Shown in pieces: positions 1 through 39,575 of a stretch of 39,575 bases of DNA (positions are counted from its first letter, which is position 1; every line of letters starts with the position of its first letter). A program made the translations under genes and the position numbers. The notes beneath the pieces were generated by a model that made no database searches, was not told where the DNA came from, and worked only from the letters and a program-made list of their open reading frames with translations. The stretch lies in IMG/VR virus record IMGVR_UViG_3300020042_006769, positions 1 through 39,575 of that record. One strand, given 5' to 3'. The DNA comes from a virus (lineage: Duplodnaviria > Caudoviricetes).

Positions 1-121
1 CCGCCGTAGCGAGTGCGGAAGTTGCAACCGCATCGGTCAAAATCGTACCCTTTGACTCGAACGCATAAGTCGCACTTGCGGCATTTGGTGCAGTTAAATG
101 GAAGGCCCCATTATTGCTTGC
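1..121. repeat. Exact 121-bp direct copy of 4204-4324 (internal part of the 459-aa tail protein gene) at the window edge
   Basis: Base-by-base comparison: 1-121 is identical to 4204-4324 and diverges at 122 (t) versus 4325 (g). Confidence 0.95.
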
Positions 122-355
122 TAAGTTCATTATCTGAACCGATGACCCACCATCGTAAAGCCGATAGACCACAAACGCTGCAACGTACTCATCCTGAGTA
201 ACCGCAACTAAACAAATCGTGCTTACGTCTTTAATCGCCAGTTCAAAGTCTGCTTTTGTCCACGGTTCCTCAAATGCCAAACGCTCGATAGATGCAACGT
301 CGAACAGGTCTGCTCTAGTCATCCAGCGTACTTTGAGTTTGGCTTGAGTTTTCAT
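1..355 (-). CDS. RimI-like GNAT N-acetyltransferase, N-terminal ~79 aa, fused in frame to the duplicated tail-gene segment; no stop inside the window
   Basis: Not in the ORF track. ATG at 355 overlaps the upstream TGA (ATGA). Translates MKTQAKLKVRWMTRADLFDVASIERLAFEEPWTKADFELAIKDVSTICLVAVTQDEYVAAFVVYRLYDGGSSVQIMNLA, matching the RimI pattern R.M...D...V..IE...F..PW....F...I.NLA. Confidence 0.8.
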   Translation of the reverse strand, partial: MKTQAKLKVRWMTRADLFDVASIERLAFEEPWTKADFELAIKDVSTICLVAVTQDEYVAAFVVYRLYDGGSSVQIMNLASNNGAFHLTAPNAASATYAFESKGTILTDAVATSALATA

Positions 356-642
356 ACAAACTCCCCTGCCGACTGAATCAACCTCTCCAATTGAACAACT
401 CTTTTCTCTGTCATTGTTGGACAAAACGCATGCAGCAATTCGTGCCTTACCGTCGCAACCTTTTCGTCTGAGGTGAGTTTCTCGTCAATTAATATCTGTC
501 TTGTGTCGTAAATGCAGACACCGCATAACGCTTTGCCTGAGTGCTTACCGTGTCCCTCTTTGTATTTCTCTTGCAATGTCTCCTGCGTTGCGAGTCGAAC
601 CTGCCAAACCTCTTTGTCAATTTTGAAGGTTTTAGGCTTCAT
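352..642 (-). CDS. Small HExxH zinc-metallopeptidase-like phage protein
   Basis: GVC.....ILID.......TVRHELLHA motif; ATGA-coupled to its neighbours. Confidence 0.75.
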   Translation of the reverse strand: MKPKTFKIDKEVWQVRLATQETLQEKYKEGHGKHSGKALCGVCIYDTRQILIDEKLTSDEKVATVRHELLHAFCPTMTEKRVVQLERLIQSAGEFV

Positions 643-1646
643 GACGGACGAACCTCGCCTGCCTTGTTTATCCGCTTGTTGTAAACTCCAAAACTGCCTT
701 CCTTATCAACCTCGATCATGGCACAACCTTGTGACCACCGATTCACTCTCGCATATTCTGGCGTTAAATCGCACAAGCAACCAACAGACCAAACGAATGT
801 CTCATCGTGCCAAACGTTTGTATCTGCGTGTCCGCTTGCCTGATGTGAATGACCGACCAGTATTGTGTGATGTGTTCTGAGGAATGCACCTCTTGCAGGA
901 TTCACCGGAGAAAATATACTTCGACCCAGCTCGTGTCCATGTGCTATTGGTAGCTTTCCTGCCATGACGAATCGCTGATCGTCAACCATTTCAATTCCAA
1001 GATTGTCAAGCTGTAGCAATTCATTCAATTGACATTGCGGCAGGTCGTAAATCTCTGGAGCTCGATTCCAGATGAAATGCTGCCATCGTTCCTCATGGTT
1101 TCCGAGTTTGTAAACAATCCGGCAATTCTTCCCAAACTCTTGCCGTAACCATTCCAATCCCTGAACCACTGATTTTAGTTCTTCGCTAAACCTCCGTTTC
1201 CTTGGATCTTTTTGCCATCTGCTGCACTGGTAGAAGTCTGCGAAATCTCCGTTAATCAGCAGCACATTTGGTTTTAGTTTTTTCAGGTGATCGACTGCCG
1301 ATTCAAACGCGATAGGCGAATGGTACGGAACGTGAACATCGGAAATTACCGCAACCCTGATATCGTTTCCAAGATCGTAAGGCGTCCAAGGTTCTGCCAG
1401 TGATTTTGGTGGCTCAAGTGGCTTTGCGTCAGACTTCCCTTTCGGCCTTAATTGCGTTGCCGTTTTCCTGTTTCTCTTACCGTTTGCCCCTCGAATTGTT
1501 CTGATTATTGATCGTGCCGTTTCATGCGTGAAACAAGTTGGATTCTCTTTTGCCAAACGTCTTGCGAGTCCGTGATTGCTTGCCTCTGGAAACTTCTTGC
1601 AAAGTTCCTCGGCTATGACCCGTCCCGCTGTTCTTGGAATCGGCAT
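639..1646 (-). CDS. Calcineurin-like metallophosphoesterase with a basic N-terminal extension
   Basis: SDVH, NGDFAD, GNHE, HGHE and GHSH motifs. Confidence 0.9.
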   Translation of the reverse strand: MPIPRTAGRVIAEELCKKFPEASNHGLARRLAKENPTCFTHETARSIIRTIRGANGKRNRKTATQLRPKGKSDAKPLEPPKSLAEPWTPYDLGNDIRVAVISDVHVPYHSPIAFESAVDHLKKLKPNVLLINGDFADFYQCSRWQKDPRKRRFSEELKSVVQGLEWLRQEFGKNCRIVYKLGNHEERWQHFIWNRAPEIYDLPQCQLNELLQLDNLGIEMVDDQRFVMAGKLPIAHGHELGRSIFSPVNPARGAFLRTHHTILVGHSHQASGHADTNVWHDETFVWSVGCLCDLTPEYARVNRWSQGCAMIEVDKEGSFGVYNKRINKAGEVRPS

Positions 1647-1664
1647 GTTGCCTCTTGTTGTCTG

Positions 1665-3929
1665 TTAGTTTGTTTTTGGAACAATCCAAATTCCAGACCG
1701 CTCAACCGATGTGCGTCTAGCAGGCCCTTTCATGGTGATTGATCCCGTGGAGGTTGCTATCACTTCAGCATTGTTTTCTGTAATCGGTGTCATTGCCGTT
1801 GCCGCATTACTTACAGATTTACAAGCACCTACAGGGAACTCTCCAGCGTAGCCCGCAAACCCATCTGGTCTGCTGTACGACACGATATTGCTTCCAGATG
1901 TCCATGACATTTCGACATCGACAGGATGATAAAACCCAGTAGGAAAGAAAAAGAAATTACCCGACAAGGTTGTCGGATCGCCAATCGGCTGTCCCGTCGC
2001 TGTGTTGTAATCGTTTAGTAGTTCTGCTGTTATCGTGTTCCTAGCAGGATCGCCAACAAAATCCAGCGATGCAATGACATAAAGTCTCTGCGACATCTCA
2101 TGGTATACCAAGCAGCCCGCGTTTAGTCCCCTGTTGCTTGCGGTACCAATACTAAAAGGTGACACTTCTGGCAGCACGATAGTTATCAGCTTACCATTCT
2201 GCGTCACTGAGGAAATACTACTGCTATTCCTCACGCTTGTGTAATGTCCAAGACTTACCGGTATTGGCGAACTTTGCAAAACTGCCGAACCTCTTGCCTG
2301 TCTTGCACAAAACGGAATCACGGCATTGGCGTTTGATGTTACCGAATCACCGAACCCGCCACCTGATTGCCCCAATGTTGTGAGATTGATAAACCCTTGA
2401 TTCGAATAGCCCGACCAGCCGCCCTGGTGTTGACCCAAAAACATCACGTTGCAAGTTGAATTGAAAGCTATAGCTTTCGCCCTTGTCGTTGGTTGCGTCC
2501 AGTGTGTCGCATTGCCAGATATTGGAGAGTCAATTCGGCAGCGTGATGGAAGTCCATCGATTATCAATGGGCTTTGCATGTTTTGCAACCACGATCCTGC
2601 TATCTGTAAATTCGCATTTTTGAGAACTATGATTGCCTTCGGTATGATGCATCCATCATTTGAAAATGATATTTCCGAGTCCTGAATTGTGAACGATCCA
2701 GATAGCGTTGTGGTCGATGAACAAACGCCTATCCTTTGAATTACTTCGGCTTGACAGTTCCTCATTGAAATTGCAGAGCCAAGATGCAGCGTTGGAATAT
2801 TAAAAATCTGATAGCAAGAGCCGATGAACGTAGATTCGAATAGACATTCGGCCTCGCCCGTTTGCAGCCCGATCAACGTGGTTGTCGCTGCGGTATGGCA
2901 GACATTGATAATCGAGTTCCTAACGGAAATTAACCTGTTTTGAGTTCCCCCCCAACTAACGGCGTAGCAATTCCATTCCAATCGGCATCCTGAGATGTCA
3001 ACGAAATCACCATTGCCATCGCTCGGTGCTCCCTGAATCGCAATAGCAACTCCGAAACCGGAAATCGTGACATTGTTAATTCTCGGTGCTGAAGAAAACG
3101 CACAATTATATTGAGTTGATTTATTCATCCCGGGCAAACCTACCGGGAACGCATAATCAGCGTAAGCAATTTCAGGCTTTATTCCTATTCGTGGATCGAC
3201 ATGAATTCCAGCCGAAACTCGATAGCGACTCAGCACGTTTGCTGGCGCGATTGGCGGAATCCAGTTGCTTTCCGTTTCAGTTTGCAAGTTTTCATGCCCG
3301 AGATTATTGGAATAGATATGACCAACCCAAGGCCCGACCAATGCTAAATTTTTAACCGTTGTAAATCTTCCACCTTGAATCTCAATCCCGTTTTCCCATG
3401 AATTAGTAAACAGCATTACCCCAGTGTTGATCCCATTCGGTTGCGTCCCAATGGGGCCAGTCAACACAACTTGTCGAAACGTATCGCCGTATCCTAATCG
3501 AAGCGTGTTAATTAAGTGCTGGCCGGGAGCGAGCGAAACTAAACCGCTTTTTGTGAAGTACATTTCGTTGTCGATGAAGCATTGAATTGCTAACGTGTCA
3601 TCGGTTCCCGTCGAGTATGTGTTCGAAAAGGTTTTGGCAGCATCGCCAACAGCACCCCAGTGAAATTGCGATGAACGAGACGCTTTCGTTGTCCAAACTC
3701 TGCCGCCTAGCGATAAATCAAAAATATGATCAAACAGTTGAGCATCGTACCCACCACGCAAAACAATAGTCACCCCCGACCCCGGCTTTAATCTTGCGCC
3801 AGATTCAAACTTAACCAGATTTTCGATTATCAAATCCGATCCTACAAAATGATTGCCAAGCGGAACGGAAACAACCCCGGCATTATCCGCAGCAACTAAA
3901 GTAGATCGGTAGTCTTTGGAATTGGTCAT
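1665..3929 (-). CDS. Tail-spike/depolymerase-like beta-helix protein (pectate-lyase-3-like start)
   Basis: WGAVGD...DDTLAIQ motif, followed by a G/S/N/I-rich beta-helix-type sequence. Confidence 0.65.
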   Translation of the reverse strand: MTNSKDYRSTLVAADNAGVVSVPLGNHFVGSDLIIENLVKFESGARLKPGSGVTIVLRGGYDAQLFDHIFDLSLGGRVWTTKASRSSQFHWGAVGDAAKTFSNTYSTGTDDTLAIQCFIDNEMYFTKSGLVSLAPGQHLINTLRLGYGDTFRQVVLTGPIGTQPNGINTGVMLFTNSWENGIEIQGGRFTTVKNLALVGPWVGHIYSNNLGHENLQTETESNWIPPIAPANVLSRYRVSAGIHVDPRIGIKPEIAYADYAFPVGLPGMNKSTQYNCAFSSAPRINNVTISGFGVAIAIQGAPSDGNGDFVDISGCRLEWNCYAVSWGGTQNRLISVRNSIINVCHTAATTTLIGLQTGEAECLFESTFIGSCYQIFNIPTLHLGSAISMRNCQAEVIQRIGVCSSTTTLSGSFTIQDSEISFSNDGCIIPKAIIVLKNANLQIAGSWLQNMQSPLIIDGLPSRCRIDSPISGNATHWTQPTTRAKAIAFNSTCNVMFLGQHQGGWSGYSNQGFINLTTLGQSGGGFGDSVTSNANAVIPFCARQARGSAVLQSSPIPVSLGHYTSVRNSSSISSVTQNGKLITIVLPEVSPFSIGTASNRGLNAGCLVYHEMSQRLYVIASLDFVGDPARNTITAELLNDYNTATGQPIGDPTTLSGNFFFFPTGFYHPVDVEMSWTSGSNIVSYSRPDGFAGYAGEFPVGACKSVSNAATAMTPITENNAEVIATSTGSITMKGPARRTSVERSGIWIVPKTN

Positions 3930-5305
3930 AGCGTTACCCCAGGTGTTAATCGGCTAATAAGGCTTTTTATTTGCGAGATCTGTCCCGCTGTAAAATCGCG
4001 ATCATAAGACCGCCCCGGCAATGCACCGAAAAACATTTGCAAGTTTGCTGGTAGCGTAGTCCCTCCCCGGCGGAACAGATAGAGAACCGCGTTTGAGTAG
4101 TTGCCGGTTCCTTGATCGCCAGTGTTCTCGACTGCCGCATTGTTATCAATTTGAATGCGAGATAGATTGCCGGAAATATCTCCCGATGCTGTGACAACCC
4201 TGCCCGCCGTAGCGAGTGCGGAAGTTGCAACCGCATCGGTCAAAATCGTACCCTTTGACTCGAACGCATAAGTCGCACTTGCGGCATTTGGTGCAGTTAA
4301 ATGGAAGGCCCCATTATTGCTTGCGATGCTGGTAGTCAATTCACAAACCGTCCCTCTCGCCGCATCACTTAGCCGACGCAATCCGAAAAAAGCCGATACT
4401 ACATCTAAACCTGAATAATTGATCGCTGAAGTTGCATACCCGTCGTCAACCCCATCCGGTTGAACATAATAACAATCGGCTTGGCCTGATTCGGTAACGT
4501 CGTAAGCGGAAACGACTTTTTGGTAAGTTCCCCTTGCTGTGCCAGCTTCAAATTGTGCCCATCCAATGTTGATGGACCCTAATGCGTTTGTGTCCATCGT
4601 ACCAATCACACTATTTGCCGCCGGCGTTATCAAAACTTTCGCAGTAGTGCTACCCGCGCCGCTAGTTGTTTTTACTTCGACAAGCCAAAAACTATCTGAA
4701 TAGGACGAAACGGCTATAGTCCCGGCTGCTAAACCCGCCCGCGCTACCGTCGCGCCGGTTTTTGTATTCACAAAATGCCGATTAGTAACCGCAGACCCAC
4801 CAGAAAAGTCTAACCCAAATTCTGGAAATCGCGTTTCGTCATTGTCTTTAGCCAGCAAAAAAGAGAAAACGTAGGCGGTATTGGTCGCGACGCCCGTTAT
4901 GTCCTGACTTGCGAACAAAAACCCGACCCCGCTATCGGTCAATCGGTCAATCGTTGCGACGCCCGCCGGGTCGTTACTGACATTGGACGAGACCGATACC
5001 GTTTTGACCCAAATATCGTTGCTAAAATCTTCGCTATAGGTCAATAAATTACGTCTACCGCTTTTCGGCACTCGCCCATAGATTCCGCGATTAGCGTCCG
5101 TCCCTTGCGTTGCGTTCTTGCTATTTCCGCTGAAGTCGATCAAGGTCGCAACCGTCGCACCCAACGTGTTAGCCGCGATCATATCTGGATGACCGGGAAT
5201 GAACATTGGCCCAACTGTACCAGATGGAAACAACAAGCCTTTCAGTTGTGCAAATGTTGAAGTCCCAAAACCGGGACAAAGCATCACTTCATCAGATATG
5301 CTCAT
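3926..5305 (-). CDS. Virion fibre/carbohydrate-binding (ConA/LamG-like) protein
   Basis: RRNLLTYSEDFS, WAQFEAG...YQ and DGVDD motifs typical of phage receptor-binding/fibre proteins; A/T/S/G-rich. Confidence 0.65.
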   Translation of the reverse strand: MSISDEVMLCPGFGTSTFAQLKGLLFPSGTVGPMFIPGHPDMIAANTLGATVATLIDFSGNSKNATQGTDANRGIYGRVPKSGRRNLLTYSEDFSNDIWVKTVSVSSNVSNDPAGVATIDRLTDSGVGFLFASQDITGVATNTAYVFSFLLAKDNDETRFPEFGLDFSGGSAVTNRHFVNTKTGATVARAGLAAGTIAVSSYSDSFWLVEVKTTSGAGSTTAKVLITPAANSVIGTMDTNALGSINIGWAQFEAGTARGTYQKVVSAYDVTESGQADCYYVQPDGVDDGYATSAINYSGLDVVSAFFGLRRLSDAARGTVCELTTSIASNNGAFHLTAPNAASATYAFESKGTILTDAVATSALATAGRVVTASGDISGNLSRIQIDNNAAVENTGDQGTGNYSNAVLYLFRRGGTTLPANLQMFFGALPGRSYDRDFTAGQISQIKSLISRLTPGVTL

Positions 5306-5913
5306 CGTTTACCAAGCCTCGCTGCAAAGTTGATTTTATCGCGTGCGTTCAATTCGTAGCTCGACTGATCGCCATTCATTATCGAAGTCCGGTCTACAAC
5401 ATGCTTGAGTCCCAGTTGATGCCCGAATTCATGCTTGGCTACAGCTTGGATAAATCCAGGATGATTAAGAAACCGCTGCCCCCTCGCCGTAAAATGAATC
5501 ATGCCACCAGCCCAAGCACCCGCTGGTACTTTGTTTTCTGCCTTTAGTTCTGGAAAGTATCTCCACATGGTTGCATCCGTTGAGACCACAATCCGAATTT
5601 GTGAACCTGATTTTTTCGCTGACTTAACGAAATCGGTTAACGTGAACAGAGACAACTCGTTTAGGCTCTGCATAATGTCCCGCTGAAACTGATCAACAGC
5701 CAAACCAGCCGGCGCCTGACCGTCAAACCAAACCTTGCGGATTCGTCGCTTGGTTGCTGTCTCGTAGAAATCGTTGTCGGCGTCAGTTTCCTGATAACCG
5801 CAGCAAACGAACTGAACAGGAGGAGAGAAGATAGCCACGCAAGCCGCGTAGCCGATGAGAGAAAAGCAGACAATCGCAAGCGATATGATTGTTGGAACTT
5901 CGAGTCGTTTCAT
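5302..5913 (-). CDS. Matrixin-like (M10 metzincin) metalloprotease with N-terminal membrane anchor
   Basis: HEFGHQLGLKH zinc motif plus SIM Met-turn; hydrophobic residues ~8-38. Confidence 0.85.
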   Translation of the reverse strand: MKRLEVPTIISLAIVCFSLIGYAACVAIFSPPVQFVCCGYQETDADNDFYETATKRRIRKVWFDGQAPAGLAVDQFQRDIMQSLNELSLFTLTDFVKSAKKSGSQIRIVVSTDATMWRYFPELKAENKVPAGAWAGGMIHFTARGQRFLNHPGFIQAVAKHEFGHQLGLKHVVDRTSIMNGDQSSYELNARDKINFAARLGKR

Positions 5914-5970
5914 TCGTATTTGCCGGAGTCCTCGAATCGGATAATCGCTTGCGGTTGCTTGCCTTTTTAT

Positions 5971-5997
5971 TTAAAAGGTCAGTCGTATAGGCTGACC
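5971..5997 (-). terminator. Possible intrinsic terminator
   Basis: GGTCAG..CTGACC hairpin followed by TTTTAA on the minus strand; weak U-tract. Confidence 0.35.
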
Positions 5998-6019
5998 GAA
6001 CCGGAAAACCGGGGAGACG

Positions 6020-6331
6020 TTATCTAGCTCGTCTCAGCACTCGCCTCCCAACCATCGACGCACGCAGAACATGCACCCGTCGATAGTTCGTCTGGAAACT
6101 TGATCCGCTGCATTGCCAATAACGCAGACCAGCTCCCACCGTACAAGAGAACCAACTGCCGCCAGACTGCCGACAAATAGCAAACTGAACCGCACTTTCA
6201 GCGGCGCACGCAGCGTTCCAATTGATTCCTACTGCAACAGGACGATCCCGAAATAGTTGTGCGTCAGATTGTTCGCAAAACGCGAACAGGAAGCCGATCG
6301 CAATAAACGCAATGATCAAAATGTTTTTCAT
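6020..6331 (-). CDS. Secreted 4-Cys small protein with Arg-rich tail
   Basis: Signal peptide MKNILIIAFIAIGFLFAF..SDA; CX10C-X9-CX10C; RRVLRRAR C-terminus. Confidence 0.7.
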   Translation of the reverse strand: MKNILIIAFIAIGFLFAFCEQSDAQLFRDRPVAVGINWNAACAAESAVQFAICRQSGGSWFSCTVGAGLRYWQCSGSSFQTNYRRVHVLRASMVGRRVLRRAR

Positions 6332-6333
6332 AG

Positions 6334-6624
6334 TTACCTTTCTACTTGGAGTTCATTCAAAAGAAGTTCAATAGTGCTGTCGTTCCCGCTGATTAAAAGT
6401 TGACCACCAGCACCAAGAACGTCCCGCTTGTCAGTGTTTCGCAGGACAACGCCGGTTAAGAGTTCGCCGTCAAAGATTTCTGTTTCGATTTCCCAAGTTG
6501 GAACTTGAATCGAGACTTCCAAAGCGTCTGCCGGTTTCATCTCAGCAAATATCGTGCAAACGACAAGGATCATTCCAGCCAAAACGAATGCGACAACAAC
6601 ATCTGAAATAATGGTTTGAAACAT
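6334..6624 (-). CDS. Hypothetical protein with N-terminal TM helix
   Basis: Hydrophobic VVVAFVLAGMILVVCTIF; starts directly after the upstream stop (TAAATG). Confidence 0.7.
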   Translation of the reverse strand: MFQTIISDVVVAFVLAGMILVVCTIFAEMKPADALEVSIQVPTWEIETEIFDGELLTGVVLRNTDKRDVLGAGGQLLISGNDSTIELLLNELQVER

Positions 6625-6759
6625 TTACCTTGGCCCTGTATCGCTACCTGTTGAAAACATCATCGCAATCATCGCCAGCAACCAAATCCCAAAAAGGGCT
6701 ACTAGGACCCAAACTGATACCGATGATTCGATCAATTCTCTTAACTCAAAGATCGTCAT
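6625..6759 (-). CDS. 44-aa single-TM protein (holin-like candidate)
   Basis: Not in the ORF track. MTIFELRELIESSVSVWVLVALFGIWLLAMIAMMFSTGSDTGPR*; ATGA overlap with the protease stop, and it abuts the next ATG. Confidence 0.65.
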   Translation of the reverse strand: MTIFELRELIESSVSVWVLVALFGIWLLAMIAMMFSTGSDTGPR

Positions 6760-7877
6760 TTCTTGCCTTGCAAAACTTCGTCCAGCAATTTCTTAGCCGC
6801 TTCAATCTTGGCTCTGTCGGCTGCTGGTAAAGATGGCTCTGGACAAACTGGTGGGTCTGTTGGGTCAACTGGTGGTGGATCCACTGGCGGAGGATTGACT
6901 GCATCCGGATCACCCCAAATCGGATAGTCTCCCACGCCCGATTGACGCACAAAACCGTCGATGACTTGACCCGATTGCACCAATTCATCGGCATCCTGAA
7001 ACGTACCCAAGTTGCATAGACTTGGTTCTCCCTCTGCTTTAGCGTATCCCTCGATTAAATCGGTTTGTGGTTCTTGGCAAACAGGAGTAAGCCCCGGAGG
7101 ACGTTCTGCTGAGTCGTTTGTTTGGTTCTTGCTTTGTCTGTAAATGTCCGCAGTGTACTGCCCTGCTCCAAGTCCACCAGGATAGCCGGCTGCAGAGTAA
7201 TTCCAAGTCAAAAGCCCGTGTGCGAATCCACGTTGAAAGACGCTTGAACCTGATTGACCGCCGATGGATGCAGGAAGCCACTTCCAGACTGCACCGTCTG
7301 TAACGATCGATTTGAGCACTTGGCCGCTTGGTACTTCGCACCGAGGGCATCCCCAAGTGGAAGATGATTTGCTGTGGTCAGGCTTGCGAATAGATAGCTT
7401 GATTGGCTCAAGGCCCGCCATGTGCTTACTGTCCGCTTTAAGAAGCGACCAGTCAGTCGTGTCCCTCGAACTATACGCCCCTTCGATCACTTGGGCCTTA
7501 AAGGTCTCACTTCCGGTCAAATTTTTTAATGCAGCTTCGCAGTTAACCACATTGCCGGGACGATTGGTTGCCACGTGCGCATTCGTTAAAATGTAGATGC
7601 TATTTGCATCGCGACCAACAAGAGAACCAGAACCGCAAGAATTGCCGGTTGTGATCCTGACCGCTCTGAACTTGTAAGATGCCGCTTCAGCATCGAGTCC
7701 GGGCGTCTGCGTAACCCCGCTGGCGTAAGTCAGTTTTTGATACCAGTTCAGTACAGATTGTTCTTGGTACTGCTGGACTTCTGGTTGCGGACAATTGAAT
7801 CCAGGCGGGCAGGTTTGGGCCGTTGCGAGAGACGCGACCAACGAGAAAAGCAAAACAGCAGCCGTTCGATAGTGCAT
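6756..7877 (-). CDS. Exported trypsin-like (S1) serine protease with Pro-rich PPVDP tail
   Basis: Signal peptide; CGSGSLV, LTNAHVA, DWSLL and GQSGS catalytic motifs; AAGGAG RBS. Confidence 0.9.
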   Translation of the reverse strand: MHYRTAAVLLFSLVASLATAQTCPPGFNCPQPEVQQYQEQSVLNWYQKLTYASGVTQTPGLDAEAASYKFRAVRITTGNSCGSGSLVGRDANSIYILTNAHVATNRPGNVVNCEAALKNLTGSETFKAQVIEGAYSSRDTTDWSLLKADSKHMAGLEPIKLSIRKPDHSKSSSTWGCPRCEVPSGQVLKSIVTDGAVWKWLPASIGGQSGSSVFQRGFAHGLLTWNYSAAGYPGGLGAGQYTADIYRQSKNQTNDSAERPPGLTPVCQEPQTDLIEGYAKAEGEPSLCNLGTFQDADELVQSGQVIDGFVRQSGVGDYPIWGDPDAVNPPPVDPPPVDPTDPPVCPEPSLPAADRAKIEAAKKLLDEVLQGKK

Positions 7878-7958
7878 TTTTTCTCCTTAAAAAAAGCTGT
7901 CACATTCCACCCGACCGCCATTTTATAGGTTTTCAAAAAAACTGTCGAATCACTTTTG

Positions 7959-8306
7959 TCAGGATTCAAATATGTCGATATGGTTCTGCAATGCCGTGAC
8001 AATCTCCGACACCCTGACAAGCGACAATTGCGGGATTTTCTGTAACCTTGCCACCGGAATCAGCTTTAGCTGTTCGACCGTGTGAACACCGCAGGTTTCC
8101 AATGCGTTGACCGCCGCAAAGCCCAACCCCAAGACACTGACCGGAGTCCCGCTGGTATCTGCCAAGTCCGTCCGTAGTGATTCCAAGGCGCATATCGCCT
8201 CGTCGATGTTTGGTGGGTTCCTGACTCTGGCATTTGGCATCCCGCCTCGCAAGGCTATTTCGATTCGGTTGATGCAATAGTCAATTCTTTCAGATGTTGG
8301 TTTCAT
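7959..8306 (-). CDS. Small protein with RNA polymerase alpha-CTD-like (HhH) domain
   Basis: TPVSVLGLGFAAVNALETCGVHTVEQL......LQKIPQLSLVRVSEIVTAL parallels the alpha-CTD pattern PV..L.L..R..N.L....I..I.DL......L...PNLG..S..EI...L. Confidence 0.7.
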   Translation of the reverse strand: MKPTSERIDYCINRIEIALRGGMPNARVRNPPNIDEAICALESLRTDLADTSGTPVSVLGLGFAAVNALETCGVHTVEQLKLIPVARLQKIPQLSLVRVSEIVTALQNHIDIFES

Positions 8307-8349
8307 ATTTTCTCACTCCTTTGAGTTCGTTTTTCTCTGTTCCTAGTTT

Positions 8350-8481
8350 TTGTACAAATTTTCACATCACTCGCGTACCCACCGTACTACCTTATAGGTA
8401 GTAGTACGGTACGGTACGCGAGATTGTGTATTGTCGGACGTACTGTGACGTACTAAAGTACGCAAGAGTACGCGAGTACGT
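8350..8481. repeat. GTAC-rich nested inverted repeat; putative replication origin
   Basis: 11 GTAC in ~130 bp; inverted repeats ctcgcgtacc(8370-8379)/ggtacgcgag(8413-8422) and accgtactac(8381-8390)/gtagtacggt(8401-8410); directly downstream of the primase-helicase. Confidence 0.6.
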
Positions 8482-10374
8482 TTATTCATTTCCAGTGCCT
8501 ACCAAGTCCATTTGACTGCTCCAAACTTTACACTTTACGACCCATCCTGAGTCCTTTGGTTCAATCATTTGAGCCACAAGCAGGTCAGATATGAGATTGC
8601 TTTTGGAGCTTGGCTTAACCCATTTCTCAGCCGTACTTTGTGCCATACCCATCTTGGTAACAATAAACTCAACCATCGCACTGCGGCTAACGTACTGGCA
8701 TCCGTCAACGTACTCGCCGCCACTTGCCACCCAAGCGTTGCCGAAAATCCTACAATGCTTATCAACCGATCTTTCCTTAGTTTGCGTGCTTTCAGGCCTC
8801 TCATCCGTCAAGGCAAAGACCGCCGACGTCATCGCGTTCCCGTCCTCATCAATCCATCCCAAATCAACCTCGTCCAAACGTCCGTATATTGGCTCAGATA
8901 GCCGCGCATCCTTCATCTTGGTGTTGACTATCTCCACTAGGTCATTCGCAGTCTTTGACACCAAAATGCTCGAATCTAGCGATGCCTTCCAAGCTGACGA
9001 GCCTCGTGCCCGCTGTCCTGCTTCCCGCGAGTGTCCCACATGATGGTTCAGGCAGACTGAACAACCCAACTCCGCTACCAAGTCCTTGCAGGAATTGATA
9101 AGGATTCTGGTATCTTTGGCTGAGTTCTCGTCGCCTTCCATGTGGTTGTTCAATGTGTCGATAAACACAGCAGAGACTTGTAATTGCGTTACCTCCCGAA
9201 TGGCGGAAATAATATGCACATCGGCATTTTTCTTCAGGTCGATAGCCCGACTCGAGACAATCAGATTTTCCAAGTCTGACCTCCCGTAGCGGTTCGCCCA
9301 CGCTGCAACCCTCTGCCGGAACCCATAATTGCCTTCCCCGCATAGGTAGACAACAACCCCTCTCCTTACCCTATGACCTTGCCAATCGATTCCTGCAGCA
9401 ATGCAGCAAGCCATATCGAGGGTAATAAAGGTCTTGCCAACTCCTGACTCGCCATAAACCATTGAGATAGAACCGTCCGGAATCCATCCTTTGATTGTCC
9501 AGCCGATCGGACTCGGCTGAGATAAGAACGTATTCGCTGGTGTGAAAAAGAAGTCCCGGCTTCCGTTCAGCAAGTCTGCTGCCCCTTGCGCACCCAATGC
9601 CGCCGCAACCACAACATTCGAATCAATCTCATAACGTGCCACTGACCTCGCAATCTGCTTGATTTCGGAATCCGGTAGTGGTATCTCGCACCTTGTCTCA
9701 TTCATTAACCGCAAGGCGTGCAGAATCTCGTCCTCATTCAAACCGATCGATCGCATTGAACCACCGACGGAAGTCAGACCTTCATTGCGGTTTCCCTTGA
9801 TTAACTCCGTTTTGGCTCGCTCAATTCGATGCTTGACGATGGTTTGCATCCCGGCAATCCACGCTGCCGGGATCTCGAATGGAACAACCCCATCTGCAGG
9901 ATCGCTTGAAAGCTCCCATTGGTAGGTTCGACCATCGATTGAGGAAGGCGATGCCAGGAAATATCTGCCATCCGACAAAACGTCGATTCCAGCACCCAAT
10001 TTGCAGGACTTCAGACCGTCGATGTAGTTGGCAATGAAGTGCTGACCACCTCCCGCGGTCAATTGCTGCTGTCCTTCTGGTGGCTCGCCGTGTTCAATGC
10101 ACCAATCAAGCCACGAGTCGTTGCCACCATTTCGCGGGTCGATGTCAAAAACAACGATTCCAGACTTCCGTCCTGCCGCAATTCCGATATTGCAATTAGG
10201 ACTTGCCTCCCACCATTTCCGAATCTGCTCCGGATTGGTTGTTGCATCATTAACCCCATGCTGACACGCTGGCAATTTGGAGTCTGGCACTACAGGCAAA
10301 ACGTGCCAACCCCATGAGGCGTAGCGGAGTGCGGCATTGAGTAGCGTGTTATCTGGCATCCTTGCGTCGTTCAT
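8482..10374 (-). CDS. Bifunctional Prim-Pol primase/PriCT_1 fused to RecA-type AAA_25 helicase
   Basis: NIGIA.G...VVFDIDP, TAGGGQH, G.RN..L...G (PriCT), GESGVGKT Walker A, FIDTL, HH.G..ARGSSA. Start reassigned to ATG 10374, just after the helicase stop. Confidence 0.9.
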   Translation of the reverse strand: MNDARMPDNTLLNAALRYASWGWHVLPVVPDSKLPACQHGVNDATTNPEQIRKWWEASPNCNIGIAAGRKSGIVVFDIDPRNGGNDSWLDWCIEHGEPPEGQQQLTAGGGQHFIANYIDGLKSCKLGAGIDVLSDGRYFLASPSSIDGRTYQWELSSDPADGVVPFEIPAAWIAGMQTIVKHRIERAKTELIKGNRNEGLTSVGGSMRSIGLNEDEILHALRLMNETRCEIPLPDSEIKQIARSVARYEIDSNVVVAAALGAQGAADLLNGSRDFFFTPANTFLSQPSPIGWTIKGWIPDGSISMVYGESGVGKTFITLDMACCIAAGIDWQGHRVRRGVVVYLCGEGNYGFRQRVAAWANRYGRSDLENLIVSSRAIDLKKNADVHIISAIREVTQLQVSAVFIDTLNNHMEGDENSAKDTRILINSCKDLVAELGCSVCLNHHVGHSREAGQRARGSSAWKASLDSSILVSKTANDLVEIVNTKMKDARLSEPIYGRLDEVDLGWIDEDGNAMTSAVFALTDERPESTQTKERSVDKHCRIFGNAWVASGGEYVDGCQYVSRSAMVEFIVTKMGMAQSTAEKWVKPSSKSNLISDLLVAQMIEPKDSGWVVKCKVWSSQMDLVGTGNE

Positions 10375-10375
10375 G

Positions 10376-12211
10376 TTAGATAGTCCTTGTGTGTCTATTC
10401 GCCTCGAAGCAAGCAGTTGCGGCTGCCTTTTCTGTATCAAAAAAACGGCAAATAGATTTCGGATGCTTTGCAAATTGATCTGATAAACTCCATAACGCAC
10501 ATCCAGTCAGCAAGAATGCATCACAAAGCTGAATGCAAACAAAATCAAATGATTCTTCAACAACCTTACCAACGTGCGATACTTCATTTTCTGGCGTGTA
10601 CTGACAAGCAAACATTCCAACAACGTCCTGCTTATCCCAGCGACGTTTTAAGACTCTGTGATACTTACCATCCATCCGATACTTGATCTTGCATGGCTTG
10701 TTTGCTTTGTTCATTGCATCAACTACTTCTTGCAAATATTCGCAATCAATGTCTGCATCGGCTCTATCAGCTATTTCTCCGATTGCTTTGTGAGCCCGAA
10801 TTCCCGCATAACCATCATGCGTTACCGGAAAATACTCAGTCACCGAAGGCCCTAGCATTCCAGAATAGTAGGTGACGGCAAGCATTTCTTTTCCACTTGT
10901 CCTGCTGGTATGAACTCGCCAACTCCAATCGGTCACTTCCATTTCTTGCGGCTCGATTCCCATGATGTCATCGGTTCTGAGTCGCAGGTCTGCTTCTGGC
11001 TTTTCAGGTTCTGGAAAATCAAACCCGCAATCGCAAACCTTGCGACGAGCGGAAACAATCTCCCGGCATTGCGGACACTGCTTTGTGACCGGTTCGCCTG
11101 TGCCTTCCTCCGTCTTGGATGGTGGCTCAATTGCGATAATTGGCCCATGCTGTTCGACTACACCAGCGAAGTCCAAGACTAGGCAATGATCGGTATGGCT
11201 TTTAGGTCGCAGACCTCGACCCGCCATCTGCAAATAGAGTCCTGGCGACATTGTTGGACGCAGCATTGCGATTAGATCGATGTCGGGATAATCAAATCCA
11301 GTTGTCAGTACTGACACGTTTGTCAGTGCCTTGATATGTCCCTGCTTGAATCGCTCAATCGTTCTCTGCCGTTCGCCTTTTGAAGTCTTGCCAGTCAGGC
11401 AGGCTGAACTAATTCCCGCATTGATAAAGCATTGGCTGACGTTTTCCGCATGATCGACGCCAGCACAAAACACTAGCCAAGACTTCCGATCACCCGCTAA
11501 ATCGATAATCTCTTGCACAACCCGCTGATTTATCGAATCGACGTTAACAGCTTTCTGTAGTTCGGATTCGATATAATCTCCGCCACGCTTTTTAACGCCG
11601 GTCGTGTCCAGCTTATCTCTGGTTGCTTTACTACGCAGTATCGATAGGAAACCTAGCTTTACTAGCTCCTCAATCAAGACCGGTTCAATCAAAGCATCAA
11701 AGATAGCCGGCTTGTCGGTAATCAAACCGTGTCCTAATCGGTAAGGACTCGCCGTTAAGCCAATCACCCGTAAGGCAGGATTGATGGCGGTTAACTCTTT
11801 GATCAGCGTACGATATCCTCCCTCGTCCTTGTGTGATATCAAATGGCACTCGTCAACAATAATCAAATCAACATGCCCAAGTTGCTTCGATCTCTTGCGT
11901 ACCGATTGAATCCCTGCAAAGGTAATTGGTTCGCCAAGTTGCCGTTTGCCAATCGAAGCCGAGTAGATTCCAAGCGGAGCATTTTTCCAATGCTGACGGA
12001 GCTTGGCAGAATTTTGCTCAATTAATTCCTTGACATGCGTCAGCATCAGGATTCGGGTATCCGGCCAATTCTGCAAAGCATCCTTGCAGAGTTCGGCAAT
12101 GATATGGCTCTTACCGCTGCCGGTCGGAAGCACCAGGCATGGGTGTCCCTCGTTAGATTCCAACCATTTGTACAATTGGTCGATTGCACGTTGTTGGTAT
12201 GGTCTTAGCAT
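10376..12211 (-). CDS. SF2 DEAD/H helicase (YejH/RadD-like) with Zn finger
   Basis: LRPYQ, PTGSGKS, VDECH, GLTASP, LTTGFD, QMAGRGLR, CPQC..CDCG. Confidence 0.92.
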   Translation of the reverse strand: MLRPYQQRAIDQLYKWLESNEGHPCLVLPTGSGKSHIIAELCKDALQNWPDTRILMLTHVKELIEQNSAKLRQHWKNAPLGIYSASIGKRQLGEPITFAGIQSVRKRSKQLGHVDLIIVDECHLISHKDEGGYRTLIKELTAINPALRVIGLTASPYRLGHGLITDKPAIFDALIEPVLIEELVKLGFLSILRSKATRDKLDTTGVKKRGGDYIESELQKAVNVDSINQRVVQEIIDLAGDRKSWLVFCAGVDHAENVSQCFINAGISSACLTGKTSKGERQRTIERFKQGHIKALTNVSVLTTGFDYPDIDLIAMLRPTMSPGLYLQMAGRGLRPKSHTDHCLVLDFAGVVEQHGPIIAIEPPSKTEEGTGEPVTKQCPQCREIVSARRKVCDCGFDFPEPEKPEADLRLRTDDIMGIEPQEMEVTDWSWRVHTSRTSGKEMLAVTYYSGMLGPSVTEYFPVTHDGYAGIRAHKAIGEIADRADADIDCEYLQEVVDAMNKANKPCKIKYRMDGKYHRVLKRRWDKQDVVGMFACQYTPENEVSHVGKVVEESFDFVCIQLCDAFLLTGCALWSLSDQFAKHPKSICRFFDTEKAAATACFEANRHTRTI

Positions 12212-12405
12212 GATTTCGTGCTTCTAGTGTTCCACGCCGGTATCTCTTCTGCTTCTATAAGGCTTAGGCGTTCGCGGTAGTCCTTGCCACTAAACCAGCA
12301 GTGTTCGGCGTGATTAAACCTATACAAGTCAAAGTGTTTTAGTTTTTTCGCAACCGCTCCACAAAACGGGCAATTGTCAATTTTCAGCGAAGTATCTATC
12401 TGCAT
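12205..12405 (-). CDS. Lar-like (restriction alleviation) Zn-binding small protein
   Basis: CPFCG...H...C...AWNTR pattern. Confidence 0.6.
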   Translation of the reverse strand: MQIDTSLKIDNCPFCGAVAKKLKHFDLYRFNHAEHCWFSGKDYRERLSLIEAEEIPAWNTRSTKSC

Positions 12406-13119
12406 GATTCAATAATCCTCCTACCTATCCACTCTGCGACTTGTGGAACGACTGCATTGCCTAATCCTCTAAGTCTGTCCACGAATCCGGGAATCCCTGC
12501 ACAGCTTCGATAACCGCTATGCTGGGGTACGTTTGGCCAAACCGGCGAGTCCACCAATGAACAAATGTCGTTTCCCGATTCGCTTTCAAATGATCTTTTA
12601 CCGTTCCGCCCTTCCATGCGTTCGCCGTAGGCGTCGGCATCAACACCAAGCACGAACAACCGTTCACGCCTGTGCTGTGCCCCAATGCAACACGCTCGCA
12701 GTCTGAAGGGCAAGCAAGCGTAACCAAGCGACTCAAGGCCAGTCCTGAATCTCCACCAAGGCCATGGAGCACCGACCCTGATGTGACTTGGATTCTCTCG
12801 CACCACAATGATTGGGCGAACCTCACCAACAATTCGCAAGAACTCACAGCCGAGGCTCTCTTTTTTGGATCGACCGGAACCGACTGCTGCACTGTTTGCC
12901 TGGCACGGATCGCCTCCGCAGATGACATCGACGTATTCAAGGTTATGCTTTCCGCATTGCCTGATGTCTCTTTCTCGATGGACGTTCGGCCAATGCTTTT
13001 CGAGAACTTTCGTTGCATAGTCATCTATCTCCACTTGCCATTTGCATTGCATTCCAGAACGTTCAAAGCCCAAATCAAAACCCACCTATACCAGCGAACA
13101 ACGAACCAAACGTTAACAT
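12396..13119 (-). CDS. C5 DNA-cytosine methyltransferase, with a +1 frameshift after codon ~14 in this assembly
   Basis: ATG 13119 with AAGGAGG RBS gives MLTFGSLFAGIGGF*. The +1 frame continues GFDLGFER..VEID..DI..GGDPCQ..ENP..HRRERLF..LGNAVVP (motifs I, II, III, IV, VI, VIII, X). Confidence 0.85.
12461..13024 (-). CDS. Alternative-frame C5-MTase beta polypeptide carrying motif IX (M.EcoHK31I-type); start uncertain
   Basis: Nested 187-codon ORF ending LMPTPTA...EAVQGFPDSWTD, a motif IX-like segment missing from the main frame. Confidence 0.65.
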   Translation of the reverse strand: MTMQRKFSKSIGRTSIEKETSGNAESITLNTSMSSAEAIRARQTVQQSVPVDPKKRASAVSSCELLVRFAQSLWCERIQVTSGSVLHGLGGDSGLALSRLVTLACPSDCERVALGHSTGVNGCSCLVLMPTPTANAWKGGTVKDHLKANRETTFVHWWTRRFGQTYPSIAVIEAVQGFPDSWTDLED

Positions 13120-13142
13120 GATATAGCCTCCTTTCTGTAATC

Positions 13143-13166
13143 GCTGGCATTGGATATAATGCCAGC
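13143..13166 (+). promoter_or_regulatory. Perfect 9-bp inverted repeat overlapping TATAAT immediately before the HNH ATG
   Basis: gctggcatt-ggatat-aatgccagc-ATG; TATAAT at 13155-13160 suggests a leaderless or autoregulated promoter. Confidence 0.55.
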
Positions 13167-13733
13167 ATGAGCAACCAATACACATACAGCGTTCCATTCA
13201 CTGAACAAGAGCTTCTTCATGACTACGAAGTTCTTCGCATGTCGCAATCTGAAATAGCATCCAAGTACAAGACAACGCAAAAAGTCGTTTGGAAGGCGAT
13301 GCGGAAGATGGGTGTCAAAACTCGCGTAGCCGCCAAGCGCGACCAGTGTGGCGACAGGAACACTTACTGGCGTGGCGGTCGCGTGTTGGTTGCGAAATCT
13401 AAAAGGCAACGCGGAGAGCGTACCTCTTTTGGTAACGGATACTATTACGTTCTGATGCCAGGACACCCGAATGCAAACAAAAGCGGATATGTTGCAGAGC
13501 ATATTCTGGTAGCAACTCAAGCATGCGGTAGATCGTTGAAAAAAGGTGAAGTTGTTCATCACATAAATTTGAATAAACACGACAACAGACCAGAAAACCT
13601 TGTCATCTGCAAAAGACGGCCGCACGCAATTTGGCATGTTCAGCTTGAAGAAATTGCCGTAGCGATGATGAATGAAGGATTGGTAAGGTTCGATTCCAAA
13701 AATGGATATACTCGCTCCTATACCCGCGAATAA
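13167..13733 (+). CDS. HNH (HNH_3-type) homing endonuclease with N-terminal HTH, antisense to the operon
   Basis: HP.A...GYV.EHILV.....GR.L...EVVHHIN..K.DNR.ENL motif; N-terminal MSQSEIASKY..TQ..V HTH. Confidence 0.9.
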   Translation: MSNQYTYSVPFTEQELLHDYEVLRMSQSEIASKYKTTQKVVWKAMRKMGVKTRVAAKRDQCGDRNTYWRGGRVLVAKSKRQRGERTSFGNGYYYVLMPGHPNANKSGYVAEHILVATQACGRSLKKGEVVHHINLNKHDNRPENLVICKRRPHAIWHVQLEEIAVAMMNEGLVRFDSKNGYTRSYTRE

Positions 13734-13744
13734 TGAACCAAAGG

Positions 13745-14752
13745 TTAGCATTTGACCTCCGCATTAAACGCCAACCTAGCTAATGAAACAAATCCGCCTT
13801 CTTGCAACTTCTCCAATAACTCCCTCGACGAATAAACATTCTCGTTCGGTTCGCCATTGTGAACCAAGATCCCATCAATCTCGAAACAAGCAACGCTTTC
13901 CGTTGTGTCAGGATTGACTTTCCACGGCACCAAATCAGGATGCAGAACGTGAGAACTGCAACCTGTTCGCTGATACTCTTTTGGAATATCGTCGGCATCG
14001 TGTAGCTCGCAACGCCAAGTGGAATTAGGCTTTGCGGTTGAATGAGCGCAAGTCCGGCAGTTAACCTGATTGGTTAACTTCGTTGAATGACAGAACGAAC
14101 TCGCATTGCATAGGCGACATTGATACCACTCTGGATCTGCTGATATCGGTTCTGGCATCCGATCAGATAACGCAATCCGCTTGCCTCTTTCGACTGCTTT
14201 GGTTGCCACCTCCTGATCGAAATAAACCCATTCTGTAAAAATGGAATCGTCATCCTTGTTGATTGCGAAATACAACCCGCGATCTAGTCCGAGTCCAAGC
14301 ATATAGGTTTGCATCTGGACATAATGCTCTGGCTTGCTTTTCTGAAGTCCATGCCGTTCCAAGTCCCGAAACGATTTTGCCGAATGCGTTTTGATTTCCA
14401 GCACCGCTCGCTTCTTGCCTTTTGCTGGCACATTGCTAACCACTCCATCCACTGAGCCAGAAACATGCGATCCAAAATTGACACACGATTGCGACGAATC
14501 AACCTCGATTCCGATTGCTTTCAAATCTTCGATGACGGTTTCTTCCTCCTTCTGTCCTCGCCTAAACAATCGCAGAATCCTGCCAGGAAACTTTGATTCA
14601 ATCGCCCAGCGGAAATACAACCAAAGCCACCTATCGCAAGGATGCCCCAATTGAGAACAGCCTAGATGCGTTCGCGATCCTTCGCGTTTGGCTTCATGGT
14701 GTGCGTCGATTAGAGACGCGATTGTGATAGTCGGTTCTGGAATGGGAGTCAT
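13745..14752 (-). CDS. Cas4/YqaJ-like PD-(D/E)XK exonuclease
   Basis: HLGCSQLGHPC, SGSVDG..LEIKT, QMQTYM, CRLC..FC Fe-S-type cysteines. Confidence 0.85.
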   Translation of the reverse strand: MTPIPEPTITIASLIDAHHEAKREGSRTHLGCSQLGHPCDRWLWLYFRWAIESKFPGRILRLFRRGQKEEETVIEDLKAIGIEVDSSQSCVNFGSHVSGSVDGVVSNVPAKGKKRAVLEIKTHSAKSFRDLERHGLQKSKPEHYVQMQTYMLGLGLDRGLYFAINKDDDSIFTEWVYFDQEVATKAVERGKRIALSDRMPEPISADPEWYQCRLCNASSFCHSTKLTNQVNCRTCAHSTAKPNSTWRCELHDADDIPKEYQRTGCSSHVLHPDLVPWKVNPDTTESVACFEIDGILVHNGEPNENVYSSRELLEKLQEGGFVSLARLAFNAEVKC

Positions 14753-14763
14753 ATTGAAAACTC

Positions 14764-14821
14764 AAAAAAAACCTTGCGTGCTGAACAAAGTACCTGAACT
14801 TACTTACCCAAACACGCAAGG
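14764..14821 (-). terminator. Long-loop hairpin plus T8, terminator-like
   Basis: ccttgcgtg(14772-14780)/cacgcaagg(14813-14821), followed by TTTTTTTT on the minus strand. Confidence 0.5.
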
Positions 14822-14835
14822 CCCACAAAGGAAAG

Positions 14836-15339
14836 TTAAAACGGAATCTCGTCAGCCGCAATCGCTGGTTTCGCCCACGGAGGTGCAGCCTTGGTCGCTG
14901 CCTTTGTCGCCGCTTTGGCTTGTGCCGCTACCGGTTTCGCGATTCCAGGCCCACCTGCCAATGCTTTGAACGCTTTGATTTCGTTCCTTGCTCCGTACTG
15001 CGGATCGTCCTTGATCGTCAGTTTGATTTGCAGGTTCAACCCAATCAGTTGATCGGAGTCCTGCAACCGCGAGAGTCCAACCGCTCGCATCAAATCGCCA
15101 AGTTGCTGGCGTCCGATTTCCTCCGCTTTGCTGTTGGCATTGCGGATGTTGAGATTGCCAAACACCAATCGGTTATTGTCCGTTTGATATGACACCGACA
15201 GATACTTACCAGTACCAGACTTCGTGTCCTTGATCTCTGCCTCCTTGATTTCGACCGCATACCAACCGGCGGGCAGCGGATCATAGTTGCCACCTTCCGG
15301 CATTTCGTTAACGTCAAACACTTCATCAAATCGTGCCAT
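14836..15339 (-). CDS. DUF669 family ssDNA-binding protein
   Basis: YDPLPAGWY.....AE.K..K.G, NE IK.F, PPW, acidic DEIPF tail; next to Sak4. Confidence 0.85.
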   Translation of the reverse strand: MARFDEVFDVNEMPEGGNYDPLPAGWYAVEIKEAEIKDTKSGTGKYLSVSYQTDNNRLVFGNLNIRNANSKAEEIGRQQLGDLMRAVGLSRLQDSDQLIGLNLQIKLTIKDDPQYGARNEIKAFKALAGGPGIAKPVAAQAKAATKAATKAAPPWAKPAIAADEIPF

Positions 15340-15368
15340 CTTCTTTTTTTCCTTTCGTGAATAAAAAA

Positions 15369-16034
15369 CTAACCTTCAATCTTCGCAATAACTGCACCCA
15401 AGTCTGGTGCTTCCCATGCTTCCAATCGTCCGCTACGATCCTTCGCCTGCCATAGTCCATCCGATTGACAGAGCAAGGCCCGCATCAGATTTCCTTCTGC
15501 ATCCTTCTCACATCGCAATGCCAATACCTCGTCGAAGAAGTAAGGCAATGCTTGTCCCGTTTTGTTTCCAGGCATAGAAGGCGAATAAAGCATCCTGCCC
15601 ATTTCGTCCTGTGCCTTTTCCAGTTTGGCACTCATGTAAACGTGCTTTGGAAGATCCCGAAACGCTCGAATCAGCGTTGCCATTTGGTCTTGCATCTCGC
15701 CATAGGCTTGCCGTGGGTCTTTGGCTTTTGCCTTCTCCGTCGATAAGCAAACCTCTGCCAATTCAGAAACCGAATCAATCGCAATCGTTTCATACTTGGC
15801 TGCTTCAGCACTCGACAACCATTTGTAAACCTCGCCAAGCGTTGCTATCGAATCGATCTCAATAAACGGAATGTCTGAATTGTGCAAAGACAGCAGACCC
15901 GCTTCTGCTGACAGAATCAACGGATGCGGCAAAGTGCGAATCAGGGTTGTCTTACCTGCTCCCGCTTGACCGTAGACCAGCAACTTAACGCCGCTGGATG
16001 CAATTGATTTTGTCGACTTCAGATTGATTGCCAT
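15369..16034 (-). CDS. Sak4-like AAA_24 ATPase / ssDNA-annealing protein
   Basis: YGQAGAGKTT, IDSVSE, AKDRSG. Confidence 0.88.
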   Translation of the reverse strand: MAINLKSTKSIASSGVKLLVYGQAGAGKTTLIRTLPHPLILSAEAGLLSLHNSDIPFIEIDSIATLGEVYKWLSSAEAAKYETIAIDSVSELAEVCLSTEKAKAKDPRQAYGEMQDQMATLIRAFRDLPKHVYMSAKLEKAQDEMGRMLYSPSMPGNKTGQALPYFFDEVLALRCEKDAEGNLMRALLCQSDGLWQAKDRSGRLEAWEAPDLGAVIAKIEG

Positions 16035-16135
16035 TAGTTATTCCCCCTTGTGTACCACATCCAGCTTCGTAAAAAATTTAGCCCTGCGTGCAACAAAATG
16101 CACACTCCGAGAAAGTACATCGCTAATTCCATAAC

Positions 16136-16579
16136 CTATTTTCCTTTGTGTAGAACCGTTCTCGCATATTCAGCAATAAGCAGACTGTCTGCGTTTGCGT
16201 GCGTGATTTTTAAGTGAGGCCAGCGTTGCTGTGCCGCTTGTTTGGTGACGTTCTTGTCACCTTTGGTTAAGCATCCCATTGCCTTCTGCCATTTCTGCGG
16301 ACTCACCTCGACGAATGGAATTTGCAAGGCAGTTAGGACGCCTCGCAGGAATCCATAGGATTGACCAAACGAGAACGAGCTGGTGACGCCTTGCTTCGGC
16401 ATGGCATGGACTTTTTCAAGGACGGCAAACCTACCACTCCCAAATCCGTTAAGCCAAAAAAACACATCTGCTTCAGTTTGATTCAAATTGCAACTTTTCA
16501 AACATGGTTCGCCGTCTACCCAAATCGCAGAGATTGAACCAGACTTGCCAGGATCGATTCCGAAAAATACGTTAATCAT
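16136..16579 (-). CDS. RuvC-like Holliday junction resolvase
   Basis: GIDPG..G, VLEKV.AMP.QG..S.F.FG, P.KW, ADSLLIA. Start reassigned to MINVFF. Confidence 0.85.
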   Translation of the reverse strand: MINVFFGIDPGKSGSISAIWVDGEPCLKSCNLNQTEADVFFWLNGFGSGRFAVLEKVHAMPKQGVTSSFSFGQSYGFLRGVLTALQIPFVEVSPQKWQKAMGCLTKGDKNVTKQAAQQRWPHLKITHANADSLLIAEYARTVLHKGK

Positions 16580-16775
16580 CGATTGATTCCTTCCGTCTGT
16601 TTTTCCTTCGTTCGTAAGCACCGCAAGCCGCCTCGAATTGGTCGCGATCTTCAAATAGATCTTGATAGTTCATCCATATAATGTCGCGATGTTCTTCGAT
16701 GGTTCTATCTTTTGGAACTTTCACCGCATCAGCGGTTGCCGTCAGCTTTGTTGGTTTCTGGTTTCGTGCGTTCAT
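16572..16775 (-). CDS. Hypothetical protein
   Basis: ATGA-coupled ORF within the operon. Confidence 0.55.
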   Translation of the reverse strand: MNARNQKPTKLTATADAVKVPKDRTIEEHRDIIWMNYQDLFEDRDQFEAACGAYERRKNRRKESIDD

Positions 16776-16981
16776 TCGTTTTCTTTCAATCCTTGCCAAC
16801 CGTGCCTGCGTCCGATCTTGTTGAAGTGACTCGGCGTTATCGGCGGGCTGACCTTGCCAGCCCACTCTTTGCCGCGTCGTCCCATGTCGTACCAGCGTCT
16901 GATCTTCTTAACCTCGCTGGCAGATAGTTTGCTAAGACGATGTTGTTCACCTGATGTGTTGGTGAAGAATGCTAGGCTCAT
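16772..16981 (-). CDS. Small HTH-like protein resembling the C-terminal DNA-binding module of HNH endonucleases
   Basis: GEQHRLSKLS..EVKKIRR ... I.R...W pattern. Confidence 0.55.
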   Translation of the reverse strand: MSLAFFTNTSGEQHRLSKLSASEVKKIRRWYDMGRRGKEWAGKVSPPITPSHFNKIGRRHGWQGLKENE

Positions 16982-17226
16982 GCGTTAAACTCCTCATCCC
17001 GCCAGAACAGCAGATTTTCCTCGCACCAATCTTCTAGTGCGTCCTCCTCGATTTCGTCGTGGCAAACTTCCATGATCTTTGCCAACCAATAGTCCTTGTG
17101 ATCCCCAGGTCTTGGTTCTTCGGTCAATCGTTCAACCAATTGATCGAGTCGCAAATCGGTTACATAAGTTGGCTTGCAGCATGGACAGATGCAAAGTCCG
17201 TTGCGGCAGATTGGACAGTTGCTCAT
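16978..17226 (-). CDS. Hypothetical Cys-rich small protein
   Basis: MSNCPICRNGLCICPCCKP; ATGA coupling. Confidence 0.55.
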   Translation of the reverse strand: MSNCPICRNGLCICPCCKPTYVTDLRLDQLVERLTEEPRPGDHKDYWLAKIMEVCHDEIEEDALEDWCEENLLFWRDEEFNA

Positions 17227-17516
17227 ACCAACGCCCTCAAAATCCAGCCCGCGAAAAACGCCACGCCGACCGAAACGATCAATAGCGATGCCGAGATGCC
17301 TGTGTCCGTTTCCACGATGCATGGCTCAAAACGATTGGCAAATTCTTTAAGCAGTGACCATTCGCCGGAGATGCGTCGAATCATCACCTCTGCCAGAGAT
17401 TGGTCGAAACCAGAATCAAAAAACACACGCTGCCAAATCTCGGCATTGGTTCGCTCGATGCCGAATTCATCTGCAAGTTGCAAGCGGAGACAGGTGATGT
17501 GTTGATGCGTTGTCAT
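17223..17516 (-). CDS. Hypothetical protein with C-terminal TM helix
   Basis: GISASLLIVSVGVAFFAGWILRALV; GGGAGA RBS. Confidence 0.6.
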   Translation of the reverse strand: MTTHQHITCLRLQLADEFGIERTNAEIWQRVFFDSGFDQSLAEVMIRRISGEWSLLKEFANRFEPCIVETDTGISASLLIVSVGVAFFAGWILRALV

Positions 17517-17778
17517 GGTTTCTCCCTACATCCAATTTGGCCGCTTCTGCGGCAGTGTCTTTGATTTCCTCTTGTCGATCTCTGACGATTGATCTCGACT
17601 TTGAGATGCCGGTAAAAAAAGCTGATTCGAGCTGTGTCTGGATCATTTCGAAGAATTGCGTCCGGTACTGCTCATGCACCAGGTGTTTAAAGTTTTCCAG
17701 CGAAACAATCAAATCCTTTGAGCATTCACTTGCTTCATGCTCCAGTCGTTCTTCCATCGTTTGCGTTCGTGATTCCAT
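17467..17778 (-). CDS. Hypothetical protein
   Basis: GGAGG RBS before ATG 17778. Confidence 0.6.
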   Translation of the reverse strand: MESRTQTMEERLEHEASECSKDLIVSLENFKHLVHEQYRTQFFEMIQTQLESAFFTGISKSRSIVRDRQEEIKDTAAEAAKLDVGRNHDNASTHHLSPLATCR

Positions 17779-17780
17779 AA

Positions 17781-17867
17781 CTACCTCCAACTAAACCAAA
17801 TTGTGAATAACCAAAAACCAAGTCCGATAAAAAACAACCTGTCGACGATTGCCCAAAAGAGAGTCAT
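17781..17867 (-). CDS. 28-aa hydrophobic peptide
   Basis: Not in the ORF track. MTLFWAIVDRLFFIGLGFWLFTIWFSWR*; ATGA coupling; fills the intergenic gap exactly. Confidence 0.5.
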   Translation of the reverse strand: MTLFWAIVDRLFFIGLGFWLFTIWFSWR

Positions 17868-18196
17868 TCCCTCACCTCGCGAAGATGGGCTATGCGAAAT
17901 CCATTGCGCTCATTATCTCGAACCTGTTCCGCTGTTTTCTGGTCGTGGTACGAGGCGTACCAGCTACCTTCAGGTGTAACAACAGCCCACCGCTCAATCA
18001 GCGGGACGACTTCGATGAGGTCGCATTCAGTTTTCCCGTTTTTCGAATATGAGCCGTCAGGTAACCAACAAAAAACATTCCATGATTCATCACAAGCGAC
18101 CGATCCATGCACTGGACGACTGCCGCCAGCATCCGTCGCATAAATCCTCACCTCCCTACCATCGCGTGTCCGGTAAGTTTTGTTCTTGTCGATCAT
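17864..18196 (-). CDS. Conserved phage hypothetical protein
   Basis: YRTRDGREVRIYATD...W..DG......DL pattern. Confidence 0.7.
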   Translation of the reverse strand: MIDKNKTYRTRDGREVRIYATDAGGSRPVHGSVACDESWNVFCWLPDGSYSKNGKTECDLIEVVPLIERWAVVTPEGSWYASYHDQKTAEQVRDNERNGFRIAHLREVRE

Positions 18197-18528
18197 TCTG
18201 GCAACCTCCAATGCTTCCAAACGCAATCATGCTTCTCGCGGGTAATGCCGTCATAAGCAAATACCCCCCCATCTGATGCCCACAGAGAAAATCGCCTTAG
18301 GAACCACATGCTCTTGTCATCACTAACCTCAATGATCTGGCCCTTCTTCAGTTCTGGTTTTGGCTTGATGCGGTATTTGTGAGTCGCCCAGTGCCATAGT
18401 GGAGTTTTGTTATCGCACCAATACTCATACTTAACCTCGCTGCTTTCAATGTTTATGCACTTCCCTTCTGCGTCATACTCAGCATCCAGCATCACTTGCG
18501 CTGCGGCCTTTGTTTCTTCAGGTGTCAT
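18193..18528 (-). CDS. Conserved phage hypothetical protein
   Basis: P.W.W....YRIKP pattern. Confidence 0.7.
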   Translation of the reverse strand: MTPEETKAAAQVMLDAEYDAEGKCINIESSEVKYEYWCDNKTPLWHWATHKYRIKPKPELKKGQIIEVSDDKSMWFLRRFSLWASDGGVFAYDGITREKHDCVWKHWRLPE

Positions 18529-18905
18529 TTTTCCTCCTTCATGTTATTTATTTCTTCTGAAGCACTAAGAAATACCCAAACTTCTTGACAGTCTTGAACA
18601 ATCTCTTGTGAAATTGCTACATGTTGCCCAAAACTAGCATATTGCTCGGCGTACTCTTCTGGAGTCATCTTCCGCCACACGCGAATATTCATATCACTGT
18701 TCGCAGCATAAATTTGATTGTGCAAATGCTCCACTTGTCTCTCAAGATTCACAACTAGACGGCGATCAGCGACATGTGAAAATTGCCACTCTCTCATTCC
18801 TGCTTTCTCAAAAAACATAAACAGTGTCTCTGCAGCCGAGTGGACTTCAGGCGGTATCTCAACGAACGGGATATACTGCGAATAATGTTTGTCGTTTTCA
18901 AGCAT
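18525..18905 (-). CDS. Hypothetical protein
   Basis: ORF coupled to the downstream gene (ATGA). Confidence 0.55.
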   Translation of the reverse strand: MLENDKHYSQYIPFVEIPPEVHSAAETLFMFFEKAGMREWQFSHVADRRLVVNLERQVEHLHNQIYAANSDMNIRVWRKMTPEEYAEQYASFGQHVAISQEIVQDCQEVWVFLSASEEINNMKEEK

Positions 18906-19057
18906 AGGCTGTAGTGTTATTCACTCCGCTTGTACTTCGCTTTGTGTGCGTGTCGCTGTCCACGCCGCCGATCTATAAAATGCCGGTTATGTGTGTCCGG
19001 CGTTCGGAGTCTCACCGAACCATCTATCCGTTAATGGCGTTTGCATCCCATTTGAAA

Positions 19058-19153
19058 GATCGGGCCTGATTCGAACAGACTGCGACTGTCTACCTAAAGC
19101 CGTCGCTGGCATTAGAAATGGTAGCCCCTCGCGTTTCCCACACGCCGCCGATC
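19058..19153 (-). ncRNA. tRNA-like element without a convincing anticodon arm
   Basis: GATCGG/CCGATC acceptor-like stem; GCGT..ACGC D-like arm; GCGAC/GTCGC arm; GTCTG-TTCGAAT-CAGGC T arm. Confidence 0.55.
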
Positions 19154-19157
19154 AAAA

Positions 19158-19316
19158 CTACTTCCCCTTCTCTGATTCTCGAAACGCTTTCACCATATCT
19201 AATACAGCATCAGCTCTAGCTGCAATAGCGTCACGCATCGTGCCGTCGAAATTGTTTGCAACCGCAATAAGACTGTCCACGTAATCTCTTATCCACTCTT
19301 GGGGTATTGGTGTCAT
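19158..19316 (-). CDS. 52-aa hypothetical protein
   Basis: Not in the ORF track. MTPIPQEWIRDYVDSLIAVANNFDGTMRDAIAARADAVLDMVKAFRESEKGK*. Confidence 0.55.
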   Translation of the reverse strand: MTPIPQEWIRDYVDSLIAVANNFDGTMRDAIAARADAVLDMVKAFRESEKGK

Positions 19317-19502
19317 AGCACTTTCATTGTGTATTTCTTTTTCGTTTTCAATAAAATCGGCCTCTCACCGAACCGACCCTCTGGGCTGTCACGGATGCCA
19401 ACGCATTACGGTTCCGTTCCCTTCTTCAAACGTCGCTGGCCAACGCCCCAAAGCTAGTTCCGATTCGAATGGGGTAGCCTGTCAAGCGGAACAGGACATG
19501 GC

Positions 19503-19721
19503 CTAATACAAATTCCGATTTGCTCTTGCTTCCTGTGCCTCAATCAACTCCGTCCTAATCAACCCGCCATTGTGCAAGTGTTCAATCACCTGCCTCACCG
19601 TGATTCCGCATTCTTTTGCTATCTCGCTTACACGATAGCCAGCTCGTTTAAGGCGAATGCATTTCCTCAGTTCGCAATTTGGTGATAGTCGCTTGATCAT
19701 AAAAACACTTCCTTGATCCAA
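19503..19721 (-). CDS. HTH DNA-binding protein
   Basis: GYRVSEIAKECGITVRQV..HL. Confidence 0.65.
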   Translation of the reverse strand: MDQGSVFMIKRLSPNCELRKCIRLKRAGYRVSEIAKECGITVRQVIEHLHNGGLIRTELIEAQEARANRNLY

Positions 19722-19744
19722 CGTTTTCCGATAGCGTCGTGCTG

Positions 19745-19969
19745 TTAAGTTCCGTTCCGCGTCCTTAGTTTCCTGTTAAACAATCTTCGGATCACATACT
19801 GCCTAGCGAGCGATATCGCCGTGAACCATAGTCCGATTGTTAGGTTCTGTTTCAAACTGGCTTCAACTCCGACGATTGGAAACACGATCAACTGTGAGGC
19901 TATTGCAATCGTGTAGCCGATGGAGATGTTCCAAATGGATTCGATTAGTGATTCGGTTCTAGTTTGCAA
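19745..19969 (-). CDS. Small two-TM protein of the type often found beside phage MTases
   Basis: QTR..SLIES..NI.IGY.IA...Q...FP ... R.Y.IRR.FN; TTG start with GAGG RBS. Confidence 0.7.
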   Translation of the reverse strand: MQTRTESLIESIWNISIGYTIAIASQLIVFPIVGVEASLKQNLTIGLWFTAISLARQYVIRRLFNRKLRTRNGT

Positions 19970-20984
19970 TTGCGTCCTCGTCTGCAAAGTTGCAATCTGA
20001 ATCGCTTTGTTCTGATAATGAAAACAGAGATTTCGAAGCAAACTCTTTTTCAGCGTTGTCCAAGAATCTGCAAGCGTGATTGAAGTACGATTCCTTTAGC
20101 TCGATGCCGATAAACCGCCTGCCTGCTCGCAATGCTCCTACGCCTTCCGATCCGACCCCGGCAAACGGCGAAAAAACCACATCTCCAAAGTCGCTCCAAA
20201 TGTGTACCGCTCGCTCAATCAATCCCAATTGCAACGGGCAGATGTGTTTTTCATCGCCGTCACCTGTAGCCAGCTTGAAATTTAGAACGTCCGTTTGGCT
20301 TATATCCCACCAGACCGGATCTGCGTAGCGTTGCCAAATCGAGATACTACCGCGATTGCTGCCACGCCTTGCAAACTTTGACGGATGCGAGTTGTCAACT
20401 CGAGGATCTTGCAAGCCGACATACCGATTAAATCCTTCCGGTCTGACTATTGGCTTATCGCTCATGAGCCCATCTTTTGGCGGCTTTCGAAAGAGCAGTA
20501 GATAATCTGCCATGCCTTGACGGACTTGCGACGTGTCCCGCCGAACGGTCTTGTGAAGCAGTCCGTTGTTATTCGTTCGCTCTCGTTCGACAACAGGACA
20601 CTTCCAGATCGTGACGCGTGAATGATAAACCCAACCTGCAGCTTCGAATTCTGAAATGCACATGCCAGGGAAGTCGATCAATCCAGTCGTGCCGTACACA
20701 TTCGCGTATCGTGGCAAGTCCTTGCAATGAACCGCAACCAGACGCCCCGGAATAGTCGCCCGCAACATCTCAGCGATAGCGAATTGGTAGTGCTGGAAGA
20801 ATTCAGCATCGCTCGCACAATTGCCCATGTCATGCTCTGAATCGGAATAGATATACAGGCTAGAAAATGGCGGAGAGTGAATTCCGAATCCAATCGTATC
20901 GTCTGGAATTCCCTTTAAAACTTCGCAACAATCTCCGTTGTAAAGAGTCCAGTTTTCGCCGCTTGCTTGATTGATTACTTCCAT
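19959..20984 (-). CDS. N4/N6 DNA methyltransferase (beta class)
   Basis: SPPF catalytic motif precedes the H.CP and FSPFAGVGS SAM-binding motifs; GIELK. Confidence 0.9.
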   Translation of the reverse strand: MEVINQASGENWTLYNGDCCEVLKGIPDDTIGFGIHSPPFSSLYIYSDSEHDMGNCASDAEFFQHYQFAIAEMLRATIPGRLVAVHCKDLPRYANVYGTTGLIDFPGMCISEFEAAGWVYHSRVTIWKCPVVERERTNNNGLLHKTVRRDTSQVRQGMADYLLLFRKPPKDGLMSDKPIVRPEGFNRYVGLQDPRVDNSHPSKFARRGSNRGSISIWQRYADPVWWDISQTDVLNFKLATGDGDEKHICPLQLGLIERAVHIWSDFGDVVFSPFAGVGSEGVGALRAGRRFIGIELKESYFNHACRFLDNAEKEFASKSLFSLSEQSDSDCNFADEDAIAN

Positions 20985-22351
20985 CTTGGCAACCTCATTT
21001 CCATTTGTGGTTTGTATGTTTCTCGCATCAACTCGTTTTTAATTTGCAATCCGTCAACCGCTTCGACCATTCCACGCTGCATCTGAGAGAACTTGCCCTG
21101 CTTTTCAAGAATCGCTTTCCGTAGTGCCGATTCTCCGTCGCTCTCGACGATGTGAACCTCAACCGATTTAGTTTGACCAAATCTCCAACAGCGTCGAACG
21201 GCCTGATAGTATTGCTCAAATGAGTATGACAAGCCGACAAACGCCATCTTGTTGCAGTGCTGCCAATTGAGCCCAAACCCTGCAACGGTCGGTTTAGTAA
21301 TCAGGTGCTTAAACTCTCCTGTTGAGAATCCGTTTAGCAGTTTTGCCTTCTTCGCATCGCTATCATTTCCGCGAACCTCGATAGCCTCAGGCAAGAATTG
21401 ACACAAAGCGTCAGCTTCGTAGTTCGTGTCACACCAGACAATCCAAGGCTCTTTCGTAATTATCTCAGCCACCTTTGCCGCTCGCAGTTCCGACGTAGCT
21501 CGCTTTTGTTGATGCACGTTAGTTGCGGACAGGGAAAAGTTGTTAAAAAGGAATCCTGGCATCGTGGGCGTCAAATCGTCATCAACAACGTGTACCGTTT
21601 CAATCAGTTCAGGCAGATTAAACCCTTCATCCGACCCGCCGATGTCGCTTGGCTTCGAAACGCAAACTGACCAACTCGCCATCCATTCCCAAAAGTCCCG
21701 CTGTGCGTGTCCCTTGAGCCGATATCCACCGGCTTTCATCGTGTCATTAACGAACCATCTGGATAACATTTCATTGGATGGCATGACTCCAAGGAAGTCT
21801 GCGTGATTGCCTAATTCCATGTAGTCGTTCGGAGCTGGTGTTGCCGTACATGCCAAACGATAGTCGCATCGTTCCCATGCTTCACAAAGCTGACGTTTAA
21901 TCTTGCCGGTAAAGTTTTTAAGAACCGACGATTCATCCAGCACAACACCGCCGAAAACAGAAAGATCGAACTTGTGAATCTTCTCGTAGTTGATAATGCA
22001 GATTGCTCCGTCGATCACATCATCTTGCGAATCACAAACAACAACCTTGATATGATTGGTTATTCCAAACTTAACCGCTTCACTTAATGTTTGCTCGCGA
22101 ACCCCAACCGGACAATGCAAGAGTACGGGCTTGCCTGTTTTCAAAATGACATGCAACGCCCAAGTAAGTTGCATTAAAGTCTTTCCAAGTCCGCATTCGG
22201 CAAAGATAGCCGCTCTGCCACGCTGCAATGCCCATCGGACAATCGTTCCCTGCCAGTCAAACAAATAGCCGATCAGTAGATCCTCAACCGTAAATCCAAA
22301 CGCTTTGGGTCTGCGTACTTTTGAGCGAATGAAGTCCTGATAGCTACTCAT
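20975..22351 (-). CDS. SNF2-like helicase
   Basis: CGLGKT, NYE, LDES, TATPAPN, GFGLNWQ, QAVRRCWRFGQ. Confidence 0.9.
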   Translation of the reverse strand: MSSYQDFIRSKVRRPKAFGFTVEDLLIGYLFDWQGTIVRWALQRGRAAIFAECGLGKTLMQLTWALHVILKTGKPVLLHCPVGVREQTLSEAVKFGITNHIKVVVCDSQDDVIDGAICIINYEKIHKFDLSVFGGVVLDESSVLKNFTGKIKRQLCEAWERCDYRLACTATPAPNDYMELGNHADFLGVMPSNEMLSRWFVNDTMKAGGYRLKGHAQRDFWEWMASWSVCVSKPSDIGGSDEGFNLPELIETVHVVDDDLTPTMPGFLFNNFSLSATNVHQQKRATSELRAAKVAEIITKEPWIVWCDTNYEADALCQFLPEAIEVRGNDSDAKKAKLLNGFSTGEFKHLITKPTVAGFGLNWQHCNKMAFVGLSYSFEQYYQAVRRCWRFGQTKSVEVHIVESDGESALRKAILEKQGKFSQMQRGMVEAVDGLQIKNELMRETYKPQMEMRLPRWK

Positions 22352-22533
22352 ACGGCACCTCGCAACTCATTAACTCGCTGATTCAAAACTACTGTATCAC
22401 GAATCATTTGCACAATTAGAAGCGATTCACCATGCGTTGAATGTTGCAATGCTTCTTGCAATGCACTGACCGCAAAGCCTAAACTGTGATCGGCTTTTGT
22501 AAGTTTCTCTTTAACTATTTCTTCGCGTGTCAT
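22348..22533 (-). CDS. Hypothetical protein
   Basis: Coupled to neighbours at both ends. Confidence 0.55.
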   Translation of the reverse strand: MTREEIVKEKLTKADHSLGFAVSALQEALQHSTHGESLLIVQMIRDTVVLNQRVNELRGAV

Positions 22534-22718
22534 CGTTTCTTCCCTCTTGCCTTTCCAGTTCTCGGCCTTGCAATGTCGGCAATCCGCTTTTGATCGCTGA
22601 TTGTGTAAACTCGTTGTTGCCGATTGAGCAAGATGCCAAGTTTGTTTTCTCTGGCCAATCGGTTAACTGTTTGTTCCGTGATGCCGAGAGCGAGAGCGAT
22701 TTGTTTTGATGTTAGCAT
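22530..22718 (-). CDS. Excisionase/MerR-like HTH protein
   Basis: MLTSKQIA..LGIT..TV.RL....LG pattern. Confidence 0.7.
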   Translation of the reverse strand: MLTSKQIALALGITEQTVNRLARENKLGILLNRQQRVYTISDQKRIADIARPRTGKARGKKR

Positions 22719-22722
22719 GTGA

Positions 22723-23124
22723 CTACAAATCGCCTCTTAATCGCTTTGCTTCGTGATGGTGTTGTTTTAATCGGTATGAAACGTAATAGGTTTTCATAGA
22801 GTAGCCTCCATCTCTTGCACCTTGATTTCCTGCGGTTGACCGATAAAGAATTCCGTTCTCCCACATTTTGCGAAGTGTTCTTGCGAAATCTGGTGACACA
22901 TGATTTCCCATTAGGTAATAAATTCTTTGCCCACCAAATTCTTTATGCCACGCTTCTTCGTCATCAACGTCGCTGCTTGAGATGTCTGGAGGGTAGTGTC
23001 CAGAAATGGTTGTTCTTAAAATTCTCTGCCATTCATTTTCCAGTCGATCAAGAATCCAATTTTGCTTTTCCTGAAACGATCTGCGTTTTCGCCGGGCACC
23101 CCCCGGCTTTGCTTTCACATCCAT
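22723..23124 (-). CDS. Hypothetical protein, possible winged helix
   Basis: Start reassigned to MDVKAK; L..MW..GIL.R pattern. Confidence 0.55.
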   Translation of the reverse strand: MDVKAKPGGARRKRRSFQEKQNWILDRLENEWQRILRTTISGHYPPDISSSDVDDEEAWHKEFGGQRIYYLMGNHVSPDFARTLRKMWENGILYRSTAGNQGARDGGYSMKTYYVSYRLKQHHHEAKRLRGDL

Positions 23125-23126
23125 TC

Positions 23127-23315
23127 TTAGCCTCTCAGAACTTGCAATGCTAGTTGCGGCATTTTGTATGGTGCTAGCCAAACGGTATCCATCCACCATC
23201 CGCTTTTTGTTTCGCCTTGTTCAGTCTCTTTCTTCTCGTGAGTTGCTCCTGCTTCAATCAGTTGTTCAATTGCTTCGTTGTTTCGTTTTGTTTCGCTTGT
23301 TAATGTTGTCGTCAT
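23127..23315 (-). CDS. Hypothetical protein, first gene of the DNA-metabolism operon
   Basis: AAGGG RBS; follows the AT-rich gap. Confidence 0.6.
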   Translation of the reverse strand: MTTTLTSETKRNNEAIEQLIEAGATHEKKETEQGETKSGWWMDTVWLAPYKMPQLALQVLRG

Positions 23316-23502
23316 CGTTTTACCCTTTGTTTGATTGTTTTGTTTTCCGCTTGTGTCCTTTAATTATAATCATCTATTCGACTTCGAACACTACCAATAT
23401 AAGAAAATTTCCAAAAATTCCGAAAATAGCCAAAACGCCCGCTTTTTATGGGGTTTTTAGATACGATAGCAAGCGGTTTTTATGCTCGCCAAACCGTCCT
23501 TG
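23316..23502 (-). promoter_or_regulatory. AT-rich intergenic region, likely early-operon promoter
   Basis: Only long non-coding gap between the structural and replication modules; exact promoter boxes not resolved. Confidence 0.4.
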
Positions 23503-23712
23503 CTACTCATTGAATAGATCGCACTTCTTGCAATAGTCGATCCCTTGCCCGTTTGGGCTGATCGTTACTCGCTTTTCAAAGTGCTTGCAATGATAGACCG
23601 CAACTTGCTTGCCGCGAGATCCGCAGGACTTGCAAGTTATGGTGTCAACATGTTCGCCGCGATGCTCGCAATCCAAAATAGATTTGAGCCATTGCGATTG
23701 CTGCTTGGACAT
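23503..23712 (-). CDS. Cys-rich small protein
   Basis: TAATG coupling; CEHRG..CKSC..C..CKKC. Confidence 0.65.
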   Translation of the reverse strand: MSKQQSQWLKSILDCEHRGEHVDTITCKSCGSRGKQVAVYHCKHFEKRVTISPNGQGIDYCKKCDLFNE

Positions 23713-25064
23713 TAGTAGGTGTAGATATATATTGCACCCGCTCCGCCAACTCCACCAGCTCCGCCGAGTCCAGGATTGTGACCGCACCCGCCACCACCTC
23801 CACCGCCGCCATGTGAGCCACCAGCACCGCCTACCGCTCCTGCTGTCGATGCCGCAACGGTTGAGCCACCGCCACCTCCACCAGAACCGCCCCTAGTCGA
23901 ATTGCCTGCTGCACCTGCTGTGCCTACTGTTGGGACTGCTCCCGATGTTCCAGCCGCACCACCACCACCAGCTACAAACGCATTCGACTGTCCGCCCGCT
24001 GATGGTTGAGTAACCGCAGGCCCAGCGGTTATTTTTCCGCCACCATCACCACCGCCACCGCCGCCATAACGCGATGAGCCACCGACGCAACTTGCGGGGG
24101 TCGCAGTATGTCCGCCACCGCCACCACCGCCAAAATATCCGTTGTGGGTTGTGATAACCGTGATTGGCCCGCCTGCTCCTGCCATTGAAGGGTTTGCAAC
24201 CGTGATCGCTGAAGTACCAGGCCCGCCACCGACCCCGAATGCCGTAGTCCCTGTGGCACCTGCTGCGGCACAACCTCCACCGCCGCCTCCCCCGCCGGCC
24301 GCACCTGAGTTTGCACCACCTCGACCTCCGCCACCGCCACCGGCAATCAGTAGCGTTGATCCAAAGGTTGTATTGCCACCGATGCCACCATCTCCACCAG
24401 ACGCACCTGCCGCACCTGGCGCACCTGCAAGACCGCCAGCACCAACGGAAAATGCAACGGTACTGCTCAGATCAGCCGCTGCGAAAATCATCCGCGAACA
24501 TGCACCACCACCGCCTCCTGCACCACCGCAGGAGACAGTAACCAATGACGCACCAGCACCACCTCCGCCACCTGCTCCCCATGCAACCACCTCGACGAAT
24601 TTTGGCGTGAATGATGTTGGTTTAGTCCAAGTACCTGCACCCGCTGTTGTTTGCGATTGAACGTCGGATGCAGTTAATCCGCTGGTGACTGGTGTGCCTG
24701 ATGTGTTGTAAATTGTCCAGCCTTTTTCGCTGGTGTACTCGACCCGTTCATTTGCTCCGATGTTCGCTTTGTATACAAGCGATTCAGCCGGATAGCCTGA
24801 TTGCGTCGTGATAAAATAAAACGAAATGCTGATTGTGGCGGAACTCTCATTGACTGCGGAAATGTAGTCAACAATCCTTTGCTGTCCTGTTGTTGCCGAG
24901 TCAATCAGCACAACCTTTGAAGTGCTATTCACCAACGCCACCGATCGGACTGGTGTATAACTTGGCGTTGCGGAAATGTCCCGGCAGGCTGCATGACAAG
25001 TGATATTGGTTATCGAATCGCCAGCTAAGGCAATCTTTAATTGATCGGTTTCTAGCAAAATCAT
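23712..25064 (-). CDS. Glycine-rich tail fibre-like protein
   Basis: GTWTKP...VEVVAWGAGGGGG...GG.T.FG Gly-rich domain. Confidence 0.8.
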   Translation of the reverse strand: MILLETDQLKIALAGDSITNITCHAACRDISATPSYTPVRSVALVNSTSKVVLIDSATTGQQRIVDYISAVNESSATISISFYFITTQSGYPAESLVYKANIGANERVEYTSEKGWTIYNTSGTPVTSGLTASDVQSQTTAGAGTWTKPTSFTPKFVEVVAWGAGGGGGAGASLVTVSCGGAGGGGGACSRMIFAAADLSSTVAFSVGAGGLAGAPGAAGASGGDGGIGGNTTFGSTLLIAGGGGGGRGGANSGAAGGGGGGGGCAAAGATGTTAFGVGGGPGTSAITVANPSMAGAGGPITVITTHNGYFGGGGGGGHTATPASCVGGSSRYGGGGGGDGGGKITAGPAVTQPSAGGQSNAFVAGGGGAAGTSGAVPTVGTAGAAGNSTRGGSGGGGGGSTVAASTAGAVGGAGGSHGGGGGGGGCGHNPGLGGAGGVGGAGAIYIYTY

Positions 25065-25067
25065 TGT

Positions 25068-25811
25068 TTATCTCTTATTAAAAATTCTGTTGTACATGCC
25101 GAGTCCGCCGTATTCAGGCCCAGTCCAGTAAATGTCGAGTTCTGATTCTTCGCCTTCTGCAACGCACACGCTGTAGTTGCAAAGCAACTGAGCTACCACA
25201 AGCCGCGTTGGAGTTGGTAGCGTGTTAGCCCATAACCAAACCGTTACGCCTCTCGTAGAACCAGCGAAATTACCAAGCGTGAGATTTGATAGCGGAATGT
25301 CAACGAATAACCAGTTGTAAGGATCGACTGTATAAGTAGTTGGAGTTCCGCCGATTGTCGTGATTTCTAAATACGGAGTAACCGATGGTGCGCTCGAAAA
25401 GTAATCGTCGAATGTCGCTTCGTGGTCGAACTGAACTCTGACATTTGGCGTGATCGGAAAAACGTCATCAGGACAAATGAATCTTGGCGTTTCGAATTCA
25501 GAACGGAATACGCACGTTATTGATGGATCGCCAGCACCTTTATACTCCTGCTCGTAAAGTGCATTTGGTGCGGGTGTTGTCGATGCTATTGGTGCAACTG
25601 GAATCGCTGCCCATGTTCCGCCAGCACCAACCCCAGCATACCCGACTCTAGTGATGTTCTGAGTTCCGCCAGGTACAGGCCACGTTGGAGTATGACATCC
25701 CGGTTCGCAACCAGCTTCGCAGCAAACGCAGGTAGCAGTTGTGCCATAGATTAGCTTTCCTCCTTGCGATAGGAAATTGCCGGTTGCCGAGTTGTAAATC
25801 AGTTTGGTCAT
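25068..25811 (-). CDS. Putative tail/structural protein with CxCC motif
   Basis: Located in the tail block; CVCCEAGCEPGC. Confidence 0.6.
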   Translation of the reverse strand: MTKLIYNSATGNFLSQGGKLIYGTTATCVCCEAGCEPGCHTPTWPVPGGTQNITRVGYAGVGAGGTWAAIPVAPIASTTPAPNALYEQEYKGAGDPSITCVFRSEFETPRFICPDDVFPITPNVRVQFDHEATFDDYFSSAPSVTPYLEITTIGGTPTTYTVDPYNWLFVDIPLSNLTLGNFAGSTRGVTVWLWANTLPTPTRLVVAQLLCNYSVCVAEGEESELDIYWTGPEYGGLGMYNRIFNKR

Positions 25812-26291
25812 TTACGCACATGGGTCAACGTCGATCAATTTCAAGCAACCGTCGCGGACAATTAGAACCTGATCGCCGGTTTCGAATGTGACGGTATCCA
25901 GTGTTGAAAACAACGCATCGCATTCTTCGAGCGAACCACCGCCGCCACCAACAATCGCAAACGCTCCATCACTATGATTCGTCACCATAATGTATCGGTC
26001 GCCAGTATCGCCCACGACTGATTCGGATAGGTTGTAAACCTGAAACGTCCGCGATGTGTCAACGGTTAGCACTCCAGTACTTGGATCAACCGTTATCGGA
26101 TTGCAGGTTGTGACCGATCCCAGCGTTGTCGTAACTCTTGCCGGTATGCCACCGACCGGAGCCCTTGCCAACCGAACACGGGAATACGAACTGTCACGAT
26201 AGCCCTTTGCACCAACAGACGAACCATTGCCGCTGTTTAGCAAACGGGCTAACGCTCTAGCCGATTTTTCCGTTATCTTGCCGGACGACAT
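25812..26291 (-). CDS. Putative tail protein
   Basis: Tail-block position; GGIPAR...V.N pattern. Confidence 0.6.
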   Translation of the reverse strand: MSSGKITEKSARALARLLNSGNGSSVGAKGYRDSSYSRVRLARAPVGGIPARVTTTLGSVTTCNPITVDPSTGVLTVDTSRTFQVYNLSESVVGDTGDRYIMVTNHSDGAFAIVGGGGGSLEECDALFSTLDTVTFETGDQVLIVRDGCLKLIDVDPCA

Positions 26292-26701
26292 TATGGATGC
26301 GTGATGCCAGTTGCACTGATTGCCAAGTCAAGTTGCGTTGTGGTTGCTGCCGTTCCAAGTCGTGTCACATACCAACCAGTTGTTACGTCTGCGTCTGGAT
26401 TGATCGCACCCGCTGTCGCACCGCAATAGTACGTCTCGCCCACCGCTGCGGTCGTACCCACGAGGATAATCGAACCGCTCGTTGCGATTATTCCGTAGCC
26501 AGTGTCAACTCCCGGAGTCATCGCAATACCACGAACGGTTGCGGTTGCTGCTGACAAGTTCGCGTCAGCAAGTTTGTATTTGCTGTCGGCAGAGTCCAGA
26601 TAAACTGGTTGCCCTGCTGCGATTGTTTCGCCGTAGACCACCTTGGCAAATTGTGTATTGCTGGTTGGTCGGACTGCTGTGATGCTGCTTAATGCTGCCA
26701 T
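26291..26701 (-). CDS. Small virion structural protein
   Basis: GETIAAGQPVY.....YKLADA...GIA pattern. Confidence 0.65.
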   Translation of the reverse strand: MAALSSITAVRPTSNTQFAKVVYGETIAAGQPVYLDSADSKYKLADANLSAATATVRGIAMTPGVDTGYGIIATSGSIILVGTTAAVGETYYCGATAGAINPDADVTTGWYVTRLGTAATTTQLDLAISATGITHP

Positions 26702-26703
26702 GT

Positions 26704-27582
26704 TTAGACTCCAAAGTTCATGCTTGCAAAGTTAGTGGATTCGTAAATTTTGAAATATTTGAAAACTGGATCGGCTGTTGCACCTAGTCGGGTTCCGTCA
26801 GCGGCAAGAAGGACTGGTTGCGTTACTGGCTCTTGTTCATCGTCCCTTGCTCGAACAGGATCGCCGCCAGAATTGAGATAGTAAAACCCTTCGTGAGCCA
26901 ATCGCAGATACCATGCCTGGTCGTTGGTGGTGTCTGCCAGTGGTTTGCGTGCCAATATCTGAACCGTCACATCCCAATAATTGCGTTCGTTCAGCGTTAC
27001 CTGTTGGGCTTCGATGCTGTTGATCTTCAGCGTGCCTGCTGGGAATCCCATGAACGTCGAATCGTTTACCGTGTCGATGTACTCATAGAATTCATAAGGT
27101 CTGAAGGTTGAGAACTTCTTTTGCAGCGTGATCGTCAGATTGGAAAACGTCGCTTGGATGCCTAGATATGGTTCTTTCGCAGCGTTCTGGATTCGTCTTG
27201 ATGGAACATCAACCGTTGAATCAATGCTCAACTGTTCCGATGAAGTACCGTACCGAATCTTGGTGCTTTCAACCGTTGGATCGCCGCCAGGATTCTCGTT
27301 TTCGTTGTACGGTACGGATTGGTAGGTTGCAGTCGCTTCAAAGTAGATCGGGCTAATCCGATTGACCGAGACGCCATTGCAAAAGTAAAACGGGAATTCA
27401 GGATGTGCTGCACCTTCAATTACGCCTTCGCCAATCGCCAATGCTGCTCTAGCAGATAGCGAAGTCGCGGTTGTGTCGCTCGCCAGATTAAATTGACGGG
27501 TTGCCGAGATTGTTACCTTGTTCTCGTCGTCGCGTGTTCCGCTATTTGAATCGGTGAATGTTTCTAGGATGGTAAATGCCAT
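26704..27582 (-). CDS. Tail (distal/baseplate-like) protein
   Basis: Directly after the tape measure; HP.F, NAA.EP, VN..TF.GFPAGT motifs. Confidence 0.65.
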   Translation of the reverse strand: MAFTILETFTDSNSGTRDDENKVTISATRQFNLASDTTATSLSARAALAIGEGVIEGAAHPEFPFYFCNGVSVNRISPIYFEATATYQSVPYNENENPGGDPTVESTKIRYGTSSEQLSIDSTVDVPSRRIQNAAKEPYLGIQATFSNLTITLQKKFSTFRPYEFYEYIDTVNDSTFMGFPAGTLKINSIEAQQVTLNERNYWDVTVQILARKPLADTTNDQAWYLRLAHEGFYYLNSGGDPVRARDDEQEPVTQPVLLAADGTRLGATADPVFKYFKIYESTNFASMNFGV

Positions 27583-28763
27583 TACGCACCCCCCGAAATT
27601 TCAAAGACTTTTTCCTCTTTCTTGGCTTGTAGCTCTAGCAATCGCTTTGTTTCTTGTGCGAGCTTCTCTTGTCGTTCCAGAATCATCGTTTGTTTCTTGG
27701 TCACTGCTAATTGCTGGCTTTCGATTCCACCTGCCGCAGTTGATCGAGACAGCACCCGTTCTTCGCGTCCTTGCAAACTGGTATTGGTATCGACCTTGAT
27801 TTTCTCTAAATCGCTGATCTCTTTTTCAGTCGCCTTGATTGCGTTTGCTGCCGCTTTAATCTGCAAGTCCATCTGCTTGAGAGTGGCTTTTTCTTTTGCC
27901 TTCTGCTGCTTTTCTTCTTCGCGTGCGTACTGTTTCGCCATGTCCTCTTGGAACTTGAAGAATGCTTCCGTCAGCTTTTTGCGGTTGTCGAGAGCTTGCT
28001 TTTCGCCGTCTTGGCGTTGTTGCTGCTGGGCTTCCCATTCGCGACGGGCAACCGCACCTTCTGAAAAGCGAGACTGCAAAATATCGTCATAGACTTTTTT
28101 GGATGCCCGCAAGGTTTCAAGGTTGGCTTTTGCTGCGTCTACTTCCTGTTGTGATACCAGATAGATTGACCGCTTGGATTCCAGCGTTGCCAATGCCGCT
28201 TTTGCTAATTCGACTTGACCGGCTTTGCCCTTCTGCTCGATCTCAAGGCGTGCTTTCAGTGTTGCCTCATCTTCGCCTTCCATCGTCGTGCCGAACTTCT
28301 CAACGTCGGCAACGTCCCGATTGATTCGCGACAACTCAACAGCCTGAATCTCTGCTCCAAGTTTTCTGGATTGTTCGGTTGCTTTGGTGAGTTCTTCAGC
28401 AAACTTTTTCGTCTGGAATACCCATTCCGCGATCTGCTCTCCAACCTTGTAGCCAGCAATCGCAGCAAGTCCAACGAGTCCTGCCTTCAATGCCAATGCA
28501 CCTGACCCGCCGCCCTTCAGTGCTTCCATTGCACCTTTGCCAGCTTCCGATAGTTCTTTAAGTTGTGCTGCCGAATCCGTGATCCAACCCGCTCCGAGAA
28601 CATTGGCAAACTTCTGGATTGATTCAGAACCCTTAGCGGTACTCTTGGACGTTTGCTCAACGCGGTCGCGAAGCAATTCCATTTCGCCCGCTGACTTTTT
28701 AATAACAGCAGTAGCGTTGTCGGTTGCTGACAAAACAATATCGATTGATTCTTTTTCAGCCAT
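27582..28763 (-). CDS. Short tape measure protein
   Basis: I.I.LSATDNAT start; A/G-rich hydrophobic stretch; coiled coils; follows the chaperones. Confidence 0.7.
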   Translation of the reverse strand: MAEKESIDIVLSATDNATAVIKKSAGEMELLRDRVEQTSKSTAKGSESIQKFANVLGAGWITDSAAQLKELSEAGKGAMEALKGGGSGALALKAGLVGLAAIAGYKVGEQIAEWVFQTKKFAEELTKATEQSRKLGAEIQAVELSRINRDVADVEKFGTTMEGEDEATLKARLEIEQKGKAGQVELAKAALATLESKRSIYLVSQQEVDAAKANLETLRASKKVYDDILQSRFSEGAVARREWEAQQQQRQDGEKQALDNRKKLTEAFFKFQEDMAKQYAREEEKQQKAKEKATLKQMDLQIKAAANAIKATEKEISDLEKIKVDTNTSLQGREERVLSRSTAAGGIESQQLAVTKKQTMILERQEKLAQETKRLLELQAKKEEKVFEISGGA

Positions 28764-29421
28764 TATTTAAACCGCTCCGCTTCAACCCTGTTTTTCTCGT
28801 CAGCGTAAAATCCGCAATGAGTCAGCAATGATGCCGACTGATCTAGCAATCCGCCGCTAACCGGCAGGAATCCTCTTTCCATCCATTCCGCGTATTTCAT
28901 CACCTCTTTTGCATCTCGCGTTATCTCTTTTTGTGGGCAGGAATCTAGTTCGAAGTAACCTGTCTGGTTGCACTTGTCGCACCCCAATTCATTGCATGAC
29001 GGGCAAGCTAACCTAACTCCTAAATCCTTGCACTTTCCGCCAGTACACGATTTGCAAAGGACGCCGCCGCGAATCAGTGCTGTAACTCTTAGCTTTTTTT
29101 TTCCTCATATTTAATCAGTGAACCCGAAACCAGTTTTCGTAAAATCTCAACCATTCCAGTCCGAGTAAAAGCATCTTCGATATCGTTGCTGGCGTAACCT
29201 TCAATCCGATCGACGTTTGCTTTGAATAGCTCCGTTAGACGGTCTTGGAATGCCTCGCTTGAATCGTCAGGGGTTCGTTTCCAAAGCTCATCAAATGCCG
29301 CGTCATAGTCTCGCTGCTGCCTGGCTGATTTGGCTTTGACGATGCAGCAAGGGGGATTCTCGATGCCCTCATGTCGATCCAAAACAATCTTGCCGAGTTC
29401 TCCCGGCTCTAATGCAAACAT
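28763..29421 (-). CDS. Tail assembly chaperone G (29089-29421) and GT extension via -1 frameshift
   Basis: GAA AAA AAA AGC TAA (A9 at 29094-29102). The -1 frame is open (KLRVTALIRGGVLCKSC...) through to 28763 and includes LP.SGGLLDQ. Confidence 0.8.
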
Positions 29422-29422
29422 A

Positions 29423-30349
29423 TTACGGCCCTGCAAACAGAATCGTTAGCTCGTCATTTCCGCTATTGCCACGATTCAATTGATAAGTCAGTGTGTCGGT
29501 TTGCAGTCCTTCGCGTTCAGCCTCCTGCACGTTGGTGAGCTGAAACTTCGATCCTGTGAATGTGATTTCATCGGTTGAATCGACCAGCGTTGCTGTTAGC
29601 ACTCGCTCGACTGGCGTGATCCAATCTGAGTATGGTGCATAGGTCGCCACGAGCTTAGATTCTGGGTCGATCGCCCCGACTGGCAGTCTGTTTGTGATGA
29701 TGAAAGAATGCAACCCATTTACTGATGCTGAACATGTTCGTGGAGTAATGACGTTTCCAAAGTCAATTGTCATCGAAGAGAAGCAGGGAGTGACCGCAGC
29801 AATCGTTACCGTTGCCGATGTCGCTCGCATTGGCAGCAAGGTCGGATAAGTAGGGGCAAGAATTGCAACGTCGGTAGGTGTGACCCAAGCACCGGTAAAC
29901 GTCCAATTAAGATCGACGGGCTTGCCAGGAACGATTGTTACAACGCAATTGCCGACCGCTCCGCGAATTGATTTGAACGTTCCATCGATATAGAGGCCCA
30001 TCGTGAGCGTTTTGACGTTCGATCCTGGTGCTTCAGACTTAGGCGAAAAGGTTCCAGCCGAATTGGTGAATCCGCAAGCAGGCAAGAGGGTTGATGCCCA
30101 TCCCGGTACGCCTCCAGCACCGTCGCCAAATAGCTCAGTCCGAAATGTCAGCGTGCCAGATGCTTGACCAACCGACCCAGTGATTGAACCAAAGGCCGCC
30201 TGACCCATTCGAGATACGAACTCAATCGTGGGCTGAATAGTTGCGTCAAAAACATTAAACGCCGCGTCCGATCCTGCCAATGAAATAGCGGTTCCGACTG
30301 TGGTTTCAATCTTGGCTGCTAAAACTCGTTTTCGTGCCAGTAGTGTCAT
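29423..30349 (-). CDS. Major tail tube protein
   Basis: KRVLAAKIET.., LL.ACG, GAVG, DFGN motifs; position in the tail block. Confidence 0.8.
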   Translation of the reverse strand: MTLLARKRVLAAKIETTVGTAISLAGSDAAFNVFDATIQPTIEFVSRMGQAAFGSITGSVGQASGTLTFRTELFGDGAGGVPGWASTLLPACGFTNSAGTFSPKSEAPGSNVKTLTMGLYIDGTFKSIRGAVGNCVVTIVPGKPVDLNWTFTGAWVTPTDVAILAPTYPTLLPMRATSATVTIAAVTPCFSSMTIDFGNVITPRTCSASVNGLHSFIITNRLPVGAIDPESKLVATYAPYSDWITPVERVLTATLVDSTDEITFTGSKFQLTNVQEAEREGLQTDTLTYQLNRGNSGNDELTILFAGP

Positions 30350-30350
30350 A

Positions 30351-30920
30351 TCATTCCTCCGTGTTTTGCTGCCAGTTTAAGCCGCCTGATTTTTTGAGAT
30401 TCAAATATCTGATTCGTTCGGCAAGTTGTTTTTTGACTTCTTCAGTTGAGATTTCGACTACCCTGCTGAGACTTCGCTTGACCAATGAGCCAAAAGGACT
30501 TGCACCTTTCATCTTCAAGATCGGCCCACGAACTCCGCTTTCCGGTCTGGTGTAAACCTGCCCGCCGAACTTTTTGACGATAAACGCTCCCGGATAATGC
30601 GTTACGCCTTTCTTCTTCTCGATCCTCGCCGAGACGCCTTTTTTCGTTTCCCTTGCCTTGAAGTCCCGCAGCGGTATTCGCCATGACTTTGCAAGACTAC
30701 AAGTCACCTTCAGATTCTCACGTTGTTTCCTGATTTTGATTTTGCTTCGAACAACCTTTGCCGCTACGTTCAATTCTGCCGTGACCTGCTGCGTCATGGC
30801 TCGTGCTGTCTTGTTTCCTGCTTTGCCTAACGCCGCATAAGTCTCTTTCGCCAAGTTCTCGGAAACTGCATTCAACGAACCAATTAGTTCGTCAAGTCCT
30901 CTCGATTCAACTTTGATCAT
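30351..30920 (-). CDS. Lambda Z-like minor tail/neck protein
   Basis: Basic; GAFI.....VY.R....R.PI....G.S pattern. Start reassigned to MIKVES. Confidence 0.7.
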   Translation of the reverse strand: MIKVESRGLDELIGSLNAVSENLAKETYAALGKAGNKTARAMTQQVTAELNVAAKVVRSKIKIRKQRENLKVTCSLAKSWRIPLRDFKARETKKGVSARIEKKKGVTHYPGAFIVKKFGGQVYTRPESGVRGPILKMKGASPFGSLVKRSLSRVVEISTEEVKKQLAERIRYLNLKKSGGLNWQQNTEE

Positions 30921-31381
30921 GACCGCACCTCGAACGGATTGGATTCTGAAACTCGATACATTACCGCAATCGTTACTGATGCCGATTCGAAGCCGTCTTG
31001 CGTTGTTCTTTCGATATCGCCTACCTCGGCATTGATCGCTACGCCGCCGAACCTGTACCAATCAATGACATCAGTGATCGACTTAATAGCCGATTCTGCA
31101 AACTCTCCAATAGCCTTGTCTGCTGCGTCGGTATCATGAATTGATTGCAAAACATGCAGATAGATTTTGAGGTTAACCTGCCTGCCGATTGCTGGCGGAT
31201 TGCCGGGACAGTCGTAAGCAGTAAACCTGACTGCTGGAGTCTTGGCTAAAACGATCTGATGATCTTTTGGCACCCAATCGTTGATCCGCCTTGCCACTCG
31301 CACCACCTCGACAACGCCGTCGCAGTTGAGCAAACGTAAGTATGCCTCTGCTGCAATTTGTTCGTCGATGGTTAGCGGCAT
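30917..31381 (-). CDS. Tail terminator-like protein
   Basis: Position; C-terminal V.YR....PF. Confidence 0.6.
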   Translation of the reverse strand: MPLTIDEQIAAEAYLRLLNCDGVVEVVRVARRINDWVPKDHQIVLAKTPAVRFTAYDCPGNPPAIGRQVNLKIYLHVLQSIHDTDAADKAIGEFAESAIKSITDVIDWYRFGGVAINAEVGDIERTTQDGFESASVTIAVMYRVSESNPFEVRS

Positions 31382-31740
31382 TCAATCACCAGCATGTCGG
31401 CATCTTGCGTTATCAATCGCGTTATCGTGTGATAGGTTGCTGCCATTCCGTCTCTCGTTGGAAATAGCAATCTATCGCCACCCATATCAAGTTCCTCGCC
31501 TGTGATGCCGGTTGTGACATTGTTGGCAACATGAACTTCGAACACTGGCAGGACAGTCAGCGAATCGTTTTCGCCAACTGCCTCAAGTTGCTCGCGAATG
31601 ACGACTGCATTAATTGAACGGTCTGTCCTGACCGGCCTGCCGGGGTAGTTGTATGGTGAGTACACTACCGCTTCGGCAAATTGGTCAGTATTCAAGAACA
31701 CGCTCGAAACGTGCGAAGTCATCAAGTCGCGAAGTGTCAT
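31372..31740 (-). CDS. Head-tail joining (lambda FII-like) protein
   Basis: VFLN..FAE.V.Y.P ... GD pattern. Confidence 0.7.
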   Translation of the reverse strand: MTLRDLMTSHVSSVFLNTDQFAEAVVYSPYNYPGRPVRTDRSINAVVIREQLEAVGENDSLTVLPVFEVHVANNVTTGITGEELDMGGDRLLFPTRDGMAATYHTITRLITQDADMLVIECR

Positions 31741-31743
31741 TTG

Positions 31744-32409
31744 TTACCGTCGACAAATCACGTTGATGTAATCGATAACAACGGAGTCGGCGTTTGTGTT
31801 TGCTGCCTTCTGCAACTGGATAATCGGTTGCAAACCAGACGAGTACTGCGACATGTTGAAGGTTGTCGAAGTGCAAACCCGCTGTCCGTCGATGAAGAAA
31901 TGAACGTCAGACTTGCCGTTGCTGAAGTCGATGTAAAACCGCTTGTAAGTGGTTCCCAAAGTTACGCCGGTTGACTTGTCATCGTTGTCGGTCGTTCCGT
32001 CATCGGACTCACAATAGACCAAAGTTGTTGAGCTTGCTCCCACCATCTTGAACCATGCGTGAGCCGCGACGGAGTCAGTGGTATCGGCACGAGCAGAGCC
32101 AACGCCGAATACCAACTCGCTACCGCTGGTGAAGGTTGATGCACCAATCTTCACCCGCATTTCGACCGACTGAATGTTGTCGATGTCGAAATCCAAAGCG
32201 TCGTTGAAGTGCGAACAAATGTTGACAATCGCGTTGTCATTGTTCAGAGTCATCGTCAGTTCGCTGGTTCCCTTAGTGTAGGTTGGAGTTCCAGTCACCG
32301 AAGTATCGTCAACCATCCACGCGGTTGCCGGATCGGCGGAAGTTGGCAAGGTTGCCACCGTTCCGTTGAAATCATCGTAAAAAGTTTGAAAGTCTTTCAT
32401 GCCTGCCAT
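31744..32409 (-). CDS. Putative head decoration/structural protein (beta-sandwich)
   Basis: Directly after the capsid gene; FYDDF.G ... FFIDG ... IDY pattern. Confidence 0.6.
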   Translation of the reverse strand: MAGMKDFQTFYDDFNGTVATLPTSADPATAWMVDDTSVTGTPTYTKGTSELTMTLNNDNAIVNICSHFNDALDFDIDNIQSVEMRVKIGASTFTSGSELVFGVGSARADTTDSVAAHAWFKMVGASSTTLVYCESDDGTTDNDDKSTGVTLGTTYKRFYIDFSNGKSDVHFFIDGQRVCTSTTFNMSQYSSGLQPIIQLQKAANTNADSVVIDYINVICRR

Positions 32410-32442
32410 GATTTTTTCTATCCTTAAGTTTTGAGTTTATTT

Positions 32443-32482
32443 GAAAGAGAAAAAGGGGAGCATGGGCCTCCATGCCCCCTTG
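32443..32482 (-). terminator. Intrinsic terminator after the major capsid gene
   Basis: GGGGGCATG-GAGGCC-CATGCTCCCC followed by TTTTTCTCTTT. Confidence 0.7.
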
Positions 32483-32497
32483 GATCAAGCAACTACG

Positions 32498-34660
32498 TTA
32501 TGCAGTTGCGTATTTGTAAAGACCTCGCCAGTCAATGGCTTTGACGCCGAAAGTCTGTCGAACCTTGTACTTGTAAACGTCTTTGTCAAAGTCCCATTCC
32601 TGTTCGAGAACGGGTTGTTCTTCGCCTTGCAAGAAGGTCAATTCAACCGTGTCGATTTGTCCACTGTCAGCGGCAGCGTACCAAGCGGTTGTGCTGTTGC
32701 CGTCCAGTTGGGCTTCTTCAACCACGGTTAGCGTGCGTGAACCGCCGCGTCCGTAGATGTTTTGAACGCCGCTGTTGTTGTTGGCAGCGTTGTAGCTCAT
32801 GCTTGTGACCAACTCTTGAGCAGCAGGCCCAAGCGTTACAGGCACGATCAGGTAGCGTGGAGTGATGCCAAGTACAACGGAACTGTTAAGTCCCTTTTGC
32901 AACGCCATCGCGGTGAAGGCAGTATTCAGCGTTGTGACGCTGGGGCCTGCCGATGCTCCTGCCAGGTTGGTTCCGCTGGCGTGCGAACCGAACAAAGCAA
33001 CTCCGTCACCCATCAGGGCATTGGCTGTCAGCACTTCGTAAACCTTTTTGTTCTGGGTTCGTCGTGCTGCGTTGCCATGCATTTGAGGAATGCGGCTGAT
33101 TGCGTCAAGATCGTCGTTGACCACTGTTTCCCAAGAGACGGTAAACAATCGGCCAAACTTCTCAACAACGTAAGATTCTTTCGAATCGGTCATCACGCCT
33201 TCAGGGTACAGATCGTTTTCGGGAACTGCCAACAGGTCAGGCGATTCGCTGAACCGAACGCGATTGATAGTCTTGAAGTCCGCAACTGATGGAGCTTGAC
33301 GGGCCCAAATGTTCCAAGTGTAGGGTGCTTCGTCGTATCCCGCCAACAGCGTTTTGTTGGCTGCATTCAGCAACAGATTCGAAAACGTGCCAGTCGTGTG
33401 ATAGGCGTCTCGAATGATGTTGGCGTTTCGCATTCGCTCGATTGTTGCTCGGTGTCCGAGTGCAACCAATGCGATGTCCTTGGGGTTCATGCCAAGCGTG
33501 TTGATGCCTTCGGATCGCAGGATTTCTTCAGCCATTCGAAACATTCCGACTGATTGAAACTTGCGTGCGTCTTCGGTCAATTCGATTTGCTGACGAGAAC
33601 CGCTCGCCTTCAATGCTCGACTTATCAAACCCTTTTCGATGTCTTGTCGCAGGATGTCCCTGCCTTCTCGCTGTTGACCGAATTCTGACGAACCGCCAGC
33701 TCCGACCGGTTTTTGTGCTTCCATGATCTTCTCCAAAATCGACTGGCGTGCTTTGTCGAGGTTCACTCCGCTGTCACACAGCGAATCTGCAAATGAACGC
33801 TCGATCTTTGCTTGCTTGCACAACGCTTGGATTTCCTTGCGTCGTGTGTTATCTGCTTTCAAGGCACGCTCTACGGCGTCCTTGAGTTCTTCTTCTTTTG
33901 GTTTTTCGTCTGCCATTTCCTCGCCTTCCATGTTTTCAATTTCCGCAACTGGCTCCACGACCGGTTCCAGCACTGGCTCTTGCAGTTTGTTGGGATCGGT
34001 CATCAAACCGATTGCCCAAGTCAACGCCTGTTCTGCGTCTGCGATTTGTTCCGGCATTCCTTTTGCAACCAATGCTGTTTTGAGTTCTTCCGATAGCATT
34101 CTCTTTCTCTCCTTAGTGATTTCATAAGATCGCAGCAATTCTCTTACGGTACTTGTTTCGTCTGCTCCTGCTGCGACCAGTGAAGCATCAGAGGGTACCC
34201 AGTCAGTCACAATGACCGCCGGCCCTTCAACCTGTGTCTGTCCAATCAATTCCGATTCGCCTCGTGCAATGGCTCTGCCTTTATGCTGCAATGCGGTAAT
34301 TGAAAAGTCTGTTAAATGTCCGTCCAGCAACTTCTCGAATGCCTCTTGGCTTGCTGCGTCCTTGGCAAAGGTCGCATCTCCAACGAGTTCCGAACCTTCA
34401 ACGCGAATGTTCCGAACGGAGCCGAGTACATTGCGAACGGTTGAACGGTTGTGAGAATCGACAATCGGCAATTGGTTTTTCTTGCCACGGAATCTCACGC
34501 CGTTCATCGAAAGCACTTCGCGGTAGATTTCGCCGGTTACATCGTCAACCCGCTCAATTGGATTTTCGGAAGCAATCACGACCGGTACCGAACGGGCTTG
34601 CGTGTCGGCAAGTTCCCGCCGCAGTTCGACCATTCGCAAGATTTGCTTTGGTGCTTTCAT
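32498..34660 (-). CDS. Fused prohead protease / scaffold / Mu gpT-like major capsid protein
   Basis: N-terminal LP..DSH....VLG ... EASLV-like (DASLV..GAD); acidic linker; C-terminal E.Y....FGR, NDDL, P.YLIVP, DWRG. Confidence 0.9.
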   Translation of the reverse strand: MKAPKQILRMVELRRELADTQARSVPVVIASENPIERVDDVTGEIYREVLSMNGVRFRGKKNQLPIVDSHNRSTVRNVLGSVRNIRVEGSELVGDATFAKDAASQEAFEKLLDGHLTDFSITALQHKGRAIARGESELIGQTQVEGPAVIVTDWVPSDASLVAAGADETSTVRELLRSYEITKERKRMLSEELKTALVAKGMPEQIADAEQALTWAIGLMTDPNKLQEPVLEPVVEPVAEIENMEGEEMADEKPKEEELKDAVERALKADNTRRKEIQALCKQAKIERSFADSLCDSGVNLDKARQSILEKIMEAQKPVGAGGSSEFGQQREGRDILRQDIEKGLISRALKASGSRQQIELTEDARKFQSVGMFRMAEEILRSEGINTLGMNPKDIALVALGHRATIERMRNANIIRDAYHTTGTFSNLLLNAANKTLLAGYDEAPYTWNIWARQAPSVADFKTINRVRFSESPDLLAVPENDLYPEGVMTDSKESYVVEKFGRLFTVSWETVVNDDLDAISRIPQMHGNAARRTQNKKVYEVLTANALMGDGVALFGSHASGTNLAGASAGPSVTTLNTAFTAMALQKGLNSSVVLGITPRYLIVPVTLGPAAQELVTSMSYNAANNNSGVQNIYGRGGSRTLTVVEEAQLDGNSTTAWYAAADSGQIDTVELTFLQGEEQPVLEQEWDFDKDVYKYKVRQTFGVKAIDWRGLYKYATA

Positions 34661-36423
34661 TCAGCGATCTCCGTTTCTATTGCCCCGCTACCGTCCAGTG
34701 CGTCTTGAATCAAAGCGTCAATCGATGCCTGTCCCATACCGATAGATGACAGGTAAACCCTTGCCTTTTGCTCTGTCGTTTTGCCGTCTTGCAGTTCTGT
34801 TAGGATTGCTTCGATAGCCTTCCGATTCCTCTTAAATTGCAACGTCGATAAAGCCGCCATTTCGCCTGCCGGTTGATTCGATTCTGCCTCTGGATTTGCC
34901 TTCTGTGCGTTTGTCTCTGCCACTTGGGCATTGGCATTTTGTGCATTGGTCAAGGCGGCTTTTGCTGCTGCTGGTGAAGTCAAACCGAGCTTGGCAAACA
35001 GTGCTTCTTCTTTTGCTCGTTGATAGGCAATGTGTCGCCAATTGTGACCGCGTGACCCTAGCTCGCTGGCATAGGTAGATTGGTTGGCAACAATCGCCGC
35101 CTCGCCGCTGGATTGCTCAACACCTGGATCGACCCATTCCCAAGATGGAGGCATGAACTCAGCAGGAGCGAACCGACCGAAGTCTGCTTGTAATTGCTGG
35201 CTTGTTGGGAATCCGACCCGACCGGCTAATGCGGCTGACTCGCAAAACCGTTTCCAAGTTGGTGCGCAAAGATGGTCGATGAGATATTTCTGCCATCGTC
35301 GGAACCGTCTGCGATCTTCTAGCTGGCTTGTGCGTGAGCTTGAATAGTTGGTTTGTGAAAAGTCTCTTGCAACGATCTCGTAGGACAATCCAGTGCCAAC
35401 CGCGATACCGCGAAGCATTAAGTTAATCCAAGGTTCCGCACCGCTATTTGGACGACCGGGATTGAAGAACGTAACGTCCTCTCCCGGTTTCAATCGGAAC
35501 ATCATCCCCGGTTCCATCCACTCAGGAGTCGCGGTAGATTCCGTTTCTGTCTCGTCGCCAGGTAGTCCAATGATCGGGCTATCGCTTTTGATCGCTCCAA
35601 CGGAACAGGATGCAACAGCACCGGCCTGCATTTCGTTATCGACGTACAATCCAAGATCCCGCAACCAACGGACAACAGGAGCGAACCAAGTTATCCCTCG
35701 GTTCTGTCCAACTCGGTCACGCCGGAAAAGATGCTGAATGTTAGACGCTTCAATTCGTACCGGTTCCCGTCGAATGGATATCAAGTCGCTTGGATGGTTC
35801 GGATAAACCCAATAGGCAACCGGCATCCCGATTTCGTCGATCTCGACACCGCGAACCACTCGCAAGCCATTTGATTTCAATTGGTAGGTATCCCGATCGG
35901 TTGCCAGTCTATCCGCTTCGATTAGTTCCAAGGCAAACGGGACAGGCCGACGAATGCCGCGATAATCCATCGGGACAGTTACGAAGTGAATCAACAACTC
36001 GCCGGCTTCTGCGATTTCCCGTTGTGCTATTTGCTGGACTTCTTGAAACGTGTACTGTCCCGTTAGTTCTGCAACCTCGCACCATTTTGCCCAAACGGAA
36101 TCACGAATCTCGTTAACGTGTTCGATGTCCTCGCCGTCTTGCGTTTCGAGTGCCGACATTGTTTGAATGCCAGTACCGACAACGCTGGAAACGATGGTAT
36201 CGACCACTCCCCATGCGTAAGCGTTATTGCGAACCAACTCGCGTGCGTATGCTCTTGCAGAGTCCGCACCGAAGGGTGACATTAACTCTTGGTCTGCCGG
36301 TCTGTTAGAAGGTCGCTTGGTCGCATTTACGCCGCCGGTTTCGCCTGCTGCGTATGCTCGCTTGATTGGCTTGGAGCGAAATAGATTCGCGAATCGGCTG
36401 AGTAGTGATGGTTTCTTTTTCAT
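34657..36423 (-). CDS. Lambda-family portal protein
   Basis: ARELVRNN.YA, GVE.D..G.PVAY, R.GQ.RG, D.SQTNYSS.R, WVDP. Confidence 0.92.
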   Translation of the reverse strand: MKKKPSLLSRFANLFRSKPIKRAYAAGETGGVNATKRPSNRPADQELMSPFGADSARAYARELVRNNAYAWGVVDTIVSSVVGTGIQTMSALETQDGEDIEHVNEIRDSVWAKWCEVAELTGQYTFQEVQQIAQREIAEAGELLIHFVTVPMDYRGIRRPVPFALELIEADRLATDRDTYQLKSNGLRVVRGVEIDEIGMPVAYWVYPNHPSDLISIRREPVRIEASNIQHLFRRDRVGQNRGITWFAPVVRWLRDLGLYVDNEMQAGAVASCSVGAIKSDSPIIGLPGDETETESTATPEWMEPGMMFRLKPGEDVTFFNPGRPNSGAEPWINLMLRGIAVGTGLSYEIVARDFSQTNYSSSRTSQLEDRRRFRRWQKYLIDHLCAPTWKRFCESAALAGRVGFPTSQQLQADFGRFAPAEFMPPSWEWVDPGVEQSSGEAAIVANQSTYASELGSRGHNWRHIAYQRAKEEALFAKLGLTSPAAAKAALTNAQNANAQVAETNAQKANPEAESNQPAGEMAALSTLQFKRNRKAIEAILTELQDGKTTEQKARVYLSSIGMGQASIDALIQDALDGSGAIETEIAE

Positions 36424-36635
36424 CGGCTTGGCCTCGTAATTCGTGCCAAGCGGATTGCACCACCGCTTTGTCGCTGGACTTCATTCAGCAATAATCGCCG
36501 CTGTTCAAACAGATTCGGCAAGTCCAGAGTGGTGACGGATCGCGCACCGATAGAATAAGACGACGCACCTCCGGTCAGGAGTGCTTCTATTGCGATTTCG
36601 ACTTGCGTAAGAAGTGCAGACGGATCTAATGCCAT
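36420..36635 (-). CDS. gpW-like head-tail adaptor
   Basis: AI..LL.G..SYSIG.RSVT..DL..L pattern; immediately before the portal. Confidence 0.8.
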   Translation of the reverse strand: MALDPSALLTQVEIAIEALLTGGASSYSIGARSVTTLDLPNLFEQRRLLLNEVQRQSGGAIRLARITRPSR

Positions 36636-36706
36636 TCACGAAATTTTATCGGAACGGCAGAGTTTTTAGCGTGCTTGTTTTACTACGCTATAGCAAACAC
36701 AATCGA

Positions 36707-37069
36707 CTAAGACTTGAATCGGTTTCCACAGAAGCGACATTTGCAATAGCGGACAACCGCACTGCCTTCGCGACGAACAGAATAGACGCTCGTGTAGCTT
36801 TCGTCAGTTGGTCGTCTGGCTGTACATGCCGAACAGTTTGGTGCAACGTATGTTGTAACCCTCGGCTTTATCTCCTCCAACCGTTGATCCAGCCCCCCTT
36901 CCGTTGCCGGAAGTTCTGAGGTCTTGATGCTTGCCGGTTCGTCGGCTTGCTTGGTTGTTGTGGGATTGGTTGGACTCTTGGCACGATCCTGAATCCCAAG
37001 ATTGCCGTTCCCGCCAAGGCGTATGCCGTCGAGTCTAGCCAGTGATTGTTTCGATTTTTGACGACCCAT
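36707..37069 (-). CDS. Ogr/Delta-like zinc-ribbon protein; true start uncertain, possibly TTG 36880
   Basis: CSAC...VYS.R......RYCKC..CG..F. Confidence 0.55.
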   Translation of the reverse strand: MGRQKSKQSLARLDGIRLGGNGNLGIQDRAKSPTNPTTTKQADEPASIKTSELPATEGGLDQRLEEIKPRVTTYVAPNCSACTARRPTDESYTSVYSVRREGSAVVRYCKCRFCGNRFKS

Positions 37070-38580
37070 TTTCTTGTCAATCCTTTTCCAGTAGTGAATG
37101 TTTCCTCGTACTGTTCGGAAACTAAATGATGAGAGAAACTAAGATGCTGCTTGTTATCGAAACTTGAGAAGATTGAAAGCGAACCTTCGTTAAGCTGATT
37201 GACTTCGTTGAAGGTCGCTGTCTTAATTCGTTGCTGGACTTGGTTTTTCCAGTACACTCCGTTGATATGGTACAACCATCCGCGTGAGTCCTTTTGAAAT
37301 TCTGCTCTGACTTCTTCGAAATGCCTTGCGGTAGGTGTGTCTGCACCGGTAAACCGGAATCCTTCAGGTTGTCCCTTCGCCGGCATGAATGGGAATCCAG
37401 CTTGCTTACAGAACCCGTAAACAGATTCGGTATAGGTTCCTGAGTCGATCAGCACCAGGTCAGGAGAACACTGGGACAGGATATCGATTCGCCATTCGTG
37501 CAATCGATTGATCAATGAACGCTCTACCGTCTCCTGTGGGGTTGTCGCTTGCATCCCGTGATTCTCGATAACTCCGTAATCAATAACGTGCGTAATCGCA
37601 TTGCCATGCACACAAAGCTTTGTCCAATACGATTGGTATTTCCCAAGGTCAACGCCAAAAACAATCTTCAAAGGTGTCTCAACCTTTGGCAGTTCGTTGC
37701 GACCGAATCCGCTCATGCGAGAGGAGACTACGCCAGCAGTTAGTCGCATTGTTTCTGGTTCGTCTTCTTGCTCTGGATCTTGTTGCAACTCTGCCAAGAC
37801 TTTCGGCAAACCCCAATCGGATATGCGGTTATAGAACGCTTGCAATGCGTCCAATTCTACCCGATCCCCGTTGGCGTTTGTCTCTGAAACGAATCGATGC
37901 GGGTTGCTAAGTACCGTTCCCGCCTTCATGGCTTCCATGTTGTCGATGTAGTATTGGGTCGCTGTCGGCCCATCCTTCAGACCTTCTGCTTGATCCTTTT
38001 GCCGCAATGCCAGATATTCGTCCCAATGCTCTTTATTGTCAGGCCACGATTCCAAGAGAGGGTATCTGTCTCCCTCAAAGGTTGGTTTGATCTTTCGGTC
38101 TGTTGCTCGATAGGAGAAACAACGCCGATTCTGAATCGTTGTCAGCACAACCCGCGATAACCTGGCAGTTGGCCCAGCAAGTCCCGCCACATCGCCGTCG
38201 ATCATGTCTTCAACGTCTTGATGTTTGTTTGTTGGAGAGAATGCAACTTCCCGCGTCTCTGGATCGTCGATGATTGCCAAGTCAGGTCGGTTTTCCTCGA
38301 ATCCCTCGCCGCGGATGGCAGAGTCTAATCCGAAATAGACGAGACGCTTCCCGCCCACATCGTTCGTTTCCCAATCGCATTTGATGGTTGGCATAACAAC
38401 CAGTTCTTGACTCCACGTTATCCGTGTCAATTCGCCGTCAACGTGCTGGCTTGCTGCTCGCTGTGGCGCACCTCGAAGCGAAACAACCGGAACGCACAAC
38501 TCTGGAAAGTCGCCAGCAAACTCTGGGAACTTGGCACTATTGTCGAACTTGCTTTTGAATTGCTTAAATAGCTTTTTGCG
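36868..38580 (-). CDS. Terminase large subunit, central and C-terminal part; 5' end broken at an inversion junction
   Basis: RPDLAIIDDP Walker B, GVDLG, LIDSG, NHWLD..AYA. The frame extends upstream as KLFKQFKSKFDNSAKFPEFAGDFPELC but no Walker A is present. Confidence 0.85.
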   Translation of the reverse strand, partial: RKKLFKQFKSKFDNSAKFPEFAGDFPELCVPVVSLRGAPQRAASQHVDGELTRITWSQELVVMPTIKCDWETNDVGGKRLVYFGLDSAIRGEGFEENRPDLAIIDDPETREVAFSPTNKHQDVEDMIDGDVAGLAGPTARLSRVVLTTIQNRRCFSYRATDRKIKPTFEGDRYPLLESWPDNKEHWDEYLALRQKDQAEGLKDGPTATQYYIDNMEAMKAGTVLSNPHRFVSETNANGDRVELDALQAFYNRISDWGLPKVLAELQQDPEQEDEPETMRLTAGVVSSRMSGFGRNELPKVETPLKIVFGVDLGKYQSYWTKLCVHGNAITHVIDYGVIENHGMQATTPQETVERSLINRLHEWRIDILSQCSPDLVLIDSGTYTESVYGFCKQAGFPFMPAKGQPEGFRFTGADTPTARHFEEVRAEFQKDSRGWLYHINGVYWKNQVQQRIKTATFNEVNQLNEGSLSIFSSFDNKQHLSFSHHLVSEQYEETFTTGKGLTRKWVVKNRNNHWLDSTAYALAGTAILGFRIVPRVQPIPQQPSKPTNRQASRPQNFRQRKGGWINGWRR

Positions 38581-39075
38581 TATAGCGACACTTCTATCAG
38601 AAGGGCCATTCGCACGAAAGGCACATGCAGGGGTTATTACTGGTCATATCTCGGAACCACAAGCATTGAGAAAATAACTGAGAAACCGAATCGCATTTTC
38701 GCATTTGATAAAAACGGTTCATGCGTTGGCGAGTTTCCGTCAATCACATCGGGTGCTAAGAGGTTTAATTGTCACGCAACCGTAATTTCATCAATACTAA
38801 AAGGCGGGTCGAGAGCAAGGACAGCAGGCGGAGTGTATTGGTCAAGTTGCAAAAGCAGTCCGCCTTCTGTTGAGTCTAGGAGGTCAAAGCCGATAATTCA
38901 GATACGTCAATGCGGGTCGGTTGTGCATTGGGATTCAGCCAGGCAGGCAGCAAAGTCTATTGGCGTGAATTACAGAAGCATTTCAGACGTATTAAACGGA
39001 ACATCTAAAACATTGAGAAACGATAGATCAAGATGGGAATTCGCGGAGAATTATCTCTCTTTACAACCGCAATAA
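38581..39075 (+). CDS. 5'-truncated NUMOD1/IENR1-repeat DNA-binding protein (homing-endonuclease type)
   Basis: Open from the junction; repeats SIRRAI....CRGYYW, F.SITSGAK......ISSILKG....AGGVYW, WDSARQAAKSIG....I...LNG. Confidence 0.7.
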   Translation, partial: YSDTSIRRAIRTKGTCRGYYWSYLGTTSIEKITEKPNRIFAFDKNGSCVGEFPSITSGAKRFNCHATVISSILKGGSRARTAGGVYWSSCKSSPPSVESRRSKPIIQIRQCGSVVHWDSARQAAKSIGVNYRSISDVLNGTSKTLRNDRSRWEFAENYLSLQPQ

Positions 39076-39377
39076 ATAACGACTATCCAATTACTCAGGA
39101 AACAAGACAGGCGTTGATAGATACCGCAATGTCTATCATGAGCAACCCAAGCTCAAGCGAAAGGGAAAGGATATCGGCAGGCAAATTAATCATAGCAGCA
39201 GATTTAGCCAATGAGAGAAAAGCACAAGGAATGAATTCCGAAATGCTTTTATTGATTGCCGAACAAAATGGAATCAAAGATGATGTTCTCAGAATTGTCA
39301 GCGAGCGAAAAGGCAAAACGAATAGCGAATGCAATATTGTCGATGCAGTCGAAGGGCAACAGCAACAGCAATTATAG
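39033..39377 (+). CDS. Hypothetical protein, possible terminase small subunit
   Basis: Immediately precedes the TerL N-terminus; helical, ERERISAGKLI pattern. Confidence 0.5.
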   Translation: MGIRGELSLFTTAINNDYPITQETRQALIDTAMSIMSNPSSSERERISAGKLIIAADLANERKAQGMNSEMLLLIAEQNGIKDDVLRIVSERKGKTNSECNIVDAVEGQQQQQL

Positions 39378-39575
39378 CGTCAAGAGAAACAACGAGATGC
39401 ATCGTCAGCGTGCCTCCAGAATGGAAGGAGCACGCATCTACATTCCAGAGCCAGAGGATATGGCAAGGCGTGAAGCGTGCCTAAAAGATCCTGAAATGTT
39501 TCTGAGAACATATTTCAAACCGATCTTCTTTAATCCGTTTGCCAAGCATCACCTGGCAATGATTGACGCAATTTG
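39268..39575 (+). CDS. Terminase large subunit N-terminus (runs off the window; start uncertain)
   Basis: Not in the ORF track. ...IYIPEPEDMARREACLKDPEMFLRTYFKPIFFNPFAKHHLAMIDAI, a typical TerL pre-Walker-A segment. Confidence 0.75.
   Translation, partial: MESKMMFSELSASEKAKRIANAILSMQSKGNSNSNYSVKRNNEMHRQRASRMEGARIYIPEPEDMARREACLKDPEMFLRTYFKPIFFNPFAKHHLAMIDAI

Follow-up and report, generated by a model that had tools for sequence, protein, structure and literature searches.

A putative intron-less HNH homing cassette in motif I of a phage C5 methylase, with an extra base and a predicted +1 frameshift at its junction

The window is the whole stretch of DNA analysed, 39,575 nucleotides from a virus of the Caudoviricetes. 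At the locus considered here (Table 1), a Cas4-like nuclease gene is followed by a C5 methylase gene whose start occurs twice, each copy reading MLTFGSLFAGIG. The two copies differ at 6 of 36 nucleotides, and every difference is synonymous. Between them, on the opposite strand, lies a gene for an HNH endonuclease whose stop sits within copy 1, together with a hairpin over a TATAAT box and a ribosome binding site (RBS) for copy 2. These features had been picked out by a first-pass annotation, and all of them hold. It had also described two stops that overlap methylase start codons, one ending the nuclease gene (ATGCTAA) and one ending the relay frame that opens at the first ATG (ATGTTAA). The open reading frames do overlap, the nuclease stop falling within the copy-1 start (ATG-C-TAA); the codons themselves do not, the stop beginning 4 nt past the A of the ATG. 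Copy 1 is now a stub, which opens the relay frame.

Table 1. Features of the cassette locus, in window coordinates
Feature	Position	Strand	Basis or remark
Cas4-like exonuclease gene, upstream	13745..14752	-	phrog_1990 E 2e-91, ORF list
Copy 1, native methylase start	13716..13751	-	RBS GGAGG 13760-13756
Relay ORF, 212 codons, codon-for-codon antisense to HNH	13113..13751	-	end inside copy-2 start
HNH endonuclease, 188 aa	13167..13733	+	Pfam HNH_3 (PF13392) E 1e-11
9-bp inverted repeat over TATAAT	13143..13166	+	z -3.6 and -4.2
TATAAT	13155-13160	+	within inverted repeat, 6 nt ahead of HNH ATG
Cassette RBS AAGGAGG for copy 2	13127..13133	-	sequence
Copy 2, replacement methylase start	13084..13119	-	sequence comparison with copy 1
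Junction GGG TTT T GAT, one extra T	13074..13083	-	predicted +1 shift site UUU_UGA
C5 methylase body (alpha chain; motifs IV, VI, VIII, X)	12396..13076	-	PF00145 E 4e-25
Nested alternative-frame ORF, motif-IX-like C-terminus	12461..13024	-	likely beta chain; ORF list, open in L321 too
Mobile cassette, approximate extent	13082..13714		net 633 nt vs syntenic empty allele

The peptides FAGIGG, GGDPC, ENP, HRRERLF and GNAV, which we take to be C5 methylase motifs, are found in the alpha frames, with a motif-IX-like segment in the nested frame. The C-terminal 55 codons of the nested ORF, compared with those of L321, the closest allele that lacks the cassette, give dN 0.14 and dS 1.32. The nested ORF is likely a beta chain, in a layout like that of M.EcoHK31I, where, in the available text, a motif IX chain is encoded in another frame within the alpha gene; unlike M.EcoHK31I, the window methylase is an orphan phage enzyme (PMC2836561).

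The HNH protein combines an N-terminal helix-turn-helix with an I-HmuI-like HNH domain, and its catalytic His/Asn is conserved throughout the family, the invariant residues being H131, H132, N140, N144 and H157. I-HmuI is the top structural match, a modest one (1u3e; Z 6.2, rmsd 2.8, 75 aligned), and a Foldseek search gave no match at E 0.001 or better. The TATAAT before the HNH gene is likely a leaderless promoter; a -10 box is found in 18 of 39 relatives, always exactly 6 nt ahead of the HNH start. The left arm of the inverted repeat reads as the motif-I codons A-G-I-G, and is likely both an operator and a relic of the target. A target-like sequence that overlaps a nuclease's own promoter recalls the autorepression of I-TevI, as far as the available text of PMC2988022 describes it; unlike that system, the cassette has a sigma70-type -10 box, a likely leaderless start, and no intron.

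The first-pass annotation held that copy 2 rebuilds the methylase gene. This part of it fails, as the copy-2 frame ends after 14 codons, at a TGA at 13077-13075. Copy 2 reads ...GGF-stop (UUU UGA), and the methylase body, from the GAT at 13076 to 12396, lies in the +1 frame. L321 (79% identical, 1 gap in 706 nt) differs by one base at the junction; compared with it, the methylase body gives dN 0.12 and dS 0.87. A +1 break after GGF means, of course, that the methylase gene either needs translational recoding or is dead.

Nor does synonymous recoding account for resistance to cleavage, as had been proposed. Over TFGSLFAGIG, the copies differ at 5 of 30 nucleotides, and ordinary alleles encoding the same peptide at 8.1 on average. 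On this comparison, the six synonymous differences amount to the usual divergence between alleles, and recoding of this kind is rejected as an immunity device, the copies being no further apart than ordinary alleles are. Variation in copy 2 is mostly at third positions (0.23/0.13/0.65, with 0.19/0.12/0.66 in controls). The +1 break after GGF appears the likelier protective device. The copy-2 RBS is also stronger than the copy-1 RBS (-13.3 vs -9.3 kcal/mol; 24 pairs, p 0.002).

The junction carries a run of four Ts that no independent reads span in the window, and the extra T might be read as an error of sequencing or assembly, in which case the in-frame replacement model would be right as written. 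The chance of this is minimal. The extra T is supported by the alleles of relatives: a one-base break occurs in 22 others, from independent assemblies, seven of them as TTTC and so not through a lengthened T run, and these breaks are tied to HNH neighbours. Given this recurrence, sequencing error was discarded.

Judged by its sequence features, the cassette design is shared by dozens of uncultured phages. Motif I DNA adjoins every one of the 67 close HNH hits (at least 40% identity, with the match beginning within the first 25 amino acids), which bears out the earlier description of a splicing-free cassette at motif I of a C5 methylase, and 61 of the 67 have a methylase-body match within 400 nt. 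Near-copies (HNH at least 90% identical; 17 rows) were removed before cassettes were counted. The search for other antisense HNH genes between duplicates, which the first-pass annotation had recommended, was productive. Both copies are visible in 34 of 45 distinct cassettes, taking both orientations together. In L130, no position could be assigned to the first methylase start. Of the 45, 23 are antisense and 22 sense, so the arrangement in the window is just one of two that occur. A quick tree calls for at least 3 switches of orientation, two of them forced by strong branches.

An uninterrupted nuclease-methylase junction was likewise sought and found. One contig of run X1 joins the nuclease end and copy 1 to the methylase body, in frame. 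This empty allele is syntenic with the window and 633 nt shorter, the join skipping 662 nt with 29 nt between; it rests on a single 268-nt contig, at depth 3. Cassette-free alleles are also present at L321 and L322. Among cultured phages, 133 records in the 'phages' set matched, none over more than 80% of the query and all at less than 60% identity; plasmids gave 7 distant matches, and a GTDB scan gave 19 loci, of which L171 alone was informative. Paenibacillus sp. S02, a cultured strain, encodes a 51% identical HNH (WP_220025539.1), presumably in a prophage. A literature search, with most subscription journals outside its reach, returned no description of this cassette. The element is very probably a homing cassette that carries a replacement start.

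The relay frame runs exactly antisense to the HNH gene, as had been claimed, and Pfam and PHROG searches with it gave no match. The suggested depletion of TTA, CTA and TCA codons is found as well, with none among the 188 HNH codons of the window (P ~0.002-0.004, from window codon usage). In homologous cassettes the frame also tends to be open: 13 in-register antisense cassettes hold 14 stops, with 66.5 expected, and nine of them hold none. The same count in sense cassettes gives 100 seen vs 130.4 expected. These cassettes are, of course, related to each other, so the p-values overstate independence; L171, whose HNH match spans residues 3-30 only, was excluded from the relay counts. Of 18 antisense cassettes, 13 have copy 1 in register and five do not, and the relay frame of L027 has 10 stops; the relay frame is thus not obligatory. 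The incoming stop falls between -10 and +17 nt from the copy-2 start in 19 of 19 sense cassettes, where it is the HNH's own stop, and in 14 of 22 antisense cassettes. There is good reason to believe that the antisense relay frame is kept open by selection.

Small inserts at motif I are common in cassettes and rare elsewhere. An insert of 1-7 nt is present in 32 of 43 distinct cassettes, and in 2 of 59 classified methylases related to the query (from 80 relatives, 9 duplicates and 12 loci in which no motif could be parsed were left out). Lengths were assigned by eye for L121, L132, L136, L145, L159, L161 and L163. In scans blind to the HNH, an HNH lies directly upstream in 7 of 16 distinct insert alleles, and in none of 75 in-frame alleles whose upstream DNA extends for 700 nt or more, among the matches listed (p 1e-6; 1e-5 counting one marginal match to the helix-turn-helix only). 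The in-frame control scan covered at least 120 loci of ~480, with a pattern narrower than the insert pattern. The other nine of the 16 have no HNH directly upstream, which fits loss of the HNH and also an independent regulatory role.

The form of the inserts is also constrained. One-base inserts are TTT+T/C in 22 of 23 cases, so that the A-site codon is a stop or CGA and the slip would end on a Phe codon; a scan that allowed any xTx codon with any base gave this form in 7 of 7. A programmed +1 site calls for a cognate codon for re-pairing in the +1 frame and for an A-site codon that is a stop or slow; UUU_UGA has both. Where the insert is 5 nt long, a purine-pyrimidine-pyrimidine codon precedes the point of resumption in 9 of 9 rows (8 if a near-copy is left out) and in 6 of 6 further alleles. 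A +1 slip cannot repair inserts of 2 and 5 nt, at which most landing codons are imperfect. Cassettes without an insert keep the Asp codon in 3 of 12 cases, vs 54 of 57 cassette-free alleles. Among complete insert alleles, 22 of 25 keep motifs IV and VI, and 19 keep X as well; recent insertion could also give intact methylase bodies.

All this could, of course, be the record of a dead methylase. Here, the insert would be a repair scar that escapes cleavage by inactivating a gene the phage can do without, the relay frame and RBS serving merely to avoid polarity. Phage orphan methylases are often dispensable, a close relative (L002) is without the whole methylase module, L127 and L131 have a second break after ~38 codons, and homing into fresh alleles would keep bodies apparently intact. 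However, re-pairing on a Phe codon is always possible at one-base inserts, and the strengthened RBS would serve a peptide of 14 codons at whose stop there is no start for coupling. Further, HNH-less insert alleles (L190, L192, L401, L402, L405, L408 and L409) have open bodies of 222-317 codons. Death of the methylase is judged unlikely. In the bodies of L401 and L409, there is no clear match to motif IV.

A second alternative is that recoding is the methylase's own expression control, giving low or conditional output, which the HNH cassette captured; protection would then be a side effect. Stop-dependent +1 shifting does serve as a control device, in prfB. The junction resembles the prfB type in that the P-site tRNA would slip to a cognate codon overlapping the first, with a stop or slow codon next in line; unlike prfB, it has no internal Shine-Dalgarno at the prfB spacing, and the window's stem is weak. 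Nine of the 16 insert alleles from HNH-blind scans keep the insert without an upstream HNH, most with a strong RBS and the 5' stem. Against this, inserts are rare among methylases (8 loci vs ~480 estimated in-frame stretches, on the narrower pattern) and tightly linked to the HNH, and cassettes without an insert change the same site by codon. The bypass insert of T4 likewise can outlive its MobA nuclease, according to the available text of bioRxiv 10.1101/2022.08.31.505936. Control captured in this way is quite improbable.

A third possibility, far more doubtful still, is that the gene is restored at the level of DNA or RNA, by recombination between the copies or by splicing, and not on the ribosome. 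The HNH is flanked by direct repeats of ~36 nt, and in 24 of the 29 insert alleles that are out of frame the incoming frame is that of the body, which the favoured model leaves unexplained. But copy 1 of the window stops short of the break, and the extra base would thus survive a crossover; the insert is present in alleles without copy 1 (L001, L026, L190, L192); and the cassette has no recombinase gene. A flank of only ~48 nt has no room for an intron core. A group I intron likewise found no support, with no Rfam match above the gathering score in 12900-13900.

The explanation favoured here, and a fairly likely one, is that an intron-less HNH homing cassette has inserted itself into motif I of the C5 methylase, where its extra base would block re-cutting and a +1 frameshift would restore the enzyme. 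Functional recoding at the junction is, taken by itself, probable. A leaderless transcript would deliver the HNH, which would nick or cut empty alleles around the G-I-G-G-x-D codons. Repair would copy the cassette, leaving the recipient's own start behind as copy 1. Ribosomes coupled from the upstream nuclease would traverse the relay frame, terminate within the copy-2 start and begin again there from the strong RBS; where the HNH is in sense, its own frame would take the relay role. At UUU_UGA (UUU_CGA in relatives), tRNA-Phe would re-pair one base on; in relatives whose inserts of 2-7 nt follow AUU or CUU, the tRNA would hop and land on a nearly matching codon. The HNH likely represses itself through the inverted repeat.

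By analogy, the cassette would work like the T4 MobA/gene 60 system (Bonocora et al. 2011, as cited in bioRxiv 10.1101/2022.08.31.505936 and PMC5009743) without being a member of it. In the available parts of these sources, MobA brings a homologous replacement region (HomR), and the bypass insert blocks nicking (Manning and Atkins, bioRxiv 10.1101/2022.08.31.505936). Both are intron-less HNH elements in a conserved coding motif, with a diverged host copy and an insert; the gene 60 insert is removed by translational recoding, which in the window is predicted only. The target here is motif I of a C5 methylase, where that of MobA is a topoisomerase large-subunit gene, and the insert is 1-7 nt rather than ~50 nt. 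Take-off and landing codons are matched in gene 60, whereas landing codons here are cognate for one-base inserts and mostly imperfect for longer ones. In addition, the host gene is restarted whole, not split into two subunits with added tails, and some forms of the cassette have the HNH in antisense over a relay frame.

The hidden HNH domain in mycobacteriophage methylases, ShiLan, also bears comparison, as described in the available text of PMC11855218. There, too, an HNH sits in a phage methylase without splicing, with a short duplicated peptide and a second open frame across the HNH, and leaderless translation has been proposed. The ShiLan HNH, however, shares the strand of its host gene, whose frame continues into the methylase to give one fusion protein; in the cassette the open frame ends where a new RBS and start lie, with the body beyond a frame break. 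Read-through of the ShiLan type was rejected for the window, where two stops (13115-13113 and inside copy 2) separate the relay frame from the body.

How a conserved coding motif can be invaded without an intron or intein has had one well-studied answer so far, the T4 MobA bypass. If the favoured explanation is true, the cassette family would provide another, independent of the first and minimal in form, in dozens of natural versions set apart only by an insert of 1-7 nt. This, in turn, would make the origin of bypassing and the rules of short hops testable with small reporters. The relay frame would be a reading frame selected to be open for ribosome traffic rather than for any known protein, and phage methylases annotated as frameshifted or without motif I may be active.

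Inserts longer than one base invite a broader reading, to which we give slightly less than an even chance. Here, a widespread phage homing family would use graded micro-recoding (slips, 2-7 nt AUU/CUU hops and a stop hop) as self-immunity, together with a selected antisense dummy frame. If this is true, the gene 60 bypass cassette, termed unique in the available text of bioRxiv 10.1101/2022.08.31.505936, would no longer be so, and these would be the first natural short hops. A stem in which the start and take-off codons are buried may assist the 2-7 nt hops. With 70S ribosomes, +1 shifting can be stimulated by a duplex lying 5' of the shift site (PMC6321510; PMC3639245), an effect that, for a hairpin, appeared only without RF2 in the available text of PMC6321510. 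The 5' stem is present in 25 of 39 insert alleles, 23 of 113 controls and 4 of 12 no-insert cassettes (p 0.21), its enrichment in insert over no-insert cassettes not being significant (p 0.21-0.54); L128, L134, L147 and L121 were left out of these tests as near-copies. Pairing in the window is weak (0.02-0.16), and covariation of the stem across alleles is weak as well (2 of 12 pairs). As to stop hops, the available text of a 2016 review (PMC5009743) gives no natural in-frame case as known; the L121/L122 junction, CUU UGA CUA, is a candidate.

All of the features that the first-pass annotation listed at 13084..13751 are found in the sequence, and the element that they compose is a real, recurrent mobile cassette. 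A protein search with its HNH nuclease returns 185 relatives, and scans that use the alignment of these proteins find 79 loci in viral sequences, 65 in metagenomes and 19 in genomes. Here, a hit counts as close if it is at least 40% identical and its match begins within the first 25 residues (n = 67, including the window). Motif I DNA of the C5 methylase adjoins 67 of these 67, with a methylase-body match within 400 nt in 61; for more distant hits the count is only 4/90. With 17 near-copies and one fragment dropped, 45 distinct cassettes are counted, in which the nuclease is antisense in 23 and sense in 22, with both methylase-start copies present in 34. In a quick tree, orientation switches at least three times.

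Features of the cassette and its surroundings
Feature	Position	Strand	Remark
Methylase-start copy 1	13716..13751	-	upstream copy
HNH gene	13167-13733	+	between the two copies
Relay frame	13113..13751	-	in codon register with HNH; stops inside copy-2 start
Methylase-start copy 2	13084..13119	-	own RBS; adjoins methylase body
Nested alternative-frame ORF	12461-13024	-	motif-IX-like end
Second methylase gene, N6/N4-type	19959-20984	-	no HNH beside it in the ORF list
Replication block		-	Sak4-like protein, single-strand binding protein, Cas4-like exonuclease, C5 methylase, Lar-like gene, helicase, primase
Nuclease stop directly overlapping helicase start, locus L002	3992-3999		
Shorter nucleases at the same motif			loci L030, L035, L146, L150, L153, L159, L160, L162, L163; L193

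In the structure predicted for the window nuclease (pLDDT 88), a helix-turn-helix accompanies an HNH domain, for which I-HmuI is the best match at a modest Z of 6.2. A separate clade of 9 sense cassettes encodes short proteins; in most of these, similarity to the window nuclease is confined to the N-terminal helix-turn-helix region. This pattern probably reflects swapping of domains with targeting conserved. On a single 11-kb contig, two hits (L134/L135) face opposite ways with identical match values, which may be due to a duplication or to an artefact of assembly.

An uninterrupted nuclease-methylase junction, which the first-pass annotation proposed to seek, is seen in a single contig of one sequencing run (268 nt, depth 3). 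This contig carries the end of the upstream nuclease gene and copy 1, then the methylase body, and translates through the junction as MLTFGSLFAGIGGFDLGFERAGMQCKWQV. Relative to the window, 662 bases are skipped and 29 others substituted. Because the contig reads from copy 1 into the body, copy 1 is the native start and the cassette a net 633 nt, both figures resting on this one low-depth contig. In a closer relative (L002, whose version of this upstream nuclease is 93% identical to that of the window), nothing of the methylase, Lar-like and HNH module is present; an ORF for an N6/N4-type methylase is found upstream in its place.

The proposal that the cassette rebuilds an in-frame methylase start does not hold. 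Copy 2 ends GGT GGG TTT TGA, and the methylase goes on in the +1 frame; an alignment of 706 nt with L321, the nearest of the cassette-free alleles, has 79% identity and one gap only, at the copy-2 T run. Nor do the two starts point to special recoding: the window copies differ at 5 of 30 nt, against a mean of 8.1 among 18 ordinary alleles that encode the same peptide. Over 31 loci, the copies differ by 165 synonymous and 30 non-synonymous codons. Judged by these counts, the synonymous differences match those between any two independent alleles and give no evidence of special recoding.

What recurs instead is a micro-insert. Of the 43 cassettes whose junction can be read, 32 have between 1 and 7 extra bases after an NTT codon at motif I; among methylase relatives retrieved with the methylase body as query, 2 of 59 do. 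Where the insert is a single base, 22 of 23 alleles have TTT+T or TTT+C, and this form was also the only one (7/7) to come out of a scan that accepted any codon and any base. At such a site, tRNA-Phe could slip forward by one base and pair again while UGA or CGA occupies the A site. CGA is a slow codon, and UUU_CGN serves as a +1 motif in other viruses. ATT or CTT precedes the longer inserts. Among inserts of 5 nt, the codon preceding resumption is purine-pyrimidine-pyrimidine in 9/9 rows, and again in 6/6 new alleles from an HNH-blind scan, which near-cognate landing of tRNA-Ile would fit. One junction (L121/L122) has CTT TGA CTA in frame between GG and D, ahead of a body of 528 codons, and may be a natural case of stop hopping or of readthrough. 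At two further junctions (L129, L367), ATT is followed by in-frame inserts of 3 and 6 nt, and both have a long 5' stem; ribosomes could hop these inserts, or the protein could tolerate the added residues.

Among cassettes lacking the insert, the Asp after GGx is kept in 3/12, versus 54/57 cassette-free alleles. Its loss in most of them means that the same spot is altered one way or the other, as a nuclease target would predict. Two HNH-blind scans gave 16 distinct insert alleles, with an HNH gene directly upstream in 7, downstream in 2 and none nearby in 7; by comparison, 0/75 in-frame controls among the matches listed have one directly upstream. The most likely mechanism is a predicted immunity through the micro-insert together with putative ribosomal recoding. 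In one methylase already carrying a +1 insert (L188/L189), a second, distant HNH gene lies antisense some 55 nt downstream from the frame break, and a full replacement start, in frame, comes after it; we read this as nested homing at a second site.

Is the shifted methylase a live gene? Motifs IV and VI are kept in 22 of 25 complete bodies (X also in 19), copy 2 varies as coding sequence does and, in insert cassettes only, has a stronger RBS than copy 1, and HNH-less insert alleles remain open. Against this, L127 and L131 have a second break, intact bodies would also be expected from fresh homing, and a hop would be required for inserts of 2 or 5 nt. A 5' stem pairing the start region with the Gly-Ile codons occurs in 25/39 insert alleles versus 23/113 controls, ranks higher for copy 2 than for copy 1 in 17 of the 24 copy pairs, and is very long in some alleles. 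Its frequency in no-insert cassettes is not significantly lower, the window has it in weak form, and there is little covariation. A hairpin upstream of the site is reported to promote +1 shifting by 70S ribosomes, but only when RF2 is absent (PMC6321510). The stem is a possible, unproven stimulator of the predicted shift.

The suggestion of translational coupling across the cassette is well supported as a selection pattern, since antisense stops are depleted and stops sit at the copy-2 start; the relay frame is not obligatory. The open frame in the window is improbable by chance (P 0.002-0.004 from window codon usage). With expectations from each gene's own third-position composition, and with kinship among cassettes inflating the statistics, 23 antisense cassettes have 36 antisense stops versus 120.2 expected, and 22 sense cassettes 100 versus 130.4 (p 6e-4); the other two reverse frames show no difference. 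Copy 1 is in register in 13/18, and these 13 have 14 in-register stops versus 66.5 expected, with none in 9. The HNH stop lies -10 to +17 nt from the copy-2 start in 19/19 scored sense cassettes, often as ATGA or ATG-N-TAA, and the relay stop does so in 14/22 antisense cassettes. By comparison of cassettes, the homing and relay parts of the reading are well supported. The incoming frame, HNH or relay, is the body frame in 24/29 out-of-frame insert cassettes (+1 inserts 18/22, +2 inserts 6/7).

As for expression, a -10 box stands exactly 6 nt ahead of the HNH start in 18/39 cassettes, with little Shine-Dalgarno pairing there, and most cassettes lacking the box carry a Shine-Dalgarno instead; the nuclease is likely to be read from a leaderless transcript. 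The left arm of the hairpin reads as motif-I codons, resembling the target-mimicking operators that T4 intron endonucleases have (PMC2988022). By this analogy, the nuclease may repress its own expression through the hairpin. In one cassette (L025), copy 1 continues in frame into the HNH start, and the stub could be an N-terminal extension of the nuclease.

In the literature searched, with partial coverage, motif-I cassettes with frameshifted replacement starts were not found described. The window cassette works like the MobA/gene 60 cassette but departs from it in target and gap (bioRxiv 2022.08.31.505936), and it shares with the ShiLan element the host gene class and an open second frame but, unlike it, has no read-through into the methylase (PMC11855218). 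The window spans the whole virus record of 39,575 nt, with portal, capsid-protease and terminase genes. The two-frame layout of its nested ORF recurs in several relatives (L001, L190, L193, L207, L228, L321).
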